From a virus (Duplodnaviria; Caudoviricetes), in IMG/VR virus record IMGVR_UViG_3300029305_003510, positions 128,001-192,000 of that record: a stretch of DNA of 64,000 nt. One strand, written 5' to 3'. Position numbers and translations under genes: made by a program. The stretch's first letter is position 1. Each line of letters begins with the position of its first letter. Positions 1 through 64,000 of the stretch are shown here, piece by piece. The notes beneath the pieces are model-generated. The model saw only the letters and a program-made list of their open reading frames with translations, did no database searches and was not told where the DNA came from.

Positions 1-121
1 TTTAAGAGCTGGAGCTTATTGGTGGTACAGATATTAAGAGAAATCTTGAATCATTCCGTCATCGGTATTTAGATCTTAAACCATGAAGAAAAATATTATA
101 CAATAGGAGGTGCAACAGATA

Positions 122-502
122 ATGGCAAATAAAGTATTATCTACTGTACGAGGAGGACAGCTGACCGAGATCATCATTTCAGTCGATGGTCCGAATGAAG
201 TGAAGATATACAGAGATCTGATGAAGATGGATATGCCAAAGTGTCCTCACTGTGGTAAAGATCTCTATCCCAATCCAGAAGATTGTGGGTTCACTGTAAG
301 CAATCCTCTGGCATCTACGTTTGGTATGGAACTCGGTGTTCCCAAGACCAAGTGTCAGGTTTGTGGTAAAGAAATTATCGATGATACCACACTGGACCTG
401 GACGCATTCCCCAGTATTGTGAATTATCTGAAAGGACTGCGGACTGAGTACCAGCGTAGAGTGAAAGCTGCACAGCAGAAGAATAGGGGGAAGACTCAGT
501 GA
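122..502 (+). CDS. Zn-ribbon protein, hypothetical
   Basis: CPHC and CQVC pairs; AGGAGG at ~105-110 favours the ATG at 122. Confidence 0.7.
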   Translation: MANKVLSTVRGGQLTEIIISVDGPNEVKIYRDLMKMDMPKCPHCGKDLYPNPEDCGFTVSNPLASTFGMELGVPKTKCQVCGKEIIDDTTLDLDAFPSIVNYLKGLRTEYQRRVKAAQQKNRGKTQ

Positions 503-3090
503 GCAAAAAGAACAAGAATTCTGGGGAGTTCTTGTCTCTGAAACCTATCCCTGGTGGACCTTTCGATGCTTATCTGAGAAAGAAGAAAACGGCGACAGAG
601 AAACTTCCCAAAGACTCCAATGTTTATCTATATGACATGGTTGACATCTATGGCAGCGATGAGATTGTCAATATGTCTGAGATTGGTATTGGTGACTATG
701 CCTACGGTAAGGGTATTATTCATGCAATGAATATGAACGTCGGTCGAAATATTCCCTGGATCGAAGATGGTCTGAAATCCGTTGAACGACGTGTACTGTT
801 TATCATGTGGAGAGATAAGCTATGGGGTAAACGAAATACCAAGGTTGCGAGTATCGTTGGTAATATGATCAACCTAGTGTATCCTCACGGCGATCAAGCT
901 CCTGCGGATACGATCTTCCGTCTTGGTAGATCGAAGAGTATGATGCTCCCCTATATCCAGGAACTTAGTAATTATGGTAACATGAAGGATCTTAAACCCG
1001 CCGCATCAAGATATGCAGATGCTAGTCTCTCTGACTATGCATATGATTGCTTCTTTAGTGAGATTGGTCCTAAACGTCCTCTGTACGATGAAAAGGATAC
1101 CTATGCATATGCGGGCAAGGAGCCGATTTACCTGACTAGTAGATATCCGAATATTCTAATGCAGTGGAATCTTGGTATTGGTAAGGGTGCAATGTCCTGG
1201 CTTGGTGCATTCAATAGCACCGATATTTTCAAGACTGCGCTGATTCTGATGGATGATCCTCGAGCAAAAATTGAAATCTATCCTGACACTCCAGTTCCTG
1301 TTGAGATTGTGAACAAGAGTGAATTGAAGAAGTGTTTCGATGAGGTATCTTTCAAGGTCAAGATGCGTGCACCGTATTATACAGAAACCGATCAGCGCAT
1401 GAATGGTACTAAGGTAGAAGATAAGTATACCATCGTATTCACCGCACTTCCTCTGGGCGTCACTGGTAATCAGATCTCTGATGAGATTACAAAGATCAAG
1501 ATGGAAGAAGCAAAGAAGAACAACAAGCGTCTTCCTGAGGTAGTTAACTGTGAGGTAATTGCTGAAGATGACACCCCTGGTGGTGTAAAGGTTATCATTG
1601 AGTATGTACGTGGATATGATCCCCATGTACTTGCTGAGAAACTTTACAAGTCCACATCTTTGGCAAAGACTGTCGGAGTAAAATATAATCTAATTTTTGA
1701 TAATCAGCCTGGTGTAAGAACACCTCGTGAAATCTTACTCCTATGGATTAATCAGAGATATGATCAGAAACGTCGATATTATCATCAGCTGGTATTGACT
1801 GCAGCAAGAGATCGTGCGATCTATGAAGCTCTTGCCACAATCCTTGGATCTAAAGATGCGATGGATAAAGCTATCAATATCATCCGGAACTCTGCGAACG
1901 ATGAAGAGCGTATTGCAAATCTTCGTAAAGCGTTTGACTTCACCGAGCTTCAGGCTAAGGCTATCGGCGATATGCGCCTGAAGAATCTCCAGAAGCTGGA
2001 TGTCAAGGAGACGATTGCAAAACGCGACCAGGCGATTGCTGACTATAAGCATTATCGTAAACTGCTTGGTGACGATGGTGCTATTAAGGAAGCAGTGCGA
2101 AAAGAGCTTGAAGAAGGTATGAAGAAATATGGACGTCCCAGGATGTCCAAGCTAAAGAATCTGAAGGGTGGTACAATCGGTGAACCGAATGAAGTTAAGT
2201 ATATTCTATATAACAACGACTTCTACTATTGCTTTACCGAAGTTGAGCAGTTGAAGACTATTTGGCCCAAGATTGATAACAAGTACAAGATGGTCCAGGT
2301 TAAGAACGGTGATAATGTTCTTGTCTTTGATAGCAATGGTATCCTGAAGATTCTGAACGGTTATGCTTTTAATCCCAATGATACTGGTATCAGTATGGTG
2401 ACGATTGGAGCCAGCGATGTCATTAGTATCATGACTGATACGCCCGGTAAGGGCTATGACAATGTAGTCATGGTAACTGAGCAGGGGTATGGCAAGCAGA
2501 TGGAGTTGACCGAGGTGACAAAGTCTGTGAAGAGTCGTATTATCAACCTGAACACTAGTGACAAGCTCGCCGCAGTTATCCCTGTTAAAGGCGAGTGTCA
2601 TCCTGATTCCATCGTTGGTATGATCTGCGAGGATAAGATGTACTATCTCCGAGTTGAGGATTTTCCTGTCTATAAGAGAACCTCTGCCGGTAATCGTATG
2701 ATTAAGAATGTTGATAACCTGAAGATCGCGCATGCAATCTACTTCGATGCCACAGAGAATGCAGACTATATGCTGATCTATGGTGAATCTGGTTACATGA
2801 AGCTGCTCGATACGACGTTCCTGTCGTTTGCTAAGCGGGGTAATAATACGATCTCTCTGCAGGGTAAACGAATCGTCGGCGCAACGCTGCTTCATACTGC
2901 CGAAGACTATGTGGATCTCTACTTTGGTGCTGAGCCGTGTAGGATGGAGATTCGCGTACAGATCGGTAAGATGGTCAAGTTCAGCAATGTGACCACTGGT
3001 GAGGAGCAGAAGTTCAAGATGTCTACTTCTATCGGTACGCCTGTGAAGGTGCTGAAGCTGAATAAGTATGACTGGTATATGATCCAGTAA
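499..3090 (+). CDS. Type IIA DNA topoisomerase subunit A (GyrA/ParC-like)
   Basis: DGLKSVERRVL, YPHGD, catalytic AASRY, FTELQAKAIGDMRL, C-terminal beta-pinwheel-like repeats; no clear GyrA box. Confidence 0.93.
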   Translation: MSKKNKNSGEFLSLKPIPGGPFDAYLRKKKTATEKLPKDSNVYLYDMVDIYGSDEIVNMSEIGIGDYAYGKGIIHAMNMNVGRNIPWIEDGLKSVERRVLFIMWRDKLWGKRNTKVASIVGNMINLVYPHGDQAPADTIFRLGRSKSMMLPYIQELSNYGNMKDLKPAASRYADASLSDYAYDCFFSEIGPKRPLYDEKDTYAYAGKEPIYLTSRYPNILMQWNLGIGKGAMSWLGAFNSTDIFKTALILMDDPRAKIEIYPDTPVPVEIVNKSELKKCFDEVSFKVKMRAPYYTETDQRMNGTKVEDKYTIVFTALPLGVTGNQISDEITKIKMEEAKKNNKRLPEVVNCEVIAEDDTPGGVKVIIEYVRGYDPHVLAEKLYKSTSLAKTVGVKYNLIFDNQPGVRTPREILLLWINQRYDQKRRYYHQLVLTAARDRAIYEALATILGSKDAMDKAINIIRNSANDEERIANLRKAFDFTELQAKAIGDMRLKNLQKLDVKETIAKRDQAIADYKHYRKLLGDDGAIKEAVRKELEEGMKKYGRPRMSKLKNLKGGTIGEPNEVKYILYNNDFYYCFTEVEQLKTIWPKIDNKYKMVQVKNGDNVLVFDSNGILKILNGYAFNPNDTGISMVTIGASDVISIMTDTPGKGYDNVVMVTEQGYGKQMELTEVTKSVKSRIINLNTSDKLAAVIPVKGECHPDSIVGMICEDKMYYLRVEDFPVYKRTSAGNRMIKNVDNLKIAHAIYFDATENADYMLIYGESGYMKLLDTTFLSFAKRGNNTISLQGKRIVGATLLHTAEDYVDLYFGAEPCRMEIRVQIGKMVKFSNVTTGEEQKFKMSTSIGTPVKVLKLNKYDWYMIQ

Positions 3091-3100
3091 AACAAATAAG

Positions 3101-3140
3101 GTGGACCGGGGTTTTGTATGACTCCGGTCCACTTTCTATT
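3101..3140 (+). terminator. Intrinsic terminator
   Basis: GTGGACCGGGGT...ACTCCGGTCCAC stem followed by a T-rich tail. Confidence 0.75.
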
Positions 3141-3156
3141 TTAATAGGAGGATTAT

Positions 3157-3783
3157 ATGAATCTGCAAGAATTACACAAGATGTCTATGGATGCCTATAA
3201 CACCAAGGCTGTTGAGTTCATGGAAAATGCCAAGAAGACTCTGTTCGATGATAAGAAGGGCGTTGGTTCTGTCTCGGATGGATATCATACCTTCGATGAA
3301 CTTTACAATCATAGAGCAACTGAGTTCGCTGTTATCTGCAGAGCTTATCCATACCTGGCATGGAAGTCGTTGCAGCATGATGACCCTGAGTTTCCGATGT
3401 ATGATGGGATGTTCATTGTTGGTATCAAAACGCCGATGGGTCAGGCTACCTATCACTATGACATTGATCCCTGGTGGGATGTATTCTCTGGGATAGAAAT
3501 ATTGGAACAAGCTCCTGAATATGATGGATATACGCCGAATGATGTCATTGAACGGCTGAAGAGTCTGTCCGATAGTAATGGTTGGTTGCCGGTAGGAGAT
3601 ATGTCTGATATCCCTTATTTTCAGGGAATTCTAGTATATTGCCCGGAAAGAAATAATAAGTATATGGTATATCGGAATGCTCGAGATGAGTGGCGTATCT
3701 GGGATGAAAGCGCGGGTGGTCATAGTGCTCTCACCGAACAGATAACGCATTGGAAGCCTCTTGGTTTATCTCCCGGAAAGTAA
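3157..3783 (+). CDS. Phage protein with SDGYHTFDELY..WKS..H..MFIVGI.TP.G domain and DUF551-like C-terminus
   Basis: Recognisable phage motif set; C-terminal ITHWKPL; AGGAGG RBS. Confidence 0.7.
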   Translation: MNLQELHKMSMDAYNTKAVEFMENAKKTLFDDKKGVGSVSDGYHTFDELYNHRATEFAVICRAYPYLAWKSLQHDDPEFPMYDGMFIVGIKTPMGQATYHYDIDPWWDVFSGIEILEQAPEYDGYTPNDVIERLKSLSDSNGWLPVGDMSDIPYFQGILVYCPERNNKYMVYRNARDEWRIWDESAGGHSALTEQITHWKPLGLSPGK

Positions 3784-3828
3784 GTATATACTATATCAGT
3801 GAATCTAAAGAAAGGAGGTACCATAATA

Positions 3829-4182
3829 ATGGGTACGTCTCGTATGTTACCATCGGAAATCAATCAGCTTGCTGATAGTTTCCGAGATATGGTAAGTCGA
3901 CTTGGCGCAACACCAAACCATATGAAAGCGATTGAATTCGCATATCTTTGTCTCATGCATAGAGACCGCGCTTGGAAGTCCAAGCGTACTGAAGAAACAT
4001 CCATACCCGTCGGGATGTTCGAAGTTGGAATCAATACTCCCGGCGGTACAGTCGTAAACCAGTTTCAAGTGGAGCTTTACTGGGACCTCTTTATGGTCAC
4101 TGAAATCGAACAAGCTCCAATTCACGATCAACCTACGTCGAGTCAGATCAGTGAACGGCTCGATACATTATTAGGAGTATAA
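3829..4182 (+). CDS. Diverged paralog of the upstream ORF's N-terminal domain
   Basis: Shares AWKS, GMF.VGI.TP.G, WD.F, EI.EQAP, ERL; own early-type promoter at ~3785. Confidence 0.7.
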   Translation: MGTSRMLPSEINQLADSFRDMVSRLGATPNHMKAIEFAYLCLMHRDRAWKSKRTEETSIPVGMFEVGINTPGGTVVNQFQVELYWDLFMVTEIEQAPIHDQPTSSQISERLDTLLGV

Positions 4183-4186
4183 GACT

Positions 4187-4444
4187 ATGGACAACAAAAG
4201 TTTCACCGATTTACATGATTCGGATAATTGGACAATTTCAATCCTGGTCCGAGATATCAATGGTAAACGCAGATCTATTGTATATGCATCTCGCGAAGAT
4301 CTTCTGCGTGATGCTGCCGATATGATCACTGAAGAAGATGAGCTCCTCATGGTTATGTGGGGTGAAATCATGCTTTACAATGCCTTAGTAACCGACCCAG
4401 AAATGGCCATTATGATTGACGATCTGATCGGTTTCTTTGGATAA
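4187..4444 (+). CDS. Hypothetical protein
   Basis: 85-aa ORF with AGGAG RBS, in operon. Confidence 0.65.
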   Translation: MDNKSFTDLHDSDNWTISILVRDINGKRRSIVYASREDLLRDAADMITEEDELLMVMWGEIMLYNALVTDPEMAIMIDDLIGFFG

Positions 4445-4466
4445 TAATGACAGGAGGATATGTACA

Positions 4467-5672
4467 ATGAGCGCTAACTACACCAAATGCCATGTGATTG
4501 CCGGTTTCCCCGGCATCGGCAAGACCACAGTCGCAAAGAAGTTTGAGGAGTCTAAGAACTCGAACTTCATATTCCTGGACTTCGATAGTGCAGTCTTTAA
4601 GCATAACGTAAATTATGCTGATCTAAAGGAGTTCAATATCAACACCGGCAAGTTTGAAACTGTTAGCTCTGAACACTATGCTTATGTGAAGGCAATCAAG
4701 GACATCATGGATGGCTATGAGCGTGGTGCAAAAGATAATGATAAAGCTCCTAAGCTGTTCATTATGTGCAGTACCCATACTGAAGTGCGGAGACTCCTGG
4801 ATAAGTTCGAAATTCCGCATACAATTGTAATCCCTGGCGGCTCCATAACTGCATATAGAACTTATGTCAACCGTCTTACTGCTCGTTATGAGGCTTCTTT
4901 GGAGACTGATGATGTTGCACTTCAGGAAGCAAATAAGAGAGCACTGGATGCAGTTGAGAAGAACTACTACAAGTTCATTGCTGAGATCAAGGATAATCCG
5001 ATCAGCAAGTATGCTCAGTTGGTTGTACTTGCTGACAATGAGACTCTGAGTGATTATGTTCACTCTACCGTTACCGGCAGTGTTCTCAGCTGCATGTTCA
5101 ATGCCGTTGGTATCCCGCATGTAACCAACCATGATGTTCAGAAGGCGCTTCTGGAACGTGATGATGCTCTTCACACTACCATGGGCCAGCATGGCGAGGT
5201 TATCTTCTGGAGCGATCCTGTTCCTGGTGATATCATAGACATGCCTGAAGTCAACGCAATCGTTTATAGCCTTAATAAAATCCTCGGTAAGCAGTCTGTC
5301 AACAGCGCCTTTGCCGGTTGTCCCTATGTCATGATCAGCAAGGAGACAGCCCAAGGTGTTATTGACTGCTGCAATTTGGCTATCTCTAAGCTCGAGTCTG
5401 GTGCTCGTGAGGACAACGATGTTGAGGTCTTTGGTGATCTCGCTCTACATTACGAGAGACTGATCGATGCTGTCGATGGCTTTAGCTATCTCCACTGGCA
5501 CGCAAAGCGCCAGAAAGAGGAAGCGGCCAAGAAAAATAAAGAGGATAAGGCGAATCTCAAGATAGTCGGTAAAGATGGTTCTCTCGGTATCGTCAACAAA
5601 AAATCATCTATCGATCCGTCTACCATCTATACAGCGAAGGATACCAATGAGTACAAAAGTGAACAATCCTAA
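4467..5672 (+). CDS. P-loop NTPase/kinase-like N-terminal domain protein
   Basis: VIAGFPGIGKTT Walker A; AGGAGG RBS. Confidence 0.7.
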   Translation: MSANYTKCHVIAGFPGIGKTTVAKKFEESKNSNFIFLDFDSAVFKHNVNYADLKEFNINTGKFETVSSEHYAYVKAIKDIMDGYERGAKDNDKAPKLFIMCSTHTEVRRLLDKFEIPHTIVIPGGSITAYRTYVNRLTARYEASLETDDVALQEANKRALDAVEKNYYKFIAEIKDNPISKYAQLVVLADNETLSDYVHSTVTGSVLSCMFNAVGIPHVTNHDVQKALLERDDALHTTMGQHGEVIFWSDPVPGDIIDMPEVNAIVYSLNKILGKQSVNSAFAGCPYVMISKETAQGVIDCCNLAISKLESGAREDNDVEVFGDLALHYERLIDAVDGFSYLHWHAKRQKEEAAKKNKEDKANLKIVGKDGSLGIVNKKSSIDPSTIYTAKDTNEYKSEQS

Positions 5673-6144
5673 GATTTGCACATCATATTTCTACCAAGTT
5701 CGATTCTTTACACCAAATATGCTTCCGATGAGTACGGCTATGTGGGATCCGAAATGGTATCATGATGGTAAAGATCAACTCCATGTCTTTAGGGATAAAC
5801 GTGGTATTATCAATGGTGTTCGTATGCCAGCTTTTGTTCCTGGAGATGAATGTCACAGGCTATGTTCTGGTCCTGATGGATGTAATGAGAAGAATGGTAA
5901 TGAACCGTGTCGATTCCTTAAAGCTTATCGGGATCAGTTGGATAGTCTTGACTTCAAGAAAGTCATGAAACATCTGAAACAGCATGCAGCACCTGTAATC
6001 AAAGCTGATCCACAGATCATTGTATTGCTGTTTCATGAAAAACCAGATAATCCTTGCAGTGAACGTGGTATAGTACAGGAGTGGTTCAAAGATCATGGGG
6101 TTAAAGTTGAAGAGCTGAAATACCCTATAAAAGACCACTACTAA
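5647..6144 (+). CDS. DUF488-like phage protein
   Basis: TSYF...PKWY...LLFHEKP...CSER..V.EWF pattern. Confidence 0.55.
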   Translation: MSTKVNNPKICTSYFYQVRFFTPNMLPMSTAMWDPKWYHDGKDQLHVFRDKRGIINGVRMPAFVPGDECHRLCSGPDGCNEKNGNEPCRFLKAYRDQLDSLDFKKVMKHLKQHAAPVIKADPQIIVLLFHEKPDNPCSERGIVQEWFKDHGVKVEELKYPIKDHY

Positions 6145-6145
6145 A

Positions 6146-6182
6146 ATTTCCGATTTGAGAGAACTTCTAAGTATATACTATA
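6146..6182 (+). promoter_or_regulatory. Bipartite early-type promoter ATTTCCGATTT-N15-TATATACTATA
   Basis: Same box and exact 15-nt spacer at 28411, 36693, 44638, 48604 (variant at 34017). Confidence 0.8.
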
Positions 6183-6239
6183 ATTGTGAAGTGAAGATAT
6201 CAATCGCTTCAAATTATAGATAGAAAGGAGTTCTTAACG

Positions 6240-6428
6240 GTGTCGAGAGAACTCAAGAAACTGCAGAAAAAATCTATGCGGAAGATCGAGGAAGCAAAGC
6301 AGATCTGCAAAGCTAACAATGAAACCGTAGGTATCTGTGTCGATGAAATCGTCAAATCACAGGAAGCGTTCGATAAGTGGTTCTTCGAGAATGCGTTCAA
6401 CCCGGACGCGCCTTCTCTCATACTGTGA
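6240..6428 (+). CDS. Small hypothetical early protein
   Basis: AAGGAG RBS, GTG start, follows bipartite promoter. Confidence 0.6.
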   Translation: MSRELKKLQKKSMRKIEEAKQICKANNETVGICVDEIVKSQEAFDKWFFENAFNPDAPSLIL

Positions 6429-6516
6429 GGTATAATTATGGATCACGAAATCGTATGTATTCCTGAAGATTCTGATGATAATTCGTCTGAGGATGAGTAG
6501 TAGCCATCCACTATAA

Positions 6517-6560
6517 AAGGGGCTGCCAGGGAACTTTCCTTGGCAGTTCTTTTTCTATTT
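6517..6560 (+). terminator. Intrinsic terminator
   Basis: GGGGCTGCCAGGG...CCTTGGCAGTTCT stem plus T tract. Confidence 0.75.
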
Positions 6561-6561
6561 T

Positions 6562-6573
6562 GACATCACTATA
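6562..6573 (+). promoter_or_regulatory. Late-type promoter RACA-N6-TA
   Basis: GACA-TCACTA-TA; motif recurs upstream of structural genes. Confidence 0.7.
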
Positions 6574-6602
6574 ATTATTATGTAACAGGTGGTGATGTAA
6601 CA

Positions 6603-7754
6603 ATGCTCAAAGATAAATTCGGTCCTATCATCACCAAGAATCTCACCCCTACTGCGATAAAAACGCTGGAGAAAAAGATTATTGAGTATGTGGACCGGAA
6701 TTCGGAAGTATTGATGACTCTTGATTTGAGTCGCAGATATTCTTTCGGTGATACTGATCGCCAGGTTCTCTATGATGGATTGGGAGTTTCTTTACCGGAG
6801 TTAGAAGAAGAGATCAAGAATAGTAAATCTATATATTCTGGTAATAAAGTTCAATCTAACCCGTTCTATCTCGCGTCAATTTTGGCTGCTTCTTTTTTCC
6901 TTTCTAAGAAGGATAGTAAGATGGCATCTATGATTATTACGTATATGTCTTTAATGATGTGGACGTCTCTTCATAAGGGTTTCTTTAAATATGAAGCTAA
7001 TAAACAGGTCATGGACTATACGATTGCTCATCTGAATAATACATTCAGTATTCGTCAGTTTCCTTCATTATTTGCTTTTATTCAGGATAATACAGACACG
7101 GTGCTGGATACTTATAAGAGCAGGATTGTAAAATGTGAAGATTCTGATATGACTTGGGTCATAGATGCTCTTTGGACTCGGTTAAAAGGCAAGATGAAAA
7201 AGATTTCTGCCGAGTTCTATAAAAATCATACTTCTGGTAAATACCTTAATTCGGATGAAGACAGTGTCGATGCAGATAATTTTCACGAGATCGATAATAT
7301 CTCATTTGCAATCGATCGTCTGACGAACAAAGTGTATATTAAGCTGCTCAATCGGCAATATGATAAACGGTTTCTGAAGTATAGTATCAATTCAGCTGAT
7401 ACATCTTATCAGAAGCTGCTCAATCTGGTCGAAGATATTATCGATTCAGATGGAGACTCCAAGACATTAAGACCCCTAATCAGTGCGATGATTGAGTTCT
7501 ATGTCCAGCAGTCTGGTAAACCGATTGAGTACGTTGCTAAAGGCGACTTTATCGCCTTTATGAAAACTGCATACTCTTCCAACACCGATGCTGTCCAGAT
7601 GGACACAATCAAGAGGACGATTGATACATGGCTTTCCGAGAATATGATGAAGTATGGAAAAGCGAAATACGGTAAGACTCTACAGATTCAATACCGTAGA
7701 TGCTTGTACATGTTCTTCGTATTTATGATCAACCATGAAGCAAAAGTCCAATAG
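6603..7754 (+). CDS. Hypothetical helical protein, late-type promoter
   Basis: 383-aa ORF with RBS; no motif recognised. Confidence 0.8.
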   Translation: MLKDKFGPIITKNLTPTAIKTLEKKIIEYVDRNSEVLMTLDLSRRYSFGDTDRQVLYDGLGVSLPELEEEIKNSKSIYSGNKVQSNPFYLASILAASFFLSKKDSKMASMIITYMSLMMWTSLHKGFFKYEANKQVMDYTIAHLNNTFSIRQFPSLFAFIQDNTDTVLDTYKSRIVKCEDSDMTWVIDALWTRLKGKMKKISAEFYKNHTSGKYLNSDEDSVDADNFHEIDNISFAIDRLTNKVYIKLLNRQYDKRFLKYSINSADTSYQKLLNLVEDIIDSDGDSKTLRPLISAMIEFYVQQSGKPIEYVAKGDFIAFMKTAYSSNTDAVQMDTIKRTIDTWLSENMMKYGKAKYGKTLQIQYRRCLYMFFVFMINHEAKVQ

Positions 7755-7812
7755 TGATGCTGCTAGAGTATGGATCCTATAAATTTAAATGGTAAAGAAA
7801 GGAGCATTCACT

Positions 7813-8103
7813 ATGTTCAAGACGCACAAGAGTAAGATTCTGACCAATGAAGAAAATGAGGTTATGTGGCACCTGAGTGAAGCTCAGAAGATCTTCGCAC
7901 AATGCTGTGCCGATGAACCTCAGGATCCGGCTGATACATACAATTTTGGTCACTATCTCGATGCAGCAAGAAACGCTGTTATCATGCGGGGTGCTAGGAG
8001 GCTTGACCCGGAGCATCTGATTCCTGTTAAGGAGCCTCTTGTTTCGCATGCTGCTAAGATTCTAGGCGTTTCTTCTGGAGGTACATATAAGGAGGATAAA
8101 TAA
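7813..8103 (+). CDS. Hypothetical protein
   Basis: AAGGAG RBS; TAATG overlap with the next gene. Confidence 0.65.
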   Translation: MFKTHKSKILTNEENEVMWHLSEAQKIFAQCCADEPQDPADTYNFGHYLDAARNAVIMRGARRLDPEHLIPVKEPLVSHAAKILGVSSGGTYKEDK

Positions 8104-8852
8104 TGACGCCTCTTCGTAAGGAACTTGAAGGAAAAATCTATGAGTTAATGGATGATATGGACCCTTCCGGTAAAAATACCGAGCGCATGCGTGGTTATTT
8201 CAATACCATGGATGATATCAGTTTCTATAAGTTCATGGATGAATTCTTTGATAACCCTGATAAGAATTTCCCTGTTGCATATGAACCATATAATCATCCA
8301 GTAACATTGGATTTCGTTCATAAGGTTGCTAAGAAAAGAGGCGTTCCTATTTATGAACGCGTATTCCGTCCTTATGTTACTGGTGATGTAGACAATCCTC
8401 CCGGTACTGTACATCCAATCATGGTTTTGGATGTTCCGGTAAAGCGCTTGAAGCAGATGGCTTTCAGTAAAAACCATACTTCTACCGCTGCTGCTAAACG
8501 AGATCCAAGAACTGGACAGGTTTCTGGCGAAGATAGAACCGCTCGTATTACCGACGTCGAGGCTTTCTCTCTGCTGGTTCAGGGACAGTATAATTCTGCA
8601 CAAGAGTTTTATGGTCCTATGGCTGATGATACAGAGGCGCATTATGAAATGTTGAGAGCTATTCAACGAGATGGTGAAGTAGAGCTTCGAGATCTTCCCA
8701 ATGATCCTGCAAATAAGGTGACATTGAATACGATCAATGCTTTCATGATCGGTTCTGGTCTGATGTCCAATTTGGTTGATGAAACCGGATATGTTCTTCC
8801 GATTACCGCAAAGGGTCGTGAAGATAGATCTTCTACAATTAAACGTGATTAA
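8103..8852 (+). CDS. RNA polymerase beta subunit C-terminal fragment (probable virion RNAP)
   Basis: RLKQM..K.H.S....RD..TGQVSG..RTARITDVEAFSL parallels the RpoB KL.HM..K.H.R...T.QP..G....G.RFGEME region. Confidence 0.75.
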   Translation: MTPLRKELEGKIYELMDDMDPSGKNTERMRGYFNTMDDISFYKFMDEFFDNPDKNFPVAYEPYNHPVTLDFVHKVAKKRGVPIYERVFRPYVTGDVDNPPGTVHPIMVLDVPVKRLKQMAFSKNHTSTAAAKRDPRTGQVSGEDRTARITDVEAFSLLVQGQYNSAQEFYGPMADDTEAHYEMLRAIQRDGEVELRDLPNDPANKVTLNTINAFMIGSGLMSNLVDETGYVLPITAKGREDRSSTIKRD

Positions 8853-8865
8853 GGAGGATATAATC

Positions 8866-9018
8866 ATGTGTGACACCAAAGAAAATAAAACTCCTGAACA
8901 GCTTAGAGCTGAAATGATTCAGAAGATGCAGGAGCAGGGCGCAACTCCTCAGCATCTGTGTGAAGTGGCTACGCCCGGTGTTATCAGAAATGTCAAATCT
9001 GAAGACATCGATCACTAA
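8866..9018 (+). CDS. Small hypothetical protein
   Basis: AAGGAGG RBS; followed by hairpin at 9026-9057. Confidence 0.55.
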   Translation: MCDTKENKTPEQLRAEMIQKMQEQGATPQHLCEVATPGVIRNVKSEDIDH

Positions 9019-9146
9019 ATTAATCATTAGGCCCTGGTAACCATTCCAGGGCCTAATTATTTCCGATAGCGTCCTGAGAGTGAGGTGAGAGCGGGTATAT
9101 ATTATACTTGTGAAATAAAAACTCAACTCAAGGAGGATTTTTACAA

Positions 9147-10001
9147 ATGACAACGAAACGATATAGGGTAGGATTAGACATCCGGACATATACACGGAAA
9201 TTAATCAAATCATGTCTGGTATGCATTATCTCAACCGCAACAATTATGCTGATTGGTTTTGGGCTTTTATATGGCCCGTCAATTAGTGCGATGAAGGATA
9301 GTCATGCTGATGAGATTATCCGATTAACAGAAGAGCATCAGCAGGAAATTGATCAGTTAAATATTACCTATAATAAAGAGCTCGATGAACAAAAAGCCGC
9401 TCTTGATAAAAGGTATATAGATGATACAGCTATGTTGACTGCTGAGATTGATACATTAAGTACAAATCTAGCATCAACGCAGATGTCTCTTGATCGAATA
9501 AAAGCCAATTCTGAAGAAGATTTCAACTTATTGAGAAAATACTGGTATGTGTTTGAGCGTACTGGTGATAATTCTGGTTTGACTACAGATGTTATCCGAC
9601 ATGTAGATCAAACCTGTAAAGAATGGGATGTAAACCCACATTGGATGTGGGCTATTTATTGGGAAGAGTCTAATTTCCGTGCAGCCATTGATAATACTGC
9701 TGGTTCTGGTGCACGAGGATTAGGCCAAGTGATGCCCTCTACGGGCAAATCTTTCTGGGAAAATATTTTGGGTCACGGTGCAGGTAGTTTCACGACCGAC
9801 ATGTTGTACGATCCCTACGTCAACGTGGATATCACTGTGGCGATCATTGGACGGCACCTTTCGAACGGCTGGACAATGTATCAGGCAATTAATCAGTATT
9901 CCGGTGGCGGTGGTAACGGATACTTCAATGAAGTATTGGCCACCGGAAAGACTCATGGTGTTACGTTGGATGACTCCAACTGGCATTATCCAAAAGAGTA
10001 A
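9147..10001 (+). CDS. Membrane-anchored lytic transglycosylase (SLT domain)
   Basis: N-terminal hydrophobic helix, coiled coil, EESNF catalytic Glu, ARGLGQVMPST, AINQYSGG. Confidence 0.85.
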   Translation: MTTKRYRVGLDIRTYTRKLIKSCLVCIISTATIMLIGFGLLYGPSISAMKDSHADEIIRLTEEHQQEIDQLNITYNKELDEQKAALDKRYIDDTAMLTAEIDTLSTNLASTQMSLDRIKANSEEDFNLLRKYWYVFERTGDNSGLTTDVIRHVDQTCKEWDVNPHWMWAIYWEESNFRAAIDNTAGSGARGLGQVMPSTGKSFWENILGHGAGSFTTDMLYDPYVNVDITVAIIGRHLSNGWTMYQAINQYSGGGGNGYFNEVLATGKTHGVTLDDSNWHYPKE

Positions 10002-10023
10002 ATAAAGAAAAGGAGAAAAGAAG

Positions 10024-10710
10024 ATGCACAACGAGTTTAGAATCAATTACATATGTCCGGAGTGTCTGTATCATGAACAGTTGATCATGCAGATCACCGG
10101 CAAGTCGTCTCTGGAATTCAATCCCGGTATTACTACAAGAGCAACCTGTACACAGTGTGGCACTGTGATGCTTCATGTGGATGAAGGTCTCTATAATGCG
10201 ATCCAGAAGCTTCTGGAAAAGAAATACTATATTTTTGAACACTGCAGTCAGAACGAAGGTGTAGTGCACCATTGTTCTGAATGCGAAAGCGATTCTACTG
10301 TAAGCGGACCGTTCATTGTATTCGGTCCTGTCTTTAAGAAGGAACGCGAGCTGTTTAATCGCATTATGGAATCTCCTGATCGTTGGATTACTTGTAACAC
10401 ACTCGATTCAATGTTCGATGAAAATGGTGAGCATGTCTCCACTGGGTATACTTTTGGCGACAATAATACCATCTCGTTGATGACTCGTATCGAGAAAGAG
10501 TCTGATAGAAGAACACAGCTCTGCGATGTAGCTTGCGCTGCTATCAGCGATATCATTAAAGCGTTCACTAATGACGTTGATACTAATAACCCTAAACGCC
10601 GATCTAGCACCAGTATTAAAGATCGCGCATCTATGGGGCTTCGGCATCGTTATATCCAGAGCATTAAATATTTTGACTCTGATATGATGAAACAGTATCA
10701 AGGAGAATAG
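10024..10710 (+). CDS. Zn-finger hypothetical protein
   Basis: CPEC, CTQC, CSEC motifs. Confidence 0.7.
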   Translation: MHNEFRINYICPECLYHEQLIMQITGKSSLEFNPGITTRATCTQCGTVMLHVDEGLYNAIQKLLEKKYYIFEHCSQNEGVVHHCSECESDSTVSGPFIVFGPVFKKERELFNRIMESPDRWITCNTLDSMFDENGEHVSTGYTFGDNNTISLMTRIEKESDRRTQLCDVACAAISDIIKAFTNDVDTNNPKRRSSTSIKDRASMGLRHRYIQSIKYFDSDMMKQYQGE

Positions 10711-10783
10711 TTCCCCGTTCTTTTCCGCAAAAAAGCGGTTGATATAGTTTTCAAAATACCACATAAGAAAGGACGTATTAACT

Positions 10784-11971
10784 ATGGCAAATATGACTGA
10801 TCAGGAGCTTCGTGATCTGATGCCCAAAGAAGCTCCATCCAAAGAGGATGCTCGTAATAAGAATTCCGAGGAGATCATCCCCACGACTACGCGTCGATTA
10901 ATGATCATCGGATGCGGTGATGGCGGATGCAACATTGCTACCACGATTGCTCGTAAGATTCCTGACGAATCCTTCGTCATCGCTTATAATACCAGCACTC
11001 GCAACGTGGATGATATCGTTGCTGATATGCATATTTTCCCTGTTGCCGAGGATGGTTCTGGTAAGGAGCGTGACTATTCCAAGAACGTCTTTAAGCAGAA
11101 TGCTTTCAAGAAGTTGCTGGATAAGGTACAGGAGATTCTGGCTGAACTGGCGGATATTGCCTATATTCTCATTTGTACCACTACCGATGGTGGTACTGGT
11201 TCCGGTATTTCTCCTATGGCAGCAAAGCTCCTGTCTGATAACACCGATGTACCTGTTATTCTGATGGGTGTATATCCCTCTATGGACGAGGACGCTACTT
11301 CTCAGTATAATGCACTTCAGTGGCAGAGTGAGGTTGATAAGATCCAGCTTCCTTATTTCATTCTGGATAACAATCAACCTGGTATGCGTAAGCCTCTTGT
11401 CCATGAGGCCGTTAATAACCAGGCTGCACTGATCGCTTCTCTGCTGGCTGGTAAGGAGTTTGGTAATTCCAATATCAGCATCATTGATAATCGCAATCTC
11501 TATATGTTGCTGGTTCAGCTGGGCGGTCGTCTGATTGCTGGTGTTGAGACTGCTCGTCCTACTGCTAGTCAAAGTCTGGATGAGTATGTTATGAACATTC
11601 TCCAGAATGACTATCAACCCGATCCTGTTGGTACCAGAGGCATCGGTATCTTCGTTCGCGGCCCCAAGGATATGCTGGATAAAATGGACACTTCTCTCCC
11701 CGAGGTACAGAAGAAGTACGGTAATGCGGTTCTGCATTTTGCGCACATCGAGGAGGATCCTTCTCCGAAGATTGCCATCCTCATGACCGGCAATGCTGAG
11801 AATTCTCAGCGTATCACGGAGATGAAGGTTCGATACGATGACATTATGCAGGCTTTGAAGAATCGCACTTCTGTGCTCGGTGATGTTCTGTCCAGCACTT
11901 CAAATCCGATCGGTAATACCTTTAAGAAGAAGCCGAATTCCGAAATGGACACCTCTGCTTTGGAGCTGTAA
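10784..11971 (+). CDS. Phage tubulin/FtsZ-family GTPase (PhuZ/TubZ-like)
   Basis: IIGCGDGGCNIA, DGSGKER, tubulin signature DGGTGSG, T7-loop-like IIDNRNL. Confidence 0.92.
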   Translation: MANMTDQELRDLMPKEAPSKEDARNKNSEEIIPTTTRRLMIIGCGDGGCNIATTIARKIPDESFVIAYNTSTRNVDDIVADMHIFPVAEDGSGKERDYSKNVFKQNAFKKLLDKVQEILAELADIAYILICTTTDGGTGSGISPMAAKLLSDNTDVPVILMGVYPSMDEDATSQYNALQWQSEVDKIQLPYFILDNNQPGMRKPLVHEAVNNQAALIASLLAGKEFGNSNISIIDNRNLYMLLVQLGGRLIAGVETARPTASQSLDEYVMNILQNDYQPDPVGTRGIGIFVRGPKDMLDKMDTSLPEVQKKYGNAVLHFAHIEEDPSPKIAILMTGNAENSQRITEMKVRYDDIMQALKNRTSVLGDVLSSTSNPIGNTFKKKPNSEMDTSALEL

Positions 11972-11990
11972 TAGTTCTAGTAGAGATGAA

Positions 11991-12025
11991 AGAGAGGCGG
12001 GAAATTTCCCGCCTCTTCTTTTTAC
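11991..12025 (+). terminator. Intrinsic terminator
   Basis: AGAGGCGGGA-AATT-TCCCGCCTCT followed by TCTTTTT. Confidence 0.8.
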
Positions 12026-12089
12026 TTCTTTATTTAATTATCAATGAATATGAATATAATCCCAAAATAAATGTAGGAGGCTACAATAT

Positions 12090-13346
12090 ATGGCACGTAA
12101 TAAAAATGTGGTGAAGGGTCGCACCAAAGCAAATAAAATGATCGATCTGACTAAGAACAAAACGTCTACTCCTGTCACGCGTTATGTCGGAACCATTAAA
12201 ACTGATATGGTCCGAATTATGAAGCATTCCAACATTCCCGTGCTAATGGAAATGGCCAAGGATAGTGAGGTTCTCCAGAATTATTTCCTGAACCGTAGAC
12301 TGAATAGCACATTACTCGGCGAGAATATTACACTGATGGATCGTGCTCTCCGTACTGCGATTTCTAATACGATCGTCAACGATCTTAAGGATGCAATGAA
12401 GAATAAGAATTCTTGCTATCCTGGTATCTGGAATGATCACAATTTATTCAGCCTGGTCTATAGTTTGGTGAATATTACTATGATGGCTGATGCACCTGAG
12501 AAGGGTCATTTCCTGACTGTATGTTCTCCCAATAATATTCCTACTGATGCTGAGAAGATTAATGGTCTTCCTTCCAGTATCTGTATTCCTTTCACGGAGT
12601 ATAACCCTAATCGTCTGTTCCAGCTCTGCATTGTTTTGCAGAATACCGCGCTGAATATGATCGTAGAGACTGCATCCAGAGATGTACCTTCTGCGCTGAT
12701 GAATGCAGCGACTGATTCCGTGACAATTCGTATGGCTAAGGAGTTTGGCCGAGTTCTGGTTTCTGTTATGGACGAAAAGGGTTGGCTTGCTGATGATATG
12801 GAACTTTCCGGAGAGATTTCTGACCAGGCTACTGCTTTTATCGAGGTTATCGAACAGCCTCTGATTGGTTATCTGATGGGCCTTCTGTCTACTAGCGGTC
12901 TGTCCAATGCGGTGATCAATGAAATGTTCCGTCATAGTACGGCCAACGCATTCTATGAGATTGCTGATGAGGATTTCACCACCCAGTTTATTACTTCTGG
13001 TAATATGATCCGTTATGCTCTGTCTCATAAGACTGAAGAGGAATCTTTGAAGTTCGGCATCGGGTTCATCTGTGATGTCCATGACCTCTACACTGTCGCT
13101 AAGTGGACCAAGGATGGCGGCACTATTATGGATAAGAAGATTCTGAATCAGCTTGGCAGTGCACTGAAGGCTTTCTTTGATGACGCAGTTCGTTACTGTA
13201 TTAATATTCATCTGATTCACGATGACGCAGTACCCAATACATCCCTGAATAACAATGAAGATGTTCCTGAGAATGATATTGAGGTCTCTGAAGATTCTGT
13301 CGAATCTACTAATGAAGAGAGCAACGAAATGGTTGAACAGGAGTAA
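12090..13346 (+). CDS. Hypothetical protein with acidic tail
   Basis: 418-aa ORF, AGGAGG RBS. Confidence 0.8.
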   Translation: MARNKNVVKGRTKANKMIDLTKNKTSTPVTRYVGTIKTDMVRIMKHSNIPVLMEMAKDSEVLQNYFLNRRLNSTLLGENITLMDRALRTAISNTIVNDLKDAMKNKNSCYPGIWNDHNLFSLVYSLVNITMMADAPEKGHFLTVCSPNNIPTDAEKINGLPSSICIPFTEYNPNRLFQLCIVLQNTALNMIVETASRDVPSALMNAATDSVTIRMAKEFGRVLVSVMDEKGWLADDMELSGEISDQATAFIEVIEQPLIGYLMGLLSTSGLSNAVINEMFRHSTANAFYEIADEDFTTQFITSGNMIRYALSHKTEEESLKFGIGFICDVHDLYTVAKWTKDGGTIMDKKILNQLGSALKAFFDDAVRYCINIHLIHDDAVPNTSLNNNEDVPENDIEVSEDSVESTNEESNEMVEQE

Positions 13347-13477
13347 TCTTCCGTGTCTTGTTGGAAGTGATTTTGTCTATATATTATAGACAGGATCATG
13401 GAAAATAGATGATCACAAAATTCAGGGATGACGCACCAGAATCCCTAATACTAAAGACAAGGAAGGTGAAATCGTTC

Positions 13478-14404
13478 ATGAGCAAAAATAAGAACAATGG
13501 CAAGTTCTCGAACCGTGCTGCTCGACGGTTCAACGATCTGGCGAAGATCGACACAATGGATCAGAGCGAGATATTTGAAATCCTCACTGAGGATATGGAT
13601 ATCATGCTCGATCAGGTGACTGCGTTCCGTGATCATAAGCCGAACTCTCCGTACCCGCAGTATATCGGGAACGCATTTGCAAACCTGTCCACTCCTCTGT
13701 TCTTCTCGGAGTATGTGGATGAACATGTCAAGGTTAAGAAGAAAGGTAAGAAGGTTAAGACAGATCTTGATGAGGCTAAGATCGAGTCCCTGCGGGCTAT
13801 TATCTCTGACGCCTATAAGAAGTCTGCTACAAACTTTTATGCCAATCAGCTTCAGGAGTTTACGGAGAGAAATGAGCTCCTGAGTAAGACATTCATGAAA
13901 CTGTATCCGGAGGTATATCGGAAGACCAAGAAGTTTGATGGTCTGTCCAAGAGCCAGCGGAGAGATCTGACGATTCAGATCTATGGTGATCCTGCATATA
14001 ATATGCGGTTTATCCATAAGCTGATTAATCAGAGTACGCTGACGGATAAGAAGAAGCTCAAGCTTCTCTGTGAACTCTATGGGAAGAAGCGTTTCGTGAA
14101 AGCGGTCGGTGCTGCAATGATCGTCGAAGGTAATAATTCTGATTGCCTGGCTATGCTCTTTGAATATATGCAGGGACTGAAGAAGAAGAAGCGTGCGAAG
14201 TATCTGAAAGCCTATGCTGATGCTTATAAGAAGGCTAAGACTAAATACTTCAGAATCGACAAGAATTTCTATGATGAAAATAAACGGATCATCAAGGAGC
14301 TCGGTCGTCTGGATATTGGTTATAAGAAGGCTTTTAAGGATCTCAAGGGTGGAAAGAGTACCAAGAAGCGTGACGATCAGCGCAACAAGGATCGCAAGTT
14401 CTAA
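13478..14404 (+). CDS. Lysine-rich hypothetical protein
   Basis: AAGGTG RBS; early-type promoter at 13378; terminator at 14416-14448. Confidence 0.8.
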   Translation: MSKNKNNGKFSNRAARRFNDLAKIDTMDQSEIFEILTEDMDIMLDQVTAFRDHKPNSPYPQYIGNAFANLSTPLFFSEYVDEHVKVKKKGKKVKTDLDEAKIESLRAIISDAYKKSATNFYANQLQEFTERNELLSKTFMKLYPEVYRKTKKFDGLSKSQRRDLTIQIYGDPAYNMRFIHKLINQSTLTDKKKLKLLCELYGKKRFVKAVGAAMIVEGNNSDCLAMLFEYMQGLKKKKRAKYLKAYADAYKKAKTKYFRIDKNFYDENKRIIKELGRLDIGYKKAFKDLKGGKSTKKRDDQRNKDRKF

Positions 14405-14492
14405 CCAGGGATTGAGGGTGAGTGGGCTCCGGCTCACTCACCCAATTTCTCTCAAAGACTGTTATTTTACATAAAGAGAAAGAGAGGTTTGT

Positions 14493-15236
14493 ATGAAGTT
14501 CTATAAACTAAGTGATATCAAATGTCCTGAGTGTGGTGTTGATATAATTTTCGGTATAACAACGATGTCTGGTGGTAAGACCGAGGATATGATGGAATCT
14601 GCGGCCAATCCTATTGAAGAAGATATCATGAATAGCATCAATAGCAGTGAAAGTACCGAGTATGTTAATCGCAAACTTCAGTTATATCGGCATAACGTAG
14701 AATATTACATCCGTAAAGTTCTCAGAGATAATCTTGATATTAATCAGGTGCCAGCAGAATTCCGTAAAGATGTACAACAGAAGATTACAGATATGAATCT
14801 CATGACATCTGATATAGAATCTGATGATACTGATGATGAATCAGATACTACAACATCGCCTATGAAGGTATTGAAGTGGTTTGCCATGGGTATATTCATT
14901 ACTATAACTTTATGTGTTCTTATTGTCAGTATTATTGGGACTTTCTTTGGTTCAAATTCTGGTATCAATGTCGGTGAAGATGATCTTGTGGCGATGTTGG
15001 TAGATGAAGTTACCGAAGATACTTTTGAGCTTGTTAAATCTGCAGTGAGCTCTGGCGATAGCTCATATATCATTAAAGATACCTTTGGTACTTTTAAGTT
15101 TATCCGTGCTACTTACAATCTTCCCGATGGTTCTATACTACATGCACGTTTTTATTACAGTGACGTTGAAGGTGATTGGACCTTATCAGAATGGTATCTT
15201 GAATTACCTGCAAGGATTGGTGGTGAGATTGGATGA
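14493..15236 (+). CDS. Membrane protein, hypothetical
   Basis: CPEC near N-terminus; one TM segment WFAMGIFITITLCVLIVSIIG. Confidence 0.7.
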   Translation: MKFYKLSDIKCPECGVDIIFGITTMSGGKTEDMMESAANPIEEDIMNSINSSESTEYVNRKLQLYRHNVEYYIRKVLRDNLDINQVPAEFRKDVQQKITDMNLMTSDIESDDTDDESDTTTSPMKVLKWFAMGIFITITLCVLIVSIIGTFFGSNSGINVGEDDLVAMLVDEVTEDTFELVKSAVSSGDSSYIIKDTFGTFKFIRATYNLPDGSILHARFYYSDVEGDWTLSEWYLELPARIGGEIG

Positions 15237-15493
15237 ACCTTGAGCGTGATCCAACAATTTCATCTATGAAGATTGTGTTAATTGCGGAGACTATAGCTGT
15301 TGTAGTTCTCACAATTGCTTTATGCGTCGCTATATTTACGATTGTTTGGTTATCTATTGAGTTGGCATTCTATCGATCTTTAGAAGTGGTTAATATTACT
15401 GCTGTAGAACCGAATGATATGGCCGCTGCAGTTATAGAAGCAGAAAAGTATTTTGAGACTATGTTTTATGATATGGAAGTAGTCCATTTTTAA
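15233..15493 (+). CDS. Small membrane protein
   Basis: Long hydrophobic segment; ATGA overlap. Confidence 0.6.
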   Translation: MNLERDPTISSMKIVLIAETIAVVVLTIALCVAIFTIVWLSIELAFYRSLEVVNITAVEPNDMAAAVIEAEKYFETMFYDMEVVHF

Positions 15494-15550
15494 CTGACAT
15501 CGGAATTAACAAATACATACAAGTTGATTCCAAGGAGGTAAAACTCTATT

Positions 15551-16957
15551 ATGAATGCAGATTTCAAACAATTTCTGAGTGAAAATAACGACAAGAAAAA
15601 TCCTCTCGCCGTTGTTACAAGTATGCCTCAATATCCCACCGGGTATATGTACCTTGACTATGGTGCTGGTAGTTATCTCACTGTGCATGATGACGATGAA
15701 ACGCCACTATATCAGTACCATAATGTCGGTATTACCTGTGGGTCTGTAAATACATTCATTTCTAAGTCCCAGGGTGGTAAAACTTCTTTGGCTATTGCTA
15801 TGGGCGCAGCTATCATCGAACCTTTTGTCACACAGTTCATCTATCAGAAAAGTGTTTCTGATACAGTAACCGAAGCTAAGATGAAGAAAGCGCCTGAGCT
15901 GACAGGTATGCCGTTTATTCACATTCTGGACACTGAGAAGACTCTTCCTGTAGACTATGCAAAGAAAGTCGCGAGATATACCAACAAGCTTACCAGTAAG
16001 CACATTATCATCAATCCTATTACTACGGACAAGGATCTGATGTTAGCTTTGAATAAGCATGTGCAGTTCAAGACTCAGTCGATGGAAAAGATTCCTATGC
16101 CCATGCTGGATATGTTTGGCAAGCCTGTGATGGATTATCCTCCCACGATTTTGATTATTGACTCGATGTCTCAGCTCCTGCTGGAAGATTGTGACGATCC
16201 TTCTTCCATTAAAAAGAAGGATGGTAGTATTCTGGATATCTATAGTTCTGCTACACAAAATACCGCTGGTGCCAGACGTGCTAAGATCATCACTGCATTA
16301 TATTCCCAGTTGGTTAATTATGCTAAGCGATATAATATCATCATCTTTAGCATCAATCACATCAATAAGATGCTACCGGTGAATGGTATTCCCGTTAAGC
16401 AGTATCGTGGTCTCAGAGGTGGCGAAACCATCGGCGGTGGCGAAAAGGCCATCTATCTGACAGCAAACATTCTTCGTCTCGACGTTATCAAGAACGTCAG
16501 TTCTGAGGGGTCTACATCGCTTAATCTTGGTGAAGGTGTCACTGGACATGTAGCGATTGCATCTTGGATTAAATCTAAATCCAATTCTAAGAGCAATAAG
16601 TGTCAGCTTGTATATACCAATCAGGCTGGTTATGATCCACTGCTCTCTAATCTCTGGTTTGGTAAAGAGTGTGGTGATCTGACAAAGAGTGGTAACTTCT
16701 TCTGTCTCAGAGATTATCCTGAATTCAAATTTACGATGAAGAATTATCAGGAAGTATTTGCTGAACATCCTGAAATGTTCAGTGGATATTATGATGAGCT
16801 AAGGGATAAGTGCGCAAAGCTTCTGGACAATCCTGAGTCTGCACGTAAGGCTGATAAGAAACTGATGGATCAGATCCGTGATGATATTCATGACGAATAT
16901 AATAAATCTGATGCAATGGATATGGACGATCTCTTTAGTGAGATGTTCAATGGGTAA
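15551..16957 (+). CDS. RecA/UvsX-like recombinase
   Basis: PTGYMYLD, Walker A SKSQGGKTS, LDTE, Walker B LIIDS, FSINH, IGGG. Confidence 0.88.
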   Translation: MNADFKQFLSENNDKKNPLAVVTSMPQYPTGYMYLDYGAGSYLTVHDDDETPLYQYHNVGITCGSVNTFISKSQGGKTSLAIAMGAAIIEPFVTQFIYQKSVSDTVTEAKMKKAPELTGMPFIHILDTEKTLPVDYAKKVARYTNKLTSKHIIINPITTDKDLMLALNKHVQFKTQSMEKIPMPMLDMFGKPVMDYPPTILIIDSMSQLLLEDCDDPSSIKKKDGSILDIYSSATQNTAGARRAKIITALYSQLVNYAKRYNIIIFSINHINKMLPVNGIPVKQYRGLRGGETIGGGEKAIYLTANILRLDVIKNVSSEGSTSLNLGEGVTGHVAIASWIKSKSNSKSNKCQLVYTNQAGYDPLLSNLWFGKECGDLTKSGNFFCLRDYPEFKFTMKNYQEVFAEHPEMFSGYYDELRDKCAKLLDNPESARKADKKLMDQIRDDIHDEYNKSDAMDMDDLFSEMFNG

Positions 16958-17069
16958 ATGAAATAAGAGGGAGTCGGTTATAATAAATCGACTCCCTCAG
17001 TTGCTTTACGTAAGTGATAGTTTTTGCTTCATCTATATATTATACATAGGAGAAAGAAGGTGAAGTGAA

Positions 17070-17885
17070 ATGAGATTATTCACATTACAAAGAGCTGTTC
17101 AAATATCCAATGAGATGTTTAGCGAATATGTAGAACCTCTCGGATTATCTATGATGTCCGGAGAAGTCCCTCAGATGATGTTTATGATCCATCAGAGGGA
17201 TAGCAAGTATCAAGACTGGTTAGCTCAAGTTCGTTTCAAGAATACGTTGGCTATATCAGTATTCAAATGTGAGGTTTATCTGGAGGATGTATTTCGTCTC
17301 TGTAGACGATGTAAACTCTGGTTAATTACGGAAGAAATATTCCGCGTAGCGGTGCTATATGCAATGATACACCCACTATATCAGAGTCAGTATCTGGATT
17401 TCACCAGAGATATCAACGCTGACTATGAGTCAATGATGGCCGGTGCCGGAAAAGACACGTATCGGTTCATCAAAAATTTCTATCTGGCGAGAACAGATTA
17501 TGATCCTGTAGAAAAGATTGTATTAGACATCTTTCGATATCATCTGATGATCTATACAAATAAGACCGAACCTGGTTGTGGTGAGGCTTATGAAGATGCA
17601 CTGTTTGCATATCGACAGATCATGTTATTGCAATATAAAGGTGCATATGAAGTAGCTCGATATCGAAAAGCACAGACTTATCTAATAGATGAAGATGGTT
17701 ATATGCTGATGGAGAGAAGAGTTACTGGAAGTACAAACTATACTGTAGATGGCTCAAGAGAGTTTATCGATGAAGTAATCACACCAACTGCTCAGAAACG
17801 AGCATATTCAATTCTTCCGGAGAAAAGACAAGTACGGAAGAAGCCCATAAGCAATGAATACTATTCACTTGAGAGGAGTGATTGA
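17070..17885 (+). CDS. Hypothetical protein
   Basis: 271-aa ORF after early-type promoter at 17034; overlaps the RNAP gene start. Confidence 0.75.
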   Translation: MRLFTLQRAVQISNEMFSEYVEPLGLSMMSGEVPQMMFMIHQRDSKYQDWLAQVRFKNTLAISVFKCEVYLEDVFRLCRRCKLWLITEEIFRVAVLYAMIHPLYQSQYLDFTRDINADYESMMAGAGKDTYRFIKNFYLARTDYDPVEKIVLDIFRYHLMIYTNKTEPGCGEAYEDALFAYRQIMLLQYKGAYEVARYRKAQTYLIDEDGYMLMERRVTGSTNYTVDGSREFIDEVITPTAQKRAYSILPEKRQVRKKPISNEYYSLERSD

Positions 17886-19927
17886 TTTTGGCTAAAAATA
17901 AAACTGGAAAGAGTCGGGAAGAGAAAGCCATTTTGAAACGATATGGTGAGCTAAAATATCCAACTGACGTATTAGGTCCTGGATCTCTGATGATCCAACA
18001 GTCCCACACAAACTCTTCACGAGTTATTATGAGTAATAGCCAGCTGACTCATATGGTCAGCATTAAGGATCCAGAAACGCCCTTGGTTCCTACTGGTTTT
18101 GAGAATATTCTTGGATCCTATTCATCCATGTTAGATAAAGCTGATGCATCCTATGAAATCGTTGCAAAGTTCGTAAAGAATGAGTACAACTATATTCTGA
18201 TTGGGTTTGATAAGAAGCATCGACACTATCATGCATGGAGACGCTTGGAGATGGAAGAGCATTCAGAAGGGTTCTCTACCAGATTCAATAACCAGTTTCT
18301 GGATTCTTTGGAAATTGGTGATACTGTTGATAAGGGTGTTTATACCCATAAGTCAACAAACTTTGATAAAGCGATGAATTATCAGTATGGTAAGAATGTG
18401 AATGTTGTATATTTGGTCAGCCCTAACGTCTATGAGGATGGTATTCTCGTCATGAACGGTGCTGAGAAGATGTTCAACACTTATCGCGCTCATACTGTAG
18501 AAATTAGTCTCGCTGACAATGAAGTTCTATTGAACTGGTTCGGTGATGATGAGCACTATCAGGGAATTCCTCTTGTCGGTGAGAAAACCCGAAAAGGTTT
18601 TGCTGCAATTGTTCGTCGAGTTGATAACTCCAAATCCCCATTGTCTTTAAAGAAGAGTAAGCTTCGCACAATTGAACGTGGCGGTGATCGAAAGTATTAT
18701 GCAACAGGTCGCGTTGTTGATATCGAGATTCTTACCAATAAAGATCCTAAGAGGATGATCGATGTCGGCGCAAATAAACTAATCAATCAGCTGTATGAAG
18801 AACAGCAAGAGTTCTATCGTAAACTTTATCGGTATATGAGAGCTATTGTCGATAATGCCGATAGTGAAGAGTACACTTATTCCGATGACTTCACTATCAT
18901 TTGTGAAGAAGCCCATGATTATGTAGACTCTTCTGCATTTTTCGCTGATACCAGTGATAATGTCTATGGTAATACAAAGATCATTCTCCATCTTCTGGAA
19001 GAAGAACAAATGATCGTTGGATCTAAGCTGGTTGGTAGATCTGGTAATAAGGGAGTTATTTCCAAGATTATTCCGCCCGAAGAATCATGGCATATGGAAG
19101 ATGGTACACCTGTACACTTTGTTGTTGCAACGCTTGGTATCGTTGGTCGACTGAATCAGTCTCAGCTCAATGAGCATTCTTGTAATGAGCTGGGTGCAAC
19201 TGCAGTTCGAGCGATGAAAGCGACTGATGATGTAAACATGAAAGGTGATATTGTCTATCGATTGTTGTCATATCTGAACCCTGATGAAGCGAAGGAATGG
19301 AAGAAATGGTTCAAAAATCTTTCTAAAGAGGAAAAGGCAAAGCAGTGCAGAAAGATCGAACGCAAAGGAATCTTTATTGTACAGGATCCTATCGAGAATG
19401 CAAACATCATCGACTTTGCTAGAGCATATGAGGAATTCCCACCGAATTATCAGCATATCATTTTCCCTGATGGTGGTAAATCCATTCGCGAGGTTCTCTG
19501 TGCAAAAATGTTCTATGTACGTCTGAAGCAAGATCCTCTTGAGAAGTATTCGTCTCGTTCTCGTGGTCCGGTGAATCCGCTGACGACACTGCCTGCAAAG
19601 TCTAATATGAAGAAGAAGTTCCTTACACCATATTCCGACGTTCCTGTACGTTTTGGAGAGATGGAACTTGAGGTTCTGATGACTATGGTTAACCATCCTG
19701 CAGCTATTGCTGACTTTATGATGGAAAACTCTACGTCATTTGAAGCAAAGTTGGCGTTATCTGAGCAGAGTTATCTTGGTGATCCGGATGAAGATATCGA
19801 TATGGAAGGTGTCGTCATGAAGGGTAAGAAGAACATCGAATGGATCTCTGCATATCTTGGTGTGCTTGGTACCGATATTATCGTGGAGACAGAGGAAGCT
19901 TCCTCGGGTGAAGCGTTTGAAGACTAA
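17882..19927 (+). CDS. RNA polymerase beta subunit C-terminal half (non-virion RNAP)
   Basis: SRVIMSNSQ, YEDGILV, GSKLVGRSGNKGVIS, RFGEME. Confidence 0.93.
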   Translation: MILAKNKTGKSREEKAILKRYGELKYPTDVLGPGSLMIQQSHTNSSRVIMSNSQLTHMVSIKDPETPLVPTGFENILGSYSSMLDKADASYEIVAKFVKNEYNYILIGFDKKHRHYHAWRRLEMEEHSEGFSTRFNNQFLDSLEIGDTVDKGVYTHKSTNFDKAMNYQYGKNVNVVYLVSPNVYEDGILVMNGAEKMFNTYRAHTVEISLADNEVLLNWFGDDEHYQGIPLVGEKTRKGFAAIVRRVDNSKSPLSLKKSKLRTIERGGDRKYYATGRVVDIEILTNKDPKRMIDVGANKLINQLYEEQQEFYRKLYRYMRAIVDNADSEEYTYSDDFTIICEEAHDYVDSSAFFADTSDNVYGNTKIILHLLEEEQMIVGSKLVGRSGNKGVISKIIPPEESWHMEDGTPVHFVVATLGIVGRLNQSQLNEHSCNELGATAVRAMKATDDVNMKGDIVYRLLSYLNPDEAKEWKKWFKNLSKEEKAKQCRKIERKGIFIVQDPIENANIIDFARAYEEFPPNYQHIIFPDGGKSIREVLCAKMFYVRLKQDPLEKYSSRSRGPVNPLTTLPAKSNMKKKFLTPYSDVPVRFGEMELEVLMTMVNHPAAIADFMMENSTSFEAKLALSEQSYLGDPDEDIDMEGVVMKGKKNIEWISAYLGVLGTDIIVETEEASSGEAFED

Positions 19928-19946
19928 TCATAACAGGTTCTTTAAG

Positions 19947-20780
19947 ATGCTGGTTCACCCGGATTTCTTTGGGTCTCCGGGTGAGATGGATAGTATCCCT
20001 ATTAACCGCGAAGGTGGAGTTGTTACAGATCCTAATGAGAAACTCTTTCGTAATATCGGAAGTGGATATTATGGAATCTATTTCACTGATATTGAGAATC
20101 TGGGATATTATCAGACTTACGGTGACTACTTTGTGGAGATTTTCCCTATCCCGGGGATTGCGGCAAAGCCCTGTAAAGATGAAGACAGTCGAGGTTGGTA
20201 CACATATAAGCTTCGACACGGTCCGGTTCAGAAAATGACGGTGAAGAAGATCTGTTGGTTTGTTGAGAATGGTGCAGATGTTACCAAGAGTGAGTGTTCA
20301 TTGATGTATAAAGCATTAGCATTTCTTGACGAACATCCCAACAACAAGTGGTCTCGCAGGCTATTTCAGCGGATGATGATTCAACTTTCTAATAAATCCG
20401 AGTATAGAGAAGAGTTTGATCTTTGCTGGGAAAGTACGAAGAATGTTCTCGGTAATGGAATCTATTTAGATTTGTATGAGATGCTGAAGGATCGTCGATT
20501 CAATATCAGTATTCGTGGTACTGGTTTTGGGTTCATTGATGAGCTGAAGCGACTATATACTGAGAAGAAAGATATTCCGTATTTAAACGAGTGCATTCAT
20601 CAGCTTCTTCTCCGGTTACGGGTAGACTATCCTGCGGTATACGCGATAACTTCACATATGTTCCCGAAGTTTGAAGCAAATGTAAAATCTACGAAAGATC
20701 CAGAAGGATTCACATACCTTATGCCGGTATATCATGGTCCGTACGATGAGTATAGGACTGAAATACACAAAGACAATTAA
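19947..20780 (+). CDS. Hypothetical protein
   Basis: Long ORF, start uncertain; terminator at 20787-20820. Confidence 0.65.
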   Translation: MLVHPDFFGSPGEMDSIPINREGGVVTDPNEKLFRNIGSGYYGIYFTDIENLGYYQTYGDYFVEIFPIPGIAAKPCKDEDSRGWYTYKLRHGPVQKMTVKKICWFVENGADVTKSECSLMYKALAFLDEHPNNKWSRRLFQRMMIQLSNKSEYREEFDLCWESTKNVLGNGIYLDLYEMLKDRRFNISIRGTGFGFIDELKRLYTEKKDIPYLNECIHQLLLRLRVDYPAVYAITSHMFPKFEANVKSTKDPEGFTYLMPVYHGPYDEYRTEIHKDN

Positions 20781-20938
20781 AGTGAGTATGGAGAGGGTTT
20801 GACCCTCTCCATATCTTATTTGCCCTATCAAGAGGGATTTAGAATTTGTGTATATATTATAGTAGTGAACATTGGACGCAATGTTCTGTAGTATTTTCAA
20901 ATTTCAACTAAAAAAGTTCTTAAGGAGGAACGAAACAA

Positions 20939-23374
20939 ATGAGTAAGAAAAAAGGTAAGAAGAGCAGTTCCACTTCCAAGCAGAGTGAGCAGAACCTTGA
21001 GCTCCTGCAGACTCTCGTTGGCCGTAATGCGGACTATGACGATCAGGATGGTTTTCAGACTCTAGCTCCCACCCCTGAGGGCCAGAAGAAGCTGGATGAG
21101 ATCCGTCTCCGTCGGTCCAAGAAGTCGGGCAATGTGGATAAGCCTGCTCCGGTGGAAGCTCGTCCTTACGAGGACTACAATCCCAACAAGGCTGGCAGTA
21201 TGCTGAACAATGTCATCGATAAGATCAAGGACGGCAAGTTCGGCAAAGCCTTGGAGATCCGTGATAAGAGCAAGCTGGAAGCTTTGATCGATGCGTTCAT
21301 GAACATGGATCAGGATCTTCCCAATGCTTCTAAGGTCAACACAGAAATTCGCAAATTGATCCAGATCGGCAAGAGCTTCTATGAATACGATGGCAAGCAG
21401 AGAGAGTTCATTGACAATAATACCTATGATGGACTCATTGCTCGTTATCGCGGCTTTGGTTTCGAGGAGCCTACCGGTATTGTTCCCAGTGATGCAAAGA
21501 AGACCGGCATCAAGTATCGGACTCTCCATAATAACATGGACAAGGCGTATGCTCTGCGCATTGGAGATCCGGTGCCTGATGGTGTTAAAGAGTCTGACAA
21601 GATTGAGGCCTTCCTCACTCGAGTCTATAAGGCTCTGGGCATCAGTTCTGAGGTGGCAATCGAGTTGGAGCTGTCTCCTAAGATCGATGGTGTAAGTGTC
21701 AACGGTACTATCGTCGGTGACGGTCTGACTGATCCTCAGACTCGCGGTGATGAGGATGAGTCCGTCAAGATCCCTGGTATGGACGGACTTGAGGTTGGCG
21801 AGGGTGTTACTGAAGATACCTTCGGTATCCAGTATGAAGTCTTTGTGACCTACGAGGATGCCCGGAAGGCTTCCGAGTATCTGAAGATGGCTGCACCTTA
21901 TGTCAGCCCTCGTCATGCCGCATCTGGTATTGTCAACCGTCTTTGCTCTGGTGAAAACGATGAGCTTCTGCAGTTCCTGAGCCTGTATCCCATTGAGGCT
22001 GAAGGTCTGGACGGAACCTACAAGGAGAGAATGGACTATCTGTCTAACTTTGCTGTGGTTCCCAAGGATATGATTGATCGCAAGATCATCAAGGGTAATC
22101 TCAAGGAGCTGCTGGATAAGATCGAGAAGACCTTCGAGAAGTATAATAATAAGCGTGAGGATCTGGACTATGCGATTGACGGTATGGTCATCACTGTGAC
22201 TGATGATGACTACCAGAAGACCATCGGCCGTGAAGGTCGTACAAACCTGTATCAGATCGCTCTGAAGTTCGATCCCGCAACTGCCATCGGTGAGGTCAAG
22301 GGTATTCATCTGGACACTGGCAAGAAAGGTTTCCGCACTATCCAGGTTGATCTGAAACATCCTGTGTTCCTGGATGGTGTAAAGTATGACCATGTGCCGG
22401 TTCTGTCTGCTGGGCTGTTTGATGATATGGGTCTGCGTGTTGGATCCGAAGTTAAGGTCCATCGTGTGGGTGATGTTATCCCCAGCATCACTGTTACTAA
22501 GCACGGTGATGGTAAGGCGCTTAAGATGCCCAAAACCTGCCCCGATTGTGGCGAGAAGCTGGATATCAAGAACAAGAAGCTCTTCTGTGGTAACTCCGCA
22601 TGTAAGGGTAACTTGGCCGGTAAGCTAGTTGGATTCATGGCGGGTATCGGTTTGGAGGGTTACAGCGATGCATTTGCTGAGATGATCATTCAGACGTTTA
22701 ATGGTTCTAACGAGGAGCTTGAAGTTCAGGTCCGTTCTATTGGGGATCTGTTCAAGCTTACTCCTGGAATCTTCAAGAGCGCTGGTATCACTACGAAAGA
22801 TGCTCGCGAATTCCAGAACCGGTTGATCGCCGCGGTAGAGACTGCGCCTGACTACACCTTGTTAGGTAATATCGGAATCCCCGATCTGGGTCCTGCTCGC
22901 GCCAAGCTTCTGTTGAAGCAGTTTAACGGTTGGGATAAATTCCGTAATGGGATGAAAAATGGGACTTTTATTCATCGTTGCCTGAATGCTCTTGGTGCTG
23001 CCACTGGTAAGAAGGTCGCCACCTATATTTGCGACCGTAAGAACGGTGATAGCGTCAAGTATGATCTGGATGCTATCAGCAAGCATATGAAGAATATTAC
23101 TGAATCCTTCGAGAGCCTGTTGAAAGTCGGTCATACTGGATATACTCCCAGCGATAAGGTAAAAGCAATCTGCAAGGAGCAGAAGTTCGAAATCGTTGAT
23201 GGGAAGTCCTTTGATATTCTAATCACTGGATCTCTCGGTTCTACGACCGATAAGATGGAGAAGGCACGTAAGAACAATCTGCCTATCTTCACCGAGCAGA
23301 TGTTCCTGGCACAGTATGATCCCGATTATGAGTATCCTGAAGAGGATGATCATGACGAGGACGATGAAGACTGA
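20939..23374 (+). CDS. ligA: NAD-dependent DNA ligase
   Basis: PKIDG adenylation motif, TRGD, IDGMV, IALKF, RVGDVIP, CPDC..C...C Zn finger, HhH and BRCT-like C-terminus; ~130-aa N-terminal extension. Confidence 0.93.
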   Translation: MSKKKGKKSSSTSKQSEQNLELLQTLVGRNADYDDQDGFQTLAPTPEGQKKLDEIRLRRSKKSGNVDKPAPVEARPYEDYNPNKAGSMLNNVIDKIKDGKFGKALEIRDKSKLEALIDAFMNMDQDLPNASKVNTEIRKLIQIGKSFYEYDGKQREFIDNNTYDGLIARYRGFGFEEPTGIVPSDAKKTGIKYRTLHNNMDKAYALRIGDPVPDGVKESDKIEAFLTRVYKALGISSEVAIELELSPKIDGVSVNGTIVGDGLTDPQTRGDEDESVKIPGMDGLEVGEGVTEDTFGIQYEVFVTYEDARKASEYLKMAAPYVSPRHAASGIVNRLCSGENDELLQFLSLYPIEAEGLDGTYKERMDYLSNFAVVPKDMIDRKIIKGNLKELLDKIEKTFEKYNNKREDLDYAIDGMVITVTDDDYQKTIGREGRTNLYQIALKFDPATAIGEVKGIHLDTGKKGFRTIQVDLKHPVFLDGVKYDHVPVLSAGLFDDMGLRVGSEVKVHRVGDVIPSITVTKHGDGKALKMPKTCPDCGEKLDIKNKKLFCGNSACKGNLAGKLVGFMAGIGLEGYSDAFAEMIIQTFNGSNEELEVQVRSIGDLFKLTPGIFKSAGITTKDAREFQNRLIAAVETAPDYTLLGNIGIPDLGPARAKLLLKQFNGWDKFRNGMKNGTFIHRCLNALGAATGKKVATYICDRKNGDSVKYDLDAISKHMKNITESFESLLKVGHTGYTPSDKVKAICKEQKFEIVDGKSFDILITGSLGSTTDKMEKARKNNLPIFTEQMFLAQYDPDYEYPEEDDHDEDDED

Positions 23375-23429
23375 AACAAACAAGAAAGAACTATGAAAAG
23401 TTGCCGAATCGGCTCCGAGTAAATGTTAA

Positions 23430-23469
23430 GTCTTGTGTGAAGTTATTCTTAAATGATTTCACACAAGAC
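23430..23469 (+). terminator. Long hairpin, probable ligase terminator overlapping a late promoter
   Basis: GTCTTGTGTGAA...TTCACACAAGAC 12-bp perfect stem, extendable. Confidence 0.65.
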
Positions 23470-23477
23470 ACTTTAAT

Positions 23478-23825
23478 ACAAAGAGCCTGATCGAGTGGAA
23501 TCATTCGTATCGGCGGCGAAAGGTCGCCTGACCGCAGTCCCTGACGAGGGGTTGTGGAAGGGAAGATCGAGTCGTGGTTTCTACTTGCTGTGTTCAGTCG
23601 GTAGGAGTCGGCTAGCGGGCGTGGAAGAGAGATTCGTGCATCCACCCGTGTGGGACGAGTAAATGCTGGATGTCAGTGATGTCTGGTATAAGAAAAGTAT
23701 CGAACGACGTGGTTTATCCATGCCTCTATTAGAACTGTGCTTCTCCCCGTTAGCTCATTCATCAATCCAATTATAAGTTTCCAACAGAGTCGCATATCTT
23801 TAATTGGGTATGCGGCTCTTACTTT
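23478..23825 (+). ncRNA. Candidate structured non-coding RNA of unknown family
   Basis: No convincing ORF; late-type promoter GACA-CTTTAA-TA at 23467-23478; many helices with G-U pairs; terminator-like hairpin 23786-23825. Confidence 0.6.
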
Positions 23826-23911
23826 AATTGAACCGCCCTGTCATTCCGCAGGGCGCGTCAAGTTAGCCTGAAGAACAGAATCTTCAGTGATTATAAATTG
23901 ACGTGACAAAT

Positions 23912-23923
23912 AACACAACAATA
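23912..23923 (+). promoter_or_regulatory. Late-type promoter
   Basis: AACA-CAACAA-TA upstream of the HU-like gene. Confidence 0.6.
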
Positions 23924-24017
23924 GGAATCACATGTATTTGGTAGATGCCGTGGAAATGCTACCGCGGTTCTATATAAAAAATCTAATCTCTCTGTATTAC
24001 GAAGGAGGAAATTTGTC

Positions 24018-24674
24018 ATGTCTAGTATCAGTATCGCAACCTGGATGGCCCTGGAGAAGCCTAGCTTTGAAAATTTCAATGAGTTCATCGCCATCCGACT
24101 CGAGGACGGTATCACCCGTTCCATCGCCGAAAAAATGAAGAATGACATCGCCTCTAAGGGTGAGTCCACACTGACTCTGCCCTGGGGCACTTACCATGCT
24201 GAGGTAAAGGCTGCCGGTGAAGGCGGCAATATCACTCCCTCTTGGGAACCCAGCAAGGCTTTCCTGAAGATGCTCAATGATGATGGTGCAAGCCGTGAGC
24301 GTCGTCAGGATACTTTTGATGCTGAGTATGTTCAGCTGCTCAAGGACTATGTCGCATATGGTTACTTCTATCCTGAAGAGGTTAAGGATGCTCCTGCTAA
24401 GGATAAGGGTCTGCGCATGAGTGATGATGAAGTCGATTACTTCCTGAACAATTATGCACAGGTTCTGGCCACCATCGCCCGTGATAAGCAGCGCTCTGGT
24501 AAGACCTATCGTCTTGAGATCGACGAAGGATTCCCTCATGGCTCCTTTGATTTTGAGTACAGTGATGACGATATCAAGGTTAAGTTCGTTGCTCATAAGG
24601 TCTTCAAGCAGTATCTGAAGGATGACGACGTGGCCACCAAGGCTCGCGACGCTGACTTTAGCGAGAACGACTAA
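24018..24674 (+). CDS. Tandem HU/IHF-like protein (acidic, arms truncated)
   Basis: Two segments resembling the HU core: GESTLTLPWGTY...PSWEPSKAFLKMLN and GFPHGSF...KVKFVAHKVFKQYLKD; strong RBS and high-expression codon bias. Confidence 0.55.
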   Translation: MSSISIATWMALEKPSFENFNEFIAIRLEDGITRSIAEKMKNDIASKGESTLTLPWGTYHAEVKAAGEGGNITPSWEPSKAFLKMLNDDGASRERRQDTFDAEYVQLLKDYVAYGYFYPEEVKDAPAKDKGLRMSDDEVDYFLNNYAQVLATIARDKQRSGKTYRLEIDEGFPHGSFDFEYSDDDIKVKFVAHKVFKQYLKDDDVATKARDADFSEND

Positions 24675-24720
24675 GTACCCATCTGCGGGTTCTGTCAATC
24701 TGATCCTGATAGAACCGACG

Positions 24721-24765
24721 ACGGTCTCGGTGGGTTACTTTCGTAACCCACCGGGCCGTTCTTTT
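24721..24765 (+). terminator. Intrinsic terminator
   Basis: CGGTGGGTTAC-TTTC-GTAACCCACCG stem plus T tract. Confidence 0.8.
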
Positions 24766-24824
24766 AACTCAATAGCGAAATACATACTATATGTATGAAG
24801 TAATGCAAAGGAGGTATTACGCAT

Positions 24825-25664
24825 ATGGATAATTTGAGTTATATCCCTGCGGCGTTCGAAAAGAAACATACACACACTATTGAAATGCCAGTGCTGAATC
24901 TGGAAGTATCACGACTTCGCCCGGAGATCGTGATCACTCGCACAAAAGATGATCCGGGTGCTATTCATATGGGTATTCAGACGAAGGGTGGCACTGCAGC
25001 CATCCTCAGATATGCCTACTCAGAGCCTGCAACTAAGAAGAAAGTCAAAGCAGGTCAGTCTCTGTATCGAATCAAAACCAAGTACAATGTAGCGAATCTG
25101 ATCGTTGGTAGTTTCAGCGGTCCTCTTGAGGATGATAAGAATAAGCTTCTGGAACTGCTGCTGGCGATTGTATCCACAAATGAACAGGTACCTTGTAGCT
25201 ATGATCGAGATGGTTTTATTCGTTTGGTCCGTCGATATCACAGTGGCAGGTCTGGTGAGCAATATGGTGATGTTGCACACAAGGAATCTTATCATCCGGA
25301 AATCAATATTGAGTGCTGTGGTATTCGTGATGAGAAAGATGAAATCGTAGTGGCTCTTGTAAATGCAATCTGTATGTGGGGTAACAAAGTGGATGTTCAC
25401 TATAACACCTATGGTCCCCATATGTATTATGCGAATAACAAGGTCAACAACATGGTTCTTCGTAATCATACTATCATTGATGCAATGGATGAGATGAATG
25501 AGGCTGGACTGAGTGATAACTCTATCAATCTCTTTATCTCGAGATTCTCGTCTATGTTTGAGCTTGTGGAAGACATGCCTGTATATCATTCTAATCCTCG
25601 GAGACGTACTGGATCACCCCCGCCTGATGGCTACTATTATCGGAGTCCTGATTATGATTTCTAA
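24825..25664 (+). CDS. Hypothetical protein
   Basis: 279 aa, AGGAGG RBS, early-like TACATACTATA at 24781. Confidence 0.75.
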   Translation: MDNLSYIPAAFEKKHTHTIEMPVLNLEVSRLRPEIVITRTKDDPGAIHMGIQTKGGTAAILRYAYSEPATKKKVKAGQSLYRIKTKYNVANLIVGSFSGPLEDDKNKLLELLLAIVSTNEQVPCSYDRDGFIRLVRRYHSGRSGEQYGDVAHKESYHPEINIECCGIRDEKDEIVVALVNAICMWGNKVDVHYNTYGPHMYYANNKVNNMVLRNHTIIDAMDEMNEAGLSDNSINLFISRFSSMFELVEDMPVYHSNPRRRTGSPPPDGYYYRSPDYDF

Positions 25665-25700
25665 ATAGTTTGCCATTATACAGAGACGGGAGCTCAAGTT

Positions 25701-27551
25701 ATGAATGAATTTATTGCTGCATATTGTCACCGAAATGATGAACGTATCAACCGTGATATGTTCGAGCGTAAATACGATAAGCCTCTCGTTGAGTATATTG
25801 TAGATACGTGTAAGAATCTGGAAGTTATCCCTGGTTTGACTTTGGAAAGCTGGGAATTGGTAACTGACCAGACAAAAATTCGCAGCGCTATTGATAAAAG
25901 GCATGCGAAAGATCCTAAGATCAAGAATAATCGCACTCTGGAGCGTCTGGCTCAACCGAACCGGACGCTCTATGATATGCTCTATCTGAACTTCCGTATC
26001 CAGGCAAAAGGAAAGGATGTGCAGGTTCAGAGAAAGGTTCGAATCTTAAAGCCCGTTCGTGGTGGGTGTTATATCCGTAATGGTAAGAAGGTTCGTATCC
26101 TGAATCAGGTCGTAGATAATTCCACTTTCGTAAAAGCGGATGTTCTCAATTTTAAGACCAAGCTTTATCCCATTAAACTTGCAACTGTAAAGTCCAAGCT
26201 AAAGTTTACCGATGGAGAGACGGCCACTTGTGCATGTTTCAGACTCGATCTTCTCTCCAAGGTAACAAATCCCCTGATCTACTATTTGGCTCAGTATGGT
26301 CTGACAGGAACTTTGGAAATGTTCAGTCTGGAAACTGTAATGTCAGTAGTAGATAATCCTCTTGATGAGGAGCACTATATGTACCTCCGACTGCCTAATA
26401 ACGTATATTTGGAGGTACACGAGAAAGCCTTTTATGCGCATGAGTTCATTGCAGCTTTTACTGCAACACTTCATGATGTATTGAAGGGTGACGGTGAGAT
26501 GACCTTTAAGGATGTCTATGATCAGGAATACTGGATGGGTCGTCTTTCTGAGATTTTCTCAAAGAAACGCTATGCAAGCAAAGCTTTACGTGTGTTAGTG
26601 TCTTTCAATAAAATTATGGATGTTGGTGTGAAGAAGCAGCTTGTTATTCGAAAACACCATAAGAAAGATACCTTCACTATCATTCGATGGATGATGACGA
26701 ACTATGGAGATCTGCTCAAGAAAGACTCTCATGATCTTCGATATAAGAGAGTCCGTGCCAATGAAACTCTGGCATATTTCTTCGATAAGCATGTAAGTAA
26801 AAATGTCTACAGTTTATTGAACACCGACAATCCTCCATTCGAAAAGTATATTCGGCTGTTGAACTCGATCAACGAGTATACACTGCTGAAAGGTGCTAGC
26901 GGTGGAGGAAAGAATAGTTCAACGAGTATGTTCCGCTATGAACGATATAATGACTTTGACGCAATCGAGATCTCCCGTTATACTTTGAAAGGTCCTACTG
27001 GTTTGAATGGTGGCAAAAAGGGTATCTCCATGAAATATCGAGATATTTATCCTAGCCATCTTGGTCGGTATGATCTAAATGTTTGCTCGAGTTCCGATCC
27101 CGGTCTAACTGGATATCTCTGTGCAAACGTGCAGTTGGATTCTAGTGGATATTTTGACGTGAAGGATAGTGAGCCGGATAACTATGATCCGGTGATCGAT
27201 GTCATGTTGATGAAATTCGCTGATCCTGACTATGCAGCAAAAAGACGGGATTATATTCAGACCCAGTTGTCTCGTGATGCGGATGGGTTTGTTCGTCTTA
27301 AGCGAAGAAAGACTTCTCGTGAACTTCAGAAGATGTTCCTGGAAGAGCCTGAGAGATATGGTATGTATCGGACCAATGATGGTCTGCGATTAATTCCTAA
27401 GATGGGGGCTGTTGATGCAAAGGGTTTCAAGACTCTTATCCGTCGGCGTACACCTAAGGAAGAGGCTGCAGATATCAGAGATGCACAAGGCTTCATGGTT
27501 CTTAAACCTGTAATCACTAAACTTGACCAGCGGAAAGCTACTAAGAAATAA
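25701..27551 (+). CDS. RNA polymerase beta subunit N-terminal half (non-virion RNAP)
   Basis: G.YIRNGKKVRILNQ and RDIYPSHLGRYDL...SSSDPGLTG match RpoB G.F..NG...V...Q and RDVHPSHYGR...GL. Confidence 0.88.
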   Translation: MNEFIAAYCHRNDERINRDMFERKYDKPLVEYIVDTCKNLEVIPGLTLESWELVTDQTKIRSAIDKRHAKDPKIKNNRTLERLAQPNRTLYDMLYLNFRIQAKGKDVQVQRKVRILKPVRGGCYIRNGKKVRILNQVVDNSTFVKADVLNFKTKLYPIKLATVKSKLKFTDGETATCACFRLDLLSKVTNPLIYYLAQYGLTGTLEMFSLETVMSVVDNPLDEEHYMYLRLPNNVYLEVHEKAFYAHEFIAAFTATLHDVLKGDGEMTFKDVYDQEYWMGRLSEIFSKKRYASKALRVLVSFNKIMDVGVKKQLVIRKHHKKDTFTIIRWMMTNYGDLLKKDSHDLRYKRVRANETLAYFFDKHVSKNVYSLLNTDNPPFEKYIRLLNSINEYTLLKGASGGGKNSSTSMFRYERYNDFDAIEISRYTLKGPTGLNGGKKGISMKYRDIYPSHLGRYDLNVCSSSDPGLTGYLCANVQLDSSGYFDVKDSEPDNYDPVIDVMLMKFADPDYAAKRRDYIQTQLSRDADGFVRLKRRKTSRELQKMFLEEPERYGMYRTNDGLRLIPKMGAVDAKGFKTLIRRRTPKEEAADIRDAQGFMVLKPVITKLDQRKATKK

Positions 27552-27560
27552 TTGAAAAAC

Positions 27561-27597
27561 AAAGACGCCCCGGGATAATCCCGGGGTGTTCTTTTTG
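27561..27597. terminator. Bidirectional terminator (palindromic repeat copy 1)
   Basis: AAAGACGCCCCGGGATAATCCCGGGGTGTTCTTTTT between convergent genes. Confidence 0.8.
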
Positions 27598-28374
27598 TCA
27601 CAGAATTTGGAAATAACATGGACCAGTACGATCAGGAAGAGTTTTTGTTTGCAGCTCTCTGATGTAATCTTCACGGTCTTTTGCTGCGGACTCCCAGTCA
27701 GATACACGAAGGCTCAGATTACCGGTAGGTGTAACAACATCTTCCATAAATTTCAGCTCATTCCAGAGTTTAATTTTTATATCAAACTGTGCTAAAGTGA
27801 GCAAGATCTCTCTGTACTCTTCAGGGATAGACACTATATTTGGCCAAGGCACTTTGAGGTTCAGTTCTACAATTCCACTATATGTATAATTACGGAGATA
27901 TAGAGTTCGTGGCCCTCTTAGTTCTTTATAAGCTTTATACGGAACGGCAGAATCGATCAAAGTTCTATTGTAAGTATACTCAGAGCCCATCAGAACGCCT
28001 TCAAGTGTCAAATTATGACGAGAAGCTATGATACTCGAGTAGTAGGCCGAAGATTCGGGATCAAAAGGATCTACGGCATTAACTGAGTTTGGTGTAATCT
28101 TATCAACACCAAGAACTGGAAGTTTAAATTTATCCAGTATCGGATCGTTAATGTAATACTCTACACCTAAAGTATGATGATCTTTTCGAACAATGTTAGC
28201 ATCATCTTCAAGATCCAAATATGTCATATAATGTGCAGGGATAAGATTACTGAAAGTAACAAGGGTGCTACGATCGATCAGTTTCACAAGATCTGTGAAT
28301 CTATTTTCAAGACCGAGAATATCTAATCCCATCATATCTTCAAACAACGTCCGAAAGAAATTATTGACGTTCAC
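27598..28374 (-). CDS. Probable virion neck/head-completion protein
   Basis: GTG start with AGGAGG RBS; late-type promoter at 28395-28406; C-terminal LA..DIK..LW...K pattern reminiscent of neck proteins (weak). Confidence 0.5.
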   Translation of the reverse strand: MNVNNFFRTLFEDMMGLDILGLENRFTDLVKLIDRSTLVTFSNLIPAHYMTYLDLEDDANIVRKDHHTLGVEYYINDPILDKFKLPVLGVDKITPNSVNAVDPFDPESSAYYSSIIASRHNLTLEGVLMGSEYTYNRTLIDSAVPYKAYKELRGPRTLYLRNYTYSGIVELNLKVPWPNIVSIPEEYREILLTLAQFDIKIKLWNELKFMEDVVTPTGNLSLRVSDWESAAKDREDYIRELQTKTLPDRTGPCYFQIL

Positions 28375-28410
28375 AATAACACCTCCTATTGATTTATAAG
28401 GTTGTTCCAG

Positions 28411-28447
28411 ATTTCCGATTTGGTGAGTAGTTAAGATATATATTATA
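28411..28447 (+). promoter_or_regulatory. Bipartite early-type promoter
   Basis: ATTTCCGATTT-N15-TATATATTATA. Confidence 0.8.
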
Positions 28448-28492
28448 TCTATAGAAATAAGAAACCAATACAGAAAGAAAGGTTGGGACAAA

Positions 28493-29092
28493 ATGGCACA
28501 GATATCAATAGAAGAGCGTATTCAACGTACATATGAATATGTAATAAATAAACTTGATCTGCCAGAATGTATTGATCCGGAGGATATCCGTCAAGAGATC
28601 GCTGTCTTTATATTAGAACATCCAGAAACAGATCGGCGATGGTATAAGTTGCAATCAGTAGAACATATTAAAAACTGGTTAAAACGTGAGTATAATTATC
28701 ATGCATCACATATTCAAGTAGATGATATCGATGATGATATTTCATTTGCTGATTCATACATGATATCTAAAGATGAGGAGTATGAATATAATGAATTGCG
28801 AACCAGAATAGTGCGAGAAATAATAGATGACTGTCTCTTTACACTTACATCAAGAGAAAGCGCAGTCTTACGATTACACTATGGATATGATAATCATGAT
28901 CCTGTACCATTATATCAAGTTAGTAAGATGTTAGTAGACCAAAAATTGCAATCTCAGATACGCAGTGTCTCACTTATCAGCATAGTACATATAAAGGCCC
29001 TTGATAAATGTAGACACTATACTCGAGCAAAATATCTAAAACCGCTATATGGCTATTATGACGAAACGCCAATACAATTTTTCATCGTTTAG
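28493..29092 (+). CDS. Sigma-70-like protein (region 2-like and region 4), degenerate
   Basis: EDIRQEI; LTSRESAVLRLHYG...KALDKCRH..R.KYLK parallels RpoD region 4. Confidence 0.7.
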   Translation: MAQISIEERIQRTYEYVINKLDLPECIDPEDIRQEIAVFILEHPETDRRWYKLQSVEHIKNWLKREYNYHASHIQVDDIDDDISFADSYMISKDEEYEYNELRTRIVREIIDDCLFTLTSRESAVLRLHYGYDNHDPVPLYQVSKMLVDQKLQSQIRSVSLISIVHIKALDKCRHYTRAKYLKPLYGYYDETPIQFFIV

Positions 29093-29097
29093 AAAAG

Positions 29098-29136
29098 AAA
29101 GACACCCGGGAATAACTTCCCGGGTGTTCTTTTTTT
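29098..29136. terminator. Bidirectional terminator (palindromic repeat copy 2)
   Basis: AAAGACACCCGGGAATAACTTCCCGGGTGTTCTTTTTT. Confidence 0.8.
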
Positions 29137-30010
29137 ATTTCTGGAAGAGTCTGTAATACTCAGCACCGATCAGCTTATTCAGAGGCATGACAACAGTCTG
29201 CTTGGTATCACCAATTACTCGAGTAATCTTCAGAGCGTTTTCGCTGATAACCATGGAATCATAGTCCAGATTCAGACTATCACAAACCATAGAGATCTTT
29301 TCTTTACTCACAGACTCACTGAGCAGGAAATCTTTGAAACTGGGATCATTGGCAACATCCAGACGGACTGCGGACTCACTCATAGTATTACCGGAAGGCA
29401 CATTGAAGTTATTGAATTTCACAGAACCTTCTTTCATATAAGCTTCTTTATGAGAAGGACGGAATACGCAGTCAATATAGCACAGGGTATATCCTGGAAG
29501 AACTTTGCCGGATTTATCAACACCCCCGATAGCACGGCTGGATGCCATAGCAGGGACACCGCTGAGAATACGATCACGGACCATATCACCATAGCCACCG
29601 GCAGTGGTAGTACACTCACCGATAAGCAAATTACCTTCCATATGAGGCTTCTTTACGATCCAACAAACGGCAGGAGGCCAAAGAGTCATCTGACGAGCAA
29701 GCTCATTTTGACCCTTTTCAATTTGGGGATGACCGTATTCACCGCCCCAGGTACCCATTTTCAGATCATGCTGGATCAGGGGGTTGGTTTCGATAGAACG
29801 CATAATATCCTGGTCACCGTAGATACGACCATTCCAGTTACGAACATTGGCACTCTGAAGAACCTGTTGGAAAGTAAGAGTAAGAATTTTTCTACCGCCG
29901 TGTTCGACAACATTCTCACTCAAAATCTTATGATGTTTAGCATTCGTCTCCTCATCAACGAGAGTTTCGTTGAGGAGATAGTATTCGACTTTTTCATTAT
30001 TTACAAACAT
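29135..30010 (-). CDS. Prohead core protease (T4 gp21-like)
   Basis: NWNGRIY, GEYGHP (catalytic His), SSRAIG (catalytic Ser), D.V..PS. Confidence 0.85.
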   Translation of the reverse strand: MFVNNEKVEYYLLNETLVDEETNAKHHKILSENVVEHGGRKILTLTFQQVLQSANVRNWNGRIYGDQDIMRSIETNPLIQHDLKMGTWGGEYGHPQIEKGQNELARQMTLWPPAVCWIVKKPHMEGNLLIGECTTTAGGYGDMVRDRILSGVPAMASSRAIGGVDKSGKVLPGYTLCYIDCVFRPSHKEAYMKEGSVKFNNFNVPSGNTMSESAVRLDVANDPSFKDFLLSESVSKEKISMVCDSLNLDYDSMVISENALKITRVIGDTKQTVVMPLNKLIGAEYYRLFQK

Positions 30011-30039
30011 GGAAACTCTCCTCCTGAATTTTAGGATAG

Positions 30040-30089
30040 TATATTAGTGTTCAGGTCCATTAAAACAAGATTAGGAGGACATCACTATA
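30040..30089. promoter_or_regulatory. Divergent pair of late-type promoters
   Basis: Minus strand AACA-CTAATA-TA (30051-30040); plus strand GACA-TCACTA-TA (30078-30089). Confidence 0.7.
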
Positions 30090-30123
30090 AGACTTTTCAT
30101 AGATAGGAGGTGTCAAAACCGCA

Positions 30124-31272
30124 ATGATTCGCAATATGTTATTGCAAGAGGCCATTGAGACAAAGTCTGGTGCTGATGCGGTTGTTGCATCGATCAAAAA
30201 ACTGATGAACACTGCAAAGTTGACCAAATATAAGTCAACTGATAGTTGTGCTAAATTTTATAGCACATTTTTTCTCTGCACACTCCCTGAAGATGTAGAA
30301 GCTCAGCCAACTGTAAATGACTGGGGATATATCTACACGGCTCTTTTGAGCAATGATCCTTTCTGTGCCGATTTGGCCGCTTATATGGCATTATATCACC
30401 CTGCTATTTATACTGGCATTTTTTCTCCGCTCTGGGGTCTGATCCAGTCGGAAGTAACTACAATGAAGCAAAATCGGGTCAGATATTTGACTCTCACAAA
30501 AACAATGATTGCTATGTTACAAACGCGGATGGCAGGGGTTGGTGAATTGGTTCGCTCTCAGATCAATGACCCAGAAGCTTTGAAATTTGTGACGATTGTT
30601 GATCAGGTTCTGAATCAGATGGTTTTTGATTTAACATCTCAGATTCAAACTGAGATTGCAAAAGCTGCTGATCCTGATGATATTGTGTATAGCACAAAAG
30701 GTGACGCTAGTTATCTTAGCGAAACTGCCGAAGAAATTATCTCTTTGCTGGAATCTGCTGATGCTTTCATTGATCAGAAACAGGCTGAGTATCTTGACGA
30801 AGGAATTGTGAACAATGTCAAGGAAAGCGCCAAAGCGACTCTTGTTGCGAAGAAGAAAGCCGAGAATGAATTCGATGAATTCGTTATGAAGAAGGTCAAG
30901 AAACTTCGTGAAGAGAGGCGAAATAAGAAGCACGCTGAGATGGTCGGAGAATCTCTTCGTATCAATCGTGAGATTAAACGACTGCTTAGAAGCGGAGCTA
31001 TCGGAATTCTCAATCCTGCATGGGGTGTCATCTCCTATGTGATTTCTGTTGTCTATGATCGTGCTACTGATAAGAAAGATAGAGCGATTCTTGTCGGTCA
31101 GCTGAAAGATGAGTTAGAGATTGTAGAAGAGAAGATCCAGATGGCTGAGCGTAATGGTGACGAGAAAGCTCGTATTGAGCTGATTCGTTTCCGTCAGAAA
31201 CTCCAGAGAGAGTATGAGCGTATCCAACGTATGCGTTGGGATCCCCAGACTCGTGCCAGAGTGAATCGTTAA
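30124..31272 (+). CDS. Probable virion head protein
   Basis: Late promoter; several L-x-E sites; coiled-coil C-terminus; head module context. Confidence 0.6.
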   Translation: MIRNMLLQEAIETKSGADAVVASIKKLMNTAKLTKYKSTDSCAKFYSTFFLCTLPEDVEAQPTVNDWGYIYTALLSNDPFCADLAAYMALYHPAIYTGIFSPLWGLIQSEVTTMKQNRVRYLTLTKTMIAMLQTRMAGVGELVRSQINDPEALKFVTIVDQVLNQMVFDLTSQIQTEIAKAADPDDIVYSTKGDASYLSETAEEIISLLESADAFIDQKQAEYLDEGIVNNVKESAKATLVAKKKAENEFDEFVMKKVKKLREERRNKKHAEMVGESLRINREIKRLLRSGAIGILNPAWGVISYVISVVYDRATDKKDRAILVGQLKDELEIVEEKIQMAERNGDEKARIELIRFRQKLQREYERIQRMRWDPQTRARVNR

Positions 31273-31292
31273 GAAAGGAGGATATTGTACTC

Positions 31293-32114
31293 ATGAATCT
31301 TTCTAATCTGAGACTCCAGGCTCTTTTAGAAGCTGCTGAAGATGATAAAAAGAAAAAGAACACCGCCAATGATAAAGCGGATGAAACTGAAGAGGCGGAA
31401 GAAGAACAGGAGGAAGAGGAAACCCCTGTAGAGGATGAAGAGACTCCAGAGGAAGATCCTCCGGCTGAAGACAAGGAAACAGAAGAATCCGAGGAGGATG
31501 CACAGGATGGCGAAGAGGAAGAGCCCGCTGACGATCCAGAACCCGAAGGAAACGAACCTGAAACCCCGACCGAAGACACGCCCCCCGAAGGGGAAGAATC
31601 GGAAGAAGGTACCGGTAGTGAAGGTGAAGCTGTAGAGGGTGAAGAAGGAGAAGACGGTAACGACTTTTCTCTTGACAGTGATGATCCTGAGGGTGGTGGA
31701 GAAGATGAAGGACCTGCCCCTGATGGATTACCTGAACCGGATGATGACGGTTCTAGTGACGACACCGCTGGTGATGAACCTATTGAAACCAATGTCCAGA
31801 CAAATATTCTAAATCTCTCTAAGCTTGATCGTGCCATCGCTAAGAGAACTTGTTATCAGATGTTTATGGATTTACGTTCTACAGTTTCCTCCTCTATTAA
31901 TATGATTGATAGGAATGAAACTGTCATTGACCCTGATGTACGGGACTCCGTTACTGCTAATTTGAATAAGATTCTGAAGCAGTTGAACGAATTCCTTACA
32001 TATAAATTCCAGATTGTGAACTATGAGGATGCATTAATGGCCTATTTCATGTTCGTAAAACAGGTGAATTCTCAGATCGAATATGTTAAAAAGGATGGAA
32101 TTACAAAGAAGTAA
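31293..32114 (+). CDS. Highly acidic protein, possible scaffold/core protein
   Basis: ~150-aa D/E/P/G-rich disordered tract; LLEAA site; directly upstream of the capsid gene. Confidence 0.6.
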   Translation: MNLSNLRLQALLEAAEDDKKKKNTANDKADETEEAEEEQEEEETPVEDEETPEEDPPAEDKETEESEEDAQDGEEEEPADDPEPEGNEPETPTEDTPPEGEESEEGTGSEGEAVEGEEGEDGNDFSLDSDDPEGGGEDEGPAPDGLPEPDDDGSSDDTAGDEPIETNVQTNILNLSKLDRAIAKRTCYQMFMDLRSTVSSSINMIDRNETVIDPDVRDSVTANLNKILKQLNEFLTYKFQIVNYEDALMAYFMFVKQVNSQIEYVKKDGITKK

Positions 32115-32238
32115 TTCTAAACATTAAAATAAGGGAAACCGCTGGTTAGGTGGAACAGCCAGTTGGTGCTTTCCCGAGCATTCCGAAAAAGAGCCAATCA
32201 AAAATTAAATCTTTATCTTTGAAAGGAGAGCTGACAAA

Positions 32239-33903
32239 ATGAGCGCTTTGTTTGGCCGTATGAGTAAAAGCGGCGACATTAGTGACATTGTCACTCGGCT
32301 CCAGGGAAGCCCTATCTGCAATGAATCTGTTGCTGGTGCCACCCTGCCCGCTATCGAAATCGAGAACATGAGTGAGTCTATCCAGAAGCTGATGTATGAG
32401 CACTATCATGGCTGCATCAACGATAACTTCGAGGATATGCTGCGTGAGGACGCTAATGGCGTTGCTCAGATGTTTAAGAACAATCTGATCGAGGCTGCGT
32501 CTATGACCAACAGTGGCAACCTGAGCGAGTCCGCTCTGATGCCCAGTCTGGTTACCCTGACTGCCTCTATCGCTACCACTATGCGCATTCCCTACGAGGC
32601 TACTCTGCATCGTCTGTTCGATACTCGTACTATCGACAAGCAGATCGTGGAGATCGAGGAAGTTATTCCCACTATCAAGGCTCCTGGCGATAAGAAGGAA
32701 GAGAACCTGGTGGATGCTCTGGCTCCCTATGCTCCCGTGCCCTTCGTGAAGCGTACCGAGATCGAGGTCGAGACTCTGGTCGATGGTCTGGAGCTGAACA
32801 TCAAGGATGTTCCTCTGCTCGATGGTCGCGATCCTCTGTTCCGCGTGAACCGTGACGTTCGTGTTTCTCATATCGACGTCGAGATCGACGGTGAGGTTAT
32901 CCCCCAGAAGGATATCACCATTGCTAAGGGTTCCGATCCTTACTTCGATGCTCGTGAGAATACCCTGAACTGCCTGTTCAATATCCGCAAGCCTGATGGC
33001 ACCATCTACACCGCTGACCTGACTGCTTCTATCGATTTCGATCGTTCTGTCATGAAGTATATGCGCGGTGATGACGTGATCAAGAAGGTCTACTTCTATG
33101 CTACCGTCAGCCATCACGAGCACACTCATCCCATCTACACTTCCTTCCGCAACAACTTCGATCAGTTTGTGGTTCCCACCCGTCCTCATATCGAAGTCAG
33201 CCTGCCTCAGGAGATGAGAACCGATATCGCCAACTCCATCCAGCACTTTGCTAATACCGACGTGGTTACCGCGATGACTGAGAATATCACCACCATCGCC
33301 ACCCGTATGGAGGATCAGCGCCTGAAGGAGTGCCTGGATAACGGTTATGAGTATATCGCTGAGTTCCCCTTCCAGGCTCCTCAGAACTTCTGTCATGGTA
33401 ACCTGGAGTGGATCAAGCGTGAATTTATTCCCTTCCTGGATCAGTGTGCACTGAAGCTGAAGAATGAGCGTAACGTGACCGACTGCCACTTCCGCGTTGG
33501 TGTGTCTCCCTTCATTCTGCGCCTGCTGGATACCGACTACACCATGGACAAGGCTGCTTCCGAGGATAGCCGTGGTTCCGGTGTCATCAATTACAGCATC
33601 GGTGTGAAGACTTCTACCTCTGTCTTCTACTTCGTCTCCAGCCAGCAGTTCGAGGATAACAAGCTGCAGATGCTGCTCATCCCGAATAACTTCAAGATGT
33701 CTGCTGTGAAGACCTACAACTACTTCAAGTACAGCAGCTTCCTGACTGATCAGCTGCGTCGTGCTGACAACTCCGTGCAGCCCGCGATCGTCTACAGCGA
33801 GCGCAACCTGCCCGTGGTGTTCGAGGCTATTTCTACCGATATTACCATCAAGGGTATGCCCATCATGGCTAATGACGGTCCCATGTTCGTCAAGCGCGTG
33901 TAA
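32239..33903 (+). CDS. Probable major capsid protein
   Basis: 554 aa; extreme high-expression codon bias; late promoter at 32120; N-terminal L/M-x-E cleavage-like sites; next to protease. Confidence 0.7.
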   Translation: MSALFGRMSKSGDISDIVTRLQGSPICNESVAGATLPAIEIENMSESIQKLMYEHYHGCINDNFEDMLREDANGVAQMFKNNLIEAASMTNSGNLSESALMPSLVTLTASIATTMRIPYEATLHRLFDTRTIDKQIVEIEEVIPTIKAPGDKKEENLVDALAPYAPVPFVKRTEIEVETLVDGLELNIKDVPLLDGRDPLFRVNRDVRVSHIDVEIDGEVIPQKDITIAKGSDPYFDARENTLNCLFNIRKPDGTIYTADLTASIDFDRSVMKYMRGDDVIKKVYFYATVSHHEHTHPIYTSFRNNFDQFVVPTRPHIEVSLPQEMRTDIANSIQHFANTDVVTAMTENITTIATRMEDQRLKECLDNGYEYIAEFPFQAPQNFCHGNLEWIKREFIPFLDQCALKLKNERNVTDCHFRVGVSPFILRLLDTDYTMDKAASEDSRGSGVINYSIGVKTSTSVFYFVSSQQFEDNKLQMLLIPNNFKMSAVKTYNYFKYSSFLTDQLRRADNSVQPAIVYSERNLPVVFEAISTDITIKGMPIMANDGPMFVKRV

Positions 33904-33985
33904 TCGAAACAACTTCAAACATCATCTCTCGAGTTTGACTTGTGCGGCGTAATCACTCACTGATCGCTGACTGTAACAAACATTT

Positions 33986-34016
33986 AGCCCCTCCCAATAA
34001 AGGGAGGGGCTTTTTT
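33986..34016 (+). terminator. Intrinsic terminator
   Basis: AGCCCCTCCC-AATAAA-GGGAGGGGCT followed by TTTTT. Confidence 0.85.
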
Positions 34017-34082
34017 ATTTCTGATCTAGCTAAATATTGGAATATATATTATACATATGAAATAAAAGGAGATGAGTATGTT

Positions 34083-34886
34083 ATGAAGCACGGGAATCGG
34101 TTTATTGATATGACCGGTAAAGAATTTACATATCTTAAAGTAATTGAATTTGCCGGAAGACAAGTGCATCCAAATGGATCAAAATCCATATTATGGAAAT
34201 GTGAATGTAAATGCGGGAATACTGTAATAGTACAAGGAGCCTCATTACGGAATGGCAATACAAAAAGTTGCGGATGTTTACATCATACGGTTAATAAAGA
34301 GACTGGAAAAATGATTCTTACTGTATGTAAACCAGCATCAACGCATGGAAAATCAAATACCAGACTATATCGAATTTACAGTGATATGGTATCACGATGT
34401 TTTAGATCATCATGCGCTGCATATAAAGATTATGGTGGTAGAGGTATAACCGTATGCGATGAATGGTATACACCTGGTATTAAAGGAAATCCAGGTTTTG
34501 TTAATTTCTATAACTGGGCAATGGAGAATGGATATGATGATACACTTTCTATTGATCGTAAAGACAATGATGGTCCATACGCTCCATGGAATTGTAGGTG
34601 GACGACTAATGAAATACAAGGAAATAATAGACGTACTACTAAATTCCTTTTGATTGGCAATGAAAAGTTATCCTATACTAATATTGAACGAAAATATGGT
34701 TTGAAACGTAATACTATTAGTCAGCGTTTTAGAAGTGGATGGGATAAAGACATATTGGTGCATTCAATTCTTTATCCAGATAAAATATCCATAAAGTTAA
34801 AGGTGTTTATTACGATGGAAGTGGTAAAATATTTACTTTACAAGAAAAAGAAGAGGGGTGATTTATCACTCTTCTTTTTATATTAG
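34083..34886 (+). mobile_element. Free-standing HNH-type homing endonuclease-like gene (C-terminus possibly frameshifted)
   Basis: DMTGKEF..L.V..WKCECKCG..SCGC..HG.S.TRLY..RC..YGGRGI.VC.EW..IDR.DN.G.Y.P.NCRW; AT-rich relative to neighbours. Confidence 0.8.
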
Positions 34887-34934
34887 AATAAAGAACATCC
34901 ATATACAGTAATGTAAGAAAGGGGCGCGCTTAAG

Positions 34935-36122
34935 ATGATTTTACGTGACGCAGTCACTGGTTTGCTTTTGGCTATGAGCCGTTTCATGACAAAGAAAGGC
35001 ACTGATATGGCATCTCGTCAGGAACTGGCGGATGCGATTAATAATGTTCTCGGAGAAGATCTGCTGGATGCCATTTATATTAACAGTGTGGAAAATGCAC
35101 TGCTTCCGGATATCACTGTTATTCATATCTATAATTCCGGATTTTCTCGTTTCCTTCTGGACCCTGATATCAGTGATACCTGCCCGTTTGGTTTTACTCT
35201 GGAGATCCACGAGCGTTGTTTCGGTCGTTATACTGAGGAGGAACTTACTGCACTGATCCTTCATGACATTCTGCAGAATGTTCAGTCTGATACTGCTAAG
35301 ATTCGCTTTATTAAAGCTTACACTGCAGTTCTTTCCAAGCATAAGACTTCTAAGATTCTGGATATGTTCGATGATATCAGTCTCAGTGAAGTTCTGTACA
35401 TTGCTTTTACCGAAATTTGTCTTCGTCCATTCCGTGTTCCTGTTGGCGGGTTAGACTATGTCGCTACTGATGAGGTCCTGAAGTTTCTCGGTTTGGGAGA
35501 TGCATATGATTCTTATCTGAACAAAATTCTCCCTATGTCCAATATGACTCCTGAGGAAGCTATGGAACTGGAACTGCGCAACGATTATCGTGATCTGAAT
35601 ACCGTAATCAACGCATGTCTGGATTCTTCCATTCGCCATTACTACCATGTAATCCGAGAGGGAGTTCCTCTGGTTACTCTTGATCGAGTATTCTCCAGTA
35701 AGCAGTCTTTGATTTCTACTGGTTTCATTTCTCGTAAGAGAGAATTTAAGAAGAAGAGACCTGTGGTAATGACTCCGAATCAGGAAGCAATCTCTGAATC
35801 TTACAACAATCCGAAGGATGAGCTGGAGATTCGTTTTGCAATCGATAAGATTATCAATGCAATGCGTTATGCTGAGACTGAAGCGGAGCGTGAAGTTGTT
35901 CTTTTTAAGATCAAACAGCTTCAGCTTAAGCTTGCCAAGCAGCAGATCGCCCTTGGTAAGAAAGGCAAGCAAAGTCCTGTAGTTGAAGAGAAGATTCGTA
36001 AACTCCAGGAATTCCAGTCTGAGCTCGATAGTATCAGAGCGAAGATGATGGCTATGGAGATCAAGACTAAGCGTTGGTCTGTTTATGTAAAAGACTCTAT
36101 GCCTACTGGTTATGATTTTTGA
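34935..36122 (+). CDS. Probable virion protein
   Basis: Late promoter AACA-TCCATA-TA at 34894; coiled-coil C-terminus. Confidence 0.6.
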   Translation: MILRDAVTGLLLAMSRFMTKKGTDMASRQELADAINNVLGEDLLDAIYINSVENALLPDITVIHIYNSGFSRFLLDPDISDTCPFGFTLEIHERCFGRYTEEELTALILHDILQNVQSDTAKIRFIKAYTAVLSKHKTSKILDMFDDISLSEVLYIAFTEICLRPFRVPVGGLDYVATDEVLKFLGLGDAYDSYLNKILPMSNMTPEEAMELELRNDYRDLNTVINACLDSSIRHYYHVIREGVPLVTLDRVFSSKQSLISTGFISRKREFKKKRPVVMTPNQEAISESYNNPKDELEIRFAIDKIINAMRYAETEAEREVVLFKIKQLQLKLAKQQIALGKKGKQSPVVEEKIRKLQEFQSELDSIRAKMMAMEIKTKRWSVYVKDSMPTGYDF

Positions 36123-36185
36123 TTTGTTATGGGACAGGTTCATAAGCGAGCCTGTCCCATATTTTCGTTAAAGGAGGATTTTTTA

Positions 36186-36692
36186 ATGCCCAGCAGATTT
36201 CGAAGTGGGGAAGAAACTACACAATTTGATCAGATGACTACCGGTCAGGCTAGAGAGGAGTTACATAGAATGAGCTTAAAACTTGCTAAAATGTACGAAG
36301 CATCTGTTCTTAATGAGATGTTTGCTAAACGCGATAAATCTATTCATGATATCATGGAAGTGCAAGCTTTTCATCGAGAGCGGATTTCTAATTTAACATA
36401 TAGTCAAAAAGAGATCTATGATAAAATGCAGATTTTCTTAAACTCTAAATTAATGCGATTTTTGAATTTCTTCGGATGCTGGTATATTTATGGGAAGAAT
36501 GGATGTGTATACATCAACCGGCCATATAATGAAAAATATGGACCAGCTCCTGTCTTAACCCGTATTAAAAGGCGGTTTAAGAAGACATTTATTAAAACTC
36601 CATCTGAGAATGAAACAAAAGACGGATATAAAACCCAATTTATTTTTGTCGATGAATCAGTTCCGAATACCGAAGAAAAGACTGAATCTTAA
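36186..36692 (+). CDS. Hypothetical protein
   Basis: AAGGAGG RBS. Confidence 0.65.
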   Translation: MPSRFRSGEETTQFDQMTTGQAREELHRMSLKLAKMYEASVLNEMFAKRDKSIHDIMEVQAFHRERISNLTYSQKEIYDKMQIFLNSKLMRFLNFFGCWYIYGKNGCVYINRPYNEKYGPAPVLTRIKRRFKKTFIKTPSENETKDGYKTQFIFVDESVPNTEEKTES

Positions 36693-36729
36693 ATTTCCGA
36701 TTTGAGCGGAAATTAAGATATATACTATA
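36693..36729 (+). promoter_or_regulatory. Bipartite early-type promoter
   Basis: ATTTCCGATTT-N15-TATATACTATA. Confidence 0.8.
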
Positions 36730-36800
36730 TCTGTAGAAACCAAAGATGAAAGGTTTCTGTGGACAACAAATCAACCATAGAAAGAGAAAGGAAAAGATTT

Positions 36801-37184
36801 ATGACAACCAAATACTTAGGAACCGTGGAAGTTCATCGGCTGTTGACTGAAGAAGAGATTGCTGAGAGACGCTCCAATCTTGAAGCTCTATATCTTCAGA
36901 AAAAATTAATTGAAACAGGCCGTCTTCGCAAAAGACTCATGATTAAACAGAAATTAACCGGAATTCTTATGTTGGCAATGTCTGCTCTTATTATTGCCAT
37001 GGCCGCTCAGGGTGACCCCAGCAATCCTTTGGATACTGATGCTACTGCAATTTTGCTCACCATCCCTTTTGGTCTTTATTTGCTCTTTAGTCGGAGGATT
37101 AATATCTGCGCAACTGATAGAGATTTCCGCAGACTTAATAAATTGGAGGAGCTGTACTACAATGCGCAACAGAATCTATATTGA
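36801..37184 (+). CDS. Two-TM membrane protein
   Basis: Hydrophobic segments LTGILMLAMSALIIAMA and AILLTIPFGLYLLF. Confidence 0.7.
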   Translation: MTTKYLGTVEVHRLLTEEEIAERRSNLEALYLQKKLIETGRLRKRLMIKQKLTGILMLAMSALIIAMAAQGDPSNPLDTDATAILLTIPFGLYLLFSRRINICATDRDFRRLNKLEELYYNAQQNLY

Positions 37185-37710
37185 ATCTCGAGTTCTTGGT
37201 AGTATGATCGTTGGGAAACTCATACATACACCATTTACATTTTCACACGTCAGTGCGCCTCCAGTGATTTATGCAGACGGTCGAACTGGGCTATATGAGC
37301 AAGTAATGTTATCATATCAAGAATATCCAGAAGGTGCTCGTATCTTCAATGCTCTGGTAGATACATGGGTGATGCAAAGTAAGAATCATAGCACAATTCA
37401 ATGGAGCTTTGATACAACTGAATATGTTGCTACCAAACATATGAGAGCTTTCGGAAAGATCATAGTTCCTGCTGATCGATTCTTCTATTGGGAGGAAGGT
37501 GATCCTGGTAGCACAACAGAGCTTCGCGATGCAACAATGATGTTCTGTAGTGATCCGAATATGCAGCTAATGAATAGTTTTGCTATTAAGATTTCAGGAT
37601 TTACTAAAGATGCAACCGAGATGTATCAGACATTAGAGTGTATGCATCGAGCATCAAAAACTGCAGATCAACTTCGTAATAACTACAGTCATGTGATGAT
37701 AATCCGGTGA
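37162..37710 (+). CDS. Hypothetical protein
   Basis: GGAGGAG RBS; terminator at 37714-37745. Confidence 0.65.
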   Translation: MRNRIYIESRVLGSMIVGKLIHTPFTFSHVSAPPVIYADGRTGLYEQVMLSYQEYPEGARIFNALVDTWVMQSKNHSTIQWSFDTTEYVATKHMRAFGKIIVPADRFFYWEEGDPGSTTELRDATMMFCSDPNMQLMNSFAIKISGFTKDATEMYQTLECMHRASKTADQLRNNYSHVMIIR

Positions 37711-37812
37711 AAATGGGTGGAGGTTCTATCGGGAGCCTCCACCCTAATATCAGGATTACATGTTGTTTATTTTTATCTTTTAACGAACTTTGATATAATT
37801 CATTAGAAAGGT

Positions 37813-38619
37813 GTGAATCCTAAAATGTTTAGTTCGCAGGAATTGTTGCGGTTTGCATCCCAGGATTATATTCTGGGTAATACTACAATGGAAGAGCAGA
37901 TCGCATTTGTAGAAGATCAGATTCGCAGTCCATTTAATTCTGGAGATATCAATTACCTAAAGAAGCTGATGCGAATGGTTCCCGGTCAGGATGAGATGGA
38001 CGAAATATGTAAACAGTTCTTTACTCAGATTCAAGATGTATATTCTGGTTTGGAAATTGACGTCAATGATTATGATCAGCATCTCTCTGCTATTTGCATG
38101 GCTATATATAAATTCTTTGTAAAGAATGTCGGGAAACTGATGTATGTCTTTATCAAAGAATATCTTTACAATAATAAAAACCGTAAAGGTTTGATCGCAG
38201 AGTTTTCTAATGCAAAGATTCCTAATTACCCAAAAGAGCAATATGGTAAGAAAGATTATTATATTCTCATTACCAAGCTTAATGCGATTGTAGATGAAAT
38301 CTTTGAAGACGATATTAAGCTCAAGAAATTCATTGAATATGTTGAGAAGAGTGATAAAGCTCCAGTATATCTCGATGCAATTTTGGAAGCTATTGAGCAA
38401 GGTATCGTTGTGGATAAAGGAGTCGTCTCCGATATGTACCGTCTGTATAAGAAGTCCGATCTTTTCAGAGGTCATATGAATAAATTGGAGATGGATATTA
38501 CTAAGACCTTTATCATTCCTTATCTTGAAGAGAATGGTATGGCAGACGTTTGGCTGCCTCCTGTGGAAGAAATTCCTGAAGATCTGGACGAATCAGATGA
38601 GGAATCTGATGATGAGTAA
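37813..38619 (+). CDS. Hypothetical protein
   Basis: 268-aa ORF with acidic tail. Confidence 0.75.
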   Translation: MNPKMFSSQELLRFASQDYILGNTTMEEQIAFVEDQIRSPFNSGDINYLKKLMRMVPGQDEMDEICKQFFTQIQDVYSGLEIDVNDYDQHLSAICMAIYKFFVKNVGKLMYVFIKEYLYNNKNRKGLIAEFSNAKIPNYPKEQYGKKDYYILITKLNAIVDEIFEDDIKLKKFIEYVEKSDKAPVYLDAILEAIEQGIVVDKGVVSDMYRLYKKSDLFRGHMNKLEMDITKTFIIPYLEENGMADVWLPPVEEIPEDLDESDEESDDE

Positions 38620-38642
38620 TTAAATGTAGGAGGAAATTAAGT

Positions 38643-40184
38643 ATGTCGAATAAGATTATTGAACTCGAAAATGATCTGAAGAAGAGAGCCGCGGAGGAGG
38701 CAGCTACTTACGAGGAGAATTTCGATAAAGATATGGAGCTGACCAAAGAAGATCAAGAGAAGTTGGCTCAGATTGAACAGGAAGTTCAAACTATGGTCAC
38801 TGAGACTGCTCCTGACGGTTCCAGCTCTTCTGTTCCTATCAGTGAATTTGCATCTCCTCTGGATGATAGGGTTGCAGAGATCAACTCTGTAAGTGATGAT
38901 GCAACTGAAGTTCTGAAAACTGTCAATTCTGGTGATATTAAGAAAACTGTTGAAGATGTGAAGGCTGAAGCTCGTGCTAATGCGATTCAGGCTTTTCGTC
39001 AGCTCTCTGTCACCGATCAGGAGTTGAGTGATGAAGAGATTATTGAAGTCAACAATGCCGGTCTGGAAGCTGTGCAGAAGTATTTGAAAGTTGATCGAAT
39101 CAATTCTGATGAAGTGATTCAGAGACTTCGTAAACTCTCTCTCCGCGATTTCCAGGAATTCCTTCCTGAAAAGTTCATCAGCATTTATGTGAACCCTAGC
39201 GAGATTGCCGCTAATAACTATAAGGCGAAGGAACGTCTTCTGGCTAGTATTGCATATCTGACTGCAACGGGCCCTGAGATGGATTATCTAAATGAATATA
39301 TTGATAACGAGCATCGACTGATGGCTGTTTCTCAGCAGCTGATGAAGTGTCAGGTTGATTTTGCTGATATGCTGAAGGATCCGAAGAAGATTTCTGAGAT
39401 TGCAGCTGAAGCGGCGCAGATTGAAGCTCCCGATGAGACTATCTGGAGCAAGTATATTAGAACTGATCCTAAGCGTGTGCATAATGAGTTTGCACAGAGA
39501 GCTGTAATTTGTTCTAAGTATAAAGAAGCATATCAGTCTGTACTGGAAGAGCATAAGGGTGAGCCTGATGCGGTTGAAATTATACAGGAACAGATTGACG
39601 AATGCGATGCAAAATATGCTGTCTATACCAGCGTGACGAATCTGGAACTGATGAAGTCTCTGTGGGACATTATGACAGAGAGATTTAAGTCTGGTAAGAA
39701 TAGCTACAAAAATCTCGTCCGTGAAGGTGTTGCTGCTATTGATCGTATTCGTCGTAGTAAGCAGAATGTACCTTTCCCGGTATATGATGAGAAGCTAGCT
39801 AAGCGTCCGGAGGAACTCTTTAAGCTTTATATGAAGCAGTATCCTGCTATGATCAAGCAGTATAATAGCGCAGTGATGCTGGTTAAGCAGAAAGAACCCG
39901 ATGAAGTAGCGAAGACAGATATCCAGATGATTACCATTGAGGGTAAGTTTGAAGATACTGTTGCATCCTATTTCTCTTTGTTACTTCTGATCCTGTACGG
40001 TCGTATTATGAAAAAGCTCACCGACAATACGATGACAAAATATGATGCAATCATGCTCGATGCATATTTCCAGTGCTACTGTAAGATGGGTAGTGATATC
40101 TATCTACTGACTGATGTCTGGAATATCATGAAGGACTTTGTTGCATATGCTATCGATACCTGGCCTGTTACTGGTAAGAGGTAA
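38643..40184 (+). CDS. Hypothetical helical protein
   Basis: 513-aa ORF, AGGAGG RBS. Confidence 0.8.
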   Translation: MSNKIIELENDLKKRAAEEAATYEENFDKDMELTKEDQEKLAQIEQEVQTMVTETAPDGSSSSVPISEFASPLDDRVAEINSVSDDATEVLKTVNSGDIKKTVEDVKAEARANAIQAFRQLSVTDQELSDEEIIEVNNAGLEAVQKYLKVDRINSDEVIQRLRKLSLRDFQEFLPEKFISIYVNPSEIAANNYKAKERLLASIAYLTATGPEMDYLNEYIDNEHRLMAVSQQLMKCQVDFADMLKDPKKISEIAAEAAQIEAPDETIWSKYIRTDPKRVHNEFAQRAVICSKYKEAYQSVLEEHKGEPDAVEIIQEQIDECDAKYAVYTSVTNLELMKSLWDIMTERFKSGKNSYKNLVREGVAAIDRIRRSKQNVPFPVYDEKLAKRPEELFKLYMKQYPAMIKQYNSAVMLVKQKEPDEVAKTDIQMITIEGKFEDTVASYFSLLLLILYGRIMKKLTDNTMTKYDAIMLDAYFQCYCKMGSDIYLLTDVWNIMKDFVAYAIDTWPVTGKR

Positions 40185-40190
40185 ACTGAT

Positions 40191-40445
40191 ATGAAGGGTG
40201 AAGTAGTATACACAGTCTGGTATATTCTTGCCGGATTAGCTGCAGTTGGAACATTACTCTACTTCATCAGTAAAATTGCCAAAGATTTCAGACTGTACCC
40301 TTCGTCTAAGAAAAAGTACAGTCTGAATATCTGGCTTTTACGTTTTATATGGGCATTCTTGCTCATATTTGAAACTGCTGGTGGAGTTGTTTTAGTTTAT
40401 TTTACATACTGGCTAGTAAAGTCGGTAGGGAAGATGGTGGTATAA
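40191..40445 (+). CDS. Small two-TM membrane protein
   Basis: Two hydrophobic helices. Confidence 0.6.
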   Translation: MKGEVVYTVWYILAGLAAVGTLLYFISKIAKDFRLYPSSKKKYSLNIWLLRFIWAFLLIFETAGGVVLVYFTYWLVKSVGKMVV

Positions 40446-40447
40446 AT

Positions 40448-40654
40448 ATGAAGATAGCATTAATCATTGAAGCGATACTGATTATTACCCTATTCATTTC
40501 TATCCTTAAGGATATGATAGGTGATGCAAATGAAGCAAAGTGTCGTGGTGAAGACCCTAATACTTTTGGTGTATATTTCACCTGGTTCTTTCTATCTCTC
40601 CTGATTCTTTATGAAGGGATGAAGATCTATTGGGCGCTTTTCGTTTTAAAATGA
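40448..40654 (+). CDS. Small two-TM membrane protein
   Basis: Two hydrophobic helices. Confidence 0.6.
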   Translation: MKIALIIEAILIITLFISILKDMIGDANEAKCRGEDPNTFGVYFTWFFLSLLILYEGMKIYWALFVLK

Positions 40655-40683
40655 CACCATTATAAAAGGTGGTGAAACTAAAC

Positions 40684-41469
40684 ATGTTTGTTCTCGATAA
40701 ATCTCGCATGCTTGTCGACTGTTATGCCCTTGAAGTTTATCTCCCATACGACTATCGAGAGGCTGCATACCGCGGAAGCCCATACTATTCCATATTAGGA
40801 ACGAAGGTAAAATATCTGGCAGTTGGTAATATGCGATTCTTTAAGACAGAAAAAGAGTTACAGTCTCCAGAGTCAGTAAAGTGTCACCCGCTTGGAATTC
40901 CGATGCTGATTATGTCCGAGCCTTCAGAGATTGATGTTCGTGATGTAAGATTTTCAAAGGGTGGTCCTCTCCGTAAATGTATTGTGCTTACCTATATGAA
41001 GGGCGACGCTTTCATGGTAAATAACGAGACAATTAAATCTACTGATGCGATGATGATGATTCTCTCTCGCTTGGAGCAAGGTAAACTTGATCATCTCCCT
41101 CCTGAAGTAGTTGTACAGATTGTTCGTGACTGTGAAATAATGAATGGTATTAGTCTTCGTATTCCTTCTGAGGAAATGGAGATCTTCGTAGCTGAACGAT
41201 ACAGAGACCCTGATCACCCTACGCGTAAATATCGTTTCCATACCGGTGCGGCTGATCCTGATTCTATGGTTTCTCATAATATGAGAACTGATGCTGTTCA
41301 GGGCACAACCTATCAGGCTGTAATGCATGAAGATATTAATAATTCTCTGATTGCTGCAGCTAATCGACATAATTCTGGTCATATTGATGAACCTACTACA
41401 GTAGAGATGGTAGTACGAGGACTGGATATGTCCCGTTTGAAAGAGGAAGATTTTCCTACAGAAAATTAA
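40684..41469 (+). CDS. Probable RNA polymerase beta' extreme C-terminal fragment (virion RNAP)
   Basis: EMEIFVAE.YRD and TTYQAVMHEDINNSLIAAA..E.VV.G resemble RpoC HIEVIVRQM / SFISAASFQETTRVLTEAA..ENVI.G; late promoter at 40653. Confidence 0.6.
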   Translation: MFVLDKSRMLVDCYALEVYLPYDYREAAYRGSPYYSILGTKVKYLAVGNMRFFKTEKELQSPESVKCHPLGIPMLIMSEPSEIDVRDVRFSKGGPLRKCIVLTYMKGDAFMVNNETIKSTDAMMMILSRLEQGKLDHLPPEVVVQIVRDCEIMNGISLRIPSEEMEIFVAERYRDPDHPTRKYRFHTGAADPDSMVSHNMRTDAVQGTTYQAVMHEDINNSLIAAANRHNSGHIDEPTTVEMVVRGLDMSRLKEEDFPTEN

Positions 41470-41644
41470 GACTACATGCAGGGGCAATCCCTGCATGTGT
41501 TCTTTTTATATCAAACATAGTTATAACCATTAATCGTTAGGGGTAACGATGCGATGGTTATGGGGTAATTTTTCTTTCGAACGAGAAGTACAGAAACACC
41601 GCAAAAACAAATCTTTTGATCAAAAGGAAGGTGACATATCGACC

Positions 41645-43546
41645 ATGATTATTCTCGATCAGGCCAATACCTATGGCTTCTCGAATACCGTGGTGAAAGT
41701 CATCGATCAGACCTACGAGGAGACCGCAACTGAGATTTATCCCGTTCCGGTTCCTGATTTTAACGTGCTGATTCCTACTGTTCAGGATATTGGTATCACG
41801 AATAGTCTGGAATTGTATCAGCCCGGTGAAGTCAGCAAGTATCTGAAGAACCATGGTAATCCCAATGCTCTGAAGTATGGCTTCGGCCCTGACTTTATTC
41901 ATGGGGTTCTGGAACGCGGCGATTCCGGTGTTGGTGTTTACACCATTAACCTCCGCGGGGCGTCTGCCACGATGGCAAACATCATCGTACTGATGAAGTA
42001 TCGCATTGAGAAGTCCGTTCCTTATGTGGATGCCGATGGCAACCAGTATTACAAGGACGAAAATAACCAGATCACCACTGACCCTGTTGAGGGTGGTGCG
42101 ATCACTCGTGACGTTCTGCATGTCCGTTTTGAGACTGCCAATGTTGAAGAGTGCAAGAAGTGGACCGATCTGCATAAGGGCATGAATGCCATCTATAATG
42201 AGCAGGAGGATGACGAGGGTTATAAGACCATTCCTTGGTTTGGTGTTATGTATCGCGGCGCTTCTGCTTACGGCAATAACATCTACTTCAGTCTGATTCC
42301 TACCCGTGCTGAGTACGACGGTAATATGTATTACAAGGTTGCGCTGTTCGATGGCAAGACTATGCATACCACCGATCCTACTTATAGCTTCGACATCGAT
42401 TCTGGTGCTCGTTATCAGACTACCTACTACTTCGAGAACGTCTTCAATGAGAACTTTAAGACCATGCGGTTCATGACTGCTGAGGATTCTCAGGCGATCG
42501 TTGATCTGTTCAACAAGTATCTCTACACTGTGGACGAGTATGTTCTGGGCACCTATGAGACCCCTGGTACTCAGTTCCCGGCTGTTGATCCCTTCAATGT
42601 GGATTCTTTTGCAATTCAGGTTGATACTGGTTCTCTGAATCCGCAGATCACCAATGCCTTCCGCCTCCAGGGCGGTTACGATGGCACTGAGACTCGCGAT
42701 GAGCTCTTCCGCATGTTCTTTGCTGGTGAGATCCTGGGCGATATCACCTCTCCCCTGCGGTATCGTGTCAACTATATCCCTGACGTTAACTATGACGACG
42801 CTACAAAGCGTGCGATTGCCAGCCTGGTACAGAAGCGTATCCGCATGACTTCTGCCACCGTTATGCTCGGCGGCACTGATGGTTTTGTATCTGCTCTGAT
42901 CGATCACCAGGCTAACTGGTACGAGACCATGCCTAACATTCGTCAGCTGGCTAAGTACCAGTCTCCGATGATGTATAATCAGTTTACTCGTCGGACTATG
43001 ACCTATCCTGGCACCTACTTCGATACCATGGCGATGATGGAACATTTCGCCAAGTGGGGCAACTATTTCCAGCCGTTCGCTGGTGCAGAAGCCCGCTGGA
43101 CTGGTTACATCGAAGATACGATGCCCTATCCTGCTGAGTCTCCTCAGTACCTGCAGTCTCTCCAGACTAGCCGCATCAATGTGGTTATGAAGGATGCTAA
43201 GGAAGGTGCTTACCTGGCTGACCAGCAGATGAATACTGTTCTGACTTCTGATCAGACTGAGTTTAATAATGCTTTCCTCATCTCTTGCATGCTATATGAT
43301 CTGGTGGATCTGATTCACTACAATCATTTCAAGTTCAATGAGGCTGAGGAAGTTCGTCAGTTCAATGAAGCTGTGAACGATTGCATTAACTCCAAGTACG
43401 CGATCCATTCTGCCTCTATCTCCGCTTCTGTGGAGCGTGTTGGTACGATTGGTCGTTCCAAGTCCATGAATAAGATTACCGTCGTGGTGGATCTCAAGGA
43501 TATCAATAAGTTCACTGATATCGAGCTCTACCTTGTCGATGAATAA
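41645..43546 (+). CDS. Probable tail sheath protein
   Basis: ~633 aa; late promoter at 41514; high-expression codons; LQGGYDG, RINVV and terminal beta-strands typical of sheath; followed by tube-sized gene. Confidence 0.75.
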   Translation: MIILDQANTYGFSNTVVKVIDQTYEETATEIYPVPVPDFNVLIPTVQDIGITNSLELYQPGEVSKYLKNHGNPNALKYGFGPDFIHGVLERGDSGVGVYTINLRGASATMANIIVLMKYRIEKSVPYVDADGNQYYKDENNQITTDPVEGGAITRDVLHVRFETANVEECKKWTDLHKGMNAIYNEQEDDEGYKTIPWFGVMYRGASAYGNNIYFSLIPTRAEYDGNMYYKVALFDGKTMHTTDPTYSFDIDSGARYQTTYYFENVFNENFKTMRFMTAEDSQAIVDLFNKYLYTVDEYVLGTYETPGTQFPAVDPFNVDSFAIQVDTGSLNPQITNAFRLQGGYDGTETRDELFRMFFAGEILGDITSPLRYRVNYIPDVNYDDATKRAIASLVQKRIRMTSATVMLGGTDGFVSALIDHQANWYETMPNIRQLAKYQSPMMYNQFTRRTMTYPGTYFDTMAMMEHFAKWGNYFQPFAGAEARWTGYIEDTMPYPAESPQYLQSLQTSRINVVMKDAKEGAYLADQQMNTVLTSDQTEFNNAFLISCMLYDLVDLIHYNHFKFNEAEEVRQFNEAVNDCINSKYAIHSASISASVERVGTIGRSKSMNKITVVVDLKDINKFTDIELYLVDE

Positions 43547-43560
43547 GGAGGTGCGCAATA

Positions 43561-44457
43561 ATGGCAAATGCTAACCCGAATCCTATGTATGGTCTCAAGG
43601 CCGATGGCGCGCCGACCTATGTGTCTCGTATGGAGACCTCTCGCACTCTGTATGATGTCGAGTCGCAGCTGCTGAGAGGTACTATGTCCTTCTCTAAGGA
43701 TAAGCTGCAGGAGCTGGATCCTTCCTACACTGGTTACACACATGTGTTTGTTCTGAGACTTCCTCCTGTTATGACCGCTCCTGCCAATGGTCGTCAGATC
43801 GCCGGCTTCGAGGAGAATGGTGTACTGAATGCTCAGAACCATTGTCGTAACCTGAAGGCTCTCTTTGAGATGGGCTGTACGTCTTATTCTGGCACCCCTG
43901 ATCTGACCCTGAACACTTCTGAGGTCAATGTGGGTTGGTCTGAGCGTTCCTATCCCGCTCCCACCACTTCTGCTTATGATGGTAAGCAGTTCACTCTCCG
44001 TTGTCTGGAGACCCGTGGTGAGCCTCTGCGTCGTGGCGTTGAGTATTATATCTCCGCTATTACCGATCCTAATGTTAAGGCTGCTATGATGAATGGCGCT
44101 CTGAATATGGACGGCACGCTGATGGAGCCTACTCTGCCCAACTTCACCTGGTCTTTCATGATCGTTCAAACTGACCAGACTCTGCTGAACATCCAGGATA
44201 TCTCTATTTGGCAGAACTGTATCATTACCAACATGGATCGTTCTAACCTTGACTGGGAGAACGGTACGGTTGATATCATTCAGCCTAAGGATGTTCAGTT
44301 CTCTGGCGTCTATATGCCTGATGCTCGTAATCAGTATATCGATGCCATGGCTCAGAAGCTGCTCGGAAGCCGTCTCAAGTGGTATAAGAGATTCTCTGAT
44401 CTTGGATCTGATGAACTCTCTACTGCTTCTTGGCAGGGTCCTGGCGCTGCCTATTAA
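43561..44457 (+). CDS. Probable tail tube protein
   Basis: Directly after sheath; beta-rich, high-expression codons; strong terminator at 44490-44536. Confidence 0.65.
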   Translation: MANANPNPMYGLKADGAPTYVSRMETSRTLYDVESQLLRGTMSFSKDKLQELDPSYTGYTHVFVLRLPPVMTAPANGRQIAGFEENGVLNAQNHCRNLKALFEMGCTSYSGTPDLTLNTSEVNVGWSERSYPAPTTSAYDGKQFTLRCLETRGEPLRRGVEYYISAITDPNVKAAMMNGALNMDGTLMEPTLPNFTWSFMIVQTDQTLLNIQDISIWQNCIITNMDRSNLDWENGTVDIIQPKDVQFSGVYMPDARNQYIDAMAQKLLGSRLKWYKRFSDLGSDELSTASWQGPGAAY

Positions 44458-44637
44458 GACAGAAGATCTTTCGTCAAACTTCCATTTATGAGAATTTTGG
44501 GAACCGGCCTATGTGGTCGGTTCCCAAATTCTTTTTAGTTTATATAAACTAATATGTGTAATTAAATAATATCATGTCGACAAGCATATAAGAGATCTCC
44601 AGTAATGCCCAATATCCACAATTTTAGCAAAATACAA

Positions 44638-44674
44638 ATTTCCGATTTGACGAGAAAAGGAGGTATATATTATA
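44638..44674 (+). promoter_or_regulatory. Bipartite early-type promoter
   Basis: ATTTCCGATTT-N15-TATATATTATA. Confidence 0.8.
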
Positions 44675-44741
44675 TCTATGAAGTGGAGATCTTCAAATCC
44701 CTTCCCCTAAATCCAATAAAAAGAAAAAGGAGTTAGTACAA

Positions 44742-45230
44742 ATGATGAATCAAAAATCTACTTCAAGCAACCAATGTGATGCATGCGGGAAATGTGCAGC
44801 ATCGAACCTCGCGGGCGTAATCTCTACAGAAACCCGCATCGAACAAGTGTACAATCAGTTTATTGAAGTTGCCAATGACGAACTGCTTCCCGATTTGATC
44901 TTTATCGGCGGAGAGGATATCCTTGAAGATATCTATCAGGAAACTGCTGTGATCGTTATGGAGCTTCTGAGCCGTCTTCCGACCGGCGTTGTTCCGAGCC
45001 AGAACGATATATACATGGCGGCAGAGGAATATCTTCGTGAATGGATCAAATCTCAGGTTGCCCAGCGTTGTGGCTGCGGCTTTAGCTATAGCGAGCTTGT
45101 GAGGCTTGCTGGTCTCGGTGAAGAGGACTACGATGATGGCTGGAACGGGAATGTTACCAGAGCCAAATTCGGAACCATACATACGATCCATTTTAACAGC
45201 AATGATGGAAGCATCTTTCTGAAGTTCTAA
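44742..45230 (+). CDS. Acidic hypothetical early protein
   Basis: AAGGAG RBS; monocistronic cassette. Confidence 0.7.
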   Translation: MMNQKSTSSNQCDACGKCAASNLAGVISTETRIEQVYNQFIEVANDELLPDLIFIGGEDILEDIYQETAVIVMELLSRLPTGVVPSQNDIYMAAEEYLREWIKSQVAQRCGCGFSYSELVRLAGLGEEDYDDGWNGNVTRAKFGTIHTIHFNSNDGSIFLKF

Positions 45231-45250
45231 TAAAAGGGAAAAAAGAAAAG

Positions 45251-45288
45251 AGAATACACCCCGGGGATATCCCCGGGGTGTATCTTTT
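45251..45288. terminator. Bidirectional terminator (palindromic repeat copy 3)
   Basis: ATACACCCCGGGGATATCCCCGGGGTGTAT palindrome between convergent genes. Confidence 0.8.
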
Positions 45289-45646
45289 ATGTTTCTGTAG
45301 ATTGTTCTTTTTCTTCCTCTTCTTCCATAAATGGGTCTACAACACCATCAGCAGGCTGTTTCTGCTCCACTTGAATGGTCATATTATATCCATGGAAGGT
45401 AAGCAACCGATAGAGTTCCTCGACTTTAATATGTTCGAGCTTCACGATATTATTCTGGATACCCATTATCGTATACTTATCAACTTGTACCTGTTTTGCA
45501 TATTCTGCAATAGGAAGATTATTGCTCTTCATATATGCATTCATACTGGTGACAAGTGCCATTTGAATCATAGCAGGAGCTGTCGGTGTGACAGCTCCAC
45601 TAAGTTTCAGAAGATATGGAATCTCAACTGGAACCAATGTTGACAT
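45287..45646 (-). CDS. Hypothetical protein
   Basis: AAAGGA RBS; end of the DNA polymerase operon. Confidence 0.65.
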   Translation of the reverse strand: MSTLVPVEIPYLLKLSGAVTPTAPAMIQMALVTSMNAYMKSNNLPIAEYAKQVQVDKYTIMGIQNNIVKLEHIKVEELYRLLTFHGYNMTIQVEQKQPADGVVDPFMEEEEEKEQSTET

Positions 45647-45670
45647 ATCTCTGATCGTCCTTTCTATAGA

Positions 45671-46408
45671 TTAATAGTGCAACAAATAACCCCAATATTG
45701 CTCAATAATACCACGTTTTGCATACTGAAATGAATAGATATAGATATCAGATAGTGTAGACTCTTGGATACTGAGATATAGAGAATCTACATCCTTTAAA
45801 CCACTGAACATAGATCGGAGAAGTGGTACTCTGATTTTTTTACCAGCATAGCGAATAATGAACTGATAAATCTCTGGACACTCAAGAGTTTTATTCTGGA
45901 GATCATATTTCAACCCATCAAATAGCAAACAGGCTCCTCCAGGCTTAATCCGTTTCAACAGATTCGTATAAGATTCTATACAAGTCTCTACAACTGTTGC
46001 TGTTGGATCTACCGGATAGTCAAGTTTATAAGTTTCAGTGGTTACAAGTTCTTCCTGCAAATAGTAGAGGAATTTGAGTTCTGCTCCATGATTTTTCACC
46101 AAGAAGCAGAACTCTTCTTTTACATCTTTTGATTTCAGTCCAGCTGCTTTCTTTTTCTCGTCTACAAGTTTATGTCCTCTATTGTAGCGACTTAAGATTG
46201 CAGACGAATTGAGAATAAGTGTCTCATTATAGAACGAATCCTTATACTCTTCAGTATCGGGGATGAAGAGCAAATAGTTGAGACCAACTTCACTATCAAT
46301 ATCCACAGTATAGCACATCATCAGCATTCTGTTATTCATAATGACATTACTGTAGCGACAACGAGTTGCGCGCCGAAGCAGGTTGATAAAGGGTTTTACT
46401 GCTAACAT
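45671..46408 (-). CDS. Hypothetical protein translationally coupled to DNA polymerase
   Basis: TAATG stop/start overlap at 46408. Confidence 0.75.
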   Translation of the reverse strand: MLAVKPFINLLRRATRCRYSNVIMNNRMLMMCYTVDIDSEVGLNYLLFIPDTEEYKDSFYNETLILNSSAILSRYNRGHKLVDEKKKAAGLKSKDVKEEFCFLVKNHGAELKFLYYLQEELVTTETYKLDYPVDPTATVVETCIESYTNLLKRIKPGGACLLFDGLKYDLQNKTLECPEIYQFIIRYAGKKIRVPLLRSMFSGLKDVDSLYLSIQESTLSDIYIYSFQYAKRGIIEQYWGYLLHY

Positions 46409-48507
46409 TATTCTTCATCCTCCTTTTCTTTACTATTTAACCGTTCCTGGAGTTTCTTATTCATTTCAGTAACAGTCGGAAGATTGAACCACACGTTGCC
46501 AAAAGAGATAATATCATGGCTCAGATAATCTGCAGTGAATTCCGCACCTGGGAGATACGAATTGATCTCTTCAATACGTTTCTCTTGTCCCATTGGGAGA
46601 ACATTCTGCCGATCACTAATTTTCTCAGGGATGATCAATCTACCGATTTGTGTAGACTTACTTAAAGATCTGGTAAACTTTGCCCAAGGATACTCAGACG
46701 CAAAGTCCATATCCATTTCATCATCAAACACGTGTTTACTTGGGACGCCGGGGATTAATTCAACACCAGTAGCCGTATTAAAGTCTGGATTACCAACTAG
46801 ACCACCAGGAAGTATCAATTTTTTCTGAATAGAGTCATTATAAATTGAGAGAAGATCACCAGCTACAGTTTCTGCTGCCTGCTGTGAAGTTTCATCAAAT
46901 TCCTCATCACTATCAGAATCATCAACTTCTACTTCAACAGGATCAGATTCGGCAACAGCTTCATCGTCATCAAACCCCTCATTATCTAACTCAGCTCGCA
47001 TTGCTCTGGCTGCTCGGATTTCCTCCATTCGTTCCAAATAATCTTCTGTCTCACCACGGATATAGTTGACATTTGGATTATTGCCCGGAACAAAACCCTT
47101 ACGGAGATACCAGGTATAGTAGATCTGTCGCTGATAGCGAGTCTGCTTAAACAGATTTTCAAGCGGGCAGTTCTGCTGATTCATATCATAAATCATTGAC
47201 ATGCAGTCATTCGTGACAATATCAATCTGAACCTGTCTCACAACGTCAGAAATGTTATAGAAGACAAAGTTCCAGTAGTCTTTCATTGCAGCATTTGTAA
47301 CATCAATACCTTTCTCGAATTGATGTTTACCAACACCAAGTTCAATACGAGCAATGTTATCGAGTTTGTTAGAACCATATGCTTTACGACCTTTACGAAT
47401 GCCTGCATATGACTGCATCTGGTCTATCCAGCAGGTGGTAGATGCCATGCGGATAAAAGTTTTTCTATCAGCGATATCGATCTCCGCACGGTTATCCACA
47501 TTCAGTTCTACAAAACGATATTCCTGTGGAAATGCGGGATCACACATGCAGTCTACATAGTTAAGACCATTCATTTCCATTCTTGCTGCAAGTTTAGGAA
47601 TATCGTAACCGATATTCCAGACACTCATCGTATCCGGACGCACTTTATTGATGGTTTGAAATATTGCCATTAACAGATCACTTTCATGATCGAAAAGTTG
47701 AATATGATATTCTGCCTCCAGATCAATAACACGCTTTTTACCATCTTTTTCAACTTCCTGATGGTCAAACGTATCATGACATTGTTGGATGAATTTATCC
47801 AGATTTGCTTCAAAATGTGCCTGCTGTGGATATCGTTTATGATCTCTCAACAAGAATGTGAATACGTGCGGTTTCATCTTCTCTTTCCGGTTAGAATCAA
47901 AATTGAAGATCAACGTACATGCATTCACTTTATCTAAGTTTGCTGCTTGTTCAGTAGAACTCAGACCAAAGATATCAGCCTCGATATCGAGATATCCTTT
48001 ATCGATGATATGATTTCGCATTGTATTGTAGTGATACCCGAGCATAACCCGATAGTAATCTTCAACGGACATATCAGACATACACGTATACGGCCATTTG
48101 AAGATCTCTTTAGCAGAGCTGCTATTGCCAGTTGCATAAGACTGATCGTAAATAGCTTTCATCACCTGAGAGGGTCTATCAGTGCAATCTTTCAGTTCCT
48201 CGTAGATTGTACGAAGAACCTTCTTTGCTTTTACAGTTTTCGAATATGTTTTATCGATTTCGATATATTCTCTAGGCGTCATGAAACCAGTGCGTTCTTC
48301 AGGTTTAATGAAATAGATCTCCATTTCTGGATCTTTAATAATACGGACTTTTTTCTTATCTTCCGCATCTTTATATACAATAAACAGGGTATCATCTTTC
48401 CCTGTGTTTCGGTGTTTATACTGCTGATACAGTTGTACAGAAAAGATTGTGGCCTGACTTCCTTCAGGCTCACGCAGAATATTATTCATTCCCATAAATT
48501 GCACCAT
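46408..48507 (-). CDS. Family B DNA polymerase, N-terminal subunit (3'-5' exonuclease plus motif A)
   Basis: ExoI YLDIEAD, ExoII WNIGYDIP, ExoIII YNISDV, GGLV..P, motif A DMDFASEYP. Confidence 0.9.
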   Translation of the reverse strand: MVQFMGMNNILREPEGSQATIFSVQLYQQYKHRNTGKDDTLFIVYKDAEDKKKVRIIKDPEMEIYFIKPEERTGFMTPREYIEIDKTYSKTVKAKKVLRTIYEELKDCTDRPSQVMKAIYDQSYATGNSSSAKEIFKWPYTCMSDMSVEDYYRVMLGYHYNTMRNHIIDKGYLDIEADIFGLSSTEQAANLDKVNACTLIFNFDSNRKEKMKPHVFTFLLRDHKRYPQQAHFEANLDKFIQQCHDTFDHQEVEKDGKKRVIDLEAEYHIQLFDHESDLLMAIFQTINKVRPDTMSVWNIGYDIPKLAARMEMNGLNYVDCMCDPAFPQEYRFVELNVDNRAEIDIADRKTFIRMASTTCWIDQMQSYAGIRKGRKAYGSNKLDNIARIELGVGKHQFEKGIDVTNAAMKDYWNFVFYNISDVVRQVQIDIVTNDCMSMIYDMNQQNCPLENLFKQTRYQRQIYYTWYLRKGFVPGNNPNVNYIRGETEDYLERMEEIRAARAMRAELDNEGFDDDEAVAESDPVEVEVDDSDSDEEFDETSQQAAETVAGDLLSIYNDSIQKKLILPGGLVGNPDFNTATGVELIPGVPSKHVFDDEMDMDFASEYPWAKFTRSLSKSTQIGRLIIPEKISDRQNVLPMGQEKRIEEINSYLPGAEFTADYLSHDIISFGNVWFNLPTVTEMNKKLQERLNSKEKEDEE

Positions 48508-48603
48508 CCTATGTGTGTATTCATGTATATAATTTATACCTTATAAGGATGTATGAAAGATTGTGAAAATGTAAGAGAAATAGCCAAAAATGGGCATATT
48601 AAA

Positions 48604-48640
48604 ATTTCCGATTTTGCGACATTTTGAGATATATACTATA
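48604..48640 (+). promoter_or_regulatory. Bipartite early-type promoter
   Basis: ATTTCCGATTT-N15-TATATACTATA. Confidence 0.8.
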
Positions 48641-48775
48641 ATTGTAGAGCAGGATAGATGAAGAGTTTCAAATTCGTCTGTCTTGCTCTACAATTATCTA
48701 TTTTCGCTATGATGGAAGCGATTACAAATAATCCATCGTCAACTGCACAAAAAGGTGCAGAAGAAAGGACTTATT

Positions 48776-49462
48776 ATGAAGATCATGATCAATACTAACG
48801 AGACTGAAATCCGCACCATTATGAGCACTGTGACTGATACCATCCGTGTCTTCGAACCCAACGCTGTCGATGCTCATGAGATCGATCGCGTAACCCATGA
48901 ACTCACTTCCACGGATAGTGTCTACCACTTTGCTCAGAACTGCACCTGCACCCGCAACCACAGTAACTTCACCATCGACATCGATGAGAAGATGGTTCAG
49001 GACCTTGCTCCTGTGATCATCAAGGTTGCCAAGTTGGTTGCACCCATCTATCATGGCGGCAAAGCGTTGCTGATGACGATCAAAAACCTTTGTGAGACAC
49101 TTCCCGAAAGCCTGAAGGTTATTGGAAAGGAGTTTCATGATAAGTGGGCTCTTCGTAAGAATTATCAAGTAGTTCGGCTTGAGAATGAAGACCTGAATCT
49201 CTTGGACATCGTAGTCCTCGAAGACGATGGGAAGAATGATCCTGAGATCACGGATATCTTCCATATTAGCGAAGTCTATGAGAACATGACGGTCCAGCGT
49301 CACATGGTAGCTAAGATGACTCTCGACAAGTCTACCATTGAGACTCACGATGAGGCTATCAAGGTTGCTCGGAAGATGCGTGATAATCTCCGGAAGGATC
49401 TGGAGGCTATGGCTGAGGCTACTGATAGCGATGTCGCTACTGACGAGAAGATCGAATTCTAA
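48776..49462 (+). CDS. Hypothetical early protein
   Basis: AAAGGA RBS; high-expression codon usage. Confidence 0.75.
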   Translation: MKIMINTNETEIRTIMSTVTDTIRVFEPNAVDAHEIDRVTHELTSTDSVYHFAQNCTCTRNHSNFTIDIDEKMVQDLAPVIIKVAKLVAPIYHGGKALLMTIKNLCETLPESLKVIGKEFHDKWALRKNYQVVRLENEDLNLLDIVVLEDDGKNDPEITDIFHISEVYENMTVQRHMVAKMTLDKSTIETHDEAIKVARKMRDNLRKDLEAMAEATDSDVATDEKIEF

Positions 49463-49523
49463 CAAAACTCGAGTGCGGCAAGGCGCCTCGAGTTAATTTA
49501 ACCCAAGAAGGAGTACGAACAAG

Positions 49524-49745
49524 ATGTTTACCTACTATGATGTAGAACATGAGATGCGAATGGATAAGCTTCGTACGAAGCAACTTGAGGCGCATGCCCG
49601 CAAAATTAAGTTGGAGAAACTTCTTAGTAAGCACAGTCATAAGACTCCTGACGAGATCAAGGATTTGTGCAGTATCATTGAGAAGTGTAAGCGTGATGGA
49701 GCAAAGGCCAAGGACGATATGATCCATTGTCTGGCGTCGATGTAA
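49524..49745 (+). CDS. Small hypothetical protein
   Basis: AAGGAG RBS. Confidence 0.65.
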   Translation: MFTYYDVEHEMRMDKLRTKQLEAHARKIKLEKLLSKHSHKTPDEIKDLCSIIEKCKRDGAKAKDDMIHCLASM

Positions 49746-49769
49746 TAATAGAAAGAGAGGATAACAACA

Positions 49770-49943
49770 ATGAAACATAAGCTCCAGAGAATCAAAGAGG
49801 AATCTCGTCAGATCTGCACTGAGATTAGTAATGATCTCACACAGTCGAAGAAAGAACTGGATCAGGTTGGCTGCAACTATCACAATCAGCGTGAGCAGGT
49901 TCTGCGCAAGATCCATGGTGACAACTATTATAAATACATGTAA
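49770..49943 (+). CDS. Small hypothetical protein (57 aa, not in ORF track)
   Basis: GAGGA RBS; MKHKLQRIKEES...NYYKYM. Confidence 0.6.
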   Translation: MKHKLQRIKEESRQICTEISNDLTQSKKELDQVGCNYHNQREQVLRKIHGDNYYKYM

Positions 49944-49958
49944 GAGGAGGAACATGAT

Positions 49959-50066
49959 ATGGGTTACAGAGATGTCAGTTATATTGAACAACTCTGGTAC
50001 ATCCTAAAATGGTTTGTCACAGGGAAAGACCGTAAGCTTCGTAAACAACTGAAAGATTCTAAATGA
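49959..50066 (+). CDS. Small peptide (35 aa, not in ORF track)
   Basis: GAGGAGG RBS; MGYRDVSYIEQLWYILKWFVTGKDRKLRKQLKDSK; ends at terminator 50071-50110. Confidence 0.55.
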   Translation: MGYRDVSYIEQLWYILKWFVTGKDRKLRKQLKDSK

Positions 50067-50136
50067 AAAAGAAGACCGGGTGGGAACTTGATGTCCCACC
50101 CGGTCATATCTTCAACACACAGTTTATTTTTTTGTT

Positions 50137-50685
50137 TTACTTCTTATCCTTCTTGCTGTCAACAACAGCAGAAACCTTGGCAGATTTCTGAGTCTGAGCC
50201 CACAGCTTCTTGGCAAGACGCTCGGCCTTCTGACCAAACAACTTCTTCAGCTCAGCCATGTTCTCCTTCTTGATCTTCTGACCCAGCTTATACTTCTTAT
50301 AAGCTTTGTGGTTAGCCTTCCTGCCCATCTTCAGAGTGATGATAGTAGTCAGACGGTTGATCTGGGCGTTCTTGTTCAGATGAACGACATTCAGCTTAGG
50401 ATTGCTGATATGTACGGCAGCAGCCTCAGAGATGATACCCTGACCAATCAGATAATCCTGAGCAGTCAAATATGCGTCGATAACTGCCTCATCCAGATTA
50501 TCAGCAGACTCATCCATGAGCATCATCTGCAGCATAGTAGGCATGCAGGCATCTGCGCACTCGCGCATAAACTCTGCATCTTCCTCGTACATAGCAATAT
50601 CCTCATCAGTCACAGTGCTGCTCTGCAGTGCAGACTCACTGATGGAACCGTTCGCGAACTTGCGAAAATTTTCCATGAAGTTCAT
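50137..50685 (-). CDS. Probable internal head protein (acidic propeptide, basic C-terminus)
   Basis: Late promoter at 50798-50809; ISES, MDES, LDEA, ISEA sites; Lys-rich C-terminal part. Confidence 0.6.
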   Translation of the reverse strand: MNFMENFRKFANGSISESALQSSTVTDEDIAMYEEDAEFMRECADACMPTMLQMMLMDESADNLDEAVIDAYLTAQDYLIGQGIISEAAAVHISNPKLNVVHLNKNAQINRLTTIITLKMGRKANHKAYKKYKLGQKIKKENMAELKKLFGQKAERLAKKLWAQTQKSAKVSAVVDSKKDKK

Positions 50686-50907
50686 TTGTTAGGAGTCCTC
50701 CTTCTAAATTATTTTGGATGCAAAAATACGTATTTAAGCATTGTGTCATCTCTCGAGTATGGCACTGGAGTCCAATCAGCGCCACAATGACTCTGCTTAT
50801 AGGTATGTTTGGTAAATCTATCATGATTATAATGTTATCTATGCATATAACGCACTTACGTTTTGATATATGGTTTGATACATATATACAAGTGCTGAAA
50901 TATAGAG

Positions 50908-52956
50908 GTGATGATGAGAATTATGAGTAAGACAATGACTGGAAAATATCTACAAGAGAATTGGATACGCGAAATGACTGATATGCTCGAACGCCTAAAT
51001 CCTGATATGGATCGTAGTGCGATCGAGGATTTTGTTATTGAGCAGTATATGGAACACTACAGAGATCATGATGCTGTAGTATATAATAGCTACGAAAATA
51101 CCGTAGCGCATACTTCACTTGGGCAAGTGGTTGATTGGATCCAAACTGATAGACCATTGATTGCTGAGTCTGGAGTTTTCTTCTATCCGAAAGATAAAAA
51201 ACGGAATGTGAATATCGAGATCATCAAAGAGTGTATGCTCGATGCTCGTACGATTCATAAGAAGGAAAAGTTCAAAGCAATGGAAGCTGGCGATATCTTT
51301 ACAGCAGCTGTTAAGGATATCCAGCAGGCCAATGATAAGAAAGCTGCAAACTCTGGATATGGCGCTGAAGGTCAGTCATCCTCGTTTCTGTTTAATGTGC
51401 ATTCAGCCATGTCGGTTACAGCATGTGGACGTGGTCAGTTGTCTACCGCAATTCTTTGTTATGAAAATCTTCTTGGAGACTTTGTAAAGTTTTTTGACAT
51501 GGATGAATTCCATAACTTCATCCAACATATTGTGAATGAAAAAAAAGACTGGACTTTCGAGACGTTTGATGTAATTGATCGTATCCCAAGTAAGAAAGAC
51601 TGGATTAATCGTTTTGAAGCCAAGTTTCTTCATCCATCTCTTTTGGATCATAAGCAGATTGAACTGATCTATGATTCTCTATCCAATGAAGAGAGAGCGA
51701 GAACTTTTTATAAAGCAAATATTAGAGACTTTATCTCTAAGAATAGGATGTTAGTGGAATTATTTACTGATATTTCTGAGACGAAGGTTGAATTCATTGA
51801 CCCGAATGAAGTTCCGGAAGCGATTAAAAATGATGTGAAACTTATTTGTGCACTGGTTACGGAGTTTGTGAACTATAAGTACAGTTGGTTCCGTTATGAA
51901 GATCGCGCACGTTACCAGAGACGTGCCGTTGTGACAATCAGTGATACTGACTCTTGTTTCTTGTCATATGGGCCAATGTTGAAATTCCTGTATGACAAAG
52001 TCATTCCAATGAAACTTTGGAAGAGATCAGATAGCGATGCAAAGAAATCTCATAAGATCAAGATGTTAAATGTTTTGTCATGTTGTTCATCTGCAGCGAT
52101 TGAGAATACTCTGTTTAATTACCTTGGATATGCCAATGTTGCAGATGAAGATAAGCCATATATTAAGATGAAAAACGAGTTCTATTATGAACGAGTTATT
52201 GTCACATATGCAAAGAAATCTTATATCGGTTTGATGACAAGACAGGAAGCGGTTGTTCTTAAAAAACCGAAGATGGACGTTAAGGGTGTTAATTTCTTTA
52301 AGTCTACAGCAAGTGAGAAGACATCTGAGTTTATCTATGATAAGGTACTCATGGGGCAACTGTTAAGACCAGAAGATGGAAAAATTTCTCTGCGAAGAAC
52401 GTATAAGACAATCTCCGATTTCCAAGAACAAATTGCGCATGAGATTAAGCAGGGTGAAATGGGATTCCTAAAGCGTTCGATTAGAGTAAAATCTGTTGAT
52501 GCTTATAAAGATCCTATGCGTATCAGTGCATATAAAGCAGCATATGTTTGGAACTATGTGAATGATGATAAGGATCGTATTGAACTCCCCGCAACAACGA
52601 CTCTTGTCAAAGTGAAATTAAAGGATCAGAAAGATATTGCGGCATTAGCACCATGGCCGAAAATCTATGAGCGAATGATGAAACTCTTCGAGACGGATCC
52701 CAACTTTGGTGATCATGAAGTTGAGAAAGATGGTAAAGTTCGTAAAGTAAAGGGCGCTGGTGTTAATGCGATTGCTCTTCCGGATGATTATGACGAAGTA
52801 CCTGAATGGATCCTAGCAATCATCGATGTACAGACTTTGGTGAATGATAATATGAGACTATTCAGCCAGTTGTATCTTCCTCTTGGTTTGTCTTCTGGAA
52901 CTGCAAAAGGCACAGGTTCTCAGGCGAAATATTACACGAGCATTGTTCGTATTTAA
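50908..52956 (+). CDS. Family B DNA polymerase, C-terminal subunit (motifs B, C, thumb)
   Basis: KKAANSGYG, SVTACGR, SDTDS, KKSY, DVKG; start may be 50923. Confidence 0.92.
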   Translation: MMMRIMSKTMTGKYLQENWIREMTDMLERLNPDMDRSAIEDFVIEQYMEHYRDHDAVVYNSYENTVAHTSLGQVVDWIQTDRPLIAESGVFFYPKDKKRNVNIEIIKECMLDARTIHKKEKFKAMEAGDIFTAAVKDIQQANDKKAANSGYGAEGQSSSFLFNVHSAMSVTACGRGQLSTAILCYENLLGDFVKFFDMDEFHNFIQHIVNEKKDWTFETFDVIDRIPSKKDWINRFEAKFLHPSLLDHKQIELIYDSLSNEERARTFYKANIRDFISKNRMLVELFTDISETKVEFIDPNEVPEAIKNDVKLICALVTEFVNYKYSWFRYEDRARYQRRAVVTISDTDSCFLSYGPMLKFLYDKVIPMKLWKRSDSDAKKSHKIKMLNVLSCCSSAAIENTLFNYLGYANVADEDKPYIKMKNEFYYERVIVTYAKKSYIGLMTRQEAVVLKKPKMDVKGVNFFKSTASEKTSEFIYDKVLMGQLLRPEDGKISLRRTYKTISDFQEQIAHEIKQGEMGFLKRSIRVKSVDAYKDPMRISAYKAAYVWNYVNDDKDRIELPATTTLVKVKLKDQKDIAALAPWPKIYERMMKLFETDPNFGDHEVEKDGKVRKVKGAGVNAIALPDDYDEVPEWILAIIDVQTLVNDNMRLFSQLYLPLGLSSGTAKGTGSQAKYYTSIVRI

Positions 52957-53035
52957 ATCCACGATCTCAGTGGGTGTCTATTATATTTGGTGCCCACTGA
53001 GTTTATTTTTATATCTCTTAATATGAGGAGGAGAG

Positions 53036-54067
53036 TTGATAATGATAGAAAGCCCGTTTAAGTTCCATACCCGACTGAGTCCCGATGAGGCTCAGAAGCA
53101 TACCAAGGTTCTGGTAGATACGATCAAGGCACCTATTCTCCAGGCCGGTGTTGGTACAGAAATCAACCTCAGTACCGTATTCCCACTCACTACTGTCAAT
53201 AATCCATATCCAATCATTGTAATCCTGAATGGAGTTGGTGGTAGCGGTAAAGGAACATTTGCATCTATGGTTGCTAAGTATGCTGAAGATCCTATTCTTG
53301 AGATCTCTGTTGTTGATCCTCTGCGAGAGATTGCGGACAAATTAATCCATACACATGTGGACAACTACATAGACCTCTATAAGGATAGACCTAAGACTTC
53401 TGACGAACATGCTGCTGAGAAGTCTGATCAATGGCGGTCTCTGATGCATGATCTAAAGATGTCCTGGCAGAATCTTGATGATGGTCCTAATCTTTACTGT
53501 CTTGGTCAGATTATCCGTATGGTGACGGTTGATAACAAGGATGAGATCCCTGGTATCATCTTTGTAAATATTCGAGAAGAGGAAAATATCAATCGTTTTA
53601 AGGATTATTGTCACAGTATGGGATTGATTTGTTTCAGTCTTCTTATTGATGGCAAAATCGATTCTTCTCAGTTCACAAATGAGGGAGATGCTCTAGTCAA
53701 TACATTCGAGTATGATGTAACAATTCCCAATAAGGGTAACTTGGATGATCTTTCTATTACAGCATTTATCTTCTACAAGTTTATCAACCGTGCAAATCAT
53801 ATGTATGGTGTTGGAATCGAAGAAGATGATAAAGCAACGCTCGGGTCTAATACTGAAGTAACGGATCCCCCCGATGATGAAACTACTACACCGCCGAATA
53901 CTGTCGGCCAGGCTGCGAAGGAGGACAGTAGCGGTGATACCGCAACCTCCTTTCTTCACAAGGGCAATGATACTGACCTCGCTGGGTCTAACGAATGTGA
54001 GCTTCAAAGTGAAGATCATAATCGGAATGATACAACTAGCGGGAGCAGTAGTACGAATGGTGATTAA
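53036..54067 (+). CDS. P-loop nucleotide (dNMP-like) kinase
   Basis: LNGVGGSGKGTFA Walker A, DPLREIA, VNIRE; acidic disordered tail. Confidence 0.65.
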   Translation: MIMIESPFKFHTRLSPDEAQKHTKVLVDTIKAPILQAGVGTEINLSTVFPLTTVNNPYPIIVILNGVGGSGKGTFASMVAKYAEDPILEISVVDPLREIADKLIHTHVDNYIDLYKDRPKTSDEHAAEKSDQWRSLMHDLKMSWQNLDDGPNLYCLGQIIRMVTVDNKDEIPGIIFVNIREEENINRFKDYCHSMGLICFSLLIDGKIDSSQFTNEGDALVNTFEYDVTIPNKGNLDDLSITAFIFYKFINRANHMYGVGIEEDDKATLGSNTEVTDPPDDETTTPPNTVGQAAKEDSSGDTATSFLHKGNDTDLAGSNECELQSEDHNRNDTTSGSSSTNGD

Positions 54068-54140
54068 ACGTATCCTGGCTTCTAAATCGATTCCGCAAAA
54101 AACATTACAATAACTCAAAACCGAAAGGTGGACATGAATT

Positions 54141-55121
54141 ATGGCCTACAATAATAACTATCAGAATAACCAGGGAGGATACCCCCAGAGAAGGTCTACT
54201 GGAGCACCTCGTAACAGTGCTCCTCGTACTCAGCAGCGTGAACCTCAGGAGCAGAGCACTGGTCCCACTCTCTACAATGAGCGTGCTGGCAAGTTTCTAA
54301 ATTTCAATTACTGGGGACGTTACGCCAGTATCGAGATTGGTATCGTCCAGCCTGGTAGCGCTATGAACTGGGATGCTCGTAAGAATGCTCAGAAGGTTAC
54401 TCAGGTTGTAGCCTTTGAGAATCTGAGCGAGATTTGGGATATCTGTGAGGAGGTTCTGGATTCTTTGAAGAATACCGGCACCTTTACTTCTGCTGGTATT
54501 CGTGTCGGCATGAAGCAGGATGCTATGGTCGAGATCAATAACGGCTCTACGATCAATATGGCTCCTGGTATCTATCTGGTTATTTACAAGAATCTGGATA
54601 GTGGTAATCGTACCAATAATCTGGAGATCTATCCTTTTGAGGATGTTCGTATTGTTCGCGGATATGATCATAGCTCTGGTATGGCCAAGGATGATATCAG
54701 CAAAGTTGGTCAGTTCAAGAAGTTCTATCGATTGATCAGAGAAGCCGCCAAGGCCTTTACCATGGCTCAGGTACATGCTCTGCAGGTCGTTACTAAGTCC
54801 GATCGTCTGGGCACTTTCAAAGCACTGACTTCCATTTCTCAGGCTCTCGGTGTAGATATCTCTTCTGAACTGAATAAGCTCAGCGGCAATCCCAATAAGG
54901 GTAATAATAATGGTGGCGGTTATAACCGTCAGGGTGGTGGAGGATACAATGCTCCTCGCGGTAACTGGCAGAGCAGTGGTTCTCCCCGTAGCGCTACTTT
55001 TGAATCTGGTGCAGATTCCTACAAGGCTCAGCAGCAGATTATGTCCACTCTGGATGATCCCGTGGATATTAACCTCTCTATGGAGAGCCTCACGAACGTT
55101 GACATGAGTCAGTTCAAGTAA
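54141..55121 (+). CDS. Probable single-stranded DNA-binding protein
   Basis: N/Q/G-rich disordered ends, acidic C-terminus ending in aromatic residue, high-expression codons, replication context (weak call). Confidence 0.45.
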   Translation: MAYNNNYQNNQGGYPQRRSTGAPRNSAPRTQQREPQEQSTGPTLYNERAGKFLNFNYWGRYASIEIGIVQPGSAMNWDARKNAQKVTQVVAFENLSEIWDICEEVLDSLKNTGTFTSAGIRVGMKQDAMVEINNGSTINMAPGIYLVIYKNLDSGNRTNNLEIYPFEDVRIVRGYDHSSGMAKDDISKVGQFKKFYRLIREAAKAFTMAQVHALQVVTKSDRLGTFKALTSISQALGVDISSELNKLSGNPNKGNNNGGGYNRQGGGGYNAPRGNWQSSGSPRSATFESGADSYKAQQQIMSTLDDPVDINLSMESLTNVDMSQFK

Positions 55122-55137
55122 TCAAGAGGCGCTACAT

Positions 55138-55962
55138 ATGAGAGTAACGGAAGATAAGGGATTTCTTACTGAGATGTTTCCCAATGTAATGAAACGTACA
55201 CGTCTTTTGATCATCGATCATGATGTGACGCGTTATCACAGTTATGATCTTCTGAGATACCAACTCTTCCGTGATACGCAGACTGGAGATAAAGAACATT
55301 TCATGAGCATTAAACCGGGTTATCAATATTTACTCAGATCTGGAACTGAACTCGCTGATCGAGTCAGATTTGCTCAAAATGGAATTGAAGAGTTTAATAT
55401 CTATGAATGCTTTAATAAAGATTTGGGTATAAATACTCCGGAGAAGTATACAGTAAAGCTTCATGAAATGTTCCAAGATCCAGCTTCTCGTGTTACTGAA
55501 ACTGATGTTGGTAGTTCAAGATTCGATATGATCTTTGATCGCCCAGCGATCGATGGATTTCTGTTACGATATAAAGGAGATCCACATCTTCCTTCCTGTT
55601 ACGAGAGATTGACAGTATACGAGGCCGAGAATCTTCTCGACCTCAATACTGCCTCAGCAATTATTCATCAAGATCAAATCAATGCTGTTATGATCTGTAG
55701 CACAGAACTTGCTGTTAGGTTAGCAACAAGGCTCTATCAGGAAGGATATAAAAATTCAATTACAATGATTATTGCTCGATATGCATACAATTTTGTCTAC
55801 AGTGATGAGGGGTTAATGGTATATCCGAAGTTCGGGGAGGAACTCGGTGTACTGGAAACTTCTTTGAAACATGAATTTGGATTCTTTGATCCTTTCAGTG
55901 GTCTTACATATCGAGCACGATTTATCGAAGAAAATGAGGTGCAACCATATGAGCAAGAATGA
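55138..55962 (+). CDS. Hypothetical protein
   Basis: 274-aa ORF overlapping the chaperonin start. Confidence 0.75.
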   Translation: MRVTEDKGFLTEMFPNVMKRTRLLIIDHDVTRYHSYDLLRYQLFRDTQTGDKEHFMSIKPGYQYLLRSGTELADRVRFAQNGIEEFNIYECFNKDLGINTPEKYTVKLHEMFQDPASRVTETDVGSSRFDMIFDRPAIDGFLLRYKGDPHLPSCYERLTVYEAENLLDLNTASAIIHQDQINAVMICSTELAVRLATRLYQEGYKNSITMIIARYAYNFVYSDEGLMVYPKFGEELGVLETSLKHEFGFFDPFSGLTYRARFIEENEVQPYEQE

Positions 55963-57826
55963 TCGACCCAAGGTACAAATTCAGAGTAATTCTCTTCGTG
56001 GAGAATATATGCATGAAATCGCAGATCGAGTAGTCAATGAAATTTATGCAGATGTTTCTCCTATGTTCGGTCCTGGTGCAAGTGATGCGGTGATTACAAA
56101 AGACGGTCAGCCGTATTATACCCGTGATGGTAAAGAGGTTATGGAGTCTCTTACATTCGATAACGAGCTGGCAAATTATGTTCATCATTTCCTCTATCAG
56201 GCGGCATATCATCAGGGTAAAGATGTCGGTGATGGTAGTACCACTCTGATCATGCTGTACTGCAATCTGTATAAGAGAATTCGTGAACGAATTCTGGATC
56301 CCAATATCAGTAAGCATGGCAATGCTCTTCAGAATCTAAACATCAACGGAGTTCGTAGTACATGGAAGAAGATCACCAATGCGATTGTAGATAAACTAAA
56401 AGAAAATGCCGTTCCTCTCACTGATGATCTTCTGAAGTCCAATCTCTATACCTGTACACAGGATGCAGAGTTAACAGCTAAAATCTATGAAAGTCTGCAT
56501 GATGCTATCATGGCCGGTGCATACATCGTTCCCAGAAAGAGTAATATCGCTACCGATTTTAATGTGACTACATACCACCGTCCTCTGCTGAAAGTAGTAC
56601 GTCAGTTCTCTCTAAAAGCTATGCAGGATGAACCTGAGAACTGTGTGATATTTTACTGCAATGGAATGATGAATCTAGCTCATCCTGAGGTTCTGGTCGC
56701 AATGTCTGGTATTTCTACTGTTGGTGCTAATGGGCAGAAAGTTCATCCAAACATTGTATTCCTCTGCCATGGCGTGACAGAACTTACTCGTGATACGATT
56801 CGTCGATATTCAAAGATGGTTAAAGATAATGGTTGGAGTATCGATCAGTTGAATAATATTGCTATCTATACTATGACTGATTATCGAATTATGTCTTCCG
56901 AAGAATTGGAAGATATCGGTACGATTATTACCGATGAGCCCGGTCTTGGCGGTTTGGTACAGCCTATTACTTTTGAGGCGCTTCTCTACAAGACTTTTGT
57001 CGACACAAATGCTCTTGGCATTGAGCCCATTGAAGAGCTGGAGATGTTTGATGCTGATCTGCATCTCTGTGATAAGATGAAGAATATCTTTTTCAAGCCT
57101 TATCGTCTAATCTTCGATGATGTTGAAGGTATGGCTATCGATAAACCTTTTGGTCCTGTAGCACAGAAGAGATATGATGATCTCCGTAAAGCCATCGAGG
57201 AAGAGAAATCTCCTGTAAAGAAAGTGGAGCTGAACAAGCGTCTACGTCGAACCTATGGTATGTTTATTGATGTAGAAGTTGGTTCTACTCTTCTGAAGGA
57301 TAGTCAGCGTAAGTTTGAACTGATTCTTGATGCGTTAATATCTTCTACAGAAGCCGCTCGTAGTGGCGTGCTGTTGGGTAATGGTATGCTGCATGCTTTA
57401 AGTGCTATCGGCAATTCAGATCAGTCTATTGCGCCAAAGTTCCGAGATGCATATGATATTCTTTGGACTGCCATTGGTGATACGTTGGTAGAGCTTATGG
57501 AGAATTATGGCCGTTCTATCGGTATGGATCGTAGTGAGTTTATGTCTTGTACAGTAAATGCTGAGTATGATCCTGCTGACTTTAACCTTCGTGGTATTGA
57601 AGTATGGCCGAAGAAGGATTCTACCGAAGCTATGGCCACTCGTAATCAGTTTATTACGATTACTGATTCTACTGGTAGTGATATGGAGATCAATATCCAG
57701 GTTATTGAGCCTATGAGTGTGATGAAGTCTATCATTGAACACTCTGTCCTTGCAGTTGAGCTTGCTCGTACAGAAGTTTTCCATATCTCCGGTCAGCGTG
57801 GATACATGGGTAACTATATTGATTAA
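55949..57826 (+). CDS. Phage GroEL-like chaperonin
   Basis: FGPGA, TRDG, VGDGSTT, DAL......SGVLLGNG, VIEP..V. Confidence 0.88.
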   Translation: MSKNDRPKVQIQSNSLRGEYMHEIADRVVNEIYADVSPMFGPGASDAVITKDGQPYYTRDGKEVMESLTFDNELANYVHHFLYQAAYHQGKDVGDGSTTLIMLYCNLYKRIRERILDPNISKHGNALQNLNINGVRSTWKKITNAIVDKLKENAVPLTDDLLKSNLYTCTQDAELTAKIYESLHDAIMAGAYIVPRKSNIATDFNVTTYHRPLLKVVRQFSLKAMQDEPENCVIFYCNGMMNLAHPEVLVAMSGISTVGANGQKVHPNIVFLCHGVTELTRDTIRRYSKMVKDNGWSIDQLNNIAIYTMTDYRIMSSEELEDIGTIITDEPGLGGLVQPITFEALLYKTFVDTNALGIEPIEELEMFDADLHLCDKMKNIFFKPYRLIFDDVEGMAIDKPFGPVAQKRYDDLRKAIEEEKSPVKKVELNKRLRRTYGMFIDVEVGSTLLKDSQRKFELILDALISSTEAARSGVLLGNGMLHALSAIGNSDQSIAPKFRDAYDILWTAIGDTLVELMENYGRSIGMDRSEFMSCTVNAEYDPADFNLRGIEVWPKKDSTEAMATRNQFITITDSTGSDMEINIQVIEPMSVMKSIIEHSVLAVELARTEVFHISGQRGYMGNYID

Positions 57827-57911
57827 AATAAGAGAGCAGTGGGATTATCCCACTGCTTTTCTTTTTCGATTAGCATGCAAACACTTCAATAATGGAGGAG
57901 GTGTCAGAAGG

Positions 57912-58286
57912 ATGATATGGATAAAACGATTTTTCCATAATATTTATTTGAATTATAATCGATATGAATTCAGACGCTGGATGAAGTTTATTTTTACATG
58001 GATTACCATCATTGTACTTTGCATTGCTATCATAGGTTGTATTATCATTATTATTCATCGTGATGCTAATATTGATAAAGAATCTATTGGATTCTATGGC
58101 GAAGTTATATACAATGAAAACAATATCGAATATCGAAGAGATTTGGTAACAGATCAGGTCTTTATTGTTCGACATTCAATGTATAGTACCACAATAAAGG
58201 ATATTATCGATCCAGATACAGGTCTACCAATGCTCTATGATAAATTTATGGAAATAGTAAAAAGTCGGGGAGGCTTTATTGAATGA
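57912..58286 (+). CDS. Membrane protein
   Basis: GGAGGAGG RBS; one TM helix; late promoter at 57880. Confidence 0.65.
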   Translation: MIWIKRFFHNIYLNYNRYEFRRWMKFIFTWITIIVLCIAIIGCIIIIIHRDANIDKESIGFYGEVIYNENNIEYRRDLVTDQVFIVRHSMYSTTIKDIIDPDTGLPMLYDKFMEIVKSRGGFIE

Positions 58287-59155
58287 AACTGAAAGCTTTC
58301 ATGGCTGATACTTTTAGTGTCAGCAAAGGTGCTGTTCGAATTAGTACAAAGGGAATCATCGAAGATTATCGTGAACGCTATGATACTATGGTTAAAGACC
58401 AGAAGAAGATTCCTCATGCTGATACATACACTGTAACTCCTGGAAATCGAGTTATGGTTCACGTAAAAATCCCCTCAGAAACAGTAGAGGGATTCTTCTA
58501 TGATGTTCTTCTTGAGCTGTCTGCAGAGAAAACTGCAGTAAGTTTCGAAGAGTGTGATATCAAGATCTTTTCTAATTCTCCGTCTTTTGTTTATTCTGTT
58601 GCATATATTTTCGCTCACTGGGATCCAGATGCACAAAAGCCGACAGAAAAAGGAAAGGGAATGATGATTGATACTCTGAAAGGTAAGCTCCCTCGTGACA
58701 GAATGCTTATCCCAGGAGTAGAAAAGAAACTCGGCAGAAAGCCGATTCATGATCCCCCAGAAATTCGCAACCCTATGGGTCTCCCTCTTTTCGATAAGTC
58801 TATCTACTTTGCTATTTTTTATCTGATGGATAATATGGCTTTTCACCAGGTCATGCATAACCATCGGTTCCGCACGGCTCAGCAGGTTTTCAATAGTGTT
58901 GCTGAATTTGATAAACTGATGATGGAACGAAAACGCATGGAAAATCGTCAGAAAGAAAGAAAGACGAAAAAACAAGCAGATATTGAAAAAGACATGAGAG
59001 CAAAGGAACGTGGGGTTGATAAGATCAATCGTTCTGGTCTTATGCAACCAGAGCGTTCATCTGCTATGAGAACGACTATGTCCACACCGAAGTCTACTCG
59101 TAGTACCAATTCAATGAAATCTACTCGAAGAGTGACAAACAAATCTGGAGAATAA
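58283..59155 (+). CDS. Hypothetical protein
   Basis: 290-aa ORF with basic C-terminal tail. Confidence 0.75.
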   Translation: MKLKAFMADTFSVSKGAVRISTKGIIEDYRERYDTMVKDQKKIPHADTYTVTPGNRVMVHVKIPSETVEGFFYDVLLELSAEKTAVSFEECDIKIFSNSPSFVYSVAYIFAHWDPDAQKPTEKGKGMMIDTLKGKLPRDRMLIPGVEKKLGRKPIHDPPEIRNPMGLPLFDKSIYFAIFYLMDNMAFHQVMHNHRFRTAQQVFNSVAEFDKLMMERKRMENRQKERKTKKQADIEKDMRAKERGVDKINRSGLMQPERSSAMRTTMSTPKSTRSTNSMKSTRRVTNKSGE

Positions 59156-59207
59156 TTTTCATGTCTATATATTATAGGTATAGCATCAGAGAACGGAGGT
59201 TGTGCTG

Positions 59208-61016
59208 ATGAGCAAAAAGAAAAAGGACAAAAAGAAAATTGCCATGGACATCCTTGGGATTGGAACGCCCGAGGATGTCTCTGAGCCCAAAGAAAAGGAG
59301 GTTAAGAAACCTGCATCTTGTATTTTAGAACGCAGACTTGAGGATCGAAAGATCCCATTGGTAGATGCGGGTATTAAAGATAAAGATATCAAGAATCCGC
59401 CAGCTGATGTAACGGAGGCTTGGTATCAGTCTGCGCATGTAGGAAAATATGTTCACATGGAACAGGTCACAAAAGATGGCCACTCCTATACCACAAAGCG
59501 AGTTCAGTTTGAGTTTGGACGTATGCTAAAAGGTTATGGAGATAATTTGGATGATCGAGGCGTAAACCCTGTCATTGAGCGACTTTCGTTTGCTACAATG
59601 AATAAGGTCTCGTTCATTAACAATATTGCAAACCCCCTTCGCTATATCAACTATTTCATCGAGTATTTTGATGATGATGATGAACTCATGAGGGCTTACT
59701 TCCATGTGATGTTCCAGATTATGTTGGATGACATCGATCTTGATCCCACTGCATTTATCGAGACTGTCTATGCGGCATTTACTACGGATAGTATGATTGA
59801 AAAACTTGTCCGTATGGTAGAATATAATACAGATGACGGTTTGGTAAAGAAAGCGGATCGAGTATATGATGAATCTATCCAGCTGACGATTGAACATTTG
59901 AAAGCAATAATGGGTGTAAGTTGTCTGCACAAGTTTGTTATTCCCCTGGTATCTCATTATTATAATACACGCACGCGGCTGTTAGATGAAGCTCATATGA
60001 CGGATAAGGATTTATACTATTATATGTTCACGTCCTTTATTCCGATCTTCGATGAGACCTATGACATATGCCTGTATAACAAGTTGTATCACACGAGTAC
60101 GACGCGTATCACTAAAACCATTAACCAGGAGTCTGGTATGTGGGATCGTCGGCGTCGTGTTGGTACGACACCTACATCCTATACCAATGAGCTGATGCGT
60201 GACTTCGTTATCGACATTTCACAAAAGGCTGTCTTCAGTAAATCTGCTATTGTATTTATTCACGTCTGTATGGACAAGGCAATACGCAATACCTTAATCC
60301 AGCCGGATAAATACGACTATACAGAAATGACAATGGAGGCATCCGACTCTGTCAATGAAACGATATCCCGATTCGATCGTTGGCAGACTGATAAATCTTT
60401 CCACAGTCAGAGAGATCGTATTCGATCCTATGTATCGATCAAAGAATCTTTAGACCGTTTTGGTCGAGATGTTGGATTGGATTTCAAGAAGATGCGATCT
60501 GACAAGAAGAAAGATATAGAAGCAACCAGAGAACTGAGAGAAGAGTTTGTGTATTATCGTGATAATATCGTTCAACCTATGAATGATGCACAGCTTTATC
60601 TTATCCAGTTGTACTATTCCTCTCTGGTAGGCAATACGGAGGATGGCCGTACAATGGAAACTTCGGATATCATTAAAGTTATCATGATCATGAAGCGCGA
60701 CTTTGAAAGAAGGAACTATAGCTATCTCCCATTCTTCATTAGTGGTAAGGTTGATGTTGCGGCTGGTAAAAAATACAATCGCAAACGTGTCGAGAAACTT
60801 ATCACTTCACACCCTTTGTATGAGGATTGGGTTGCGGAATATGAATTCACGGAGGGCTTGCTGAACAAGGAGAAGATGTACGGCGAGATTAAAACCGTGG
60901 TTGCATGTCCGATCGTGGTAATTGATTATGAGCATCCGGAGATGTGCGGTCAATTAATGAAACCTGTAGAGGTATGTGTAGTGGATGAGATCATGAGGTT
61001 CTATTGTTCGCTGTAA
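59208..61016 (+). CDS. Candidate sigma-like promoter-specificity subunit of non-virion RNAP (AR9 gp226/phiKZ gp68-like)
   Basis: Size, all-helical character, early-type promoter and adjacency to beta' gene; inference, no diagnostic motif. Confidence 0.45.
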   Translation: MSKKKKDKKKIAMDILGIGTPEDVSEPKEKEVKKPASCILERRLEDRKIPLVDAGIKDKDIKNPPADVTEAWYQSAHVGKYVHMEQVTKDGHSYTTKRVQFEFGRMLKGYGDNLDDRGVNPVIERLSFATMNKVSFINNIANPLRYINYFIEYFDDDDELMRAYFHVMFQIMLDDIDLDPTAFIETVYAAFTTDSMIEKLVRMVEYNTDDGLVKKADRVYDESIQLTIEHLKAIMGVSCLHKFVIPLVSHYYNTRTRLLDEAHMTDKDLYYYMFTSFIPIFDETYDICLYNKLYHTSTTRITKTINQESGMWDRRRRVGTTPTSYTNELMRDFVIDISQKAVFSKSAIVFIHVCMDKAIRNTLIQPDKYDYTEMTMEASDSVNETISRFDRWQTDKSFHSQRDRIRSYVSIKESLDRFGRDVGLDFKKMRSDKKKDIEATRELREEFVYYRDNIVQPMNDAQLYLIQLYYSSLVGNTEDGRTMETSDIIKVIMIMKRDFERRNYSYLPFFISGKVDVAAGKKYNRKRVEKLITSHPLYEDWVAEYEFTEGLLNKEKMYGEIKTVVACPIVVIDYEHPEMCGQLMKPVEVCVVDEIMRFYCSL

Positions 61017-61062
61017 TCTCAAGCATATATTATAACAGAGAACCTTATGAAGGAGGTATTAT

Positions 61063-63231
61063 ATGAGCGATAAGTCACTTGATCCTCGAGAATATCGAGG
61101 TCGACACATGGAAAACTACCGGACGGAAAAAGAGAGGAAGCAGGATTGGATCCATAAGATCTTTCTCTTCAGTCCGGAGAAATCTGAAGATATAGATTTC
61201 ATGAACTCTAAGCTCAGTCAGATTGTGAACATTTATGAACACAATATGGCAGATTTTGAATTTAATGCCAAGAAGATCATCAAGCATTATAAGAGGTGCT
61301 ATGGCGATACAACTCTTGGTATCTACACACTTGGACAGTCAATCGTATTCCGAGTGTACAAGGGACAGGAGGAACCCTACCATCTGTCTCTGTATAAGTT
61401 CTTGATGAACTACACTATGCTGGTTCTTCCCATCACGGTTGGTTGTGATATGAAGGATTGGCAGCCATGGTCTCCTCACCGTTGGACCACTGATGGTTGG
61501 GTGGATCAGATGAATAAGTATATTGAGCAAGCAAGACCCGAAGCTAATATGCGACTGATCTGCGAATGTCTGGAGCTATCTAAATATCTTATGAATCTCT
61601 GGGTGGCAGAAGCTGGTGATCGTCTTGGTTTGAGTATTTCTAATAATGACTTCATTGAAGTCATGAAGAGAAGTGAAGATGCTTATAAGTCGATCACCTG
61701 CACATTTGATATCCCCGATGGAATTAGTCCTACTGATCTTGAGAAGATGACATCAGAACGAACCAATAAACTTCTGTCGTTCATTAGTGATCAGGTGGAT
61801 CTTCCTATCTCTGTATATGCACGGAATAAGCTGTTCAATCCTGCACAGTTCCGTGAGTATGCAGTCCACATTTGTCACAAGCCGGATCTTGGCGGTAACA
61901 CTATTCCGTATACGTATCCGACAAATATCATCATGGGCATTAAAGATCCTCGTGCATTCTCTGTCGATGCTCATGGTGGTAGAAAGGCTGAAATTACCAA
62001 GCTTAACGTATCCGATGCAGGTACACTAGAACGAGCGTTGATGATGATGATGTCTCCTGTCCGCTTTGTTGATAATGACTATGAGTGTAACAGTAAACAT
62101 TTCCGTAAACGCTATGTTGCTAGCCCTAAAGATCTGGTAAAATTGGATGGGCGTGTATATACACTTGATCCTGAATCTGATGAATATTGGATCTGCGATC
62201 CATCTGATACTAGTCTTATCGGAAAAACGATTTATCTCAAAACTCCGATTACGTGCACACATCCCAAACGCAATGAAGGTGTTATATGTTCTGCCTGTTA
62301 TGGTAAGCTGATGTCTTCGCTGAACTGTGATGTGCATGTTGGTCGTCTGGCCGCAGCAGAGTCTGCTGATGAGATTGAACAGAAGCTTCTGTCGGCAAAG
62401 CATGCTCTTCAGACGAATACTGTGCGTGTAGAGTTTGATGATATGTTTGCACAATATTTCGATCTCGGTAATGGTCAGATTTCCCTCGGTTCTGATATGA
62501 TCGAAGAGTCTATGGAACATGATAGCGATTTCCACCATCTCCATCTGGAGTTCTATCCTCATACAATGGGGAAACATCAGGATGGTGAGTCCAGACATTT
62601 CGATCGATCTTTCACTGAGATCGTGATTTATGATGATCGTGATGGTAGCCGTATCACTATCTCCGAGAAGAATGGAACAAAGTTATATCTCAGTCCGGAG
62701 TTCAATGATGATCACTTTCTCCCTGCACTTAACTACAGGGATACGAAGGATTATATCCGAATTCCGTTCACTGAAATTTGTGATGCAGGTGAAGTTCTGA
62801 CACAGGTGCTGTTCGAGTTTGCTTTCAAGAATAATGAATTGGCAAGCCCGCTTCTGACGTTGGAACGAATCATGTTCAACTGTGAAACCATTAATCAATT
62901 TAGCGGATATGATGACTGTCTGGATACTCTGATTCCGCTGTTCATTAAGGGTGGTATCTATATCCCTGACTATCAGACGGAGATGCTGGTATCTCAGATG
63001 ATCACATCCCCTACTGGAGAACCTGTAGACTGGAATGATCCTAATCCGGAATATGTGTTCAACAGTATCAATAAGTCGATCCAGAAAAATGCATCAGCAC
63101 TAACAAGTATACTCTATAGAGAGTCTGGTGCACAGATCGCAGGTGCTTACGACACCTATAACAAATCGGGCACATCCTCGTATGACTGGTTTATCCTGGA
63201 ACGAGGTGCTAATAGCGTGTGGAGCGAATAA
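61063..63231 (+). CDS. RNA polymerase beta' subunit C-terminal half (non-virion RNAP)
   Basis: Bridge helix FSVDAHGGRKA..SDAGTLER, KTPITC..ICSACYG, VGRLAA, trigger loop EQKLLSAKH. Confidence 0.92.
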   Translation: MSDKSLDPREYRGRHMENYRTEKERKQDWIHKIFLFSPEKSEDIDFMNSKLSQIVNIYEHNMADFEFNAKKIIKHYKRCYGDTTLGIYTLGQSIVFRVYKGQEEPYHLSLYKFLMNYTMLVLPITVGCDMKDWQPWSPHRWTTDGWVDQMNKYIEQARPEANMRLICECLELSKYLMNLWVAEAGDRLGLSISNNDFIEVMKRSEDAYKSITCTFDIPDGISPTDLEKMTSERTNKLLSFISDQVDLPISVYARNKLFNPAQFREYAVHICHKPDLGGNTIPYTYPTNIIMGIKDPRAFSVDAHGGRKAEITKLNVSDAGTLERALMMMMSPVRFVDNDYECNSKHFRKRYVASPKDLVKLDGRVYTLDPESDEYWICDPSDTSLIGKTIYLKTPITCTHPKRNEGVICSACYGKLMSSLNCDVHVGRLAAAESADEIEQKLLSAKHALQTNTVRVEFDDMFAQYFDLGNGQISLGSDMIEESMEHDSDFHHLHLEFYPHTMGKHQDGESRHFDRSFTEIVIYDDRDGSRITISEKNGTKLYLSPEFNDDHFLPALNYRDTKDYIRIPFTEICDAGEVLTQVLFEFAFKNNELASPLLTLERIMFNCETINQFSGYDDCLDTLIPLFIKGGIYIPDYQTEMLVSQMITSPTGEPVDWNDPNPEYVFNSINKSIQKNASALTSILYRESGAQIAGAYDTYNKSGTSSYDWFILERGANSVWSE

Positions 63232-63285
63232 ATATCGCTTCACCAAGCCAACCAAAATATGCATAAGAAGAAAGGATGCAACACA

Positions 63286-63744
63286 ATGGCTAACTACGAG
63301 AAGAACAACAACAAGACCGGCAACAATCGTCCTCCCAAGCCCGATCCTCATCCCGTCGCCGTGCTTCTGCGCGACAACATTAGTAATCAAATGCTCGATT
63401 TCTTGAGAGCTACTCCCGAGGATCGTTTCAACATGTGTAGAGATTTGTTCAAGGTTGAGGCTTTCCCCAGCGATCTGGCGGGCTGTGAGGGTGCTGAAAA
63501 CTACAGTGTCTTCCAGATTGAGCGTACTACTCGTATGCGCAAGGAAGATGTCGAGAACAATGAGATTCCTCGCATGTCTGTTGCTATTATCCTGATCGAT
63601 AAGACTACCCATAAGCCGGCGTTCTATCTCAATGGATATATTACTCCTAGAGCTACTGCTTCTATCACCATCTACTGCATGGGTGAGAACGGTCCTGACT
63701 ATCGCCAGACTGTGCGCTGGAGCTCCCGTGAGTTCGGCTTCTAA
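63286..63744 (+). CDS. Hypothetical protein
   Basis: AAAGGA RBS; terminator at 63773-63804. Confidence 0.7.
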   Translation: MANYEKNNNKTGNNRPPKPDPHPVAVLLRDNISNQMLDFLRATPEDRFNMCRDLFKVEAFPSDLAGCEGAENYSVFQIERTTRMRKEDVENNEIPRMSVAIILIDKTTHKPAFYLNGYITPRATASITIYCMGENGPDYRQTVRWSSREFGF

Positions 63745-63849
63745 TAGCCGATACATATAAGGAGTACGACAAAGGGTGGGCCTTCGGGTCCACCTTCTCC
63801 TTTTCGCGAACATTCCTATACAATTACATACAGAAAGGATTGCGATACC

Positions 63850-64000
63850 ATGAATACGCATTTTAACCCGTATGAGGAGCTGGCCAACGCAATCATTGTA
63901 CAGGCGGCTAAGGACTACAAAGACGTTCTGAAAGGATGTGTCGAGAGTAATACGAAGAACAGGAAAGAACTGGAACAATTCTTCCATTCTGAGTATTTCA
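63850..64000 (+). CDS. Hypothetical phage protein, truncated by window end
   Basis: MNTHFNPYEELANAIIVQAAKDY...LEQFFHSEYF, a pattern common in Firmicutes phage ORFs; late promoter at 63809. Confidence 0.6.
   Translation, partial: MNTHFNPYEELANAIIVQAAKDYKDVLKGCVESNTKNRKELEQFFHSEYF

Follow-up and report, generated by a model that had tools for sequence, protein, structure and literature searches.

The window analysed in this study is a stretch of 64,000 nucleotides that corresponds to bases 128001–192000 of a 230,855-bp IMG/VR virus record. Within it, an 811-aa ORF resembling NAD-dependent ligases (20939–23374; Pfam DNA_ligase_aden) is followed by an ORF-free gap of 643 bp (23375–24017), which extends from the ligase stop codon to the ATG of a 218-aa ORF (24018–24674, + strand). 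The latter is a conserved gene for an acidic, HU-like protein, which provides the context of the RNA described below and lies outside the RNA itself. The original prediction had described a large ORF-free gap of about 640 bp, and the gap indeed proved to be the largest of the window: with regions free of ORFs of at least 100 aa taken as a proxy, 23375–23996 ranked first in the window and third in the whole 230,855-bp genome. Two genes beyond the 218-aa ORF, a 616-aa ORF (25701–27551) was found to be homologous to gp105 of Bacillus phage AR9, the beta-N subunit of the non-virion RNA polymerase (26.6% identity, E 2e-40), and it also matched PHROG 2943, annotated as 'polymerase'. A split multisubunit non-virion RNA polymerase is thus represented by its beta-N part, the one subunit searched for. 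This distant homology to gp105 places the phage, which is uncultured, among the remote relatives of the AR9/PBS1 group, and its genes for the ligase and for polymerase beta-N show loose synteny with those of AR9. The RNA has a G+C content of 0.52 compared to 0.414 for the genome, in which it occurs as a single copy. The two larger gaps without ORFs of at least 100 aa (95385–96305 and 48028–48941 of the genome, outside the window; G+C 0.45 each) may hold further non-coding RNA genes; the second holds the only tRNA of the genome (Leu-CAG, 48061–48147, – strand) and a late-promoter-like motif at 48427 on the – strand.

The ligase and the 218-aa protein were used to reach IMG/VR and metagenome contigs, from which we retrieved loci L035–L055; the metagenome scan with protein alignment yielded 2 loci only. 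Every locus with enough upstream DNA exhibited a stretch of 450–700 bp 5′ of the 218-aa gene, in which called genes were either missing or no longer than 89 aa. Grouping by nhmmer divided these stretches into two types, A and B. Type A comprised the window, L004, L035, L036–41, L042/43, L044, L046, L047, L048, L050 and L055, with L049 being partial. The distinct type-A sequences numbered 12, namely eleven that were aligned and the longer variant L052, which matched both covariance models introduced below over its full length (43 and 27 bits). Across the homologous loci, the RNA constantly preceded the 218-aa HU-like gene, with an unchanged orientation. The interval between the ligase gene and the RNA accommodated between one and three small ORFs (69–138 aa, one with Pfam LPD28) in several relatives (L036 1247–2023, L035 1218–1893, L044 146–892, L047 201–828, L048 182–802, L050 294–772), so this spot seems to be variable. 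As these ORFs split the ligase gene from the RNA, the element travels with the 218-aa gene and not with the ligase gene.

Beyond these loci, type A was not encountered. A blastn search of the gap against GenBank phages gave no match, and both covariance models found nothing in the ligase-to-gp105 region of AR9. Gapped exact patterns of the type-A and type-B cores had 0 matches in 185,579 species genomes and matched only already known contigs in IMG/VR. Such exact-match scans under-detect, because the type-A pattern missed L004 owing to a one-base insertion. A 17-mer from a conserved block matched 22 IMG/VR stretches, 21 of which were dismissed as chance since nhmmer matched the L004 contig only. 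A literature search, incomplete in coverage, returned no description of the type-A RNA.

Directly 3′ of the ligase stop codon lies a long hairpin (23429–23472, + strand) that is probably the terminator of the ligase gene; its match to the Rfam family mir-3167 was spurious (19 bits against a threshold of 86 bits). The 3′ arm of this hairpin overlaps the start of an AR9-type late promoter, GACACTTTAATA (GACA-CTTTAA-TA; 23467–23478, + strand), with A23478 as the predicted start. Late promoters of AR9 share the consensus AACA-(6N)-TA/G, the last base of which is the start site (PMC5312081). The site in the window conforms to this pattern, with G in place of A as the first base here and in several other members. 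The motif RACA-N6-TA was present in 11 of 11 type-A homologues at a constant distance to the first helix, resulting in cores of 271–317 nt, and it occurred in L052 and in type B as well. Genome-wide we counted 219 such sites; 60 of them fell into the 9.9% of the DNA outside long ORFs, where 21.8 would be expected (2.75-fold), and for 47 of these 60 intergenic sites a co-oriented ORF starts at most 300 nt away, mostly within 15–70 nt. The late-type promoter originally proposed at 23467–23478 is thus supported by the AR9 consensus, by its fixed spacing in homologues and by intergenic enrichment.

At the other border, a 14-bp terminator-like hairpin, T1 (23786–23819, + strand), followed by TACTTTAATT / UACUUUAAUU, had been proposed as well, and it was the sole terminator-like site that we detected in 23300–24100. 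The 3′ end of the RNA is probably located near 23825, at T1, as far as the sequence can tell. Equivalent hairpins were present in L035, L042 and L044 and absent from L036, L046 and L055, which renders the 3′ end uncertain. A conserved stem-loop, UUGAAC-[hairpin]-CGUCAA (23828–23861, + strand), lies 3′ of the RNA, with a further hairpin beyond it. Of 12 type-A loci, 9 have a UUGAAC-like motif 3–75 nt past the core; in L048 this distance is 219 nt, and L050 and L047 lack the motif. A stem-loop of the form UUGAAC...(C)GUCAA follows both types of RNA (window, L035, L036, L042, L044, L046, L052, L053, L055), either immediately past the core or past a terminator hairpin; it could mark where the RNA truly ends, direct its processing or bind a protein. 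Further downstream, a second late promoter, AACACAACAATA (AACA-CAACAA-TA; 23912–23923, + strand), was assigned to the 218-aa gene. The separate promoter claimed for this gene held up in the relatives, as 11 of 12 loci carry a late-promoter motif between the RNA and the gene. With a separate late promoter serving the 218-aa gene in these loci, a stand-alone late transcript is the most likely form of the RNA, and the arrangement favours an independent late transcription unit rather than a leader.

The region from promoter to terminator (23467–23825, 359 nt) was predicted to fold at –128.2 kcal/mol on the + strand (z = –3.74), with none of 100 shuffles being as good, while the – strand gave z = –0.64. 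The same asymmetry was observed in all 12 members, the + strand folding 30–45 kcal/mol lower than the – strand and with a more negative z-score. The suggested comparison with dinucleotide shuffles thus came out in favour of the RNA, on the + strand only and in 12 of 12 members. The strand asymmetry of folding stems from the many pairs that are G-U when read on the + strand; together with the covariation described below, it is in line with the selection at the RNA level that such G-U positions had originally suggested. An ORF-free, hairpin-rich region beside replication genes might also be expected of an element acting as DNA, i.e., a replication origin or a packaging or recombination site. The strong strand asymmetry and the promoter motif at a constant distance speak against such an element, and the GC skew shows no turn at the locus, which makes a replication origin unlikely; overall, we regard a DNA-level function as very improbable. 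Likewise, short ORFs exist in the RNA region, such as a 55-aa GTG ORF (23495–23662), and automatic calls of 32–89 aa overlap the RNA in three relatives (L042 1018–1287, L043 1017–1214, L045 941–1039). However, no frame was open in all 12 members, the longest stop-free stretch switched frame, indels were not multiples of three and substitutions in stems were compensatory. The calls in L042, L043 and L045 are probably spurious, and we see next to no chance that the region encodes a small protein.

To assess the fold we used a structure-blind MAFFT alignment of 11 type-A sequences (A6; mean column identity 58%) as well as two covariance models, R1 for the 3′ domain (alignment A8) and R2 for the 5′ domain. 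In A6, the 72 proposed pairs were paired in 90.0% of cells, compared to 40–45% when the 3′ partners were slid by 1–3 columns; this count excludes hairpin P4, the segment of which is unalignable and was therefore left out of covariation scoring. Changes on both sides affected 49 pairs, and 149 compensatory cells were counted versus 27–36 in the slid controls. None of 500 shuffles reached any observed measure, although this control overstates significance because the sequences are related, while the slid control and the counts of pair types are independent of kinship. The R1 alignment of the 3′ domain gave 91.4% paired cells versus about 44% in the slid control, with 33 of 42 pairs compensatory, and the R2 alignment of the 5′ domain gave 88.4% versus 33–46%, with 18 of 29 pairs compensatory. 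The proposed search for covariation among homologues hence yielded a strong signal on the MAFFT alignment and on both alignments based on covariance models. The folded structure is real, and it exists at the RNA level.

The consensus structure is branched and consists of ten helices in two domains, which form a core of about 280 nt (23489–23755, + strand) within an RNA of about 280–350 nt overall. All elements are on the + strand. The first is the 9-bp hairpin P1 with one bulge (GAU-CGAGUG / CAUUCG-U-AUC; 23489–97 / 23502–11), in which 8 of 9 pairs underwent both-side changes and 90.9% of cells were paired in A6. The junction of the 5′ domain is built by H2a (GCGGC / GUCGU; 23513–17 / 23571–75) and H2b (GGUC / GAUC; 23522–25 / 23565–68); pair 53–99 of H2b exhibited 6 pair types and was paired in 11 of 11 sequences. 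P3 (CCGCAGUCCCU/AGGGGUUGUGG; 23532–42 / 23547–57) comprises 11 bp with a GACG loop, and 8 of its 11 pairs were compensatory in A6. P4 (about 23579–23606) varies in length and sequence. The 3′ domain (23610–23755) is closed by the long-range helix P5 (GCUAGCGGG/CCCGUUAGC; 23610–19 / 23745–55) together with P5b (GGAAG / CUUCU; 23623–27 / 23740–44), and both enclose a four-way core that bears P6 (P6a, 23632–37 / 23655–60; P6b, 23641–45 / 23650–54), P7 (23663–74 / 23678–89) and P8 (23708–12 / 23718–22). In P6a every cell was paired and 6 of 6 pairs covaried.

Of six helices drawn in the original prediction, three are supported, one is ambiguous and two are not conserved. P3 and the long-range helix P5 had been predicted and are backed by covariation, and the predicted UUUCUAC/GUAGGAG hairpin corresponds to P4, the segment of which forms a hairpin in 11 of 11 members (MFE –4.9 to –12.6 kcal/mol) despite its variable sequence. 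The GGCGGC/GUCGCC hairpin was paired in 84.8% of cells, but it overlaps H2a and the better-covarying H2b. H2a is invariant, so that covariation cannot test it, and this local hairpin is an alternative to it, which counts against our model of a stand-alone RNA. The GGCGUGGA/UCCAUGCC helix, with 65.7% paired cells, is not conserved and is replaced by the GGAAG/CUUC helix and a local hairpin; similarly, the supposed end-closing helix (23488–98 / 23755–64) gives way to the local covarying hairpin P1. Two tertiary candidates were also discarded: a UUCUAC × UAGAAC pseudoknot of P4, because the sequence of P4 is not conserved, and a pairing of the P3 loop GACG with AGUC, for which no covariation was found.

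The helices are interspersed with about 45 near-invariant unpaired junction nucleotides, mainly in the blocks AAGAAAAGURUCGAAC, UAGUAGAACUGUG, UCGGCGGCG and AGUCGUGGU. A near-invariant unpaired block, AAGAAAAGUAUCGAAC, occupies J7/8 (23690–23707), and no pairing partner was found for it; a second conserved unpaired block, ..UA(G/U)UAGAACUGUG, occupies J8/5b (23723–23739). Their columns are invariant or 90% conserved (J7/8) and conserved (J8/5b) in alignments A6 and A7. GAAUGC and a GAA bulge in P6 are likewise near-invariant in A6 and A7, where the surrounding helices vary. Judged by sequence conservation, invariant unpaired blocks amid changing helices are what would be expected of a specific tertiary fold or of a binding site. 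A loop-E motif (AGUA/GAA) is possible in the strands flanking P8, but its bulged G is replaced by U in three members.

A search of the 64-kb window with Rfam 15 at gathering scores gave 0 matches, including RNase P, tmRNA, SRP, 6S, introns, GOLLD and ROOL; the families covered further comprised raiA, OLE, phi29 pRNA, riboswitches, small ribozymes and group I/II introns. At E ≤ 10, the hairpin artefact at the 5′ edge was the only match in 23478–23825, and the RNA regions of 13 homologous loci yielded none. ARAGORN detected neither tRNA nor tmRNA in the window. The recommended Rfam comparison thus returned no family for the window or for the 13 homologous loci, and the absence of tRNA, tmRNA, SRP and intron signatures, which had been stated beforehand, was confirmed. 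The RNA fits no catalogued Rfam 15 family. The genome's only RVT_1 gene, coding for a 501-aa reverse transcriptase (Pfam RVT_1, 52 bits), is located near the contig end (genome about 227,397–228,902; L061 898–2403, – strand), and the surrounding 3.6 kb had no Rfam match. As it is about 76 kb away, the RNA lacks the adjacent reverse transcriptase that a retron, DGR or DRT ncRNA would have.

In its size, its pair of multi-helix junctions and the large number of its unpaired nucleotides that are invariant, the RNA is similar to large catalytic RNAs, and it adjoins genes for nucleic-acid enzymes, a ligase and an RNA polymerase subunit. A ribozyme, whether it cleaves itself or acts in trans, be it on RNA or on DNA, would have its active site in the invariant junction nucleotides. 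Nevertheless, no ribozyme or intron model of Rfam 15 matched even at E ≤ 10, and an RNase P-like P4 pairing (AAGU/GCUU) failed the covariation test: in alignment A7, read by eye, the change from GCUU to GCCU is uncompensated in this pairing, and P5b covaries instead. We therefore hold a ribozyme to be improbable. Motifs reminiscent of glmS and hammerhead ribozymes (GACGAGG, AUCGAA, CUGAUGA..GAAA) were rejected as well, being in the wrong order, missing stem II and having no Rfam match.

In distant relatives with a 218-aa protein of 50–57% identity, the place of the RNA is taken by type B (L002, L003/L031, L007, L030, L053/L054; RNA at L002 6162–6476, L003 6246–6560, L007 5313–5629, L030 666–946 and L053 928–1241). 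Like type A, it lies upstream of the HU-like gene, has a late promoter, measures about 280–320 nt and is followed by a stem-loop of the UUGAAC type. Its fold gave z = –6.5 on the + strand and –3.9 on the – strand, and 13 of 31 pairs were compensatory across four lineages. The invariant blocks of type B comprise CUAUAAGUAGNUGGGU and CUGAUGNNGAAAGAGGUAG as well as the loop ACUUCGUGGG of a hairpin. The two types could not be aligned, and neither the nhmmer profiles nor R1 and R2 cross-detected them; homology is thus not demonstrable by nhmmer or covariance models, and type B may be either a diverged homologue of type A or a replacement. A resemblance around CUAUAAG between the insert of L052 and type B was not significant.

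The neighbouring protein itself gave few clues. A profile of the 218-aa protein collected 81 homologues. Its sequence had no match in Pfam, PHROG or PDB, and tblastn against 50,697 GenBank phage records gave none either. An AlphaFold2 model based on 53 sequences (mean pLDDT 87.2) displayed two alike halves, each composed of a helix, a sheet of 3–4 strands and a helix. Foldseek returned weak matches only, HU among them (1hue, 1huu; probability about 0.6), so that the model looks like a single-chain HU-like pseudo-dimer. With nothing but weak PDB matches, the fold gives no pointer to an RNA-binding partner. A TATA-rich element of the type (G)TTCTATA(A/T) is kept between the late promoter and the RBS of the 218-aa gene in the window (23960–23990), L051, L052 and L055. 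This element might serve as a promoter of the early (virion polymerase) or host type, in which case the HU-like gene would be expressed continuously, as in AR9.

The constant site upstream of one gene, in the same orientation whatever lies farther upstream, is a point against the stand-alone reading inasmuch as it would be equally expected of a cis-regulatory leader. In that case the RNA would be a riboswitch-like or protein-sensing attenuator in the mRNA of the 218-aa HU-like protein, with the hairpin at 23786–23819 as a regulated terminator. The terminator-like hairpin after the RNA is in line with this assumption, and so is the complex junction, which like large aptamers has unpaired bases that are invariant. 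On the other hand, 11 of 12 loci possess a second late promoter that separates the gene from the RNA. The spacer is variable (140–375 nt) and contains further hairpins, T1 is absent from L036, L046 and L055, and inspection by eye revealed no alternative pairing in which T1 would engage the 3′ strand of P5. Moreover, the distant relatives retain the gene but with the different RNA of type B. A leader is the main rival of the stand-alone reading, but we consider it doubtful.

Compared to phage AR9, the window shares the grammar of late promoters, and its genome encodes the gp105 homologue, but AR9 has no comparable gap or structured RNA past the ligase gene. A precedent is nevertheless found in AR9, where one non-coding gene, that of a tRNA, is under the control of a late promoter (Table S3, PMC5312081). 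Among known RNAs, the type-A RNA most invites comparison with GOLLD and ROOL and with 6S RNA. GOLLD (about 800 nt) and ROOL (about 580 nt) are typical of Firmicute phages, and both adjoin tRNA genes. They are large, ornate phage or prophage RNAs of unknown function that form RNA-only multimers (PMC12286853). The RNA of the window is likewise phage-borne, large, multi-helix and rich in covariation, with conserved junction nucleotides, but its core of about 280 nt is much smaller, has no Rfam 15 match and is not accompanied by an adjacent tRNA. A stable trans-acting RNA that regulates polymerase, in the manner of 6S RNA, the decoy that binds bacterial RNA polymerase, is conceivable for a gene located two genes upstream of a polymerase subunit gene. 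However, 6S RNA extends as one long rod, in which a large bubble at the centre mimics an open promoter. The consensus structure obtained here does not have this shape but is branched with two multi-helix junctions, and no Rfam match links it to 6S RNA.

The explanation to which we incline, and which we hold to be probable, is that of a stand-alone, trans-acting, late structured ncRNA whose conserved junctions bind protein or self-assemble. The conserved promoter, the fold, its covariation and the second promoter support the stand-alone late RNA that had originally been proposed. Accounting for the arrangement of the locus, the non-virion RNA polymerase of the phage would transcribe the RNA late from the RACA-N6-TA promoter, starting at about position 23478, and transcription would stop at the 23786–23819 hairpin or at the next hairpin downstream. 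The hairpin on the ligase side may insulate the RNA unit upstream, as the terminator-like hairpin may do downstream. By analogy with other large structured RNAs, on which the notion of a trans-acting, protein-binding mechanism is based, the folded RNA would then act in trans. Its invariant junction nucleotides would shape a specific site in three dimensions to which a protein of the phage or of the host binds, so that the RNA might serve as a scaffold or decoy in the late phase. Alternatively, the RNA might associate with itself to form an RNA-only particle.

It is rare for a complex RNA of this size to combine dozens of covarying pairs with invariant nucleotides in its junctions, and once understood such RNAs have usually turned out to be ribozymes, riboswitches or ribonucleoprotein cores. 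A more far-reaching reading, which we rate as rather unlikely, is that AR9-like jumbo phages possess a new RNA machine with this RNA as its functional core, be it a new ribozyme class, a self-assembling particle or the obligate RNA subunit of a late phage complex. If this were true, types A and B would be alternative solutions at one genomic address, and such a late complex might control or load the phage multisubunit RNA polymerases or the adjacent HU-like protein. The structure model, the two covariance models and about 16 loci offer a starting point for biochemistry without a cultured host. For annotation, the RNA is relevant in that gene callers put small, probably spurious ORFs over it in some relatives. 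The clade to which the phage belongs consists of uncultured giant phages that encode RNA polymerases of their own, and the RNA would add a late ncRNA gene to their known gene set.
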